A stretch of DNA of 64,000 nt from Entomortierella parvispora E1425 (Eukaryota > Fungi > Mortierellomycota): contig BQFW01000015.1 of the NCBI GenBank assembly GCA_020891255.1, forward strand, positions 2,480,001 to 2,544,000, read 5' to 3'. The notes beneath the pieces were generated by a model that worked only from the letters and a program-made list of their open reading frames with translations, did no database searches and had not been told where the DNA came from. A program made the translations under genes and the position numbers. The first letter of the stretch is position 1; each line of letters starts with the position of its first letter. Positions 1 to 64,000 of the stretch are shown one piece after another.

Positions 1-343
1 CTTGATTTGATATCGGTACGATATCAACCGGTCCGCCTGTCGAGGGTGCTGACGGGTGCATACTAGAGAGGAGGGACTCTACTGACCGACAGCAGGATCC
101 ACTCTCTAATAGCCCTGGCAGTCCTCTGGAAGGGTGCGAGCTAGATAGCCAAGTCTCCCCTTTCAATCGTGGGTGATTCCAAATTTCCACAGCGGCGAAA
201 AAGTGGGCCCCATTCCATGGTCTCTTTTTTTTGCTCCATTCTTATATCCAAATTTTCAATCCTTTGCACAAGGGTGCAGAGGCCAAAGATCAAGGAATAG
301 AAGGTATGAAGAATCGACCAGAGAAACAAGGGATGGGACTTAC

Positions 344-471
344 AAAAGGACGAGTCCCAGTGTGGCACCTAACATGATTGGGGGAAAAGGTTGAGTGTGT
401 CAGTGCGTGGGCAGGTCAAAGCGGCAAGCAGAATAGAAACGTGACGATGATCTATAGAACGTTTTGTTCCT

Positions 472-502
<31 letters not shown>

Positions 503-1254
503 GGCTCAGATGTTTGGCATGGAAAGAAAGCACAACAAAGGGGACTTTGAGTCACTTACCGTTCGTGGATACGCAGATGGGCGACCTGGTAGAACTTCTT
601 CTCGCAGCTACCAATCGTGCAAGCAAACTCCTTGGTGCGCTCACCAGACGAGTTTGTTGAAGACACAGAGCCGACAGAAGCCTGGCTGCTAGTCGACATC
701 TTGCGATGGGCAATGGCCTGGCCCGAGGGGACCTGGCTTGGATGGGTGCTGGGAGTAAGACCCGAGGCGGCAGCATCGACAAAAGAAGCAGACACAAGAG
801 TGGCCGCTGCTGCTGTCACAGCGCAGGTCTGTTCAGGAAGAGTCGACACAGCGGCCTCGGGAAGGACCAGGGATGGAAGCTGTTGAAGCGAGGGCGTATC
901 GGCGGAACGCTTCATGAAAACTGTAGGAGAAGAAGGAACAGTCGCATTAGGGTCCTCTTCGTCGTCGTCGTTCAGGGGACGGCGAGTGGCAAAGAGGTCC
1001 TGGTCTTGCATTCCGTTCATCTCTTCGGCAGTGGCTTCCAGGGCAAGGACGAGGGCATCCAGGGGAGAGGCAGGAGGGTTAGCAGAACCCATCAGGCTCT
1101 TGACCGAGGAGCGACGACGGTCAGCGAGAGTGTCCATGGAGGATTGGAAGGTAGTCATGGGGGAGAGGGAGGGGGATGGGTAGCTTTGGGCTGACGTCAG
1201 GGTAGAGCAGGATTCCTTTTGGGCGAAGGAGTGAAGGAGAACAGGGGAAGTCAT
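344..1254 (-). CDS. C2H2 zinc-finger transcription factor (partial, runs off left end)
   Basis: ATG 1254; exon ends ...FACTIGSCEKKFYQVAHLRIHER at a gtaagt donor; 25-nt microexon 368-344 supplies the CHTGTRPF linker; no further finger exon seen in 1-343. Confidence 0.85.
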
Positions 1255-2186
1255 ATTGAACAGCGAGAGAGAAGGATGCGAGTGGCTGTTGTTGTTGCAG
1301 AGGCAGAAGGTGGTCAAGGCGACGGAAGGATGGGGCGTGCGAAGGTGGGCAAAGTATGAAGATGATGAAGAGATGAAAGATGTGAGCTTCTTCTTCTATG
1401 GGGTCCTTGTCCTTCTCCTGCTCAGGGGCACTGCAGCCCATGGTGTGGGTCCGCCTTTGCTTGGTGCAGAAGCACCTCGAAGAGAAAAAAAAAAAAAAAA
1501 AAAAAAATGTAAACAAAAATCTGGTGGCGCATTTCAAGCCGACTGGCTGGCTTGGTCTGGCTCTCTCTGCCCTTGCTTGGCTGGTCTGGCCCAGTTGGAC
1601 AAACCTGCTTTGTCGTCGCTTCTAGACTCCGACAGGGCGGCGGCGAGGTCCCTGCCCTGAAGGTGTAAGGTCCCTTGTAACTTGGGCGGAGTCGCCCCAA
1701 GACCTGTCTGGAAGTTCTGAGCGACTTGCAACGTCGACCCTTTTTGAGTCTGATTCTGGGTCAGGACGAATAGATGGGAGACCCCACGTGGCCAATTGTC
1801 CGACCATTGAACCTTCACCCTCCTCACTAAAGGCACTTTGCAGACTCTTTTGGGACTTTCCTTTGAGGATTTGAGGCAACCTCGCAGCAACGAAAAAAAA
1901 AAAAAAAAAAAAAAGAGCAAAAGAGACAATCCTCCTCACCTCTTTGAAAGTACTCATCGTATCAACCATTAGTGCTAGTCTGGACAAAGGGTTGTCCAAC
2001 TCAGACCGCAGAATCTTCAAAGGAGGATGCTCGTGTTTGAATTGGAACCTGCTGTCGTGTGAGTTGCTCCTGCGCTTTGGGCACCTCGTCGTGGTGCGGG
2101 ACTGCTTCGATTTGGACCAGTCAGCCAGTGAGGACCCCTTAAGCTGTATAGACCCGAGGTGATGACCCGAAAGACGGGCTCGGTGA

Positions 2187-4765
2187 ATGCTTTGCCTACG
2201 ACACGCTTGCATTCCCATGAACTTCCGAGGTATCCGAGGGCGACTGATCGGTCAACTGCGCCATTACAATGCTGCTGCGACCGCAAGCCCATTCGAACGA
2301 CGCGCGCTAGCATTCACAAAGGAACAGGCGCGCCAGGCCGAAATTCGACTCGGCAATGCGAGATCGCAACAAGCGATCGAGGTGATTCTGCCAGACGGAT
2401 CGCGAAAGGCTGGGTCAGCAGGAGCAAGCACACCCCTGGAGATCGCCCAAGGTATTTAGGTGGATCTTTTATTCAGGGTTTCAGGGCAGTGTCTGTACAT
2501 TCTTCTTAACGACGTCTCTCTCTACCTTGATCAGGCATCTCGGGAAAGCTGTCCAAGACCAGTCTGATCGCTCAGTTGAACGGAAACACCTACTGGGATA
2601 TGACGCGACCACTAGATCAGTCTTGCCAACTGGAGTTTGTACCCTTTCAGGAGAACAACGACCGGTTAACAAATATCTTCTGGCACTCTTCCGCCCATGT
2701 ACTCGGGATGTCACTGGAAGCAAAGTACGGATCGAGACTCTTGCTCTGTGACGGTCCAGCGATCAAGCAGGGCGGGTTCTTTTACGAGTTCCTATTAATG
2801 AAAGAAGGACAGGACCCAACAAAGGCACCATTGACAGTCCAGGAACTCTTGGAACAAAACTACCCATCGCACCAGTTCACCAAGGAGGAGATCGCGGACA
2901 TTCAGCAGATCATGCAAAAGTTTATTTCACAACGACTCCCTTTTGAACGACTCTCAGTCTCGCAGGAATTTGCTTATGACCTATTCCCTGAGAATAAGTT
3001 CAAGCAACATTTCATCGGAAACATTCCCAAGGACAGTGAAATCACCCTCTACAAGTGCGGACCATTCGTCGATCTGTGCCGTGGCCCTCATGTGCAGCAC
3101 ACAGGACAGCTTCAAGCCATGGAGATTCTTCGCACATCCAATGCCTATTTCATGCCAGAACTGGATCGCGACCCAAAGTCACCGCAGGCCTTGACCAGGA
3201 TGTACGGAATCGCCTTTCCCTCGGCCAAAGAGCTGAAGCAATGGCACCATCAAAAGAACGAGGCTGAGAAGCGAGACCATCGCGTCGTTGGAAAGAACCA
3301 GGGACTTTTTGCATTCCACCCTGCTAGTCCTGGATCAGCCTTTATGTTGCCTCATGGAACAAGAATCGTGGAGAGATTGATGCGGTTTATGAGACAACAG
3401 TACAGAAAGTATGGATTCGAGGAGGTTATGACACCACTCATGTACAAGAAAGAACTCTGGGAGACCTCTGGACACTGGCAAAACTATAAGGACGACATGT
3501 TCCAAGTCATGAGAGGCTGCGATCATCACCACCATGATGACAGTCATGGAGCCGAACACAAGGACAGTGCACAGTCGTTGGCTGAAGGGCATGATGAAGT
3601 TTTCGGCTTGAAACCCATGAACTGCCCAGGACACTGTCTGATCTTTGACATGTCGCATCGATCCTACAAGGATCTGCCTATTCGATATGCTGATTTCAGT
3701 GCTTTGCACAGGTGAGTGAATTACATACAACCATCTCCGAGACCCTTCACAATTCAAAGGAAATCAGACACTTATATTGTCCCCACTGTTTCTAGGAATG
3801 AGTCGACTGGTTCCTTGACTGGATTGACACGAGTGCGTCGATTCCACCAAGATGATGCCCATATCTTTTGCACAAGAGATCAGATCTTTGACGAAATCAA
3901 GTCCACGCTGTCGTTTGTTGATACTGTCTATCGCACTTTCAAGTTCCCCAGCTATGAACTGGCGCTCTCTACTCGACCCCTTACCAACTTTATGGGATCA
4001 ATCCAGGAATGGGACTCTGCCGAGGATGCATTGCGCCAAGCGTTGAATCAATCGGGAATGGACTGGTCAATTAACGAAGGAGACGGCGCTTTTTACGGAC
4101 CTAAAATTGATATCCTAGTACGAGATGCTCTCGGACGAAGACATCAGACTGCGACCATTCAACTGGACTTCCAGCTACCTCAGAGATTCGGATTGCAGTT
4201 TTATGACCAGCACGGCGAGAAGCAAGCCCCTGTGATCGTCCATCGGGCGGTTTTAGGAAGTGTAGAGAGAATGATGGCTATCCTAATTGAGCACACGGGC
4301 GGTCGCTGGCCCTTCTGGATTTCACCACGTCAGGCAATGGTTGTGCCGGTCTTTGGAGGAAAGGCGGGAGACGCCACTGAAGGAGAAGGAGAGGTCAAGA
4401 AGGGACCATCATTGACAGAGTACGCCCACCATGTTAAAGAAACCCTCGCCAAGGCTGGACGGGAACCCCTTTCACGATTAACGTCAGCAGGAACAGTTTC
4501 AGAGGAAGAGCGAAAGATTCAAGACCCTGTGGTGAAAATGGATGACAAACATTATTTTGTCGATTTAGATCAGTCCGGCGGCACACTCAACAAGATGGTC
4601 CGCGACGCTCAAGTGGCGCAGTACAACTTTATCCTGGTCATTGGAGAGAAGGAGAAGGAGCGAGGGACAGTCAACGTGCGAACCCGAGAGGGTGATAGAT
4701 TAGGCGAGATGACCATACCCGAAGTACTAAAACTCTTCCAGGAGCGAGAAAGTCAGTTCCTGTAA
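2187..4765 (+). CDS. TARS2: Threonyl-tRNA ligase, probably mitochondrial
   Basis: Arg-rich presequence-like N-terminus, TGS domain, editing motifs HSSAH and DLCRGPH, catalytic motifs KPMNCPGHC, RRFHQDDAH, GAFYGPKID, QLDFQLP, HRAVLGS, anticodon-binding domain; introns ~2452-2534 and 3712-3795. Confidence 0.93.
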
Positions 4766-5880
4766 ACGTCAGCAACAATAAATACCAACAAAGAAAAAAA
4801 TACCCAAGACGATTTGGTGGCAAATCCGACATAGTAAACCGGATGACGATGAGAAGAAGACGCGTGGCTAGCAAAGACATGCGACAAAGAGCATTACGAA
4901 AGCGCGGATCCTGCTCTTCGTGGCTCCCTCAGTGAAGATAGATCTTCCGGTTCCTGATGTGGTCCGTGCCTCCTTGTATGACACCGAGTCAACTCTGTCA
5001 GTGGGGCTGAAAGAAGGGTCACTCAGTCCCTTGAAATGCCTCTTCCCTGTCCCCTGTGGGCCTTGGGCTCGATCGGAATGGCCAAAAGATAGAAAATGAA
5101 AAGAGTGTCGTGATTGGGAAAGAAAATGTGACACGTTGAATTCATCCACCTTTCCGGGAGACATCCCCGCAGCTGCCCTCTGGAGGTGATGCCTCGATGT
5201 TCAACAGATTGGGTTGATAGTCCTCTTGTTCCTGAATCCCTTGAGACTCCTGGTCAGAGTTAGAGAAGAGACAAATGGTCGCGAAAGAGGGGACGGGTGA
5301 GGGGATTTGAATCAGGGCAAACCAGTCTGTATTGGTTTGTTGTATGAAGGGACCAAAGCAGACGAACGATTTCAACTCCCACCACCGTCTGTCTCCCCAG
5401 GCAGATAGACGGGGTTGACGCGAAAAGAAAGAAGGAAAAAAAAGTGGACACAAACGGTGGGCTCACTGTTTGTTGTTTGTTCAGTTGGATTTCTTAGCGT
5501 GTTCTCCCCCTCGCGTCTTCCAGAGTCGACTTCCGAAGGCTTTCGAAGGGTCACAATTGCAACTCCCTTATTTTTTGTGTGTCTTTTTCTAAGGAGACCT
5601 TCGCTTGCCCGTCCACGCCTCCTTCTTCTTTCTTCCACACTTTCCCAGCTCAACTCAGCTCTTTTGAGTACAGGAGAGAACCACAAGGGTCGACATGGAG
5701 GGAGGGCGCGCATGCTACTGATAGGTTGTTTACGCGAGCGAGGGAGACGACATCCCATGCTTTCATTCATTTTTTTTGCATTCGTCGAGTTCTTCAATAG
5801 CACGACTGATAATTGGACCATCCGTGCCTCCTTGCTCAGTTGGGAATGACCGATGGGGTCCATTGAGTACACACCGACCT

Positions 5881-5928
5881 ACGAGATAGATTTCAAGTAG
5901 GCTCACGAGATAGATTTCAAGTAGGCTC
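5881..5928. repeat. 24-bp tandem duplication (acgagatagatttcaagtaggctc x2)
   Basis: Two perfect adjacent copies, intergenic. Confidence 0.9.
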
Positions 5929-7389
5929 ACAGAGAAAAAGGGCACGATGTGTATTCGGTCAGCACCTCGATACCAATTCAGCATGTCGTGGGAGAGGGTG
6001 ATCTTCAATCTGTGCTCCGTTTCTTGGCTCCGCCCTTTTTTCTGCGTCAATCATCCACTTTTTTTTTTCTTTTTTTTTCTTTTTCTTTTTTTTTCTTTTT
6101 TTTTTTTGACACCCTTGGAACATGCACAATTTTGAGTGCATGACGAAAAGAAATACCCTTCTACAATACACTCAGCTCTTCTTCTCTTCCTTCGCCCGAC
6201 GAAACACTCATTGCAAACAAAGTGACACAAGCACTTGCCACTGCTCCTCTTTGTCCCTTCTTGCATGCACGATAATGCTTATTCCTTCTTCTCTCGGAAA
6301 GCTGTCCATTCCTCTGTGCACATCACACTCGAACCGATAAAAAGCCGTGCAGTTTTTACTGAAATCGCCGCCGCTGCTGCTGCTACCTGCTGCATTTCTT
6401 CGCCGAACCTATCTTTCGTCCCGCGACCCCAGTCCTCGTCTCATCCTGTTTGACCCGTTTAAATCGCGTTGTCTCTTTGTGCTCGAATCATTTTTCGTGT
6501 GTGTCCGTGCTCCTGTCTGTACCTGTGAGCACTCGAAGGTATGCGAGGAAGAATGCCTTGATCCGTGCTCGAACCATGCTGCTCTTGCCTGTTTTTTTTT
6601 TTCTTTTCTCTTCTCTCCAGCTCTCTTTGCCTTTGAGTCCTATTAGCTATTCACCTAATTGGATTCTTTACTCTTTGCTCCTTCCTCCCTCCCTCTATCT
6701 CCCTTTCCTCTTTCTTTCTCTCTCCCTCTCTCCCGGTTTCCCGGTTGTTTGCCCTCCCTGCTCGCCTTGCTGCGTCTTGGAGGCCCTCTTGTTTATTGTT
6801 CGTGTTATTGCCTGCAGTCTAATTCTCTCACTTACTCTCTCGCTTTGTTCAGCTTGCTCATTCACCTTCTCGTACCTTCATCCCTCAGTCCTTTTTGCGG
6901 CAAACCTTTTTTGCCCCACTTGCATTCGATATTGCAAAGAGAAGAAAAAAAACACTTCTCTCGATTGCTCAATCTCTTTTCCGCCTCGTGGATCGTAAAT
7001 CGCTCAACAAACAAAAGGACATTCTTTGCTTCCCTGAACATTTCTTTTTCACTGAAGATCTGCACACCGGCCAAAAAAAAAAGTGACCAACTAGATCCCA
7101 GATAACTCAACGACGCTTACCTACCCCTGGGTACCTAGTCTCTCCTCTCTTTCTTTCTTTTCGCTCCCAAACCTCAACACACGTCCACATACATTCTCTG
7201 TCTCTGTTCTTTGGCTCCTTGTCTGCCAACAAACAAAAATAGTTCTTCCATTCCAACCGAGCTCTTGGAGCAAAGAAGAGTCGAAGAGTCTACACCAATT
7301 GCAGTTTGGTCACCACCGTCTTCGGTCCAACCAACATCCCCAACAATAACACCACCACCCCAACAAGGGCTCAGCTCAGATCCCATACA

Positions 7390-8442
7390 ATGCCCATCGC
7401 CATCCTGAAGACGGACCGACTGGGTGCATCTCGGAACACTCGACCTTCGACCGACTCCGGACCCCTGCCTTGCCCTCTCTTCAGTGGCCATCTACTGAAA
7501 CTGGGCTCCAATGATCGCTGGCAATCTCGTCTCTTCACCTTTGATGGATCAGGTAACTCTTTTTTTTTTCTTTTTTTTTTGGTCTTCTTGCTTCTTCATC
7601 CACTTGTTGACTCCGGCATTGCGGCTGTCACACAAAAGAATCGTCAGTCCAGTAGCCGCACAGCAAAAAAGAACTCCGTTTTCCCTTGTTGGTGGACAAT
7701 TTTTGACCTAATGTAATTTTATTTACCTCACGCGATCTAGTGCTGGCGTGTGTGGGCAAGAAGCCAATGGCGCCAGTGATCATGACCTATGATCCTTATG
7801 TCTCTTCGCCCTTCATGCCCTCATCCTCATCATCTTGTCACCCGCATCCAATGAACCCAAACACGAAATGGTTCATCCGCCTGCAGTCCGTCACGAACAT
7901 TCAATTGCACAATGCCCACCCGAGAACCTACCACTGTTTTCCTTCTACGGCCAAGAAGGATGGCATGAAGGCTCTCTCGATCCAAACATCCGACGGAAAG
8001 ACCCTTGTCTTGCGCTCGACAAAAGATGTGGAGCTGGAACGATGGTACTTTGTGCTCTCGAAACTCTGGGAGTATCAACAACAACTTAGATCTATGGCCG
8101 TAACAGCAGCCGCGGCTGGTGGAGGGGGAGGCGCGCCTAGCGCAGGAGCGGGTGTCCATGTGGCAAATGGTGGTGGTGGAAATGGAGGGACAGATGCCAC
8201 TGCAGCTTTAGGCACGACTGGCGCCAAGCCAGAGCCAGAGGTGGAAGAAGAGACGCACGGAGCTCGTCATTTGACGGCACATCAACAGTCGGCTCAGCTG
8301 TTTCAGCGATACCTGGAAAAGCAATACCACCAAGACGGGCAGGCACCTCTTGGTCTGGAGCAACAACACCCTCACCACCCTCATGCATCCGCCCAGCGTC
8401 CCCTGCATCAACACACCCCTCAACAACAGCAGCAACATCCGC

Positions 8443-8476
<34 letters not shown>

Positions 8477-10568
8477 GCCAATGAAGCAGTCTTTTTATCA
8501 TTTACGCCCGGTCCAGAAGCGAACTCGCGAGAGCTTTCTCAACTACCAGATTCCACCACCTCCTAGAGTCTCGGCCTTCCTGCCTCAGGGCTTTGACTGG
8601 TCCTTGCAGGAACAAGGGGACGAAGATGACCTTCCCATGATGTTCGGCTCTGCCTCCTCTTTTCTCCAACAACACCATGAATCTCAATCCTTGACCAATG
8701 AGCGGGAACATCGACCCTTGGAAAGGCAACAAACCTGGAACCACCCCCAACAACACCAGCAACAACAACCGCAGGCGGCTGTCAATGGAGGGCCCAACAT
8801 GATATGCATGTCGAGGGCAGACCTAATTCGATCCTCCTCCACGGGTATGACGCCTAAAGCCAGACGTGTAGTTCCAGCGTCTAGTTCCATGGAGCCTGGA
8901 AAAGCGGCCATTATCGATAACTGGAGAAGGAGTTTGCTCTGTCCCCCTGTGCTGGAGGAATCCTCCTCCATTCAGCAGTTGAGTGATCGCGAGGCGCAAC
9001 AGTCCGTCCAAAAACGCGGGGGAGGGATGCTTGAGGGCGACCACAGCAAGATGGCAGTGGAAGACCCTTCATTCGAGCTGGATGATCATCGGACAGACAG
9101 TCGCGATATGGACTCGACCCTGAAGCACTCCTCGCTCGGATTATTGGATTATGGACTCCTTCAATCCGAAGGGGTCACCGGGGCTCGACCCGAAAATGGA
9201 AGTGTCTCCAGTGATGGTGACCACACGGCCCAACATCTTGGAAACCTCTACAGTCGAGGTGAGAAACACGGTCAGGGTCGAACATATCAGGGCCACCAAC
9301 GTTACAGTCATTTGCCAGGTCTAGATCGAGAGCTGGTTTCGGAGAACCATCTAGCGATGCCGCCAACTAGTAACGACAATGGCAGAACGATGGCAAGCAG
9401 AGAAGAGGATGAGCTTCCCCTTGGAATTTTGCAGATGAACCGACACTCTCGGTGGCTCAATACCCAACTCTCCTCAGATGACGGTACCTCAGGGATCAAC
9501 GGTGAGTCCCGACCACCCATCTTTGGTCCCGAAGTCGTTGAAGAGACGACTCGGGTCCATGTTCCACGTCATCAGCATACTTTGCTCCCCTCAGAGCCTA
9601 TTACGCCCAAGCAAGAGGTGCCCATGAATAAGACGGTCGCAACAAGTTCAGCTGGCTCTCAGGGAATGCCGCTGGAACATCACTCCGTCGGTATCCAACG
9701 AACGACTCCTTCGCCATCAAACCCAACGCTGAGTTTCCATGGCTCGAGCTATTCCCATCTTCCGATCAATGACCCAGACTTTGTGTTTACCGCCCTGAAC
9801 GGCAATGACAGAGGCCAGAGTCATAGATCTACCGCAGCTGCAGCTGCAGCTGCAGCAGCCTCGGGAGGGCGATCTCTGCATCGCGTTTCTAGCGTGTCAC
9901 CTCTTGGCACTGCCACAGATTCTACGGTGACAACAGCCAAATCCTCCATGCCTTCGGTGACCGAGGCCACCAAAAAGTTTCTGGTGATTGACACGAGTTC
10001 TTACACCAATATCAACGACAGCGACCCTCCACCCATGCCAGTCCGCCCACCGGGTGCATTCCTGAACTCTTTGAACTCTCCCGAGGATGAGGTTCTGCCT
10101 ACCTCATCCGTTGTTCCCTCTTTGGCGGTATCCCTACCTTCTTACACCAGTGCCTCGGCGACCTTGAGCAAACAAAAATCACAATCGTTGTCCAGATCCA
10201 ACAGTGCATCGTTGTCCAGATCCAGCAGTGCACGAATCCGACCGCGACATCCAAGACAGACTTGCTCGACCAGACCGAACATCGGCGCACCCATCCCTTT
10301 ACCGAACGAGCATGAACATGAACTGTTCAGATGGGATGAGAACGAAGAAGGGGAAGAACAGCAAGGACAACATCAGGCCAGAATGAAAAAGCAGGAAGAA
10401 GATGAGGATGAGCCCTTGGCCGTGACGCTTTCGAGACAACAGAGTTGGAAGCAGCGTCAATCTCATTATTCGACCCATCATTTGTCGATGCAGCATCCGC
10501 CGAGCTCTGTCCTGACCATGCAGACCAATAGTCAGAGCCAAAAACCGACGGCGAATGAGCTTTCGTAG
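7390..10568 (+). CDS. Hypothetical protein with N-terminal PH-like domain and long Q/S/H-rich disordered tail
   Basis: Exon 1 ...FSGHLLKLGSNDRWQSRLFTFDGS, intron ~7553-7740, then LSIQTSDGKTLVLRSTKDVELERWYFVLSKLW, typical of PH beta-strands and terminal helix; 942-aa open exon. Confidence 0.75.
8421..8478 (+). repeat. (CAA/CAG)n poly-Gln tract
   Basis: Visible trinucleotide repeat in CDS. Confidence 0.9.
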
Positions 10569-11395
10569 TTCTTTTTTTTTTATCTTCCTTCATCGGCTGT
10601 AGTCCCGTAGCTCGAAAAAAGGAAGAGATCAAAATAATGTTATAAATATTTGATCGAGCTCATATTATCTTGCTCATTTTCTCCCAAAAAAAAAAAAGAA
10701 AAAAAAAAGAGAAATGTGCTCGTAATCTTTTCTTGGCCATGAAGAATTGATGAGCACTCCTTTTCCTGGATCGGGTGTCGTTTACTAAAAAGGAATACTA
10801 GCAGAGGGCAAGACAGGCCGGCCAAGGAGGTTTCTCCTGTGTTCTATTGTCTCCTTGCAAGTAGTGTCGGTTGTTGGACAATGTCTGCTCAGAAATGATG
10901 CACAGCGCGTCGCTGTGTATACTTAATGCAATGATCGGAGGACATTGAAAGAACGATAATGACGCGAGAGACGACTCCAAGACATCAAGGCTTGCTTGCA
11001 TTGGGAGTGAAGTGCAATGAGAGGGAGAAGGGACCAGAGGAAACCAAAGGACAGAAGGCAGCACAAACACAAGAGGACTAGCACAAAGAGGACAAACACA
11101 CAGACTCGCGAAAAGGACGCGTCCAGTGCCAGGCTTTGATTGGACAGCCATGGGAGGACAGGCGAGCGGAACAGGAGAGGGGAACAGAATCATGTGGCTC
11201 TCACACTGTGGTGAGACAGACTGATTTCTTTGGGACAGGACAGGAGAGAGAGAGACAGACAGGCACGGTCGGACATAAGATCATCTCTCTTCTTTTCTCT
11301 TCTTTTTTCATTTCATTTCATTTCATTCCATTCCTTCACTCATCACATCCCTCTTCCTCCTCTTCATCACCCCAAACACCACATTCATAGCTACC

Positions 11396-12925
11396 ATGGA
11401 CAAGTTCAAGGAGGTAACCCATCCTCACCTCCCCATCCTCACCTCTTCCTCCTGACCTGCCTGCTCTCTCTGTTAATGGCAATGCTTGCTACAGAAGGCA
11501 GCCATGGTCTGGTGTGCCGCTTGCAATCTCGCCTGACCGTCTGTTCTCTGTCCCTGAAGCTGTGCTGACCCCTTTGACAAAGCGCAACCACATCAGCAAC
11601 AACCACGACACAATCAATTTTTCTCACGATGTCTATCTCTGGTTGCATTTCATCTAACTCTTTCTCTCAACTCCTGGCATCTCTCTTTCATAGAAACTCG
11701 CTGCCCTCCGTGTCGAGGTCGACAACGCCACTGCTCGCGCTGACAAGGCCGAGAGCGAGGTCAAGGTCCTCCAGGATGAGCAGATCCAGAAGGACCACGA
11801 GATCACTTCACTCAAGAATAGATTGACGCGTGCTGAGGAGGACTTGGAGAAGGCCGAGAACAGAATCGCAGAGGCCAAGTTGAACTTGGATGAGGGCGAG
11901 ACAACAAAGACTGTTGGCGAGGGTCTTGCCAGAAAGGTCTCCTTGTTGGAGACTGAGCTCGATGCTGCCGAGCGTAACCTCCGCGACACGACCGAGAAGT
12001 AAGTGATTATTTTGCACTGTTTGAGACTTTTTCCATTCTCTCCTTTCCTGCTTTCCACAGTTTGCTTGACCTTTTTTCCCGCACCACTTGATCCAAGGGA
12101 GGTGTCAGAATGACCAGGACACACGGGGTGGGTGGGTGGGTGGGGATGGACAACGTCGTGTGTTTTGGTCAGTACTGGTTTTGGTGCAACCATGTCTGTC
12201 CAATCCTTTTTGTTTCTTTTGCTTTTTCTCCAGTTGGGAAAGTAAGACGTCTTTCGGCCTGATTCTGTGCTGCGTTGTTAATTCCCTCGCACGTCCTGTT
12301 CCTTCCTCTCCCTTCCCCTGAACCCCTTCCATTCCTGACCCGCACCCATTGGGAGTGATCGTATGGTTCTCTCTTCCCCATGTGCTCTAGTCGAATTAAG
12401 CACAGAAAAGGAGGGAGATCCACCTTTTCATTTCTCGTGTAACTCGGCTCTCTTTGTGCATGCCCAACCTATTTGTGGAAGATGCAAGAGGGAGCAGAGG
12501 AGACTTTTTTTTGTTCTCCTTGGGAGATGAACATATTTGAGAGCCTATCCAGCTCACCCAGATATGCTGCATTCATTCCTCCAGGAAGTGAAGACCACCC
12601 CCAAAAAAAGAGTTTAGAGAGAGTTTTGCTTGGTTTGAACGAATCGGCATAGGAGGATTTTCAACATTGGGTTTTGCTTCATAATGTATCTTATCTCGGT
12701 CAAGACCAGTAGACTAACCCATCATTCTTTTCACTTTACCCTTTCCATCGCTCTCCTCCTAGGCTTCGTCAGATGGACATCAAGGCTGAGCACTTTGAGC
12801 GCAAGGTTGTGCAGTTGGAGACTGACCGTGACAACTATGAGCGCAAGGTCGAGGACTTGACCACAAAGTACAACGGCATCAAGTTGGAGCTTGACGAGAC
12901 CATCAACTCTCTCAACGACATGTAA
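11396..12925 (+). CDS. TPM1: Tropomyosin (161 aa, 3 exons)
   Basis: MDKFKE|KLAALRVEVDNATARADKAE...ERNLRDTTEK|LRQMDIKAEHFERKVVQLE...LNDM*; heptad coiled coil of fungal tropomyosin length; introns ~11414-11693 and ~12000-12763. Confidence 0.93.
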
Positions 12926-13441
12926 AGCGGAGCTCAAACTGTTCAGAACCGCACAGAAGAAGAAAAAACCATCAAGGATATCAAGAGGCAATGGAGACAA
13001 CAATCGCGTCGTGGAGACATTTCCTGTCTTTGTCAGGGGCAGGGCAAACAGGAGATGTAGACGGATGGGAAACACTTTGACTCTTGTCCAGAAAAAGTCA
13101 AAAAAAAAATACAACTTTTAACATACAACCCCAAACACAGATTCTTTTACAGACAATTTGTTCTTCGCTTCTTTTGCCCCTACCAAGGATCATATTTGTA
13201 CTGGAATAAACATCTTTATACCATCGCGACACGAAATAGGGGCTCTTTTCTTTTCTTTTTGAGTGGCCTTCTTTATGGGAACGGTCATCGTCTATTAGAG
13301 AGTACTATTTTACATGTGAAAAGAAGAAAGGTGGGATGGAGGGTCTAAAGGAGAAAGCGGAATGTAGAGTCATGGACCTGTTGGAAGCAAAGGTCTAATG
13401 AAGGGCATTGGAAATGAAATGAAACACGGAGCAGAGAGAAT

Positions 13442-15306
13442 CTAGGATGAAGAATAAGTAGGGGGGATGATGGAGGAAATAGTTCTGGAAGAAGAAGCTG
13501 GCAAGGACGCAGACGACGAAATGGACGAGGCTGCACTATCCTTGCTATCACCTTCCAGGTTTTCCTTGATATACTCGTATGCGAACAAGTACCCGACACC
13601 ACCTGGGATGGCGGCCATCAGTTTTGGAGCCATGCCCTTGAAGAATCCACGAACGCCTTCCTCCTTGGCGATCAGTCTCGCCATGGCCCACCAGCCCTTC
13701 TTCAATTGCTCCGCCTGTTCCCGATGAAATCCGTCCAGCAATTGCAGTCGGACGCGAACCATATCAAACGGACTCGAAAACACGAGGCCCAAGACCGAGG
13801 CATTCAAAGCCGAGAGTCCTACAATCAGGGTATTGTTCTGGGAAAGCTGATGCTTGGCGTAGAATCTTTCCGTGTTGCCGGTCTTCATCTGCTGCTGCTC
13901 CTTGGCCGAGAAGTGGTTAAAGAGCACCTTCTTTGTGGACTCGTAACCAGCCCAATGCGCGACACTGGAGGGTGTGAAGGCCAACAGTGTAGCCATAAAT
14001 CCTTGATAGTAGCCACGGATACCCTCTGTCCTGTAGATTGACTTGAAAATATCTATTGCACAAAATATCGTTCTCATTAATGACCATGACCTCCAGATCG
14101 ACCAGTAAAAAGCCCATTTTTGTATCTATCCTTATATCCTTACCCATGCTGGTGACACGAGCGCCGCCCTTAGATTCAGACTGGACACGCAGCCGTTGAG
14201 AGATGATATCTGTGGGAACATAAAGAGCTGCTGACACGGCCTCGGCCAAAAATCCTGCTGTTCCAGCTACCGCAATTTCTACACAGTGGGTAAATTAGGG
14301 AAGTAAGTTATCAGGGCATCGCCTTTTTGTTGTTTTCTTGATCCTGTTTCCACCAGAGTCACTTTTAGTACCTCTGGTAGCGCTGTTCGAGTTGGTCTTG
14401 TCTGGGAAGTTGCGCTCAATGACTGAAGTGGCGTGTTCGTAAACACCGAGGTATACTGCCTGAGAGGGCAACGATGTCAACACTAAGAGTAAGAAGGAGA
14501 TAAAGGTGTCAGTGGCTTGCAACTGATGGTAGAGACTGGCATGATGCGTTGAGAACTTACGAAAAGGACCGAGTCCACGAAACAGTTTGGTAGGACCTAA
14601 AGAAATAGAGTGAGCAAAGTAAAGGTGGTTGGAAAAGGAAATAAATTAGTTGAGAAAAGGGTTCGAATCTCCTTTTTGATCATTCCTGTGTCCTAGAGAG
14701 AGGAAGCTCATTCTCTACCTTCCGTCCTAGCAATGTCCCGCAAGAGTTTGAAGGTTGACTGAGGCGTGTTCTATAAGAGTGGATGGAAGCAAAGAGTCAG
14801 ACAAACCGAGCAACTGAAATGTCATTGACAGTCGGTTTTGAATAATAGTACGAATTCACGAGAACCCTCCGACAACAAAAAACAACATACATCCTTGCTG
14901 GCCTGCATCCTGGTCCTGGCGACCTCCAAGGGCCAAACGACCACATCTACAGTGACCAAATGGTTTTTTTTGCAAGAGAAGTAGATGTTATTTTTCTGAA
15001 AGTCAGTAGGCCACATGGGTGCGGCTATAGGTCCGAGCCTATTTGGCACTAAAGCAGGTCTTTTTTCCCTCCCCGTTCGATCCGTTGGTCCCGATCCGAA
15101 CAAACAATAGCCAGACTTGGAGGGAATAATGGCGTTCAAGATATCTGATCGAAAAGAAACATACCGAGGCACATGAAGACACCTGTTCCTTGGAACATGT
15201 AGGCAACCACATTGGCTGGACCCAGGGTGACCTTCTTCTGGGCTGCAGGCTGCAGAGCGGTGTTTTCGACCAGTGCGGTGGTCACTGGGTTGGGTATTGT
15301 CGCCAT
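13442..15306 (-). CDS. Mitochondrial carrier family protein (SLC25A44-like)
   Basis: Three Px[DE]xx[KR]x[RK]-type signatures: PLEVARTRMQ, PTDIISQRLRVQ, PFDMVRVRLQ; GIRGYYQG and GVRGFFKG motifs; multi-exon. Confidence 0.88.
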
Positions 15307-15823
15307 GGTGGGTTGGATATGTGTGAAAGAGAGGAGGCTGCGGAGGGCTCGAGTGTTGGGTTGAGTTGATGGACAGTCGTATAGCTAGTCAAAGGTTGAT
15401 GGTTCCTCCGAATGAGATTGAATGAATGGAGCAAGATCGCCTTTGAGCAGATCAGACAAGAAGGTCCGGGTGATCACACAGGAATGGAGCCGAATGCAAG
15501 TAGAATGCAAAGAGAACAAGTCTGCGCTGTTTGATGAAGGGGCTCCAGGCAGGATGAGAAGAGGAGGATGGCGGATGGTCGAGGTCAAGGAGAGACGGGG
15601 ACGAGATCAAGAGGAGAAAAGAGAGGGAAGGAGCGGCCTTTTCTTCAACAACAGCACACTCACTGGCAGGGGGGACACCTTTTTTTGACTTTGATCAAAT
15701 CTGATTGTTTTTTTTTTCCTTTTCCGTCCCCTCCGTCCGTCCCTCTGCCCCTTCGTGCTCTTCGCCCACTCGTCCCTTTCTGCGCTACGCCCAATCGACC
15801 TTCGACCTATACGCCATTCAACC

Positions 15824-16738
15824 ATGGATCCGGCCGCATCGCCTTCCTCGCAGGGATCAACTCCCATGCCCATGTCCGCATTCTACCGCCGGAAACTGGA
15901 GCAACATCAACTCACCCCAGAGGAATGGACCGCCGTCAGATTCGCCGTGATCAAACATACTGCCATCGGTACATGCATGCAAACGAATGCAAAGGTGCAG
16001 GTTGCGGCATCAAACTTGGGCCCCGGGAGGCACTCTTCCTGACTGAATATCTCTTTTGATGCATCGTTCTCTCTAGCTGCCGCCACAACTGTTTCCTTGG
16101 GAATGTCTGCTTTTTTCTTTGGTATGCGATTCTACCCGAGTCTATTTGCTCTTGGTCAAGTTCATACACCACGTCAACGCGTCAAAGATGCTTCGGACTG
16201 ACCTGTCTCTCCTATCCAATGTGCCAATAGCCCGATCCAAGTCCTGGAGCAGAGGACAAGCTCTAGCTCTTGCAACAGGTACTTTGCTTGAGAAAATGTA
16301 GCATGGGTCGGCCTTAGTAGCGATGCCGTTGATTTTTAACTCTTCCTTTCTGTGACCTTCTTATTGAATCAACAATATAGCTGGAAATGTTGTCGGTCTC
16401 GGATTAGGAGGTGTTATTGCTATGGAGTCAGGAATGAAGACTGTTGCGACACGGCTGGAAGGATCAGGGTCTGAGCTTCTCTATCTTATGGATAGATACT
16501 CGTAAGGACCTATCGCAAAGACAAAAGAAGCGCATCCAAGCAGCGGTGTTTTCATTCTGTAGGATTTAACTGATCGAGGTTTTCCCTCAACTTCTCTTCT
16601 CTCTTTCTCATGGATTGTTTTAGGAAAGCAACGTTGAAGGAAAAGTTGGGCGACAAAGCAGCAGAGGAACTTTTGATTTCAGACTCGTCGACAGGGAGCG
16701 CAACGGCCGCAAGGATGATCCCCCCAAAGTCCAATTGA
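15824..16738 (+). CDS. Small hypothetical two-TM protein (5 exons, ~157 aa)
   Basis: Exons join in frame via GT-AG introns: MDPAASP...KHTAI|AAATTVSLGMSAFFF|ARSKSWSRGQALALAT|AGNVVGLGLGGVIAMESG...DRYS|KATLKEK...PKSN*. Confidence 0.7.
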
Positions 16739-18134
16739 ATAAACAGCATGCGCCTTATCACATTCACCGAACTTCATAGCGACCCTTACAATTGGCCACG
16801 ATACCTTACGCGAGCAAATAGAGTGTGTACGTTGAGCATGCTCGCGTTTCATGTTTGGGAGCGAATGGTGCAAGTTGTTGACAAGACGATGTTGTGTCTT
16901 AGATGACGGTAACGATTCTAGCCACCCGCTCTCACGGACTCTCACGCACTACAGTGAATAGAAGTCACAATAGTTGAAGGCACTTCTTTTGCGACCGGCA
17001 TGAAGGAGTCTGCAGGAGCAACTGACATATCTAATGGGAGCGGAACGCACTTGTATGAGGAGGGTAAGTCTCTTTAACAGTGATAAAGTTGTCGCGTACT
17101 CAGACAGCAAGGGCTGATCATCGCGGTCGATCCGCACGAAGTCCCTCGAACACCAATTGCCTTTGCAGCACGCGCTCTGCTGAGAGGCACTGGATGGCTT
17201 TCTCCTCCTCTAAAAACCAGGCTGTGCGCCATTTGCTCGCATGTTTTTCAAATGCACTTGTGTGCTATCCGAGGTTGGCATCTCTTACGCTTTGACAGTA
17301 AAAAAAAATTGAACTTTCCCCTCCTGGAGGACAGTCGATCGTCATAGATACCTCTTGTCCTGCTCTGCATTTCCAGACCTTCCAACCTTTCTTATTCACA
17401 GCGGTCGGTCGGTTCTCTTACAGCATCGAGAATAGAAAAATCAAGGTGCGGGTGGATGAGACCTGGCAAGTCGTCAGCCCGAGACCCGGTTCGCAGCCAC
17501 TCACCGCCCCGTATTTTAGCCTTCAAAAGAAATCGGCAATTGAGGACTTTTTGGCCGTTGGGTGGAGACAAACCAAAAAAAAAAAAAAAATGAAAGAAAA
17601 AAAAAATCAGAGACGGGTTTACCCTTTTCCCAAAGTCCAACGCCGCTTGACCCATAAAGATAGAGCGCTGTTTGCACCACCCAACCGATCATTTGCCTGG
17701 ACATCCTGCAAACCCTGCTCAACCCTAATTGCTGAAAGGGAAGTAGCCGTCTGCCGACTGCCCGAGTCAACGGAGCTAAGGTTGGACTGCCTGGCAAGCA
17801 TCATAGGTCATTGTCATCATCGGATGTCTCTCAACCTTTCTTACCCTTTTGCTTATAAGGAGCAGCCCGTTTGCAGCTTTCCGCTCTCCACTTCCTTTCC
17901 ACATTTACTTCAACATACCCGCACCAACCTTCGACTCCACTCGAGCCCTTTCCTAAAAGCACACTTGCTTTGTTCGTTCTCCTTTGGCTGCCCGTGATCC
18001 ATAACCACTCTATCACTCAGACAGCAAAACCAAGCTTCTCTCATTCTCTCTCTCTCGTTCTCATCTTCCAACCCCACTCCTTTTCACTAATAAGGATATT
18101 TTCCACAAGCAGTCGACTCTATATTCACAACATC

Positions 18135-19175
18135 ATGTCCTCAGCAGAAGTTCTTTCCCCTGCATCCCCCGTGGCGGTCCGTCCTCGCCGTGGACTGGCT
18201 TCAATCAAGACCATGTTCAGTACTAAGAGACACACAATTACCCAGATACCCGGCGCCGACTCGGCTGCCACTACCCCCTCCACAGCAACCACCGCCGAGC
18301 CAGCAGCGGATAGTCCTCTCTCAACTCCTTCGACAACTGGGTCCGGCCACAAGAGCCAAGGTTCCGTTTCTTCCATCTTTGCTGCTAACCCGAAGAAGAC
18401 GCAGGAGAAGCTAGCGGAGAAGGAGAAGAAGGCCCAAGAGAAGGCAGCAATTCAATTGAGCACAGTGGACGACCATGGAGCGTTCTTGCCACCGACGCCC
18501 CTGGAGAAGGGCTACAAGGACCATTTCAAGGACAATGACGAGGATTACTTCTACACGATCATTAGCACCCCTCCTGATCGGGTTAGGACCTTCTTGTCGG
18601 CAGCATCAACCATCAGTCCTGGTATGTTCTCGACGCCGGCCAGCAAGATTAAGCGTCATACCATCGGGTCCTTCCCAGCCTCCGCAGGCCGCCACAGCAG
18701 TCGCCCTTCGTGGTCCTCGACAGATTCTTCTGCCTCAGGCGCTTCAATGTCCTCTGTGGAGGAAGAGGCGGACATGACGTCGTCGTCTTCATCATTGCCA
18801 CCCGTTGTCCCACCCAAGGACGATCACTTTGTCGTCGCAGCACCGACCAAGAAGAGCCAAGTGAGCAACAGCAACAAGACCCCTGGTCACAGGGTCCAAG
18901 CTTCTTCCTTCTTGACTGGTGTGAGCAACGACGAGTTTGAGGATCTGACCGACGCCTTGTCGGATTCAATTGGCAGCTCCTTCATGCCTGCCTCCCCTTC
19001 CTCGGTCCCTGAGCTGATGTCGGACGAAGAGGGCTCAGAGTCCTCATCCGCCCAGTCGTCTCCTCGTCATTCGACCGCTTCGCTCCAGAAGACCGATGCT
19101 GTCATGGAGGGCCGAAAGAAGGCGCATCAGCAAGTCGAAGAGTCCTTCGGGGGTGACTTGAGGCTGTCGCATTAA
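18135..19175 (+). CDS. Ser/Pro-rich hypothetical protein, single exon
   Basis: catcATG after CT-rich leader; coding-like codon usage; internal conserved-looking block QEKAAIQLSTVDDHGAFLPPTPLEKG...RVRTFLSAAS. Confidence 0.75.
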   Translation: MSSAEVLSPASPVAVRPRRGLASIKTMFSTKRHTITQIPGADSAATTPSTATTAEPAADSPLSTPSTTGSGHKSQGSVSSIFAANPKKTQEKLAEKEKKAQEKAAIQLSTVDDHGAFLPPTPLEKGYKDHFKDNDEDYFYTIISTPPDRVRTFLSAASTISPGMFSTPASKIKRHTIGSFPASAGRHSSRPSWSSTDSSASGASMSSVEEEADMTSSSSSLPPVVPPKDDHFVVAAPTKKSQVSNSNKTPGHRVQASSFLTGVSNDEFEDLTDALSDSIGSSFMPASPSSVPELMSDEEGSESSSAQSSPRHSTASLQKTDAVMEGRKKAHQQVEESFGGDLRLSH

Positions 19176-19914
19176 ACAGAGGGGTGATACCCAAAAGCCC
19201 TTCTCTCCCAGAATCGCAATAGCCCAAGACCTGCAGTAACCCGGCTCTCTTTCTTTGATATATATACATCACCTATTTTTGTTCTATTCTCGTAATATCT
19301 TTCGCTGTATTCATATTCTCTTCACTCCCCTCCTACCTCTGCTGCCTTCCCCACTATTTTTTTTTACTACCAAACACCTGTAATTCTCTAGTCCATGTTG
19401 TTCTCTCCATGGACACTTTAACCCGTAATAGCTACATTCAATAAAATGAAAAGAATGAACCTACGATTCAAACTACAAAATGAAAAATTGCCTGACCGTT
19501 GGATAGAAGGAAAGGGAAACCACATGGGTCAGCCTCCACCAACCTGCAGCCGATTCTTGTGTTTTCCATTCTCACAGTGGGCCCTGACACCCACATTTTT
19601 CATTCACTTGCCTTTCTCCACTCCACTTTTTCACTCACGCACCTATTCACCTTCTTTTTCCCCTGACCTCCTTCGCCCCGATGCCCTTTCCATTCCTGTT
19701 TCCCCTGTGCCTGTGTTCCTAGGACTCGGTTGCATCATCTGATCTTTTTTTTTTGTTTGTTTGTTTTTGGCCGGTCGGGCCATTGGTTCTTTGTTTTTGT
19801 TTGGACAACAGCGCTTCTCCGATTCCTCTTTGTGCGCAGACGCGCTCAGCGAAAACACCCTTTCCTCTATCCTCTTGTCAATCTGTCTCTCTTTTCTCTT
19901 CAGCAGACACAATG

Positions 19915-19956
19915 CACACACACACACACACGCACACACACACACGCACACACACA
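19915..19956. repeat. Imperfect (CA)n microsatellite
   Basis: Visible dinucleotide run. Confidence 0.9.
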
Positions 19957-20847
19957 TCCCCCCTGGAAGACATTGGGCGGTCAAGGACCCCAGCGCGCGG
20001 GGATTGCCGCAAAGTAAAAAAGTGGAAAAAAAACCGACATGCAGGTCCCTTGAAAATTCTTGGACTCGCAGCTGCATGCGCAGTGGCGAAAACGAGGGGG
20101 GGAAATGACAACGGATCATTGTCCGCAAGAACCAAAAGAAGGCGCCCAATCCGACGATTTTTTTTTTTTGGAGTCCGAAGAGTGCATGGGAAGGATAGGG
20201 TAAAGGATAGACGAGGGGAAGATCAAATACCCCGTAAAGCCGATCTTGTTACCGGGTCCGTCGAAGAGACGAACCTCCTCTTTCACAGAAACTGTGGCGA
20301 CCAAGGTAAACGGAATCAATGGTAGGCGGCTGTTGTTCTAACCAGGCATTCAATGGCAAGCTTGCTTTATTTTGAAGGGTGTTGCTTCCTCTTCCATCTC
20401 GGTTCTTTTTCAAAGTTCTTGATCCTCTGCTTTTTTGTATTTTTACTTGGTTCATATTCTTTATTTTTACAATCCACATCTTTTGACACGATCCCGCTGC
20501 TTCTCCCGTATTCAGCAATAAAGCTCAACTTCGTAATTGGCTTTCCTTTTTAGACTGACCATTGTTGCTCGGGCGGTTGCTCCAGTACAAGGGTGCCCAG
20601 GATAGTGAACGTTGACTTCATGGTAGCATCTAGCATGTTGGTGACAATGTACCTAACGTAGATTATTACCTGTCTTCTCTCCTTTCGTGTTCCATCCATC
20701 CAGATGGTTAAACCAAGCGCTTTATTTATCATGACGAAGCACGAACGCGGGTGTCCACAGATTTTTTTTGTTCTTTTTTTTTGACTGTAGATGCATTCAC
20801 GTAAATCACCCAGAGTAAATAAACAAACATTGACTTGGGTCCGGATC

Positions 20848-21810
20848 CTACAGTCGCACGGCGTGATCCCAACTTCCAGATGCAATTAGACCCCTGTTAG
20901 AAGAGTACGCCACACAGTTGACCTCAGATGTATGGCCACTCATAGTAGACCAAAGGTTGCCAGTTTGGGCATCCCAGAGCCTGACGGTCCTGTCTCGGCT
21001 GCAGGAAGCAATCTGGTGGCCCGTGGGTGAGTATGTCACAGAAGGAACGACGTCAGTGTGGCCAATCAATGTAGAGTCTAGAGTGCCAGTCCGTGCATTC
21101 CATAGTCATATGGCCCTATCATTACTGATTGAGGCGATTTGATGACCACCAGGTAAGCAGGCTACACAACGAATTTTCTTGGTATGGCCGCTCAACGAAT
21201 ACTGAAGAGAACCCGATTGCGAGTCCCACAATCGAATGGTTTGATCGCAACTGGACGAGGCAATCTGGAGGCCTTCAGGAAATAAATTGCAGATGAAATA
21301 GCTGCAGCATGGCCAGTCAAGACAGCGTGAAGGGCAAGCATTTGTGCCTCCCACAGTCGTACAGTGCCGTCACGAATGCCAAGGGCAACGCCATGGCCTG
21401 TGGCGATCTGGCGACCAATGGGCGAAGCAGAATAGGCCACATATGTGACAGTTTCGGCTCCGCTGTCCCAAAAAGAGGTAAGAGCTCCAGTCACCGGTGT
21501 GGCCTCGAAGAGTACAGCTGAGGTCGCCGGTCTGAACATCCCATAGTCGCACGGTCAAGTCAGCGCTAGCCGAGGCGATTTGGTCCCCGCTGGGTGAGTA
21601 CGCCATATTACAGTATTGACATGCTTTGTGTGGCCTGTCACTGTTCGACTGACTTCACCCCCTTCGTTTCCCACGTCTCCAGAAAATCATAGACGTCGAC
21701 CCTGCTCCACGTCGATGTGTCATACTCCTCGATCGTTTCGTCATGGAAAAAAGCCAACGGTCAAGCGCTTACCGTCAGGTGAGAGCTTGAAAAAAACTTG
21801 GGCATTGGTG
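20848..21810 (-). pseudogene. Degraded WD40-repeat domain (NACHT/WD40 NLR-like type)
   Basis: Repeats in several frames with stops and frameshifts: SPDGKRLTVGF..EYDTSTW; AYSPSGDQIASASADLTVRLWDVQTG; GLQIASSSCDQTIRLWDSQSG; GHTDVVPSVTYSPTGHQIASCSRDRTVRLWDAQTG. Confidence 0.85.
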
Positions 21811-22133
21811 GAATGAGTCAGCGCGTCAGAAACGCGACTCTTCTCTCCCTCTTTCTCCTCTTTTTTGAATCACCCTCCTTTTCCCCCAACTGAGCATTGT
21901 CCCAGGGCATCCTGTTTCCGAAGCAATGGCATCGTTTCTTCCTTCCTCGGGAGATGCTATCCACCGCATCTGATCCTGGTCCCGATCTCGAACTCGTCAT
22001 CTATCTAACCCCTCAACGTGGTGTGCACCCAGTGAGTCAACCTACGATGAACTTCTCAAAAGTGGGTTTGTTTTTATTATCCTTGGTATGACAGGTCAAG
22101 GTCAACCTGACACCGCCTGTGATGCTGCTTCCA

Positions 22134-23465
22134 TTATGACTCTTCTAACGGTTGGTCATAGTTGTAGGATCGATTAAGTCTCCAAGTCAAGTACTCGCCA
22201 GCATTCAGATGCCGAGCCTCCTCAAACTCGACAGCCTCTGCTCGCATCTCCTGAGTGATCAACGGCGTCGGGATTGGATCCAGTTTCATGTCATTGTTGG
22301 CGTGCATGAAGCAGGCGATCGAGTAGCGAGAGTTCTTTTGTTGTTGTGGGTTATACATGACTCTGTGCATCGTCGACTTGAGCAGTCCATTGGTCCACAT
22401 TTGTAAATGATCTGCAATGTTGACCAGGATTGTGTTTGGGATCACAGGTGCTGGTACCCAGGGCACATCCTTGTGTGTCCGTGACGCCTGCACTTCAAGT
22501 CCAGCGATATCCTTTTGCATCAGAAGAGTAATCGAGCCATAGTCGGTGTGGCTGTTTGGTTCACAAACATGAATTGAAAAAGACAAAAGAAAAAAAAAAA
22601 CAAGATTAGGATTTCGCTCTAAACGCCCCGGATTTTACTGAATGCGAGCATGTTTTTGATCACTTTACCTTCCGGCCAAAGGCGTGTTTGGGTCGCCCGG
22701 TTGACTCGGGTAATGAAGAAACCGCAAAGTGGTTCCCGAGTCCTCTTCCCAAACATGGCACTTCTCAAAGTAGTGTCGTCCTCCTGCAGACTCTGGCACT
22801 TGGAGTCCGATGGCAAAGCATTCCATGACCTTGCTGGACAACTCGTTCAGTCCCTTGAAGAACTGACCAACTTTGTACTGTATTTCCTTGTCCCCTTTAG
22901 AAAAGTATCCTGCTGAGGTTTCTTCGTCTATGGAGTACTTCCGGAGATTGAAGGCCCTAACAGATGATGAGCAATGAGCGTTGGCTTGGGCCATGAGTGT
23001 CCTATGTGATCTGTCTTGTTGTCAAGGGTGGCATGGTAAAAGAGGATACTTACTCTTTCAAGTCTCCGACTTTTTGATGTTCGGGGTCGAGTCTAAAGCA
23101 TCCAATGAAAAAATAAAAAAAACTTGCGTCAATGACAATGCAGGACTCTTCATGACTACTATGACCATCTTGGTGAGAACCTACGTCTCGGACTTCATGG
23201 GCGAGTATCCGACATTGTCGGGTCCAATCATGCGCTGAGCCTTGACCTTGACTGGTTGGCTGAAGAACGACTTTGAGGCATCAAACATTTCCTCAATCAG
23301 GTCCTGGGGAACGCCATGATTCTTGAGATAAAAAAAGCCGATATTTTGACTGGCCTCGAGGACTTGACGGGCGCACTCGGCTGGGTTCGAGTTGAACAGG
23401 CTAAAGTCGATGACGGGGATAGAGCTGTTGACTCCTGAAGGCGCAGTGGTGTCGTCCTTGAGCAT
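22134..23465 (-). CDS. 2OG-Fe(II) dioxygenase, IPNS/DIOX_N family, copy A (intact)
   Basis: PVIDFSLF...GFFYLKNHGV; exon 2 LDPEHQKVGDLKE; LRFLHYP; HTDYG...MHRV...RYS (HxD..H iron triad, RxS 2OG-binding); 4 exons. Confidence 0.9.
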
Positions 23466-23905
23466 TGCTGGATTGATGTCAGATGGATGAGGGAACATGT
23501 GTGGGAATGAGAAGAGACGAAAGAGAGCGCACGCGCCCCGCGTCTTCCCCGGACTCGTCTTCCCGAGGTTTTGTGACTGCTGGGTCACCCTGCCCGATGC
23601 TCTATGCTCCTTTTGCCCAAGTGTGCTTCTTGAACTCGTCCTTTCTCTTCCCACAATTGAGCCGACTGGTGGTCGCGCAGAAGATATTTCCCGAGGCTTC
23701 GTACCATGTGGTGTCATACGGCGAGGCCATGAAAAAAAGCAAATTGGAGATCCTCTTCTTTCAATACTGTCGACTCGGCCAACATCCTTGATTCATAAAA
23801 CAGAAAATAAAAAAAAGTTGCAAAAGAGACTTCATTGATGCGTCTCTCTCCAGCCATAGGCGACGACAACTATCTATCAGCAGTCAGAAACTACCATTTC
23901 GCCTT

Positions 23906-25159
23906 TTAAGAATCCACCTCCAGTGGCGGAGCAGAGTCATACGTCCGATTGATTCTCCATTTTATGTACTCGCCCGCAGTCATATGGCGGGCGTCCTCAA
24001 ACTCGGTTGCCTCCGCTCGCATCTCTTGAGTGATCAATGGCGTCGGAATTGGGTCCAGTTTCATGTTACTGTAAGCATCTACGAAGCAGGCGATTGAGTA
24101 TCGAGATCGATTCTTCTGTTGTGGGTTATACATGACTCTGTGCATGGTCGACTTGAGCAGCCTATTGGTCTACAGCTGTAAATGATCTCCAATGTTGACA
24201 AGGATCGTGTTTGGGATCACAGGTGCTGGTACCCAGGGTACGTTCTTGTGAGTCCTCGAGGCCTGGACTTCAAGTCCGGGGATATCCTTTTGGATCAAAA
24301 GAGTCACTGACCCGTAGTCCGTGTGGCTGTTTGTACCACAAGCAAGGGAAATAAACAAAAAAATTAGGATTTTCGCTCTATCTCAACTTCAACCTGATCT
24401 CACCGCGCGCATGCATGATTCGACCGCCTTACCTTCCAGCCAAAGGACTGTTTGGATCAACAGGCTGACTTGGATAGTGAAGGAACCGCAGGGTATTTGG
24501 CGAGTTTTCATCCCACGTATGGGCCTTGTCAGAGTAGTGTCGCCCTCCACGGGCGAAACACTCCATGACCTTCCTAGACAGGTCATCAAGGTCTTGGAAG
24601 AACTGGCCGACTTTGAGCTGCAGCCCCTTATCTCCTCGAGAAAAGATCTCTGCTAGGTTCTTTTCCCCGACTGATAACTTGTGGAACTGGAAGGCTCTAA
24701 AGAAACGATGGAAGAGGAGGCATGGTTTAGGTTGTGCAAGTTTTGTCCAGGCGAGACAAGTCAATCATCCTTCGTCAGCATCGACACGAAAGCAAAGGGC
24801 TTACACCATTTAGTAAATGGCGGACATGCTGTTCCTTCTTTTGCCAAATACACCAACAAATGGAGAGCTGGAGCCTACTTCTCGGATTTCATGGTTGTGT
24901 ATCCGCCATTATCGGGTCTCATCATACACTGAGCCTTGACCTTGACGGGCTGGTCAAAGTACGCCTCTGAGGCATCGAACATCTCTGCGATCAGATCCTG
25001 GGAAACGCCATGGTTCTTGAGATAGAAGAAGCCAATGTTCTGACTGGCCTCAAGGACATGGCGTGCGCACTCGACTGCATCCGACTTGAAGAGGCTGAAG
25101 TCAATGACAGGGATAAAGGTATTGGGATCTAAGGGTGTTGTGCTACCGTTGTTGAGCAT
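23906..25159 (-). pseudogene. 2OG-Fe(II) dioxygenase copy B, pseudogene
   Basis: TGG>TAG stop at 24172-24170 upstream of third iron ligand His; exon 2 (LDP..GDLKE) absent; net 8-aa in-frame deletion (CFAIGLQVPESAGG > CFARGG). Confidence 0.85.
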
Positions 25160-25767
25160 TGCTGGCCAGATGTCAGATGGTTGAGGGGGGGAATGTGTGG
25201 GAATGAAAAGAGGAGAGGAGAGAGAGCAAAAGAGGACAAATCAATCAGCACACGCGTCCCAAGTTTTCCCCACGGTCGTCTTTCGTGGATCCGTCTAGGG
25301 CGAGGTTTGTGGCTGTTGTAGCCATCACTTTGCTTCCAAGCCCCTGTTGCCCAAATGTGTGCTTGAACTCGTCCCCCCTTTCTTCCAGGAACATGCACCA
25401 TGACAGTCCAATTCGAAACTGATCAACTGAACGACTGGGGATCCTGAAAAAGATGTTTCTTGTGGCCACCACAAGTTAGATGATCAATGCGGTGCCACTT
25501 GGTGTCATATGGTGAGGCCATGAAAAAAAAAAAAAAAAAAACTGGAGATCCTCTTCTTTATTGCTCTTGGAATCACAAAGTGGCTTTCTTCTTAGAGGAT
25601 CGATATGAACAGCGACGTCAATACTGTCAACTCGGCTAAGAACCATGATTCATAAAACGGAAAAAAAAAAGTTGCAAGAGAGGCTTGGTTGATGTGTCTT
25701 TCTCCGGTCATGGGCAACGTCTTTCCCCGACAACTATAGCAGAAGTCAGGAACAACCATATAGCCTT

Positions 25768-27126
25768 TTAAGAATCCTCATCCAGCTGTGGAGCATAGTC
25801 GTACGACCGTTTGAGTCTCCAGTTCAAGTACTCGCCTGCAGTCATATTTCGAGCCTCCTCAAATTCGGTTGCCTCTGCTCGCATTTCCTGCGTAATCAAT
25901 GGCGTCGGAATTGGGTCCAGTTTCATGTCAATGTCGGCATTTATGAAGCAGGCGATCGAGTATCGAGACCGATTCTTCTGCTGTAGGTTATACATGACTC
26001 TGTGCATGGTCGACTTTAGCAGCCCATTGGTCCACATTTGCAAATGATCCGCAATGTTGACAAGGATTGTGTTTGGGATCACAGGTGCTGGTACCCAGGG
26101 TACGTTCTTGTGAGTCCTCGAGGCCTGGACTTCAAGTCCAGGGATATCCTTTTGGATCAAAAGAGTCATTGACCCATAATCCGTGTGGCTGTTTGTATCA
26201 CAAACAGAAAGGAGCACACAGGAAACAAAATTAGGATTTTTGCTCAAGAACTTCCAGGATCAACTTATTCGATCTTCAACCTTTGCTTGCATGCATGATT
26301 TGATCATCTTACCTTCCAGCCAAAGGACTATGTGGATCGCCAGGCTGACTCGGGTAGTGAAGAAACCGCAAGGTACTCTGCGAGTTTTCATCCCAAGTAT
26401 GGGTCTTGTTAAAGTAGTGTCGCCCCCCAGCCGACTCGGGCACCTGGAGTCCAATGGCAAAGCACTCCATGACCTTCCTAGACATGTTGTCAAGACCTTG
26501 GAAGAATTGACCGACCTTGAACTGTAGCTCCTCATCTCCTTGAGAAAAGTGACCTACCGGGTCCTTTTCGTCGACCGACAATCTGTGGATTTGGAAGGCC
26601 CTAAAGAAACGATGGAAGAGGAGGCTTGGCTTAGGCTCTGCAAGTCTTGTCTATTCAATACAACCAACCTTCGTCAGCATCGGCACGAAAGTAAAAGGTT
26701 TACTCTTTCAAGTCTCCAACTTCATGATTATCAGGGTTGAGCCTATGGAGCATTCAACAGGACGGAACGCATCGTTTAATCAATGGCAAAGCGCACATTT
26801 CCCTCCTTTGACAAATGCCCTAGCACAAAGAAAACTGGGACCTACTTCTCGGACTTCATGGAGGTGTATCCCACATTATCGGTTCCGACCATACACTGAG
26901 CCTTGATCTTGATGGGCTGGTTAAAGTACGACTCTGAGGCATCAAACATCTCTGCGATCAGATCCTGGGAAACGCCATGGTTCTTGAGATAGAAGAAACC
27001 AATGTTCTGACTGGCCTCAAGGACATGGCGTGCGCACTCGACTGGGTCCGACTTGAAGAGGCTGAAGTCAATGACAGGGATAGAGGTATTGACGTCTGAG
27101 GGTGTGGTGGTATCGTCGTTGAGCAT
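25768..27126 (-). CDS. 2OG-Fe(II) dioxygenase copy C (intact)
   Basis: Same 4-exon structure; exon 2 LNPDNHEVGDLKE; HTDYG, MHRV and RYS intact. Confidence 0.9.
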
Positions 27127-27347
27127 TGCTGACGCGGTGTTGGAGGGGGAGGAGCGTGTGGGAGTGACAGGAGAAGAAAGAGGACGGGAGAGGAAATGAC
27201 GAACGAACCACACATGCACGCGTCCCTGCGTAGGCCCTTGCGGTCGGGACATCGTGACTGCTGTTGCCACCATCGATGTCGTCCAACAAATAAAACGATC
27301 ACATGCATCTTTGTTTCCTTTCTCCCTTCCTCTTCGAAACATTCACC

Positions 27348-28723
27348 ATGACCGGTGCCACCCTGCAGGCCATCCGCTACCAGCGCGGTTCGCTCGAGAT
27401 CATTGACCAGCTCCTCCTCCCCCATGAGACCCTCTACATTCCAATCAACTCTCTTGCCCTGGGTCATGATGCTATCAAGACCATGAAGGTCCGAGGTGCC
27501 CCCGCCATTGCCATTGTCGCCGCCTTGACCTTGGCCGTTGTTCTCGTTGACCCCAAGACCGCCCCTCGTCTTACCACTGCTCAGGATGCCGTCGCCTTTG
27601 TATTGGAGTCCCTCGAGTACCTCAAGACTTCTCGTCCCACCGCTGTCAACTTGTTTGACGCTGCCCACAAGCTCGCCAAGGGTGTCCAGGAAGCCGCAAC
27701 CAAGGAGGGCGTCTCGGGAGCGGATGTGGTCAACAAGTACCTGGAGCTGTCAGAGAAGATGCTGGAAGACGATGTCAAGGATAACATGAACATTGGAAAG
27801 TTCGGCGCCGAGTTTATCCTCAACGTCTGGCGTGGTGGTGAGGATCTTCGGGTCATCACTCACTGCAACACTGGGTAAGAAAAGCGTGGTAAAGAGATGA
27901 GGGCATTTAGGAGGATGAAATGTAGAAGGAAAGCAAGAATAGAGAAGATGGCTGACTGACGCACGCCTCGACCGCGTGGGAAATCAACAACTTCGGAGGA
28001 GCATTTTTTTTCTTGAGTGGGGGAATGGTTGATTAATTTTATCCGAATCTGACGTGCTTCTGTAGATCTTTGGCAACTGCAGGATATGGAACCGCTTTGG
28101 GAATCATTCGCGCTTTGTCTGGTCAACAAAAGCTCACTCACGCCTACTGCACAGAGACCCGCCCTTACAACCAGGGATCTCGTCTGACCGCCTATGAGCT
28201 TGTTTATGAAAATATTCCTTCGACCTTGATCACGGATTCGATGGCTTCCGCCCTTTTGGCCCAGAATGGAGACAAGATTGCCGCAATCGTGGTTGGTGCT
28301 GATCGTGTGGCTGCCAACGGTGATACTGCTAACAAGATTGGAACCTATCAATTGGCGATCACGGCGCGTTACCACAACGTTCCTTTCATTGTCGCAGCTC
28401 CTTCGACCTCGGTTGATTTGAACATTGCTTCGGGCAAGGAGATTCACATTGAGGTCCGTCCTGCGGTTGAGGTCACCACATTGAGAGGACCCGTTGTCGA
28501 GGTATCTTCAGGATCAGAGGTCCAATTTAAGAAGAGCGCGGATCAACAGTCGGTGGTGAGCGAGACCATTGCCGTCGCTGCGCGCGGAATTGGTGTTTGG
28601 AACCCTTCGTTCGATGTTACACCTGCAGAGTTGATCTCGGCAGTTGTCACAGAAAAGGGCGTCGTTCTCAAGCAGGAGGGTGCCAAGAATTTCGACATGA
28701 AGGCCTTCCTGTCTTCCCACTAA
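27348..28723 (+). CDS. MRI1: Methylthioribose-1-phosphate isomerase (methionine salvage)
   Basis: [24 protein letters not shown]|[44 protein letters not shown]; one intron. Confidence 0.95.
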
Positions 28724-28851
28724 ATCCAAAACAAATTACCATAATATCATGCTTCATAGAAGACCACTCTGCACTTTGAAAGACTCCTTTATCCATGAAA
28801 AATCTGAGGCTTTATTAGTGGAGCTGGTGATGAGTTGAAAAGGTACATGAA

Positions 28852-30882
28852 CTATAAGGCCATGAACTCAGGACGACGACGCCTGAATTCATTCAAACGC
28901 TGGAGAGCATACTCCACATAGTCGAAATCGATGTCACTCTGAGTGGCTTGGTGCAGTCCCCAAAGACCCCACATGATGTGAGAGGTCAATGCAAACTTGT
29001 TGACTTCCTTGTACATACTGTCGAGAATCTCAGCTTTGGTCACACCGCCGCTGCCGTCGCTACCGTTATTCTTCTTTCTCGGGACAACCCGGTCATTCTC
29101 ATTCTCTTCCGCACTGATAGCCGCTGATGCCTTTGTGGCGCCTTGACCGTTGGCGTTTTCTGCATTCTCTCCGTTGACAACAGTTGCCACTGCCTGTTCT
29201 TCCTTAAGGAACTCAGTCGATGTTCGAGGCTTCATAACGGTCGAGGCCGCTGCTGCCACCTGGGCCAAGCCACTCGTTAGCGCCCGGGTGATTGACTTGC
29301 GTCTACTGGTCTTTGCATACTTCTCCATGTTAATGGCTGTCAAGTGGTAGCCTGCCATGGCAATCTCGGCCTCCATGTACGCCTCCAAAAAGTTCAGCTG
29401 TTCGGCTTTTGTAGGGTAACGATCAGGATGCATGATCGAGGGACGTTCAGAGTGGTAATCGGCAGTCCATTCACAGAAATGGTTGGCGATATCAAAAGCT
29501 CGGGTGTTGTATCCTGCGTATTCAAAGTCGATAACGACCAACTCTCCATCTTCATCCTTTGTCCTCAAAATGTTGCCATATTGAGTCTAAATATAAAATT
29601 AAAAAAAAGTGTCAGAAATGAAGCAATTGAGACTTGTTTCCATCCAATATTCGTCGCCCACTTACGTCGTTATGGGCGAATACAAGAGGTGAGTGAACAG
29701 AGAGAAGCTCCCGATGGACCTCGTCAATCTCGGCCAACAATCTGTCAAAGTCAAGCTCTTCCAGATCAGCCTTCTTTGAGGGATCCTTGGCAATGATTTT
29801 GCCAATGGCAGCCCTGGCCAAAGGAATCCACTTTGCAATGTTGGCTTGCGACTGAGGGATCGTACCCTCTGGAGGTGGGAACACATTGACAATGTTGTGA
29901 AGCTCGCACAGGCGGTGAGCGATATGGCGAGATGTCCTTGGGTCCCGAAGATCCTCCTTGGTCAGTGTCGTTGACTCTACATATTGCTCAAATCGTCCAT
30001 TCTTGAAAATTCCCAGCAATGACGGTCCAATGTCCATGGTGGAGAGGTTTTGAAGCCAATGCAACTCGTTCTCTCGAGAAAAGAGAGACTCCAGACCAAT
30101 ACCATACACTCTAAGCAATACCTTGCGAGGGAGCGTTTCTCCCTCACGAGAAGGTCCAGAGACGAGGTAAATGCAGTTGGTCATTGCGCCGCTGATACGG
30201 TCGAGCTTCAAGGAGGTATGATCTGTGATTTCGGCCCAGTCCTGGACCTGCATCAAGTGCAGGAGCTCCAGCACCCGCTTGGCCAGAGGTTCGCCCTTCA
30301 AGGACCTGATGCGACGTTTAAATCACGCGCCAAAAGAAAAGTATCCCTGTTGTCAATAAAAGGTTCATGTTGGGTGCACAAGCTCAGAGCACGCGAGCAC
30401 GCATGGTTGAAAAACTGGAATAAAACAGCCACTGAATTTTGCACTTACAAGTCCAACTCTTGGTCATCCATGGTCATCACAGGGTCTGGGGATATAGCAG
30501 GCAAGACCTTGAGACCTGCAAGACTAGACCGTTTACTCAATGGGGGGCGGTGAGGGGAGTACTGGTGAAAGACAGCAGGCTTGTGCTTCTGCCATGGAAA
30601 GATGGAAGAGGCTCTGGATTGGCGGGATGAGAATCCAAAGTGTTTCTTGGAGCCAGAGAGATGGATGGGATCATCGATTGGTGTTGTTGGTGGCGAATCG
30701 CGAGTAATGTCCTTGGCTGCTTGTGAAGGAGTGTAGGCTGGGAGGCGGATGGGCTGCTGTTGCCATGAGGTCTCGACAACGAGTGCGGTGGAGTCTTCCA
30801 GGCCAGCGTCGTCTTCAGCTTCGTTGTGGCGGGTCTCGAGGTCATGAGCCCCCGAGTCGGCAGGTTGGAATGCGTTTGTCAT
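28852..30882 (-). CDS. Choline/ethanolamine kinase
   Basis: ISGAMTN, VLLRVYG, GRFEQY, FAHND|LQYGNIL, IDFEYAGYN..FDIANHFCEW; 3 exons. Confidence 0.92.
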
Positions 30883-31541
30883 GTGAGGATTGGATCAGAT
30901 GTGTAGTGAATGGATGGATAGGATGAGTGGATGAGAAACCAATGAGGAATGAGGAGAGGAACAAAAGGGAATAGAGAATAAAAGAACGCGAGAGAAGAGC
31001 AGAGCAAAGAAAGGAAACAAATGCTCCCCCAACACCCGGGGTTTGCTCTTTCCTCTCCTCTGACACGCTGATCACGCTGATCACATCGATCACATCATGA
31101 CGAGGTCGAGATGCGATCTCTTTCAAGCTGCATGCACGCTGACTGGCGAGGTTCGTGCACTGCTTACCACACATCCACCGGAGGTGATGCAGTCGAGTTT
31201 CATTCTTCTTCTGGCTGACCCTTTTCTGGCACCTGGCTCCCGGATATGTGGATATGTGGTAGATGCCACGACCAGAGCCTTTACCCCAACGCGGAACTAT
31301 TTTCCATGAGACAGATCTTCTCTGGTGCCCCAACAGCCAATCGCACGAGGCGCTGGCTGGCTGCAATCTGATTTCCATCTCGAACGCCACCAAAGTGCAG
31401 ATCGGAGCGTGATTCTCAATTGCCCCTCTTGTCTTGCCCGCATGGTCGCGTGCCGCATCCTTATTTCCCTTTCAGATCGTGCATACTAGCAGTTTAATGG
31501 ACCCCATCTATGTTAAATTACTATGTATTAAGACATCTTTT

Positions 31542-32186
31542 CTACACATCTTTCAAGCTACGGGCTTCCTCGACCTCCTTGGCGATCTCCTCCTCCGATA
31601 TGCTTGCGAGTGCCTCACGGACCTCCATCAAAATAAGTCCCAGCATGTTCTTGCCCTTGCCATCGCCACCGTCAGCCCAGTATCGATCATTCTTGGTGTG
31701 CTCTACAAGTGTGGTTGTTTCAGTCAATTGAAAAGAACAATGGTTTCTCAGAAGCAATACATGCCTGCAACATTTTTTTCTCTCTTGCTGACAACAAAAA
31801 AAAAAAAAAAAAAAACTAGAAAAAGATCGAAAGGACTCACCAACAAGATGTCTCTCACCAGTGCTAATGAGGACCTTAGCAAGAGAAGGATGCTGGAAAA
31901 ACTTTTGCCTCACACATTCACGCATGATGTCGTCCTTGACCTCTTCCCAATCGGGTCTCAACGGCCATTTACGGTTTCGGCCCATCTTGGCGGCATCGCC
32001 GGCTGTGGGGGCCATGCGGATCATCTCCACATACTGTTGATCGTCTGCAAGAGCAAACTTTTGAGCTTGGAAATAGTGTTCCGTCGTGGGCCATTCCACA
32101 CCCCCGATCGTGATCGGAGCATGCCAGAAATTGGAAAACTCGCCAAACGCGTCTCCCTGACGGTAAAAGTTGAGATTGTCCTTCAT
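31542..32186 (-). CDS. NADAR/YbiA family protein (168 aa, intron 31840-31703)
   Basis: FSNF, WPTTEHYFQAQKF, WEEVKDDIM...KFFQH, STG..LV|EHTKNDRYWADGGDGKGKNMLG..LMEVR. Confidence 0.92.
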   Translation of the reverse strand: MKDNLNFYRQGDAFGEFSNFWHAPITIGGVEWPTTEHYFQAQKFALADDQQYVEMIRMAPTAGDAAKMGRNRKWPLRPDWEEVKDDIMRECVRQKFFQHPSLAKVLISTGERHLVGESFRSFSSFFFFFFCCQQERKKCCRHVLLLRNHCSFQLTETTTLVEHTKNDRYWADGGDGKGKNMLGLILMEVREALASISEEEIAKEVEEARSLKDV

Positions 32187-32684
32187 GATGTGGATTGTTC
32201 TACTGTGTTGAAAAAGGGTTCAGTGGTTTCTGAGAGCTGTCAATTGGTCGACCAATTGTGCAAGGAGAGAGGGTCGTAAAGAGATGAGAGAGGCGTTGAT
32301 GCTAGAGTGAGTCAATTGAGAAAGAAGGCGCCTTCTTATAGGAAAATGAGAACTATAGAAACCATGGTGGTAATATTGGTTAATTGCCAGTCGTGCGCAG
32401 CAAACTAGGGCAGAAGAGCTGTCGCAGCACTTTAGTCCTCCAGGGTTTGCACCGCCAACTGCCGCAGCTCTTACATGACTCTTGTCTTGGTTTGTATTTG
32501 AGGCTGAGCAGTAGGCTATGTCAATGTTTTCGTGTTTTGGTCACAAAGACAACGCGATCATATGAATAGTAACCGAAAAGGGAAAATGAGGGAAATGAGA
32601 ATGAGAATGGGGATGAGAATGAGGAGAGAGGATGGGGTTGATGAAGGAATTGTTTTTCAATTCTGCCGGCTTGGCGAGGCTGTG

Positions 32685-33082
32685 TCACACAGAGAGGTCA
32701 CTTATTTTTTTGTCGCCGCCCCCCTTGACCCAGAATTGGCGATCATCACGTCCACCCAAACGCCAATTTGGACCTAGTTGAAAAAGGAAGGGACGAGAGA
32801 CTCGCATAGCCTCCTCCCGGGCTTCTTTGTCCTTTTGGAAGCAAGACGAACGCAATTTCTCGGGTCAATGAAAATAGAGGCCCAACGGAATGAAAGGAAG
32901 CGTTGCGTGCTTACGGATGACCAAATGATGAAGAGCCGCAATATGGCGAGGACAAGGGGTGAGCAGTGCAATAGTCGAAAGAGCAAGAGAGGAGCATGGG
33001 GCTTTAAATGGAAGGGTTCTTCCAGGGTAGGAGGAGCAAGACAAATAATCCAACCAACAAACAAGCGACAAAAGAGCACGAA
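32685..33082 (-). CDS. Possible small membrane protein, 3' exons only
   Basis: Canonical 83-nt gtaagc...ag intron (32914-32832) joins hydrophobic ...LAILRLFIIWSS to DKEAREEAMRVSRPFLFQLGPNWRLGG...*; start codon not located. Confidence 0.3.
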
Positions 33083-33742
33083 CTGCTGGAAATGTCAGCA
33101 AACAACATCAGAAATCAAATCTCGAGAGCAGTCAATCGGTTGGGTGGGCAACAGCAGCAGGGAAGAGCTGTATGACAAAAAGAAACCATGGAAGCACAAA
33201 CGGAAGCAGGAGAATAAAGAGACGACTATGAAGGGTTGGATTCATACACCGATAGAACGGAGAGTCACCCAGAAAAACGTGTCCCCGGGATGAGATATGG
33301 TTCTTGATCAAGAAAAGACACCATTGAGAGAGGTTGAAACGCGCACATTTCCCTGCGTGTTCAGTCAGTGCCAGCAAGCGCGCCAGTGATCGGATGGGGG
33401 GGGGGGGGGTCCATTCAGGCTGATGTGCAGAAGAGATGAAAAGAGAAGGAGGTGGGGTGTGGTGCAAAGCGAGGAGAAAAAAGAAACGAGCAACGACCAA
33501 GCCCGATTTATTTTTACCGTTTCCACACAGCACCGGCCGGGGTGGGGGGACAGAGAGAGGAGAGAGGGACGATGCCCTTTTGGTGCAGTGCTCTCAAGGA
33601 CAATCGGGCAGAGAAAAGAAAGAACCTTAAGGCCCAAGGAGATTTTGCACTTTTTGTGTGTCCGCACAAAGGACGAAGCGTGGACGAACGAAACGAACGA
33701 ATGAAATGAACGAACTGGCTGGGCACAAATGTGTGTGTGTGT

Positions 33743-33900
<158 letters not shown>

Positions 33901-34257
33901 GGGGCTCATCGGAGGACTTTGGTCCATTCATTCATTCATTCGTTCATTCTCTTTTTCTCTTCTCTTCTCTTCTCTTCTCTTCGTCCCTCTCTTCATCCTT
34001 CTCTTCATTCATTCATTCATTCAATCATCTCGCAGCATTCACTCCTCTTGCGCTCTCAGTCACTCAGACAGATACCTCTTGCCTCCTCCGTTCCTGACCC
34101 GATCCAGGCACTTTCTTTTGACCACGAACCCACTCCCAACAGACACCCCCTCCCCCCTTCCGCCCCCCTGCGACTCCTTGTCCGTTCCTCTCCCTTTGCC
34201 CTCCACCCCTCCACCTCCTCATCGCTCATCCTTCTCACATATCGCCATTAGAGGACG

Positions 34258-35754
34258 ATGCTAAAACTTGCTGCTTGTGTAGCTGGGTAAGCAAGAGAGA
34301 AAAAAAAAAAAAAACGATCTTCCAGATCGATCTTATGATCTAATTCTGACCGCTTTTTTTAACTCTTCCTCCTTTGTTCCTCTCCGCCCACTAGCATCTA
34401 TTCTTGCTTCCTCACATGGGGCTACTTCCAGGAGAAGGTCTCGACAACACCCTACGGTGAAGAGTCCGTTCGGTTCAAGTACTTCATCTTCCTGAACATG
34501 ATCCAGGCCATCTCTGCCTCGGCCACCGCCTATGCGTATTTGAAGATCCAACGGAAACCTTTGGCGATGCCCTCCAGGATGTTGCTTGGCAAGTACTTTC
34601 AAGTCGCCTTCTTCAATGCCATTGCCTCGCCCTTTTCATACGCGGCTTTGAAACACATCGACTACCCGACCATGATCTTGACAAAGTCTTGCAAGTTGGT
34701 CCCTGTCATGTTGATGAACATTTTGTTGTACCGTCGCAAATTCCCGACCTACAAATATGTCTGCGTCGCTCTGATCACGATGGGTGCTTCCGGGTTCATG
34801 CTGTTGGCCCCTGTGGACGAGCACAAGAAAGGAGCAGTCAATAGCTCTCTGTACGGGATGCTGCTGGTGATCATTAATCTGACAATTGACGGCGTGACAA
34901 ACTCGACCCAGGATCAGATCTTCCATACCTTCAAGGTGACAGGGCAGCAGATGATGTGCTTCATGAACCTATTCATGGCCGGATTCATGGCCATCTGGTT
35001 GTTGAACCCCTTCAACTCTGAACTAGGCAATGCGCTGGCGTTTTGTCGAGACCACCCCGCTATCATTCAGGACCTCTCGCTGTTTTGTCTCTGTGGAGCT
35101 CTTGGGCAGTGCTTCATCTTTTATACCCTCGAACAGTTTGGATCCTTGTCATTGGTGACCGTGACAGTGACCCGAAAGCTCTTCACCATCTTGCTCTCCG
35201 TGGTCGCATACGGACATTTCTTGAATGTCAGCCAGTGGTTGATGGTCGGCGTCGTCTTTTCGGGTATTGGCTTGGAAGCTTATGTGAAACGGAACGAGAA
35301 ACTGGAAAAGATGGGCGACAATCTGCCAAAGCATTCGCCCAAACCAGATCAGATTTCATTTAGTCAAGTGGAAATGATGAAGAAGGACAAGATTGAGGAC
35401 ATGAACTCCAATTTCGTCGGCATGGCTTCCAATTTCGGGGTCGGATCCGGCTTGGCCCAGTATGGGCAAGAGTTGTCGAACGGGAACAGTAGTACACAGC
35501 TGTTGCAGCCACCGACACAGTTCTTGCATCCTTCATATCAGACACAGACGCAGTTTCAGGATCAGCATGGCTACCAATTCATGTCATTACAACAGCAGTA
35601 CCAACAGCAACAGCAACAACATCACTCTCAATCACTACAACATCAGCAACCATTGGCCTACGCTAGCTCTAGTTCTGCAGTACCGGGAAAGCAGGTTGGA
35701 GGCGGTGGTGGTGGAAGACAGCGAACCAGTGTTATTGCTCCAAAACGTCATTAG
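34258..35754 (+). CDS. HUT1: UDP-galactose transporter homolog (SLC35B1/UAA family)
   Basis: MLKLAACVAG|IYSCFLTWGYFQEKV, ALKHIDYPTMILTKSCKLVPVM, DGVTNSTQD, TRKLFTILLSV. Confidence 0.92.
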
Positions 35755-36207
35755 ACCAAGAAAAGAAAATCGCCCTCAAAATAAACTGCATAGACCGAGG
35801 TATTGTACAGATATCAGCCAGCTGCAGAAACCAATGATAAGGGTGGCGGTAAGGATTATCCTTGGGCTGTCTTCAGCTCTTCTCCTCTGGCAGATTGTGC
35901 TGAAAGATAGTGGTGTAGGTTTAGCTCTTCAACAGTGCTGTTTTTCAGCAGCTGACCACTGAAGACTTTTGACGAAAGTCATGTTGAGCGGCAAAAGGTA
36001 TGGCGCCCTCGCGTGTAAACACAGTCAATGGGTACAACAATTGAGGTGCTGTCGCCGTTATATTTTCCCAATTTTATTTTTCTTGATTACAACTTGACGT
36101 CAAAAAGGGCAGAGTTTTTTTTTTTCTTTTTTTCAAAAGGATCAACTCAGACTTTTGACTGAAGAGGGGAGAGGGAAGAGAATAAAAGATCCAAAGGGAC
36201 TAGATAT

Positions 36208-36693
36208 TTAGCAGCCACTTCCGCACATCCAGTAGTGACCAGAGCAGGCTCCGAACTTGGAAGTCTGGGCGCACGAAACGCCCTGGACACCGTTCCAGTC
36301 GCAGTCGTATCCCTTGGCCTAAAAAAAAAAGAGCAAATAGACACCGTTAAAAACTTTACAGTTGCAAGAACAAAGACCACCTTATGTCGGACGATTGGAC
36401 TTCATGATTTCTCAAAAAGAAGAAACACTTGCCTGCAAGGCAGCCAAGAAGTTGCTGGCAGCGGAGTGGGCAGTGATGCTGGTGCAGCTGTTACTGCAGT
36501 AGTAGTAGCAGCGACCGTTGGCATCGTTGGTGTACTCGCAGGTGCGGACGCAAGCTTGGGCCGAGGCGGCGAGAACAAGGGCAATGGCAACAGCAGAGGT
36601 CCTAATGCGCAAAAAGGAGACAACAATGTTAGTAACCGGCTGTAGTGAGGTATGGTACACATCAGGGGCTGTTGGACTCGGCTCGTACTTCAT
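36208..36693 (-). CDS. Secreted 10-Cys small protein, copy 1 (94 aa)
   Basis: Exons 36693-36689, 36601-36433, 36318-36208 (second intron GC-AG): MKTSAVAIALVLAASAQA-CVRTCEYTNDANGRCYYYCSNSCTSITAHSAASNFLAALQAKGYDCDWNGVQGVSCAQTSKFGACSGHYWMCGSGC*. Confidence 0.9.
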
Positions 36694-36782
36694 GGTTGTT
36701 GGAGTTGAGATTGTAGGGAGTGGGTTGTTGTGGTTGTCTTTGTGGTTGGGGTTTGATAGTGAAGTGAGGGTAATCATGGCCC

Positions 36783-36789
36783 TTTTATA
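36783..36789 (-). promoter_or_regulatory. TATA box of copy 1
   Basis: TATAAAA about 90 nt upstream of the ATG; equivalent boxes precede copies 2 and 3. Confidence 0.6.
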
Positions 36790-38450
36790 TTGTTGCTGGC
36801 ATCAGCATTCATCCTGTCCCCTCCAACCGCCTCGCCTATCGTGTCCCTTCGGGGTACAAAGGCATCAAACAGTGAAACTCACACCCAATGAACTCATATT
36901 CCATATCTGCTGAGGGAAGTGGATGAACGGTTCGAGCATGTTCACAGTTCGTGATCATCCACACCTTGCCTTCCCAGGTGGCAGTTTAAGGTTTTTTACC
37001 GTTAGACGCGCCGCGATTTTCGTCCGTGCAGGAAAAATGGCTCTGTGTTTGTGGACGTGCTCTGGCTAAAATAGTTCGTAATCTGGCGTCAGCAGCCTCT
37101 TTAGAATCAGGGTCCTCGGGTCATTTTGCAATTGACCCGCTGAGTTCCAGGCGTTCATGCAGAGTCCAAAAGTGGGGAATGTTCATTTTTCCCCATGATT
37201 TGATATAAGTTTACACAAAAAAAAACACCTCTATTGGTGAGCCTTTACTGCCACAGGGATATGACCAGGAACGCGTGAAGATGGGAGGATGAGGCGAGAA
37301 TGACTTACATGGCTGGAAGTGCAATTGTATTCAGTTTCAAATTGATGGATATCTTGAGCACGACCATGTAGACGCAAACGTCCTCTTCCCACGCAAGATG
37401 GAACAACCAGCTTCCGGCACTCAAGAGCCTCCTGTCGGTTTCCCTCGCGAGGGACAATTCACGAGGTATGGTCATCCCTTGGCATCCAGGTTGATATGCA
37501 GTTCACACGTCCGCAAACAGTTGGAAGACGCCATTTTGCCGCCCAAACACCACCTTCGACGGCAGGTTCAGTGTACTTTATGTGAATAGAGAATTTCCTG
37601 TCGTCCCTACCGAGTGGGCGGATGGGAGACGTAGACAGGGGTAATTGGATCAGAAGGACAACTACATCTCTGGTGAATTGAGTGGACGTGTTGGCTTCAA
37701 TTGGACGGCTCATAATCAAAAAAGGATGGTCTTCTCATCAAATTGGAAGATTAACGTAAACCACCTTTTCATGCATTGAACTTCTAACTCAACTTGGCAA
37801 CAGCGAGGCAATTTTCCTATACTCAATTGTCCAGTTTGGGATCGTATTTGTTTATTTGTTCCCACTGACTATGATAACAATCATCTTTCCCACTGTGGCA
37901 ATTCGTGGTGACAAGGAGTCGCACAGGTTTTTGTTGATGTTGTTTTTAGATCTCCGTCTGGCAAACAACAAGAGCTCATTCTGGCAAAACGGTGCACTCG
38001 CCTATTTACGCTTGTGAATTGCGGACACAAGCGCCAGTTCTCGGGAAAATTAGTCGTTGCCACACAGTGTTGTAATCCTGAAAGGGCGCTACTACTGTAC
38101 GATGGGTATGATGATGGATCAAAAGGCTAGACCATTGGTCCCCTAACACAAGTGGTGGCAAAAAAAAGTACATGTCCATTTGTTCAATTCATGCATCGAC
38201 CACAGCCTCGGAGGACTATCTGCACGGACGGCGGGTCTAGCGGCCCCAAAAACCTTAAATTCGACCAGGGCACACGCGCCGGACGGCAACCAGTTTTGGT
38301 GGTTGTGAAAATACTAGAGTCGAAAGACCTCCAGTAAAATGGCCAGACATGAAGGAAAAGGAATCGTCGACTTGATCTCCAGTGTCCTCCGTCCCAGTTT
38401 TTCAATTCATCAGCGCACCTCTACTGACTTGAATGAATTACAGAGCAACC

Positions 38451-38461
38451 TATATATAAAA
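38451..38461 (+). promoter_or_regulatory. TATA box of copy 2
   Basis: TATATATAAAA about 85-90 nt upstream of ATG 38544. Confidence 0.6.
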
Positions 38462-38543
38462 GAACTCGGGTGCCTCTCTCCAAACCTCAAACACACCCTT
38501 TAGTCAAGCTATTCAAACGATTCCTACTCAATTCATCATCTCA

Positions 38544-38933
38544 ATGAAGTACGATCCCAAATTGTTCCTATGACTCGGTTGAATGGGTTGAATGTTGGCG
38601 GAATGACCAGTCATACTTAACTCTTTTTTTTTGTACTGGGCCTGGTCCCCTAGGTTCTCTGCCGCCGCCATTGCCTCGGTTTCCGTCGCCGCTGCCCAAG
38701 CTTGCTTGATTACCTGAAGTACCTCTGGAGACAAGAATGGAGTTTGCTCTTACCACTGCAAGCAGGCCTGTGACAGTATCACCGCCCACGCTGCCGCGTC
38801 CAACTTCCTGGCCGCTCTTCAGGCACGAGGCTTCTCATGCGACTTTGATGGAGTTGAGGACATCAACTGCACAAAGGACTCCAGGTTTGGAGAGTGCAAC
38901 AAGCACTACTGGACCTGCGGCAAGGACTGCTAA
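38544..38933 (+). pseudogene. Secreted 10-Cys small protein, copy 2 (in-frame TGA at Cys2, lacks intron 2)
   Basis: Exons 38544-38548, 38654-38933: MKFSAAAIASVSVAAAQA-CLIT*STSGDKNGVCSYHCKQACDSITAHAAASNFLAALQARGFSCDFDGVEDINCTKDSRFGECNKHYWTCGKDC*. Confidence 0.8.
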
Positions 38934-40022
38934 GTTCCCCGTTGCGAGGACCAGAGGTTTTTTTTCCCGTCGGGCACACTTCAATTGAACTGTGCAACCG
39001 CTGAGCAGTCAGGATGATCAAATAAAAATGACTATTCCCTACTTTTTTTTTGGTCAACTTGGAGTGACAGGATTACTGTGGGTCATGAAAAAGGATCTTG
39101 TGAGGAAGTGGGGGCCGGTGCGATCTTTTGACAAGCGGAGGGCTTTACTAAAGCTCATGGCAGTAAGCAGATAATGATTGGCACAGTTCAACCACAAATC
39201 TAGAACCCAAATGTGGTTACCTCAAGTCGGTCAATGCCGAGAGAGACAGAAGGTAGAAGTGAACGCGCCAGGTTTTTTCACTCAAGAAGACGTAGGTGGG
39301 GAGACTCTGTCAATAGAACTGGTTGAGCTCGTACCTAACTTCAGTTTTCCGTTATCAAACGAACCGGTTTTCATGAGGATATACCAAATTATCCACAAGG
39401 AGAAGTCTTTTCCAGGGCCCTGCAGGTATCCAGATCATGATCGATTGCCTCTTGTTCTAGACACAAAGTGCGGTCAGAGTGCTCAGCATCGAGCAATCAC
39501 CTTTCTATGTACATTTACATGTACATTCTGAACACAATCGCCTTGAGGACGGCGTTCATGCAGGATGAAGGAATTCACAAAAAAAAATTACACCAATTAT
39601 TTTCAGTTCGGGATAGGACGTCCTTCCTTGAACGGTGTCAAGTTTGATCTATTTGGTGGTGCCTGTCCTGGTGACATGTGGACCCTGAAAGAGAGGCGGG
39701 ACGGCTGACGCGAGAGCAGGTCATCCTTGACGCTGAGCAGAATGGGGCAAATCAACAGCGCGAACACAGACAAAAAATCATCTGCACGGACAAAATAGCG
39801 GCGCGCCTAACGGTGCAAGAACCTTAAACGTGCCCATGGGAAGACAGGCATGGATGATCTTGGACAAAACAGACCAAAGAGGGACAGTGATCACCAGCTC
39901 GCTCTCCAGTAACAAAGAGGGTCTATTCCAGCAGTGACAGTGAGTGCCCCCCTGCCCTCCGTTTTGTATTTGCTCTTGATTCAGTTTTATTACAATTGTA
40001 CCGTCGGCCTAGATGGCGCAGA

Positions 40023-40028
40023 TATAAA
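40023..40028 (+). promoter_or_regulatory. TATA box of copy 3
   Basis: TATAAA about 70 nt upstream of ATG 40098. Confidence 0.55.
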
Positions 40029-40097
40029 GCGACGTTTGGTCCACTCTCGCTTTCCGCAAAGAACCATCACTTCTCATCCCCCACCCTACCATCCAAT

Positions 40098-40572
40098 ATG
40101 AAGTAAGACACTCAAAAGCAGTAGCAGAGAAGTTGCTTCTCAGTGTGGACTTTCTGTTAATGACCATTGTGTTGGCTGTTTTGATTCTAGGACCTCTATC
40201 GTCGCCGTTGCCCTGGTCCTTGTCGCCTCTGCTCAGGCTTGCCTCAAGACTTGCGAGTACTCGGGAATGGACGGTAAAAACTGTCTGTACACTTGCAAGC
40301 AGGCTTGTGAAAGCATCCCTGCCTCTGAAGCCGCTGGCAATTTCTTGGCTGCTCTTCAGGCAAGTTCTTTTCTGATGATAAGGATAAGAGCCCTAGGTTT
40401 CGCATCCTCTTCAGATGACATTGGTCTAACTCGTGGAGACACTTTTTATTATCTTTAGGCTAAGGGATACAGCTGCAACTTTAACGGAAGCACTGGCGTC
40501 AAGTGCGATAGCACCAAGGCCAACTTTGGTGCCTGCACTGGTCACTACTGGCAGTGTGGAGCGGGCTGCTAA
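40098..40572 (+). CDS. Secreted 10-Cys small protein, copy 3 (95 aa)
   Basis: Exons 40098-40102, 40191-40359, 40459-40572 (GC-AG intron 2): MKTSIVAVALVLVASAQA-CLKTCEYSGMDGKNCLYTCKQACESIPASEAAGNFLAALQAKGYSCNFNGSTGVKCDSTKANFGACTGHYWQCGAGC*. Confidence 0.9.
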
Positions 40573-42773
40573 AGAGAAAGAAACAACAGCCTTCATTCAT
40601 GCTTCATTAAACGCAAGAGAATAAAATGGCAAACATTACTCCTTTGTCGTAGGCGAAGTGGAGAGGAGCAAGGGTATTACGGGCCAGGCGTGAGTGCCAT
40701 GTCGCCATCCAGATCAGGAAGCTGAACCTCCAAATTGGTGGCGTGTACCTGAGCGTAAAACGGAATTGGTGGCAAAATGAGCCCCTCTCCTGGCCAAAAC
40801 GCGCCGTGTGGACTTGTGAAGTATGAATATAGAGTAGGAAGACTGTTCAACACGACTCTAGGTTTCTAGGTTCTGTCGAGAAGAGTGGACAAGATGCAAT
40901 GCACTTGCCCATGAGAGCATCAAGAAGAAAAGAATGTTCGCATGGACTAGAATGCATGTCGACGACTGATTGTCAATGACGAAGATCGAAGTTTATATCA
41001 GCCAGAAGAATGGCGAGCGGCCACTGATGATGGGGCATCAGATGAAAACCCTCGAACCAAGAAAAAAAAAAAAAAAAATGGTGGTCCTTAGCCCAGCGCA
41101 CGAAAACACGAAATGGGCTCAAGCTGTGTCCCGCGAGCTCAGAGTCGTATTCGCATGTCAGTGAATCATCAATATGGCTCGTTGCAATGGGTTCAACCAG
41201 ATGAACAGCCATGGGTTCTCAGCGTTGGTGCCGTGGGCCGCCGAAAGCTGCTTGCACGCGTTGTTGACAATTAAGGAGCGCTGGACCCTTGCACCCTGCT
41301 TGCAAGGTCATCGTAAAAAAGCCGTTTTTTTTCTTTCCTTCCTTTTCCTTCTCTCTTCACCCATCCCACCTCCCACTTCCCAACTACCTACCATGTACCT
41401 TCGCTTATACTTTAAGTTCTCTGCTTGCACATATTGTCTGTTCCGTCTTGGAGATCCTTGTCTCTGTCCTTACCTTGTTCTCGCGATACTCGGTTCGGTC
41501 ACCGCTATCCTCCAAGACTCGGCAAGAAAGCCTTCGGGGAAGCACCAAAGGTAACTTCACGCTCCCCTCTCTACCCTACCCCGGGCAACACTCTTCTCTG
41601 TCACAACCTTTGGTCGGTAGCTCTTCCTTTGAGCGTGACGGGAAGTGTGGGCTGGTCCCTTGTTGAAAGTCAACGGCTCTGGGGTGATGCCCAAGCCCAG
41701 TGATCTTCTACTCGGGGCCAGTTTAGATCTTTGGGGTGATGCCCAAGTCTTTGTCTGGTTGAGAGTCGCAAGGCCCAAGTGGATGTGTGAGTATCTACTT
41801 TGACCTGAAGTTCACCGGTGTGAGTTGAAGGAGCTCCTGTCCTTTTTTGTTGTGCTTTTTTGAGGACGAGCTCTCTTCTTTCCAATACAAAGGAAGGGTG
41901 AAGCCGTGTTTGACTGATCGTGGACTTTTCGAGGATTCCTTTTTCACATGAGGGAGTCAAAGTACTTCGTTAGTGCGGTCAAAAGGTATGTCTTGAGGGA
42001 AGAGTTTTATTGCCGGCGAGTTCAGGCTCAAAGTAGGACCACTTGCACGACGGTCTGAAACGAGCACCCTCGTATCCCAGCCGAGGCTGACGAGAGGAGT
42101 GCGGTGTACTAGTTGCCAGTGTAGTATGTTCCTCTCGAAGGCCAGCTCACTTTATTATTGAGGCTTCGGACCCGATCACTACTGCCTTTTGTCAGAGGAG
42201 TTACCTGAACAAGGACATAATCCTCCCTCCTTGGTCGATGATTCAACTGACCCATGCACTATTGACATGAAGGCGCTACGTCCGCCGGATCTCTACTTGA
42301 CTTGGGGGAAGGTCGGGTACAGGGTGGTAAGGTTGTCGGCGAGATACTCTGAGAAGGATACCGATCAAACGGTTCCAGAAGGAGCCTCGTAAGTCCATGA
42401 AGGAGATGAATCGTCTGAACAAGACACGTCCTTGATGTTCATCACGATGATGGGTTGCCACTGCACATTTTTGGGATGCGAAAGGTCTGCCGCCTGCTCG
42501 TTGGCGCATCCTGCACAACCTCGGTTCTGTGATCAGAGAACTGGGGTTGACTGAGAGCAGACCAACAGATAGAAATAACAAACACAATAAACACGCAGAC
42601 AGATGAACAATGAACCACGCTTGATCCCAAGAACTGAAGTTGTTGACATTGAGCAACAAACATTGGCGACATGTCATGTTCAGCTTCAATTCCCACACAT
42701 GCATGTGGTGTAATGTGTGTTCCCACGCACTGAAAAAGCCGGAATGTAGAAAGAATGACAAGAGTGCATTGCA

Positions 42774-43870
42774 TTGCCTCTTCTAAATGAACATTGCCCC
42801 AAGGAGATTGCGACATTCATGTCTGTCCCAGACAGGCTCATGCTTTCACGCCGAAACGCGACTTCGCCCAAAGTCGCTCAGACCGCGTGGCTCTCGTTTG
42901 ATCTGCATGTTCATTTATTGGATGAAGGGGAGTTTTTTTTTGAAGACGAACAACTCTCTTGTACAGCGACAGTAGTAATAACGAAGACGACGACAGGTCT
43001 GTTTTTCTTGAACGCGTGGAAATAGCCTGCAAGGAGAGTAACCTTTATCTGTAGCTGGCCCTGCGAGAGTTGGAACTTGTCATGTTTGAGCAGTTGACAC
43101 GGCCAGTGATGAACCAGTTCGAGACTTTGATGGTCATGCAAAACGGATTCGTACCATTCTATATCAATATTATCGTTCCACCTTCGCGGCCAGACAGCGA
43201 CCTTGTCCTGTTTCCACACTTGCCGAAACTTCACTACATCTTCCCGGACTGAGGCATTTTGCACAATGTGAAGTTGACGAGCTTGGTGCTGAGTCAGTCG
43301 ACGAACCAGCTCCTCTATCTTGGCCACCTCTTTGAAACGCGAGTCCAGCACGGAAATGAGCTCTATCTTGTCTGTGGTTGCAAAGGGCCGGGGAGCCAAA
43401 CAGCTTCATCGACTGTACCTCCAAGGGTTCTATGCCAAAGACATCGGACCTATTTGGTCCATCTTCCCGTCAATGGCGGCGGGTCACTGCTTTGGCACTG
43501 GAAGATGTCTTGACCCAAAAATGACCGCTTGCCAGAGTTCCTGCCGGCCCTGAAGATCAACATTGGCTATTTTGCTCCCAAAGATGAAGGCGAACCCTGT
43601 GAGGCGGAGGAAGATGACTTTTTGGTTCTGCGTTTAGTCCAGGTGCATGGAGAAGGACGATTCTATGGTGGATTGTTAGGACAGACATGACCTCAATGCA
43701 GTGACCCTGTGTCCCGTCGCAAAGAATTGATTGGCTATCAGAACGCCGTGGTCCTTTGCCGTCCATGGTTTGCCTTGTAGTTGTATTACATTGACAATAG
43801 CATGAATTTCACTACAAAGACCTTGAGCCTCCACAGCAATGCTTCTTTGTCGAACGCGTGTCATTGATGG
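42774..43870 (+). pseudogene. Probable degraded F-box/LRR-like gene
   Basis: F-box-like KEIATFMSVPDRLMLSR...AWLSFDL, then LRR-like pieces (PKLHYI, KLTSLVLS, LHRLYLQGF) split by stops and frameshifts. Confidence 0.4.
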
Positions 43871-43994
43871 AACGCAGGCCACGCTGAGACCACGCCGTAT
43901 AAATTGAGGAATCGCGAAGAAGACAGATCGACAAGTTCTTCATAAAAATATCTTTCCTTCTCATCCAAACCATTAACCATTCAAAACAGCAACC

Positions 43995-44390
43995 ATGCCC
44001 GTTGCGACCCCTTTGTCAAGACGCCTATTCGGAGCCGACAACAGCTCACCTCTCGCACTTTCGCCATTCCTTCCTGGTTTGCTTCCGGGTGCACCTGCTT
44101 TGGCGACTACACCCATTCCTCTGGCGACCAGTCCCACATTCACAGCAAAGAAAACGCCAGCCTGGACTTGGACGACACGTAATCCATTCATACCCGCAGC
44201 AACAACGATGATGGTCTCGAACCCCACCTCTTCAGGCACCACCCTCTCGTCAGGTCAGCCACAGCCACCTGTCCTTGTCACTTACGGTCTGCTGAACACG
44301 ATGCTCTTTTGTCTCTGTCTGATGCTTGTTCCATCTTTTTTTGTGTGGTGTTGCATGCGGAGAGCTCGCGCGAGCGTGCAGAAAACATAG
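43995..44390 (+). CDS. Small P/T/S-rich protein with single C-terminal TM (131 aa)
   Basis: aaccATG context, TATAAA at 43898, hydrophobic VLVTYGLLNTMLFCLCLMLVPSFFVWCC then RR; AATAAA shortly after the stop. Confidence 0.6.
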   Translation: MPVATPLSRRLFGADNSSPLALSPFLPGLLPGAPALATTPIPLATSPTFTAKKTPAWTWTTRNPFIPAATTMMVSNPTSSGTTLSSGQPQPPVLVTYGLLNTMLFCLCLMLVPSFFVWCCMRRARASVQKT

Positions 44391-44565
44391 GTGCCCCACC
44401 GTTGATATGAACAAACAATAAAAAGTACGATGCATTGATGGACAAAGCTGTCTTTTTCATATATACACAGGCCTAGCTTTATTTTCAGATTTGCCTGACA
44501 ATGACTGTTCCCAAGAAGAGGTCCTTTTTTTCCATTCAAGGATAGCAAAAGGGTCGTGTTTGCGT

Positions 44566-45942
44566 TTAATTTTCCCGACTCTTGAGGAATCCGCTCGCAA
44601 GAGCACTTAGAGCAGCCATCGGGTCGTTATCTCTCTCCTCCCCATCCTCTCGGTCACCACGGCCACTGCCCGACTTCTTGTGCAAAAAGGCGCCGATAAG
44701 ATTGCCAAATCCAGATTGACCATTACCACCTTCCTCAAGGCCCGTGATCATGTTCATGACCGTGGACTTGATGTAATCGACCGAGAAGACCTTGTTGCGG
44801 AGTTCGCCTTCCAAGGAGTTGTTCTATTTGATAAGAGAACGAAGAGATCGTTAGATTGTGGTCTGGAAAGCTCCTCTTTGTCCTGCAATTTGGATTGTAG
44901 CAAGAACACAAACAACAAGTCCCTCTGTCGCCCCGCCTATCCACGTTACCATCTTGGCCTCAAACTTTTGCAAGTAGGGCTGGATCAAGAGCATGATCTT
45001 GGGTGCCAGGAGCTTCTGGATCAGTTGCTGGATAGAGCCGGGATGACCAACCTCTACATCTTGCTCCGTGCCTCCGGCGGCGATTGTTCGTTCACCAGGA
45101 CCATCACTGCTTCCGTCACCGCCTTTGGTCATGAACTTGGCCATGAAACCTGCGGCCATGCCAAGCATGCCGTTGGCGCCTCCATGCTCATCAATCATCT
45201 CTTGGATAGAGGATCCGATCTGGGCGGGGAAGTGAGCACTAAGATGTTCAGTAGGGTAAGGTATACAAGACGTTAGATCAATGATTGCGAAAACAGCCTT
45301 CATGAAAGAATGCGGTCTTTGAATGGCAGTGGAGATATCTTTCATCGTTGGAGGTGGGGCCCTTTTCTCTTTACCTAATCTTGCGACCCATGTTATCCGA
45401 GACCTAATAGAGTTTTCCCAATTGTTCAAAAGACGTTCAATGTGGTTAGCTTTAACTCACTAATTGCTGTAGACAATTTCGAAAGGTCTGCTCAAAGAGC
45501 CGGGGACAGTTTTTTTTTTTACCTGCTTGATGACGGGAGTCGAGGCTGCCATGGTTGTCTCGATCATTCCTTCCTTGCCACTCTTCAAGAAATCCATGTT
45601 GAAGCCGCCTTCACCTTCGTCTTCGTTCTTTTTGGTCAAGACGCCCTTGGCAATGTTCATGACTCCGTTGGTCAACAGCAAATCCATGCCTTCAGAGGCG
45701 GTTTCGATCGTGATATCAGTGATTTGACGGACACGCTCCATGAAGTCATCGCCCATGGAGGAGACAATCTGGGCGACAAGAGGGTGGGACTCTGGACCGG
45801 TGATATGTTCCTTGATCATGTCGGGCATCTCGGACTTGAGCTCGCCCTTGGTCTCTGTCAGTTCTTCAGAGACTTTGTCCTGGACGTGAGGGCGAGCATG
45901 CTCCTCGAGAAAGTTCATCAGCAAGGGGGTAAGGCTGTCCAT
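44566..45942 (-). CDS. Hypothetical acidic, Met/Gly-rich helical protein (multi-exon)
   Basis: Coding-like exons MDSLTPLLMNFLEEH..., ...AHFPAQIGSSIQEMIDEHGG..., ...MEGELRNKVFSVDY...KSREN*; internal exon junctions not fully resolved. Confidence 0.75.
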
Positions 45943-46697
45943 AGTGGATGGGGTTATAACGGTCAGGGGGAAGAGGTGTGGAAGGAGGTGAGAGTGGAAA
46001 GAAATGGATGTGGAGTAGAAAAAATGAGAGCAGAAGAAAGGAAAAAAGAAAAAGAGAGAGAGGAAAGAGGGACAGAGAATAAAACGGATCTGGGAAGAGG
46101 TGCAGTGCTAGCGCGCGCACGTTCAGAGGCTGTGGGAAGATGACTGAAGAACAAAAAGAAGAATCCGAATGAACAGAGGGATTGCCTCATGTGCACCCCC
46201 TCATTCCTGCTTCTTGCCTTCTTCTCCGTCTGCGACATTGCACTTGTCCCGAAAATAGAACCATGGACTCGACTCGAGAGATGAAGGACCCATTCCAGCC
46301 CCCAAATTTTTTTGGTTCCTTTGGTTCTTTTGGTCCTTTTGAGGCTACGGCTTGGGACAAGTTTGTCGTCGGTCTGGCCGTCTGTATGCGAGCAATGATG
46401 CAGCCAAGGTCGTTGTCCAGGCAGTGCCTCTTTTGTGGATGGAGGGACAGGCTGACTCCCACGCGTTATGTATCGTGTCGTGTTGCTGTCTGGACAACTC
46501 CAAGTTGAAAGATTGGCGCGCGCTGTCCTGAGTCGAAAAGCGCGTCGGATTCCACAGGAGACCCAAAGTTGCATGACACAGCATGCTTGCCTAATCGCTC
46601 CTTTGCTTCATTTCTGCCTTCCACTCTACTCTGTATCTTCGGTCCCTCTTTTCGTGTCTTTTTGGGTGTCAGCAACAGCAGAGAGCATTGAGTCGCT

Positions 46698-48127
46698 ATG
46701 ATCCACTGGCACTATCATTGGCGTCGAATGGCCGTCGTCGTCCTCGCGGGTGTCCTCGCCTACGGGTACCTGTCTATGGACCTCCTAGGTCTGGTTTCTT
46801 CGCTAGACAAGAGACACATGGTCGGTCGTGCTTCCGCTCCACCTGCCAAAGCCCCCATTCAGGACCCTGGAACGTGTAAGGTCACAATGACAAAAAGTGA
46901 TGCATGGAGAGGGCAACCCGAAAAAACAGCATTTCTCTCTTGGCCATCTAATTCTTCGGGTCAACATGCAAACCGGACCGCACGTGTAATATGCTGAAAA
47001 CTGGATTCTCTGCCGAGAAACCCCCTTTTCATCATTCTTTCTTCATCCTCCTTTATTTCCTCCTTTAGACAACATGAACCCATCTCCAAAGGACATTTCA
47101 AATGCAAAGTTCACGTCCGTTGTCCTTGATGCGACGACAAAACACACGGCCACAGTCATCTTCCTACATGGGTTTGGCGATTCTGGTGCTGGATGGGCGC
47201 CAGTGGGGGAACAGGTAAAAGCGAGCTGCGGACTGTCAAGAAGGCGGCCAATACTTCGGGAGGGTGGGAAAGAGCAAGAAAAGACGAGCCTGGGTTATAA
47301 CTGTTCCCTCCCTTCATCGTCTAGTTTTCGCGATATCTGCCCCACGTCAAGTTTGTTTTTCCAAATGCCCCTCCACTGGCCATTACAGCACACGGCGGGA
47401 CGCTAACACCGGCATGGTTTGACCTCTACACCCCAGAGATCGCTTACAAGATGGTCTTTGACGAAAAGAGGATGCTGCTGTCTCGACAAAAGGGTGAGAA
47501 TGGAACAAATGGCGTCTCCTATCGGACTTTTTTTTATTGTCTTTGGGATCGACATGGAAACTATTCAATTGGTCGCTTAACCTGTCTCTGTCTCTCTGTC
47601 CGTTTTGGGGGTTATAGTCATGGACATTATCAACGAGGAGATCGAGCAGAACAAGATTCCAGCCGACAGGATTGTTATTGGCGGATTCTCTCAGGGATGC
47701 GTGCTAGGCTTACTTATCGGCTTGACGTCTGAGCAAAAGCTTGCAGGGATCATCGGACTGAGTGGACATATTCCACTGCCCGAAAAGATTATGGATTTGG
47801 CAACAGAGGCAAATCGAAAGACTCCAATCTTCTATGGACATGGTGACTCTGATCTGGTAAGCAATGAGGCATTGACAATCTCATAGTATGGCTTGAGTCA
47901 ATCAGCTCACTCTTCTTCTCGATCACTCTTGTTTCAACGTATGTTAGGTCGTCAAGTACGAACATGGCAAGCAATCAGTTCAATTGCTCAAAGACAACAA
48001 GTACAACGTCCAGTTCCAAACATACCCTCATCTCGATCATAGTGCCAATGACCAGGAGCTGCGCGACATTCTTGCCTTCCTCCTGGAGGTCATTCCTAAA
48101 GTGACTCCAGGCATGGCCAAAATGTAA
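46698..48127 (+). CDS. APT1: Acyl-protein thioesterase 1 / phospholipase-carboxylesterase
   Basis: VIFLHGFGDSG, FPNAP, AWFDL, GGFSQG nucleophile, HGDSD|LVV, DHS; upstream exon 46698-~46876 is less certain than the core starting 47074. Confidence 0.88.
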
Positions 48128-49335
48128 CCCAGACTGGGTGTCGATATTTTTGTACTATACCATTGCAGGCATTGGGAGCCATGTCTTTGTCGACTATGCT
48201 TCGCCCACGTTGGTGACTGTCTGCACCAAACCTTAGGGAAACGAACTGAGTAAATAAATACCCTTCTTAACGTTTTCATTCATGGGTTGGTTACCATGTC
48301 CAAGGGCTGTGTGGAGGCCATTTTCGGTTTCCCACGTCCAGCACTTGAAGGGGAGACCGCGTTGCATGAGACGCATGCTGTGTTCCATATTGTGACCAGG
48401 CCCTTTATTTTTATTTGGGTATGTTGATTTGATGTTAAAGATGAAAGAGCCACACTGCAGACCCATGCAAGGATCTTCATTGTTGTTGTTTTTTTGTTTT
48501 GCTGTGCTGAAATCATTCTTCCCACAGCATCTTGGAGACTTGGACCCTCTTTTTACCCCGCAAAATTGCAGGGATCGTTCCGCTCTAAAGCACCGTCGAC
48601 CATCCGTCCCCGACTATGGTCCGACAGGGCTAGCTCATTATCCTGCTTCAGGGTTGCTTCCTTGTGTCTCAGTGGATCGGTCTGGATGCAAAAGTTGATC
48701 CAGCTGAAGATGAATATGGCTCTTCTTGCACACGCACTCAGATCAAACAGCGCCAAGGGATGGGTTGGCGGTGTGTGTGTGTGTGCGCGTCCAGTTGACA
48801 CGGTCGAATGGCTTCTTCCGCATTCGTCCCTGCCGAGGAGAAGCCTCTTCAATGTCAGAAATGAAAATGGAGACAAGAAAAGGGAAGGGAAAGGTGGAGT
48901 TGGAATAGCGCCCACAAACTCAGCGTTGGTTCCAACAGCCCCGCCGGCCAACAGCATGGGCCAGATCGAGGGCACGAGAAGGAGAATACATATAAATAAT
49001 TGAGAGAAAACGGCGATTTCCCAGTCCGCGTGTGCTCAGATCCGCCACAAAAAACCCCTTGCGAAAATAAGCTTTGTGTCGAGTGTGCCGTGTGCCGTTG
49101 CAGCGTGCAGTGTGAAAAGTGCGTGTGTGGTGTGAAGTGTTTTTGTTTGAAAAAAAAAAAGATTTTTTTTTCCGTTGCCCTGCGTGTGGAGAGAACGGAT
49201 GAGACACTCCTCCCTCTCCTCTCTTCCTTTCTTCTTACTCTTCTTCTCTTCGTTCTGTTCTCTCCTTTCTCTCCACTCCCCCTTTCCACCCTACTTCTCA
49301 CTTGGCTTCGGGACTCGACCCTTCCGTTGCCTCCC

Positions 49336-52173
49336 ATGGCTGACCACAACCACCATCATAACAACAACAGCAACAGCAACAACAACAACTACTACAACGA
49401 CCAAGAGGTCGATCTCGAGAACCAGGGCTTCAGTCGCTCCACCACGGCCACAGACCTTTCCACCTCGTCTTCTACTCTACCTCACACCAGCAATGCTCTC
49501 TCCACTCCAGACTCACATCCATCCAACCTCCCCGCCATCTCCCTCTCCTCTTCACAAGGCAACGGTGCTTCTTCTGGCTTTTCTCTCCCTGCCAGCAACC
49601 CTTTCACAGATCTGCCGGATCAACAAAACCCCTTTTCACCGGCGGCCACGCCTCTGGCTACCCCTCTTGGATCACCCACAACCGAACTTCGCAAGCTGAC
49701 CCTAGGTGTCGAACGATATGCTCGAGCCATCGAGGACCCTGGTCCTATGGGAAGCTTCTCGGGTGTGGTTCCTTTGCCTTCTCTGTCCCAGTCAACACCT
49801 CTGACCACCCGTCGCCGTCCTTCCAAGATTCTGCTGGATGCTCTCCAATCCGCAGCAGGAAGCCAGGACCACCATGGATTGAGTTCATCACCCACGCCAG
49901 AAGAGCCAACGGAGCCTTCAGGTAAAAGCTCGGGCATGTCGCTAAACTCAATCAAGAGGGCCATCTCTGGCAAATACCGCCATACGCAGGATGTCACGAT
50001 GATCGATATGGAACCTAGCCGCAAGGGTGCTGAGAGCAACAACGTTAACAATATCGACGATCTCGGCAATCCATTTGCCAGCCCAACCTTGTCCGCTGGA
50101 TCAGGCGATGCCCAGATTGGTTTACTAGAGAGTCTTTCGTACTCACCTCAACCGCTCCTATTGCCTACTATGGCCACCACGCCACAACAGCTGGCCGTGA
50201 ACGAGAGTCGTCCTGGCGCCGAGAATGATGCTGTCCGCCACCGACTGGAGCAAAGCAACAAAATGGCTGGAGAACCGATCGCGATGGTGGAGGTGGAACC
50301 GGATGCGGTTCCGGCAGGCATGCGTCGTCGGAAGCCCAAAGGCGGTATTCTGAGTCATTTGTTAAAGCTTCAAAGGAACGAGGCCGCGGCCGCTGCCTCT
50401 GCTACAGGATCAAATGCTGGACGTGCCAAACCTCAACATGCAGCTGTCAAGAAGACAAAGAAGGGCTTTTATTACCGATCGTCGTCTAAGAATAACTCAC
50501 TTGTGGATCTGAACTCGCCCTCGGTCTCCACCACCCCTCGAGTCTCGCCCAGAAACTCTAGAGTCTTTGACTTGGAGCCCAGCAACAACGTCTCGACCCG
50601 ATTGCCGACTCAGCCCTCGACCTCGATCAACTTTACAAAGCCAGATCATCACCAGCACCCGCTTAATGAAAACATTGAGGAGATGGAGGCCGTCAGTGCT
50701 GCAGCTTCTGCTGCAACGTTGACCGCCAATTTGGGCATTCACAGAGATATTGCCGAGATTTTGACCCGGCAATCGTTCTTGATCATGGTGGCAAAGGCCT
50801 TGATTCTCTATGGTGCTCCATCCCACAGGATCGAGGAAACCTGCGCTCTGTTGGCAAGAAAGATGGACGTAGATGCTTCGTTTGCGCTGCTGCCAGGACT
50901 CATGACGATCTCATTCAGCGATCCCGAAACCCATACCAGTGACACGCGCCATCTTCGATGCACCCAGGGAATGGACATGTACAAACTCTCAAAGGTCTAT
51001 ACCATCGCCATGAGTGTCCTTCATGGTGGATCAATTGAAGCTGCCAACAAAGATTTGGATGTAGTTACCTTGGAGCCTGGTTATTATCCAGTTTGGGTCA
51101 CTGTCGCGTCATGGATGGGCGCTGCAGCATTTGTTGCACCCTTGGCATTTAACGGTAGTTGGCTCGATACTGCGCTTGCAGGATTGTGTGGATTGATCGT
51201 TGGTCTTTTGGGTGTAGTGGCTGCCAAGTTCCCAGTCTACGGAAATGTGTTTGAAATGACTTCGAGTATCTTGGTCGGATTCATTGCAAAGTCGTTTGGC
51301 GACAGGGTCTGCTTCTCGGCCGTGGCCTTGGCAGGTGTGGTGGTCCTGTTGCCAGGATTGTTACTGACAGCGTCGATCATGGAGCTGGCGTCGAGGAATA
51401 TTGTCTCGGGTGCCGTTCGTATGTTCTATGCGTTGATGTATGCCTTCTTCCTGGGATTCGGTCTGTCGCTTGGAGGCGAGATCTGGGACTCTGTAAGTAC
51501 CGCGCGGCGATCAAAGGAAACACCCAGCGAGCGGAGAAACTTTTGAAGAAAACTGACTCGTTCAGCTTTTTATTATTTATTGGATTAGATTACAGGCGCA
51601 TCGTCGACTCCGTCAGCCGCTTCTTGTGAAAATGGTGTCGATCGCTGGTGGTTTTTCCTTATTTTCCCAGCGGTCTCGACTTCGATCAACATTGTCTTTA
51701 ACGCCCATCCTTCCCAGTGGATTGGAATGACCTTGGTCACGGCTGTTGGCTTCACCGTGTCGTATTTTATGACAGCCGGTCCTCAAGTGACGCCTGCTGT
51801 CGCTGCTTTTGCAGTCGGCTTGGCTGGCCAGGCTTATGGCAGAATTACTGGCAAACTCAGCTATGTTCCTTTGTTGAGTGGAGTTCTCCTGCTAGTCCCA
51901 GGAAGTGTTGGTGTCCGCAGTGTCCTTTCCATGATCGGCAGTGATCCCAGTCAAGGATTCTCGTTTGCTTTAGAGATGGTTAATATCTCGGTCAGCATCA
52001 CGGTAAGCCCTTGTTCCCTGTTGTGTTGTGATCTGTCTGCTATGATAATGAGGTCGACATCCATGAATTCTCATCCTGTATCCCCTTTGCCTTTGTTCCT
52101 TTAGCTCGGCGTGTTCTGCTCTGTGCTGGTCTGGTACCCATTCTGGCGAAAGAGCACATTCATGAACTTTTAA
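49336..52173 (+). CDS. PRM10: ThrE/DUF1212 family threonine/serine exporter (Prm10-like)
   Basis: KALILYGAPSHRIEE, SFSDPET.TSDT, VVVLLPGLL...ELASRNIVSGAVR, LLVPG; long disordered N-terminus. Confidence 0.88.
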
Positions 52174-52432
52174 AAAGTCCCTCTTTCCCCTCTACTCTTT
52201 TTTTTTGCCTGTTACAAATATACCCTGCATGCTCTACATAGATCATTAAAAGTTACTTCATTCCTGTACTTCTCCCTTTGTTCCAGGTGTATGCCTTGTA
52301 AGGTTGAGTTGATCTCAGTCCGTGGCAACTTTTTGTTTTCAAATATATTCCTGTTTATTAAGATGCTTCCTGGTTTTTTTTTTGGGGGGGGGGGGCTCCT
52401 TCAATGCAATATTCCCATGCGGATTTGTTTGT

Positions 52433-53293
52433 TTACTTGCGCATCAAGAGGTACAAGTTCTCGCCCAAGCTGATGTTCTGCAAATGTCTGTAATCTCCTT
52501 CCAAGCACATCAAAAGTCCTCCGTATGAAATGTAGACAGAGCTAAACAGCGAGAGAAAAAAGCAAAATTAAGACAGGAAAGTCATGAGTGTCTGCAGAGC
52601 TTTAGATCTAACAAAGAATGACAAACTTGGATCCTCGACAAATACTTACACTTTGCTTCCCTGACCCTCATCGTACTTGTAGACCTTGCCGTACATGACA
52701 TACTCGTAGTCATCGGCCAATGTCCTCTCTCCTCCAACCTTCTCACGCCAGCTCTCCTGTGTGCCCGAGGTATCATTTCCGACGGCGGTGGTCAAAGAGA
52801 GGGAGGTTGCAAGGACCAAGGAGAACTTCTCGCCAATGTCCAAGGGGTAGAGCTCATTGTTGAGATCCAGTGTCAACTCCATCTCGTAGTTTTCACTGCG
52901 GGCATTAATGCGCGAAACTACAGTCCCAGGAAGAGAAAATGGTCGATTAGATGAGCTGAAACGTGAGGCTAAACGCTCCATGGTCTTGACGCCTATTGTC
53001 CAGAATGGGCGCGTCCATGTAGGAGAATCGATCCCAGCGGCGTATTGTCTTTTTCAGGTCTTTGTCATTTTCCCAATCGCTTCCACATGTTTCCCAGCGT
53101 TTTGCAACATGTCTCTTTGTCAAAGCTCCTTGCAGAGCTTCTCACCCAGAGGGAGGGTGATCAGCTGCGGTGTCCGAGAAAAAGGGTACTGTATGTGACA
53201 TGGCTCATTACCCTTATCAAACTTCTTGCCAGCACCGTCGACATCCTTGATGTCGAACATGTCTGAGAAGAGAATGTTGTCCTTGCTGGTCAT
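52433..53293 (-). CDS. RPB8: RNA polymerase I/II/III common subunit RPABC3
   Basis: ILFSDMFDIKDVD..GKKFDK|VSRINA...LTLDLNNELYPL...LADDYEYVMYGKVYK|...SYGGLLMCLEGDYRHLQ...LYLLMRK*. Confidence 0.96.
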
Positions 53294-53494
53294 ATTGATG
53301 TGATGATGTGTGTGGTATGGGGATGGTGCAAAGAGAGCGAAGAGTTCAATGCTTTTGTGCAAAAGCACTTCGCTATGAATCAAAATACAAAACCACGTGA
53401 CTGTGACTGCAAATCATTTGGCGCGATCGTGCGGAGCAGCTTTCCCTTTGTAACCCCTTACCTCACCTACTCCACCACTTCTTTTCTGAAGTTC

Positions 53495-53790
53495 ACAGCT
53501 GCAACTTGGAAGAAGAGCTTTCAGAAGTACAGAAAAGATGTGTTCGGAGGTGAGATTGCTCCATGGGGGGATCAAATGGACGGCCAGAGCCTGGATCCTT
53601 AACTCTAGCCCCGCGTCGCAGCCGCAGCCGAGGTCCTCCGTCGGGCTCCAAGGACGACAGTGGAGAGGTTCGTCCCTTGATGACAGCTTTCAAATGTACT
53701 GCGCAGGTTTGAGGCCGTCTAGTTGAGATGGGCGTCCGATCCTCACCAATTGCACCCAATTGGTGTATTAAACATCCAAAAAGATGCCTC
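53495..53790 (+). pseudogene. Relic of the terminal exon of a GH20 hexosaminidase paralog
   Basis: Aligns by eye to 57320-57620: GGEIAPWGDQMDGQSLDP*L*PRVAAAAEVL / SGSKDDSGEVRPL...RLVEMGV..PIAPNWC.KHP, with stops and frameshifts. Confidence 0.85.
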
Positions 53791-54667
53791 AAGAGAGATT
53801 AAAAATGTCTGCCTTCCTCACACTTTCAGCTCTGTCAGCTATACTCCATCATGAGGAAGTTCTAATGTTTATTCTGACGACGCTTGCTTGCGGACAAATC
53901 TTCGCGATTCTTGGGTAAGCTACCCAGACTCAGAGGTGGCTCCAACCACGACGCGGCCTCTCTCTCTCTCCAGGATGCAGCATCTAATTTTGACCAACCG
54001 TCCGAGACAGCTTTCCAGCTCATTTCTCATAAAATGACAATACGCGCTGTTTCAAGGGCAGTCGGTGCTGTCTTTTCAGGGCAGCTTTCAACAATAAAAA
54101 AGATATAAAAAAAAAGTCATATTATAATTATTCAAGATAAATATCTCGAATATCAATTAGTCAGGATACACCGTCCGCGCGCGTGGCCCCTGTGCCACCT
54201 CTCCTTTCCACGCCCTCGCCCACACCGTTGCATCCCCACGCTCCCCCGTCCGTTGCTGCACCTCTTTTCGTGGATGCATGTCTTCCTTCTCACTCTTTTC
54301 TTCATCTTCATTCCCTCATTTCTCTCTCTTGTTCTTCGCAATACCCTTTCGGGTCTCCTTTCTTCCTTTCTTCCTTTCTTCACGCTCTGCCCTCCTTGCT
54401 CACCGAGCTCATTACTGAACTTCCCTGACGTGGTCCCTGCGCCCCGCCCCGCCCCGCCCTGTCTCCTTGACCTTTTCTTATACTTTCCTTTCCTTCATTT
54501 TCTTGCTGTTACGTTAGCCCCAGGTCGGAACATACAAAGAGGTTTATCCTGCCACTGCGACCCATATTATCTAACAAACACGCGCCTGGCGCTGGAGCTC
54601 GACCTCCTGGAATTCAAGCACAGATTGGCATTCACAAAAAGGACGAAAAGAGAACCATCGCATTGCC

Positions 54668-57620
54668 ATGCCGACCAGAAAACCTATTCGCTCCTCTCTC
54701 CTCCCCTCTCCTTTGTCCTCTTCTATCCAGTACTCTGCCCTGAGTGCCCACGACGACAACGACGACAACTGGGACCACACCGACCACTACGCCTTTGACA
54801 GCATGTCCTCCACGCCTGATCACTCCACGCCTTCAAGGCGGGACTCGCTTGAAATCGAGGTGAGTTACTTCTTCAAAGTCATTGTTTGGTCGTGTCATAT
54901 AACGGCCCTGTATTTTTTTTTCTGCTGCTGCACGAACCAACTGACTGAAAATAAAAAAAAAAAAAAAAAAAAATCAAACTAGACCCATTCTCAGACACAA
55001 GGACCCGCGGGCGGTGGTGGATACAATGGAATCGCAGGTGTGGGTGCCTCTGAATTCGACGCGTCCACGTCGACGTCGGCCTCCAACATCTCGCGTAGCA
55101 GTTCTATCGCCCACAGACACATACCTTCTCACAACAATAGCACCAGGGGACAGAGCTCAGAGGGGCAGGTCGAAAGACAAGGGCAGGATGAATATGAAGG
55201 CGACAAACGGGATCATCACAACGGACCGTTTGTGAAGAATACACACTGGAATCGCTGTTGGATCCGTTATATTGCGGTATCTAGCATTCTGGTAGCGGTT
55301 GCTCTTCTGGTGACGCTGCTTGTTCTCAAGCCTTGGCAACACCGATACCGTAAGTGCGGGTTAGGGCGCACGCGTAGGCTTCAGTGTGTCTATCCAAAAG
55401 ATGGCACGGGTTGTCCAAAGCTAACCGGTTTTGACGTTTTGTTTACCTGCCACTAGAATTGGCGCCAGTCAACAATGGAGCGGTCAAGGCCCTCCCAGCT
55501 GAACAACCCATTTGGCCCATTCCCAGAGAGTTTGCAACAGGCACAGAAAAGATTTCACTTAGTCCAAACTTTCAGATCACGGTCAAGGCCTCCTCACCAG
55601 TGAACGGAGTATCCAGCCCCCTGATCGAGAAGGCGATTGCTCGATGCATGGATCGGATAAAAATCAAACTCAACACCACAATATACGACACACCATCGTT
55701 GGACACACCCGTCAGTACACCAGCAACTGGACTTCTTTCGCAACTGGTGATTATCGTGGACAACAGTGCAGCAGACTTGGATTATGGGGTGGATGAATCG
55801 TACACGCTCAACATCTCTTCTTCTGCCAATACCCCATCTTCAAAATCAACAAATCAGCAGGATGATGATTCGGATATGGTCAAGCCATCCCAAAGGAAGC
55901 GAGCCGTACCCGTAAACAATCTCCAGGAAAGCTCGGCGACGATCAGGGCGAGCACTCAGTGGGGGGTCTTGCATGCATTGGAAACGTTTAGTCAGTTGGT
56001 CGTGGCCACTGCAGCGGAGGCTCCCACAGAGCCTGTGAACAACACTCTTAATATCCCGAACGCGCCTTGGTCGATTTACGATGCCCCTCGGTATTCGCAC
56101 AGAGGACTGTTGTTGGACACGTCTCGTCATTTCGTAGCTGTGAAGGATATCATTCGGACCTTGGAGGCTATGACGGTCGTCAAACTCAATGTCTTCCATT
56201 GGCATGTGTTGGATCAACAATCGTACCCGCTCGTATCAAAGACGTTTCCTGAATTGACGGCCAAAGGCGCTGAGCGCGCAGACCGCGTTTACTCTTATGA
56301 CGACGTTGCATCCATCATTCAGTATGGACAAGAGGTTTGTAATTTATCTTGTTTTTAGAGATGAGGCTGTGGGAACTATGAGGTGGGAAGGAGTGCCTAA
56401 TACTTTTTTTTTTTTGTGGCTCATTGTTTCAATAGAGAGGAATCAGAGTCATTCCCGAATTTGATGCGCCTGGCCATGCTGCCAGTTGGGGGCGTGCCTT
56501 CCCCAACATCACAGTCTGCGTGGATGCGCAACCTCACCAAGCATACGGAGCGGAACCACCTGCGGGACAGCTGGATCCTTTGGAGCCTTTTACATACCAG
56601 GTCCTGAACGGACTGATCAAGGAATGGTCAGCTCAATTCCCGGATAAACAGGTTCATATCGGAGGCGATGAGATCAATTTCAACTGCTGGAAGACCTCCG
56701 AGCGCTTGAAAGACTACATCGACCATCCTTCAAGCCGCGAAGGGTATGAGAGCAAACTGCCGGCCACTATTGTGAACCAGGATCCGAGGAATCAGATGAA
56801 GCAGTTTGGAGGATCGGGATCGCAGTCGGGAGGAGACAAACTGCTGGATCTGTATCTGAGTAAAGCTCTGGGCATGTATCTCCAGCAGGGCAAGCGGCCT
56901 ATCGCATGGGAAGAGTTGGCCCTGGAGCATCAAGTCAATCTGCCCGAGTCGACGATTGTTCACGTTTGGAAGAATGCAAGAAATGCAAAGAAAAGTATGT
57001 CGATATTTGCCATCTACTTAACTTGCTCTATTGGAACAAATCTATGTACTCCTCTGACCTTTTCTTTTCCCACCCTTGTAGTTATTGACCAAGGGCTACC
57101 AGTTATCCTCTCGAGTGCAGAGTTTTGGTACCTTGATTGTGGTATGGGATCTTGGCTTATCGGATCCCTCGGCCAAAGTTGGTGCAAGTATGCTTCATGG
57201 CAACGAAGTAAGTCTATCCACCCGGCCCGTCCACTTTTTGACTCGTTTTTTATGTCTTCCTGTTCCAGAACTAACCCCTCCTCTCTCCTGGTGTTGCTAC
57301 CCGATTATACAGTTTATTCTTACAATTGGGAAGCCGAACTCTCGGAAGCACAGAAAAAAATGGTCCTCGGGGGTGAAATTGCTATGTGGGGGGAGCAAAC
57401 AGACGGCCACAACTTGGATTCCAACCTCTGGCCCCGTTCTGCTGCTGCGGCAGAAGTCCTCTGGTCGGGCTCCAAGGATGACAATGGCGAAATTCGCCCC
57501 TTGGTGCAGGCTTTCAAACGTCTTTCACAGGTTCGAGAACGTTTGGTCGAGATGGGTGTCCAAGCGGCGCCCATTGCTCCATCTTGGTGTGGCAAACATC
57601 CTGAAGGATGCCTTGCATGA
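54668..57620 (+). CDS. Beta-N-acetylhexosaminidase GH20, type II membrane-anchored
   Basis: TM YIAVSSILVAVALLVTLLVL; PIWPIP; DESYTL; LETFSQL; YSHRGLLLDTSRHF; KLNVFHWH; PEFDAPGH; catalytic HIGGDE; WYLDCG; GGEIAMWGEQ; WPRSAA. Confidence 0.93.
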
Positions 57621-57722
57621 ATATAAAAATATAAAATATAAAATAGATACCAAATAAAAAAAATGATCACCCATGAGATGTCCCTTCTTTTGTATGATGT
57701 CTACCATGAGATGCTTCTAATT

Positions 57723-59993
57723 TTATTGACGACGCTGGCGGACAAAACTTTGAAGCTCTCGAATAAACTTCTTTTCAAAGATGAACACAACCAGCATTGC
57801 GGCCGCAAACGTCGAGACGCCGATTCCAAGATGCAGCACTTTACTCGAGAAACCATCCGACATGCTAGCCCGCTCGTTGCTCACAGAGGTGATAACAAAC
57901 GCCACCCCAAAAGCTGCCAAGACTGCTGGACTAGGCGCAATTGTCTTCCAGGGCACTGCTTTGAAAGTTTTGATGAATCCGCCAAGTCCTGTAGTTGATC
58001 CTGTTGAAAGTGGGTCCGTTCCTGTTTGTGCCTGCACCCCAGTCGATCCGGAATGATGTCCACTTTCAGGAATGTATCGACCATAGTAGCCTGAGAGGAA
58101 CCAAGTACTCCACAATATACGCATCGACAGATTGACACAGTTGGCCAGTACGATTCCGCTCGCGCCCATGTCCAAGGTCCCCATCAGGAACGCACCAGTA
58201 GCGCAAAATACGGCCGAAAAGCCCACCATCCAAAACGACAACGTTTTCAGCTCACGCTCGGATGCCACCGCCTGGACCACGGCTTCTGTAATGCCGTTCA
58301 GACCCATGATCGGTACGTAGTAGCAGTACAGACTCAGGACTGCGGGCACTGTCGTCTCTCTTGACCAGTACCGCCCTACAACCATTTCGATCAAGGTCGT
58401 AGTGTAGTGTGTTCCAAAAGCGATGAAGATCAGGCCCAAAAAGATGTGGAACTTCATAATCGTCAATAGGAGGTTGCGAGAGAGGACCAAGTTCCCGATC
58501 TGGGTCTCGGAAAGTCCTTTGTTGATGTCCTGGCCGGAAGAAGGTGAAGTCTTCTGTCCAACGTCACTCAATAGTCGACTGAAGAGGGTTCGGGCAATCT
58601 CCTCCATAGGTTGGAATAAAATCCTGGCAATCAAGGAACCTATATATCATGATGGGTATTAGAGTCAGGTGCCTACAAAACCAACCACTCAGTATGAACA
58701 GACATACGAACAGAGTCAACTTACCATAGTTGATAACAAAGGCGTATACTCCCAGCTCAGTATCCTGAGTGAATTTCGCCAACATCATCTTGTCCCCCTC
58801 TGTCAAGACATGCTTCAGAAGCGACTGGGCCGTCAAAGTCATAGACAACTTGGAGAGTGCAGTATCAAAATAAAATTCTTCCTGTCTAGTGCAGTTCGAA
58901 AAAGGGCAGCTCAGTTAATCCATGGATATCGATTGACAGTACAGACATGTACATCAGCTCTTTCTTACTGCCCGTCCTTGCCGGCCCGGACCAGCTTTCG
59001 TGGCAAGAGCGCTCTCAGCGAAATGACATCCTGGTTCGCGTTTGGTTGAAGAGTTGCATCGTCTGTCTTCTTGTGCAACGCTTTTGCCATTCGAATCTTC
59101 TCGTGCTCCTGCTTCTCCAAGCTCTTACTCCTGAAGGCCAACAAGAACCCTCCAAGAGTCAATAAAGCATACGCAAACTGGGCGATTGCAAATGCTAGGA
59201 CGCCCATGGTGTTGATCGACGATCCTGTTGTATCCTTCGTGACCGAGTGGGCTAGTGACGAGCGTGCTCCATAGATGGTGAGGGCACATGTGAGGATGCA
59301 GCGGACGATGACAGCCGTGCCTTCGACCGAGACACGGGTCTTGAACCAGAGCTTGTATTGAGCCACCATGAACATTGGTTCCGCCAACAACTCAATCAAG
59401 GCAGATAAGCCATAGAGATAGATCGAAAGCCTGTAACCGGGTGATTTGGCCTCGCTGAGGTCATCCACCTGCGAGAGATAATAACTGACGGCCGCACACG
59501 TCATAATGACGCCAACGGGAATGGGTGCATAGACCATGTTGACCAGCTTTTGTAGCCTGTATGCTTCAGTCCCTGGTCGAATGATGGCAGAATCCTTGCT
59601 CTCTTTGCGCTTGGAGTCCTTTGAATCTGTTGATCCACTGCTACCAGCGCCAGCGCCGGTGTTGTCTGCAGTATCTTTGGTGTCGTCACTGACGCGAATG
59701 GCGGCGCATCGGACACCCTCGCGTGATAGGAAGAGGATGGTATTGAGAAGCAACTCGAGCTTCACAGAGGCAATACCGAGGGTCTCTGCTGTGGTGAATC
59801 GAAGGAGGACCTGGTTCAGCGTAAAAGTCAGCATCCTGGAGACGAACTGGAGGAGCACCAGGTAGCTGGCTCCTTGTACAGAGGATGAGAGGATCGAGGA
59901 GGCTTCTGCAGACTCTACAGGAACGGTCGCGGTCTCTTTGTGTTGTCCTGGAGTGGACCGTTGGCGGAGCTTTGGCTCCGACAGAGAGTCCAT
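57723..59993 (-). CDS. RFT1: Man5GlcNAc2-PP-dolichol translocation protein
   Basis: GASYLVLLQFVSRMLTF.LNQ, LELLLNTILFLSRE..R, ELLAEP, LKHVLTEGDK, GVYAFVINY|GSLIARILFQPMEE, NGITEA. Confidence 0.95.
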
Positions 59994-60861
59994 GATGAGA
60001 AGAGTGCTGTGATGATGAGGGAGACCGAAGGAGGATGCGAGAGGATGTGAGAGTGGTGATGATGAAGAGGAAAGAGATCTTCCATGCAAAAATGAATGAA
60101 TGAAAGCAGCGCACGCGCCACGTGCCAGTGGCTGGTGCTGGTGCCACCAACTTTGTGGAAATGCTCCATGTGCAAATGTATGTATGCCTGCACCACACTT
60201 CTCTTCCTAGATAAATCACAGTGCCTGGCGACACCCTTCAGGCAATACTCGGCCGGTAGACTACTCGCTCGAAATCACTGACCAGCGTTTCATACCCTAT
60301 GTTTCCTTATGCCCTAGCTCTTTCCACCATCGTATCGACATACTAATTCCTTGGCCGATGAGTTCTTCTTAGGCTGCAGTGAGTCGAGCCCTTTCTTTCT
60401 TTTAATTCTGCTGCACAGAGAACACCTACTTTCCAAGCGAGAACCATTGTAAATGGTCGTAGCGGATTGTTGCCCAGTCCCTCAATCGGCTAGAAATCCT
60501 CTGCCAGAATTTGTCGCAAGAATAAAGGTATCCTTTTTTCGAATTTCAACAAAGCAACGATATTCTCATGGAGCTGCAAAGTATCGCGTGGTATCCGCCT
60601 AGAAAGAGATAGAGTCGGTGACTCCCAGAAGCGCAAGAGTGTCGCTGTTCATTAACAGCAGACTGTTGCATTCAGGCACTAAATTTGGTGGCGCACTATT
60701 TCCTCGCACAGTGACGTAGCCCCCCCCAAGCGCGCGTTATTTCCACGCACGACTGGCTTCCGGCCACCCTGCCCTGTCTTCTTTTCTCTCTGTGCTTCCA
60801 TTCCTTTCATCTCTTCACTCCCACCCTCCCCACTCTTTTTTCTTCGTCAGATCAATTCACA

Positions 60862-62422
<1,561 letters not shown>

Positions 62423-63558
62423 ATTCAAGAATTCAAGGATACCTTTGAAGTGATGACTGGTAGAGAGATATCGACGTGTGTTTATAGTTTCCCCCCAATG
62501 ATGAATGTGAAATGATCCAGCCTTGACGGTTGACGACATTCCTGTAGAAAAGTTTCTCGAAAACCCTCATGTTTTGTTCCAAATATTACGGGACTTTGCT
62601 CCCCATTAAATGACAAAAAAAACATATGACGATGGACAGGAGGTGATTTGTGATTAATTCAAAATCAGCAGGGCGGGTGTGTGCATGGGCTTGTTCTTGC
62701 ACGCCCGTGCTCCACCTGCGGTTTTACCTCGTGTGTAACCCACCTGTTTACGTCCAAGGGCGATCAGTGATCGAGAGGAGTTGAAGTCGATGTTTCCTTC
62801 TTTTTTTTTTAACGTCCTGTGGCCTCCTCATCCTCTTGTTCTTCTTACGGATCGCGGATGTTGTTTCAACGCAAAGAACAACGGACAAAGGACAAAGAGC
62901 TGATTACTGGTTCGCCGTAGAAAGACGTAACCTCAAAAACAGGGCTGAGAGGTGGCAACATGGGAATTAAGCATCCAGAGAAGGAAGAAAAGAAAAGTAG
63001 GAGGGATGTAAGCAGTAACACCGTTGGAATCCACCAGCAGTAAAAAAGGAAGGGAAGAAAAAAAGGGCGCACAAGCAGACCTGTTCTTCCTTCCTAACTT
63101 CTTCTCTACTTGAGCTTTTGTTCTGTTTGTTGACCATGGATCGACAAACTTCCGTGCGTCGGGAGCAGGACAAAGAAAATAAAGGAGAGAACGTGAATAA
63201 ATCCACCATAGGCCCAAGGGTGATGGACAGCTTTGTTGTTTTCGGGCCAAATCACCCCATCTCTTATCATTTTCCCTCCTTGCACATCTTTTTGGCTCTC
63301 TCTTTTGATGGTCGTTTACACCAATTCCCTTTCTTTCTCCACAACATACGGTCCTCCACCCATCTATCCCACTATCTCTCCTTCTCTCCTACTTCCGATC
63401 GTCCCACAGACTCCAGCTGCACCTTTTCTAAAACACTTTCTCATTCATCATTCAACGTGGACCTGAACAGAGCAATCGACTCGACTTTGAACTAGCCCAA
63501 TCTGTCGTCTTCTCATTCGCCACCTTCTGTTACTAGCCCTCACTTATCCAATTCGAGA

Positions 63559-64000
63559 ATGCAGGGTCGCGTCAAGATCGCTCCTCAGGAGTCGCAGCTC
63601 TCAGAGTTGGATCTTGCAAACTACGAGGAGAAGCAAGACTACCAACATACTATTGTTCCTCTCAAACGGACTGAGGTCTGGGCATGGGTAAGAAAAAAAA
63701 AAAAAGACCTGTAGGGTCTCTACAACTGCGATCGTTGCATCGCTGAGCTCTCAGCTCGACCAGCAAGACTTCCTTCTTCGTCTTCGAGAACTAAAATCTG
63801 GCTCTTCTATTCCTATTCTTCCCAACTCGTTGACCCCTCTTTAGTACATTCAAAACGCGACGTAAGTCCGAAGGGTTATACTTGAGCAGTTTTTTTTTTT
63901 TAGCCCCTGCACGTTCCTGATACCATTCTTTTTGTTTGGTACACAGCTACTGCGGCTATGGATGGCTCGCAGCACCCTTGATGGTTCCTCTATTGATTCA
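63559..64000 (+). CDS. 5' part of an ATG22/UMF1-like MFS transporter (partial)
   Basis: MQGRVK...EVWAW|YIQNAT|YCGYGWLAAPLMVPLLI with a 17-nt microexon; WxWY pattern resembles the start of ATG22-family TM1. Confidence 0.55.

Follow-up and report, generated by a model that had tools for sequence, protein, structure and literature searches.

A tandem cluster encoding members of an unnamed family of putatively secreted ten-cysteine proteins in Entomortierella parvispora, with one recently inactivated copy

KP4 and KP6 from Ustilago maydis, together with their fungal relatives, are small secreted α/β proteins holding several disulfides (five in the case of KP4), and toxins of this type show a patchy distribution and serve in interference competition. 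The alpha and beta subunits of KP6 adopt an α/β sandwich with two antiparallel helices. More generally, small disulfide-rich secreted proteins are a source of antifungals, killer toxins, effectors, and enzyme inhibitors. To our knowledge, almost no such proteins have been described from Mortierellomycotina or Mucorales, which are ecologically dominant soil fungi, the latter including agents of mucormycosis. The proteins described here have mature peptides of 76–77 residues with ten cysteines (13%), which places them by size and cysteine content among the small secreted cysteine-rich proteins, a class defined by a mature chain below about 200–300 residues and more than about 4–5% cysteine.

The analysed window is a 64-kb stretch of the E. 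parvispora genome, and gene models rebuilt from the sequence place a cluster of three paralogous genes at positions 36208–40572. Copy 1 is an intact gene on the minus strand (36208–36693), with exons at 36693–36689 (ATGAA), 36601–36433, and 36318–36208, a TAA stop codon at 36210–36208, a GT-AG intron 1 of 87 nt (36602–36688), and a GC-AG intron 2 of 114 nt (36319–36432; donor GCAAGT). Its product of 94 residues, comprising a predicted 18-residue signal peptide and a mature peptide of 76 residues with ten cysteines, matches the family profile exon by exon. Copy 3, likewise intact, lies on the plus strand (40098–40572) and encodes 95 residues in exons 40098–40102, 40191–40359, and 40459–40572, separated by a GT-AG intron 1 of 88 nt (40103–40190) and a GC-AG intron 2 of 99 nt (40360–40458; donor GCAAGT). 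Copy 2, a pseudogene on the plus strand (38544–38933), consists of exons 38544–38548 and 38654–38933 around an intron 1 of 105 nt (38549–38653), and intron 2 is absent. The intron 2 donor of copies 1 and 3 is GC (CAG followed by GCAAGT) rather than GT, and no splice other than GC-AG brings back the conserved C-terminal half in either copy. Alternative GT donors were considered for this intron and rejected, as they lead to a stop codon or into a frame that shows no homology.

Several features described in the sequence-only reading of this cluster have been borne out. All three copies begin with a 5-nt first exon, the MK micro-exon (ATGAA followed by GTA(C/A)GA), and the clade formed with Gryganskiella keeps this exon and its donor in each of its five genes. 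Each copy encodes an 18-residue signal-like peptide ending in AQA and a mature peptide of 76–77 residues that starts and ends with a cysteine; the spacing C-x3-C-x9-C-x3-C-x3-C-x22-C-x9-C-x8/9-C-x6-C-x3-C holds, except that copy 2 has a TGA in the Cys2 column, as do the NFLAALQA(K/R)G(Y/F) and HYWxCG motifs. The statement that these genes are hidden from ORF calling is also backed by the closest GenBank homologue, KAG0041512.1, which is annotated as partial: its model overlooks the 5-nt first exon and therefore begins at exon 2. The description as three genes, by contrast, has to be qualified: the copies are real, clustered, and paralogous, but copy 2 carries an in-frame stop. The identity between copies 1 and 3, previously put at about 55%, is 63% overall and 58% in the mature part when computed, and copies 1 and 2 share 57% and copies 2 and 3 share 55%. 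In a six-frame search of the whole 38.9-Mb genome, the exons match one another at E = 1e-5 to 1e-8, a similarity far beyond chance, and neither this search nor the one with the family profile found further paralogues in the genome.

The promoters of the three copies share a common organization. The TATA box expected for each copy was found 75–97 nt upstream of its ATG: ATATAAAA on the minus strand for copy 1 (36783–36790, 97 nt before the ATG), TATATATAAAAG for copy 2 (38451–38462, plus strand, 93 nt), and TATAAAG for copy 3 (40023–40029, plus strand, 75 nt). Further upstream, a conserved element reads CTGCACGGAC-N8-GCGGCGCGTCTAACGG in copy 1 (36999–37031, minus strand, about 306–338 nt before the ATG) and CTGCACGGAC-N7-GCGGCGCGCCTAACGG in copy 3 (39782–39813, plus strand, about 285–316 nt before the ATG). 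In copy 2, this element is degenerate (CTGCACGGAC GGCGGGTCTAGCGG, 38220–38243, plus strand), with an 8–9-nt deletion and a change of TAACGG to TAGCGG. The TAACGG motif is similar to a Myb core, a hint at best as to the factor that may bind there. A 17-nt footprint, GCGGCGCG(T/C)CTAACGGT, was found only at these three promoters when the 38.9-Mb genome was searched. The same footprint is kept upstream of the Gryganskiella orthologue and is the sole non-coding match between that locus and the window; beyond the genes and this element, the Gryganskiella contig shows no synteny with the window.

An exhaustive profile search recovered 43 representatives at E ≤ 1e-3; setting aside one spurious repeat protein leaves about 42 clusters, all of them annotated as "hypothetical". 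It took this search to reveal the family: word-indexed searches contributed little, whether they started from copy 2, from the family alignment, or from the Fusarium member. Homologues are found by the family profile down to E = 1.5e-25, and the window copies 1 and 3 match it at 1e-7 to 1e-10 per exon. Nearly all representatives have about 95 residues, a hydrophobic N-terminus, and the same ten-cysteine pattern. Contrary to the earlier designation as lineage-specific, the family occurs in three lineages of Mucoromycota, with members from Mortierellaceae, Mucorales, Umbelopsis, and Calcarisporiella, in three ascomycete genera (Fusarium, Purpureocillium, and Aspergillus), and in one actinobacterium, a Nocardia. 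The copy of the latter stands alone, with no counterpart in 400 other genomes of its order, and a related-locus search with the Nocardia protein matched only that protein itself. Although they belong to different phyla, Purpureocillium and Mucor have domains with about 80% identity. In the tree, the window copies and the Gryganskiella genes form one clade (support 96/95), in which copy 3 pairs as orthologue with the second Gryganskiella gene (97/84). Tandem arrays comprise three copies here, two in Gryganskiella, and six in Halteromyces, and the member from F. pseudograminearum lies 20–35 kb from a chromosome end.

The N-terminus of the window proteins, judged from the sequence only, consists of MK, a hydrophobic core of 13 residues, and A-Q-A at positions −3 to −1, and all homologues hold a variable hydrophobic N-terminus directly before Cys1. 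More than 85% of the family members retain Y17, F34, F61, H67, and W69. Net charge ranges from −9 to +7. All pairwise dN/dS values fall between 0.12 and 0.52, which indicates that these genes are probably under purifying selection and hence functional; the family had been described as diversifying, and gene-wide diversifying selection is not found in these comparisons. The lack of an arms-race signature, with gene-wide dN/dS below 1, weakens the defence or competition explanation preferred below.

The fold was predicted for the Gryganskiella homologue, which is 61–67% identical to the window proteins and serves as their proxy. The model (pLDDT 90.4, pTM 0.77) has a ββαβββ topology with five strands and one long helix, the latter formed by the conserved NFLAALQA segment; the single-sequence AlphaFold prediction for a fragment of copy 2 (pLDDT 50) was uninformative. 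Cysteines are lost in pairs among the homologues (C5 and C9 in five sequences, C2 and C6 in P0005, C1 and C10 in P0022), and this suggests disulfides between C1 and C10, C2 and C6, and C5 and C9, which would leave C3 and C4 to pair with C7 and C8. The KP6-like fold proposed earlier does not agree with the model, which has a single long helix, and no KP6-type chain occurs among the PDB and BFVD matches listed. Foldseek against the PDB gave nothing below E = 0.25 among the best 50 matches, neither KP6, KP4, nor any other disulfide-rich toxin is among the structural matches listed (Foldseek PDB, the best 50 of VIA-align wide, pdb_via, and BFVD), and ESM-Atlas feature searches, with scores of 0.81 or below, were uninformative. 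No fold relative of this confidently predicted domain was found among the matches listed.

Sequence comparisons agree with the earlier statement that these proteins belong to no named family, as profile searches in Pfam, NCBIfam, and the PDB gave no confident match to a characterised family. Pieces of the window had no Pfam match at E ≤ 10, including the Kp4 profile (PF09044), 35 family members had no Kp4 match at E ≤ 1, and neither NCBIfam nor the PDB profile search (E ≤ 10) returned a match. No Pfam matches were obtained to defensins, PAF/AFP, hydrophobins, CFEM, or cerato-platanins, and the ten-cysteine spacing differs from the usual patterns of these families. The lack of sequence or structure similarity to a known toxin, antimicrobial, or effector in the searches made is a second point that weakens the preferred explanation.

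That explanation, to which we assign a tentative probability of about 0.45, is that the three copies form a tandem cluster shaped by the birth and death of genes, and that the members of this unnamed secreted family bind a target in defence or competition. Transcription of the genes appears to be driven by their TATA promoters and the common upstream site GCGGCGCG(T/C)CTAACGGT. Copies 1 and 3 are intact, and copy 2 was inactivated recently by a change of Cys2 to a TGA stop, its promoter element having decayed as well. Each protein would be exported by means of a predicted cleavable N-terminal signal peptide and oxidized in the secretory pathway. For the compact mature domain of about 76 residues, a β-hairpin, one long helix, and three more strands are predicted with high confidence, a fold that ten invariant cysteines would hold in place. 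Outside the cell, these proteins may serve as stable binders that recognise a particular target carried by other organisms, as toxin-like or antimicrobial factors of defence or interference competition; their candidate binding surface consists of the F-G-x-C-x2-H-x-W-x-C-G loop at the C-terminus together with the C-x-Y-x-C strand. The tandem arrays, the pseudogene within one of them, the site near a chromosome end, and the patchy distribution are features of the toxin or competition type. A generic cationic antimicrobial peptide is disfavoured because of the charge range across the family, so that nonspecific membrane disruption is unlikely. A more far-reaching proposal, which we consider doubtful, is that these proteins are the first representatives of a new structural superfamily comprising secreted toxins or target binders with five disulfides, spread by horizontal transfer among Mucoromycota, ascomycetes (hypocrealean and Aspergillus), and an actinobacterium, and switched on in Mortierellaceae by a dedicated regulator acting at the 17-nt footprint.

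It is rather improbable that these proteins are instead secreted inhibitors or regulators of hydrolases, chiefly papain-like cysteine proteases of the fungus itself or of a competitor, in which the disulfide-locked α/β domain would bind and block the enzyme. Many inhibitors are small disulfide-rich α/β proteins, and P0040, from a eukprot data set, holds the domain at its N-terminus, after which come only the C-terminal half of an I29 propeptide and an entire Peptidase_C1 domain, so that the family domain occupies the usual place of an inhibitory prodomain. However, P0040 is a single fusion that may be a merged gene model, no inhibitor family in Pfam or the PDB resembles the present one, and no protease gene adjoins the cluster within the 64-kb window. 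As an observation on the defence or competition explanation, this fusion to a papain-like protease hints at a role as inhibitor or chaperone and weakens it.

An equally slim chance is given to a function at the cell wall or spore surface, or in carbohydrate binding (chitin or chitosan shielding, adhesion), through conserved Tyr, Phe, His, and Trp residues. The five aromatic and histidine positions mentioned above, the variable charge, and the abundance of the family in Mucoromycota, whose walls are rich in chitosan, would fit such a role. Against it, no match to any carbohydrate-binding module was obtained, the sequences of the window proteins lack a GPI signal, repeats, and a linker rich in Ser/Thr, and a function in the fungal wall would not easily account for the member found in Nocardia.

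The TGA of copy 2 (38715–38717, plus strand) lies exactly at the Cys2 column, the classic signature of a selenocysteine/cysteine exchange, in a frame that is otherwise fully conserved and matches the family profile contiguously across the whole gene with "1 TGA" inside (E = 2.5e-24). Selenocysteine is used by some early-diverging fungi, and such a decoding, or a readthrough, would leave all three genes functional. This is nevertheless highly improbable: no tRNA-Sec was found in the genome (the best match, at 34 bits against a cut-off of 47 bits, is a tRNA-Tyr), selD, encoding selenophosphate synthetase, was not found either, and no SECIS-like element was matched in Rfam at E ≤ 10. Since the genome lacks this machinery, the TGA is a nonsense mutation; copy 2 is therefore not an intact ten-cysteine gene but a recent pseudogene, whose promoter footprint is degraded too and whose terminal branch is the longest of its clade. 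Finally, the unusual 5-nt first exon and GC-AG introns might point to chance ORF fragments or dead relics rather than real genes, which is very hard to credit given the same architecture in homologues from at least 20 named species, the dN/dS below 1, the micro-exon and donor kept in five genes, and the single splice that restores the C-terminal half in both intact copies.

A family of 76 residues with a high-confidence prediction and neither a detectable fold relative nor a domain name represents a tractable new scaffold. Members occur in cereal-pathogenic Fusarium and in the nematophagous or opportunistic Purpureocillium, the family offers a test case for the exchange of secreted proteins across phyla, and the 5-nt first exon and GC-AG intron are a concrete example of how genes escape automated annotation.

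Compared with known systems, the true homologues (E = 1e-25 to 1e-4) include KAG0041512.1 from Gryganskiella cystojenkinii, FPSE_08192 from Fusarium pseudograminearum, OAQ34029.1 from Linnemannia elongata, XP_051457136.1 from Mucor mucedo, ORZ14590.1 from Absidia repens, and WP_195104515.1 from Nocardia blacklockiae. These share a length of about 95 residues, the predicted signal peptide, the ten-cysteine pattern, the F-L-x-x-L helix, and the FGxCxxHxWxCG tail, and are hypothetical proteins with no name, domain assignment, or studied function; no account of the family turned up in literature searches by accession, locus tag, and topic. Outside the window, only Gryganskiella has the 5-nt first exon and promoter footprint, and the GC-AG intron 2 is confined to window copies 1 and 3 among the homologues compared. 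With KP4 (PF09044) and KP6 from U. maydis, the family shares a small, secreted, disulfide-stapled α/β format and a patchy distribution, but differs in its ββαβββ topology with a single long helix, in the absence of a Pfam Kp4 match, and in the absence of these toxins from the top structural matches. Fungal defensin-like and PAF/AFP proteins are likewise small, secreted, and disulfide-rich; however, they have 50–60 residues, a strongly cationic character, and a CSαβ or β-barrel fold, whereas the present family has 76 residues, a charge of −9 to +7, and no Pfam or fold match to them. Avr2 (a protease inhibitor) and Avr4 (a chitin binder) from Cladosporium fulvum have no sequence or fold relationship to these proteins, whose hosts are mostly saprotrophic Mucoromycota rather than dedicated plant pathogens, but would belong to the same operational class of proteins that bind a specific extracellular target.

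The cluster is real and comprises two genes and one pseudogene, all belonging to an unnamed family of secreted 10-Cys proteins. The sequence-only reading had proposed three genes, of which the paralogous cluster stands and the count does not, since copy 2 carries an in-frame TGA. The gene models were obtained by reading window positions 35800-41000 and locating splice junctions by sequence. Copy 1 lies on the minus strand (exons 36693-36689, 36601-36433, and 36318-36208), while copy 2 (38544-38548 and 38654-38933) and copy 3 (40098-40102, 40191-40359, and 40459-40572) lie on the plus strand. All three have a first exon of 5 nt—ATGAA, followed by a GTA(C/A)GA donor—and exon 2 then completes the Lys codon with its third base and encodes what remains of an 18-residue signal-like peptide that ends in A-Q-A. 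This micro-exon is required because exon 2 holds no in-frame ATG. The mature peptides comprise 76-77 residues with a Cys at both ends, and their Cys spacing, NFLAALQA(K/R)G(Y/F) segment, and HYWxCG tail are exactly as first described. TATA boxes are found 75-97 nt 5' of each ATG, and AATAAA signals are present 3' of the genes. The flanking ORFs, at 34498-35754 (+), 49000-51546 (+), 56520-57620 (+), and 57723-60089 (-), are ordinary housekeeping genes, whose products are, as listed, a UAA-family nucleotide-sugar transporter, a ThrE-domain protein, a GH20 hexosaminidase, and Rft1; no secondary-metabolite or effector island obviously surrounds the cluster.

Copies 1 and 3 hold a second, GC-AG intron (36319-36432, minus, and 40360-40458, plus, respectively), with the strong donor context CAG|GCAAGT. 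Its removal restores 'LQ|AKGY', collinear with copy 2, which has no second intron, and with both tandem genes of Gryganskiella cystojenkinii; alternative GT donors yield a stop codon or an unrelated frame. The intron sits at an identical codon boundary in both copies and is absent from copy 2 and the Gryganskiella genes; on the tree, its history reflects either three losses of the 3' intron or a gain spread by gene conversion. The two intron bodies cannot be aligned; the exon that follows the acceptor opens in each copy with GCY AAG G, resembling the first bases of the intron, GCAAG T.

The TGA of copy 2 (38715-38717) falls exactly in the Cys2 column, which invited a reading as selenocysteine. 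This reading was rejected, as the genome holds neither tRNA-Sec (best Rfam match 34.4 bits against a 47-bit cut-off, assigned by ARAGORN as tRNA-Tyr) nor selenophosphate synthetase, and no SECIS-like Rfam match appears in the region at E<=10. The missing machinery, a degraded upstream element, and the longest terminal branch of its clade, yet a frame otherwise perfect and dN/dS values against relatives of 0.17-0.47, indicate that copy 2 is most probably a recently inactivated pseudogene. The element in question belongs to a block about 300 nt 5' of the ATG that is common to the otherwise hardly alignable promoters of copies 1-3, CTGCACGGAC ... GCGGCGCG(T/C)CTAACGG ... AACCTTAAA, a pattern found nowhere else in the genome. 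Copies 1 and 3, together with the Gryganskiella orthologue of the latter, share its core, GCGGCGCG(T/C)CTAACGGT, without change; the core is mutated in copy 2 and provides the only non-coding blastn match between the window and the Gryganskiella loci. It constitutes a phylogenetic footprint and hence probably marks a transcription-factor site.

The first reading's failure to place the scaffold in a named family was borne out: in Pfam, neither the window pieces (E<=10) nor 35 family members (E<=1) had a match, NCBIfam likewise gave none, and a profile search of all PDB sequences returned nothing at E<=10. The family escaped a word-indexed protein search. An exhaustive HMMER search, its profile built from the alignment of the three window copies, recovered 43 representatives at E<=1e-3 (16 at E<=1e-10). 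One of them is spurious (P0038, a repeat protein); almost all of the rest have about 95 residues and share the architecture of the window copies, the only three in the 38.9-Mb genome. For this locus, the nearest relatives are Mortierellaceae, the members there coming from G. cystojenkinii (top match, E = 1.5e-25), Linnemannia elongata, and Lunasporangiospora selenospora. The rest of Mucoromycota contributes Mucor mucedo, M. velutinosus, Halteromyces radiatus, Absidia repens, Backusella circina, Umbelopsis ramanniana, and Calcarisporiella thermophila, and Ascomycota about 10 Fusarium species (including F. pseudograminearum FPSE_08192), Purpureocillium lilacinum, P. lavendulum, Aspergillus taichungensis, and A. 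campestris; a single bacterial member comes from Nocardia blacklockiae. Annotations are all 'hypothetical' or plainly mis-transferred, and no description of the family turned up in the literature, whether by accession, by locus tag, or by topic. It is, therefore, unnamed and unstudied, and this spread contradicts its proposed lineage specificity. Among the mis-named members are P0055 from Purpureocillium ('aureobasidin resistance protein Aur1') and a Fusarium heterosporum protein ('kinetochore Sim4 subunit Fta4'). In G. cystojenkinii, KAG0041512.1 (JAAAIG010001337.1, L022:2233-2621) is annotated as 'partial' and begins at exon 2, its 5-nt first exon (ATGAA, L022:2233-2237) having been missed, while the gene call for the adjoining paralogue (L022:3758-4162) is right.

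A 41-row tree groups the window copies with the two Gryganskiella genes (support 96/95); within this clade, copy 3 pairs with Gryganskiella gene 2 (97/84) and copy 1 with copy 2 (98/86). By this topology, the cluster already existed before the two genera diverged, and it has gained and lost members since. Synonymous sites are saturated (dS ~1-2.5), and pairwise dN/dS values of 0.12-0.52 throughout indicate purifying rather than gene-wide diversifying selection. Elsewhere, the family forms a tandem array of two genes in Gryganskiella and of six in H. radiatus (JAIWZO010000003.1, L029:2446-9580), on one strand within 7 kb, with introns at two different positions (profile ~46 and ~89), neither common to the window genes; in Fusarium there is a single gene, which lacks introns and lies 20-35 kb from the end of a chromosome. 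The Purpureocillium and M. velutinosus domains differ at 15 of 75 aligned positions, far closer than Purpureocillium is to the Fusarium members, the two ascomycete lineages being much further apart. The mature domains of P0055 and P0023 (Purpureocillium) are ~80% identical to that of P0056 (M. velutinosus) across phyla; both Purpureocillium proteins are encoded on megabase contigs. The Nocardia protein, WP_195104515.1 (JADLRJ010000010.1, L025:8001-8342), belongs to the 8-Cys subgroup described below; its gene, on a bacterial contig of 268 kb, lies immediately 5' of one for a MauE/DoxX membrane protein. A search of 400 other genomes from the same order as Nocardia gave no family member. Horizontal transfer would be the natural inference in both cases, the latter being a candidate fungus-to-bacterium transfer.

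For structure prediction, the mature domain of the closest homologue (P0001:18-94 from G. cystojenkinii, 61-67% identical to the window copies) was folded with a 52-row family alignment including the window exons. The model (mean pLDDT 90.4, pTM 0.77) consists of a long β-hairpin (residues 2-10 and 14-19), a 14-residue helix (28-41) corresponding to the 'NFLGALQA' segment, and three more strands. Foldseek against the PDB (best E = 0.25), BFVD (best E = 0.096), and ESM-Atlas (TM <=0.66, pieces of unrelated enzymes) gave no convincing match; the fold, confidently predicted, has no detectable relative. Natural variants lose cysteines pairwise: C5 and C9 in five sequences (the 8-Cys subgroup), C2 and C6 in F. 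venenatum P0005, and C1 and C10 in Calcarisporiella P0022, which suggests the disulfides C1-C10, C2-C6, and C5-C9. Outside the cysteines, Y17, F34, L38, F61, G62, H67, W69, and G72 are conserved in >85% of members.

Secreted defence or competition proteins typically combine export, extreme disulfide stabilisation, tandem birth-and-death, a subtelomeric site, and patchy spread. Since the family combines these features, with its subtelomeric gene in Fusarium and an apparently transfer-prone distribution, such a role, structural claims included, is tentatively ranked first, with a probability of roughly 45%. A net charge that varies from -9 to +7 is hard to square with a generic cationic membrane-active peptide and favours specific target recognition, for which the conserved aromatic/His C-terminal loop is a plausible site. 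The main rival, a hydrolase inhibitor, is suggested by P0040 (eukprot gene8356-10263_t, 388 residues), in which the family domain (residues 1-97) stands in for the first half of the I29 prodomain, followed by the C-terminal half of that propeptide and a full papain-family protease domain; however, this may reflect a genuine fusion of domains or an erroneous merger of gene models. A role in the wall or in glycan binding is a further possibility.

The cluster is clearly testable, and it is classified as a new family inside a familiar class, that of the fungal small secreted cysteine-rich proteins.
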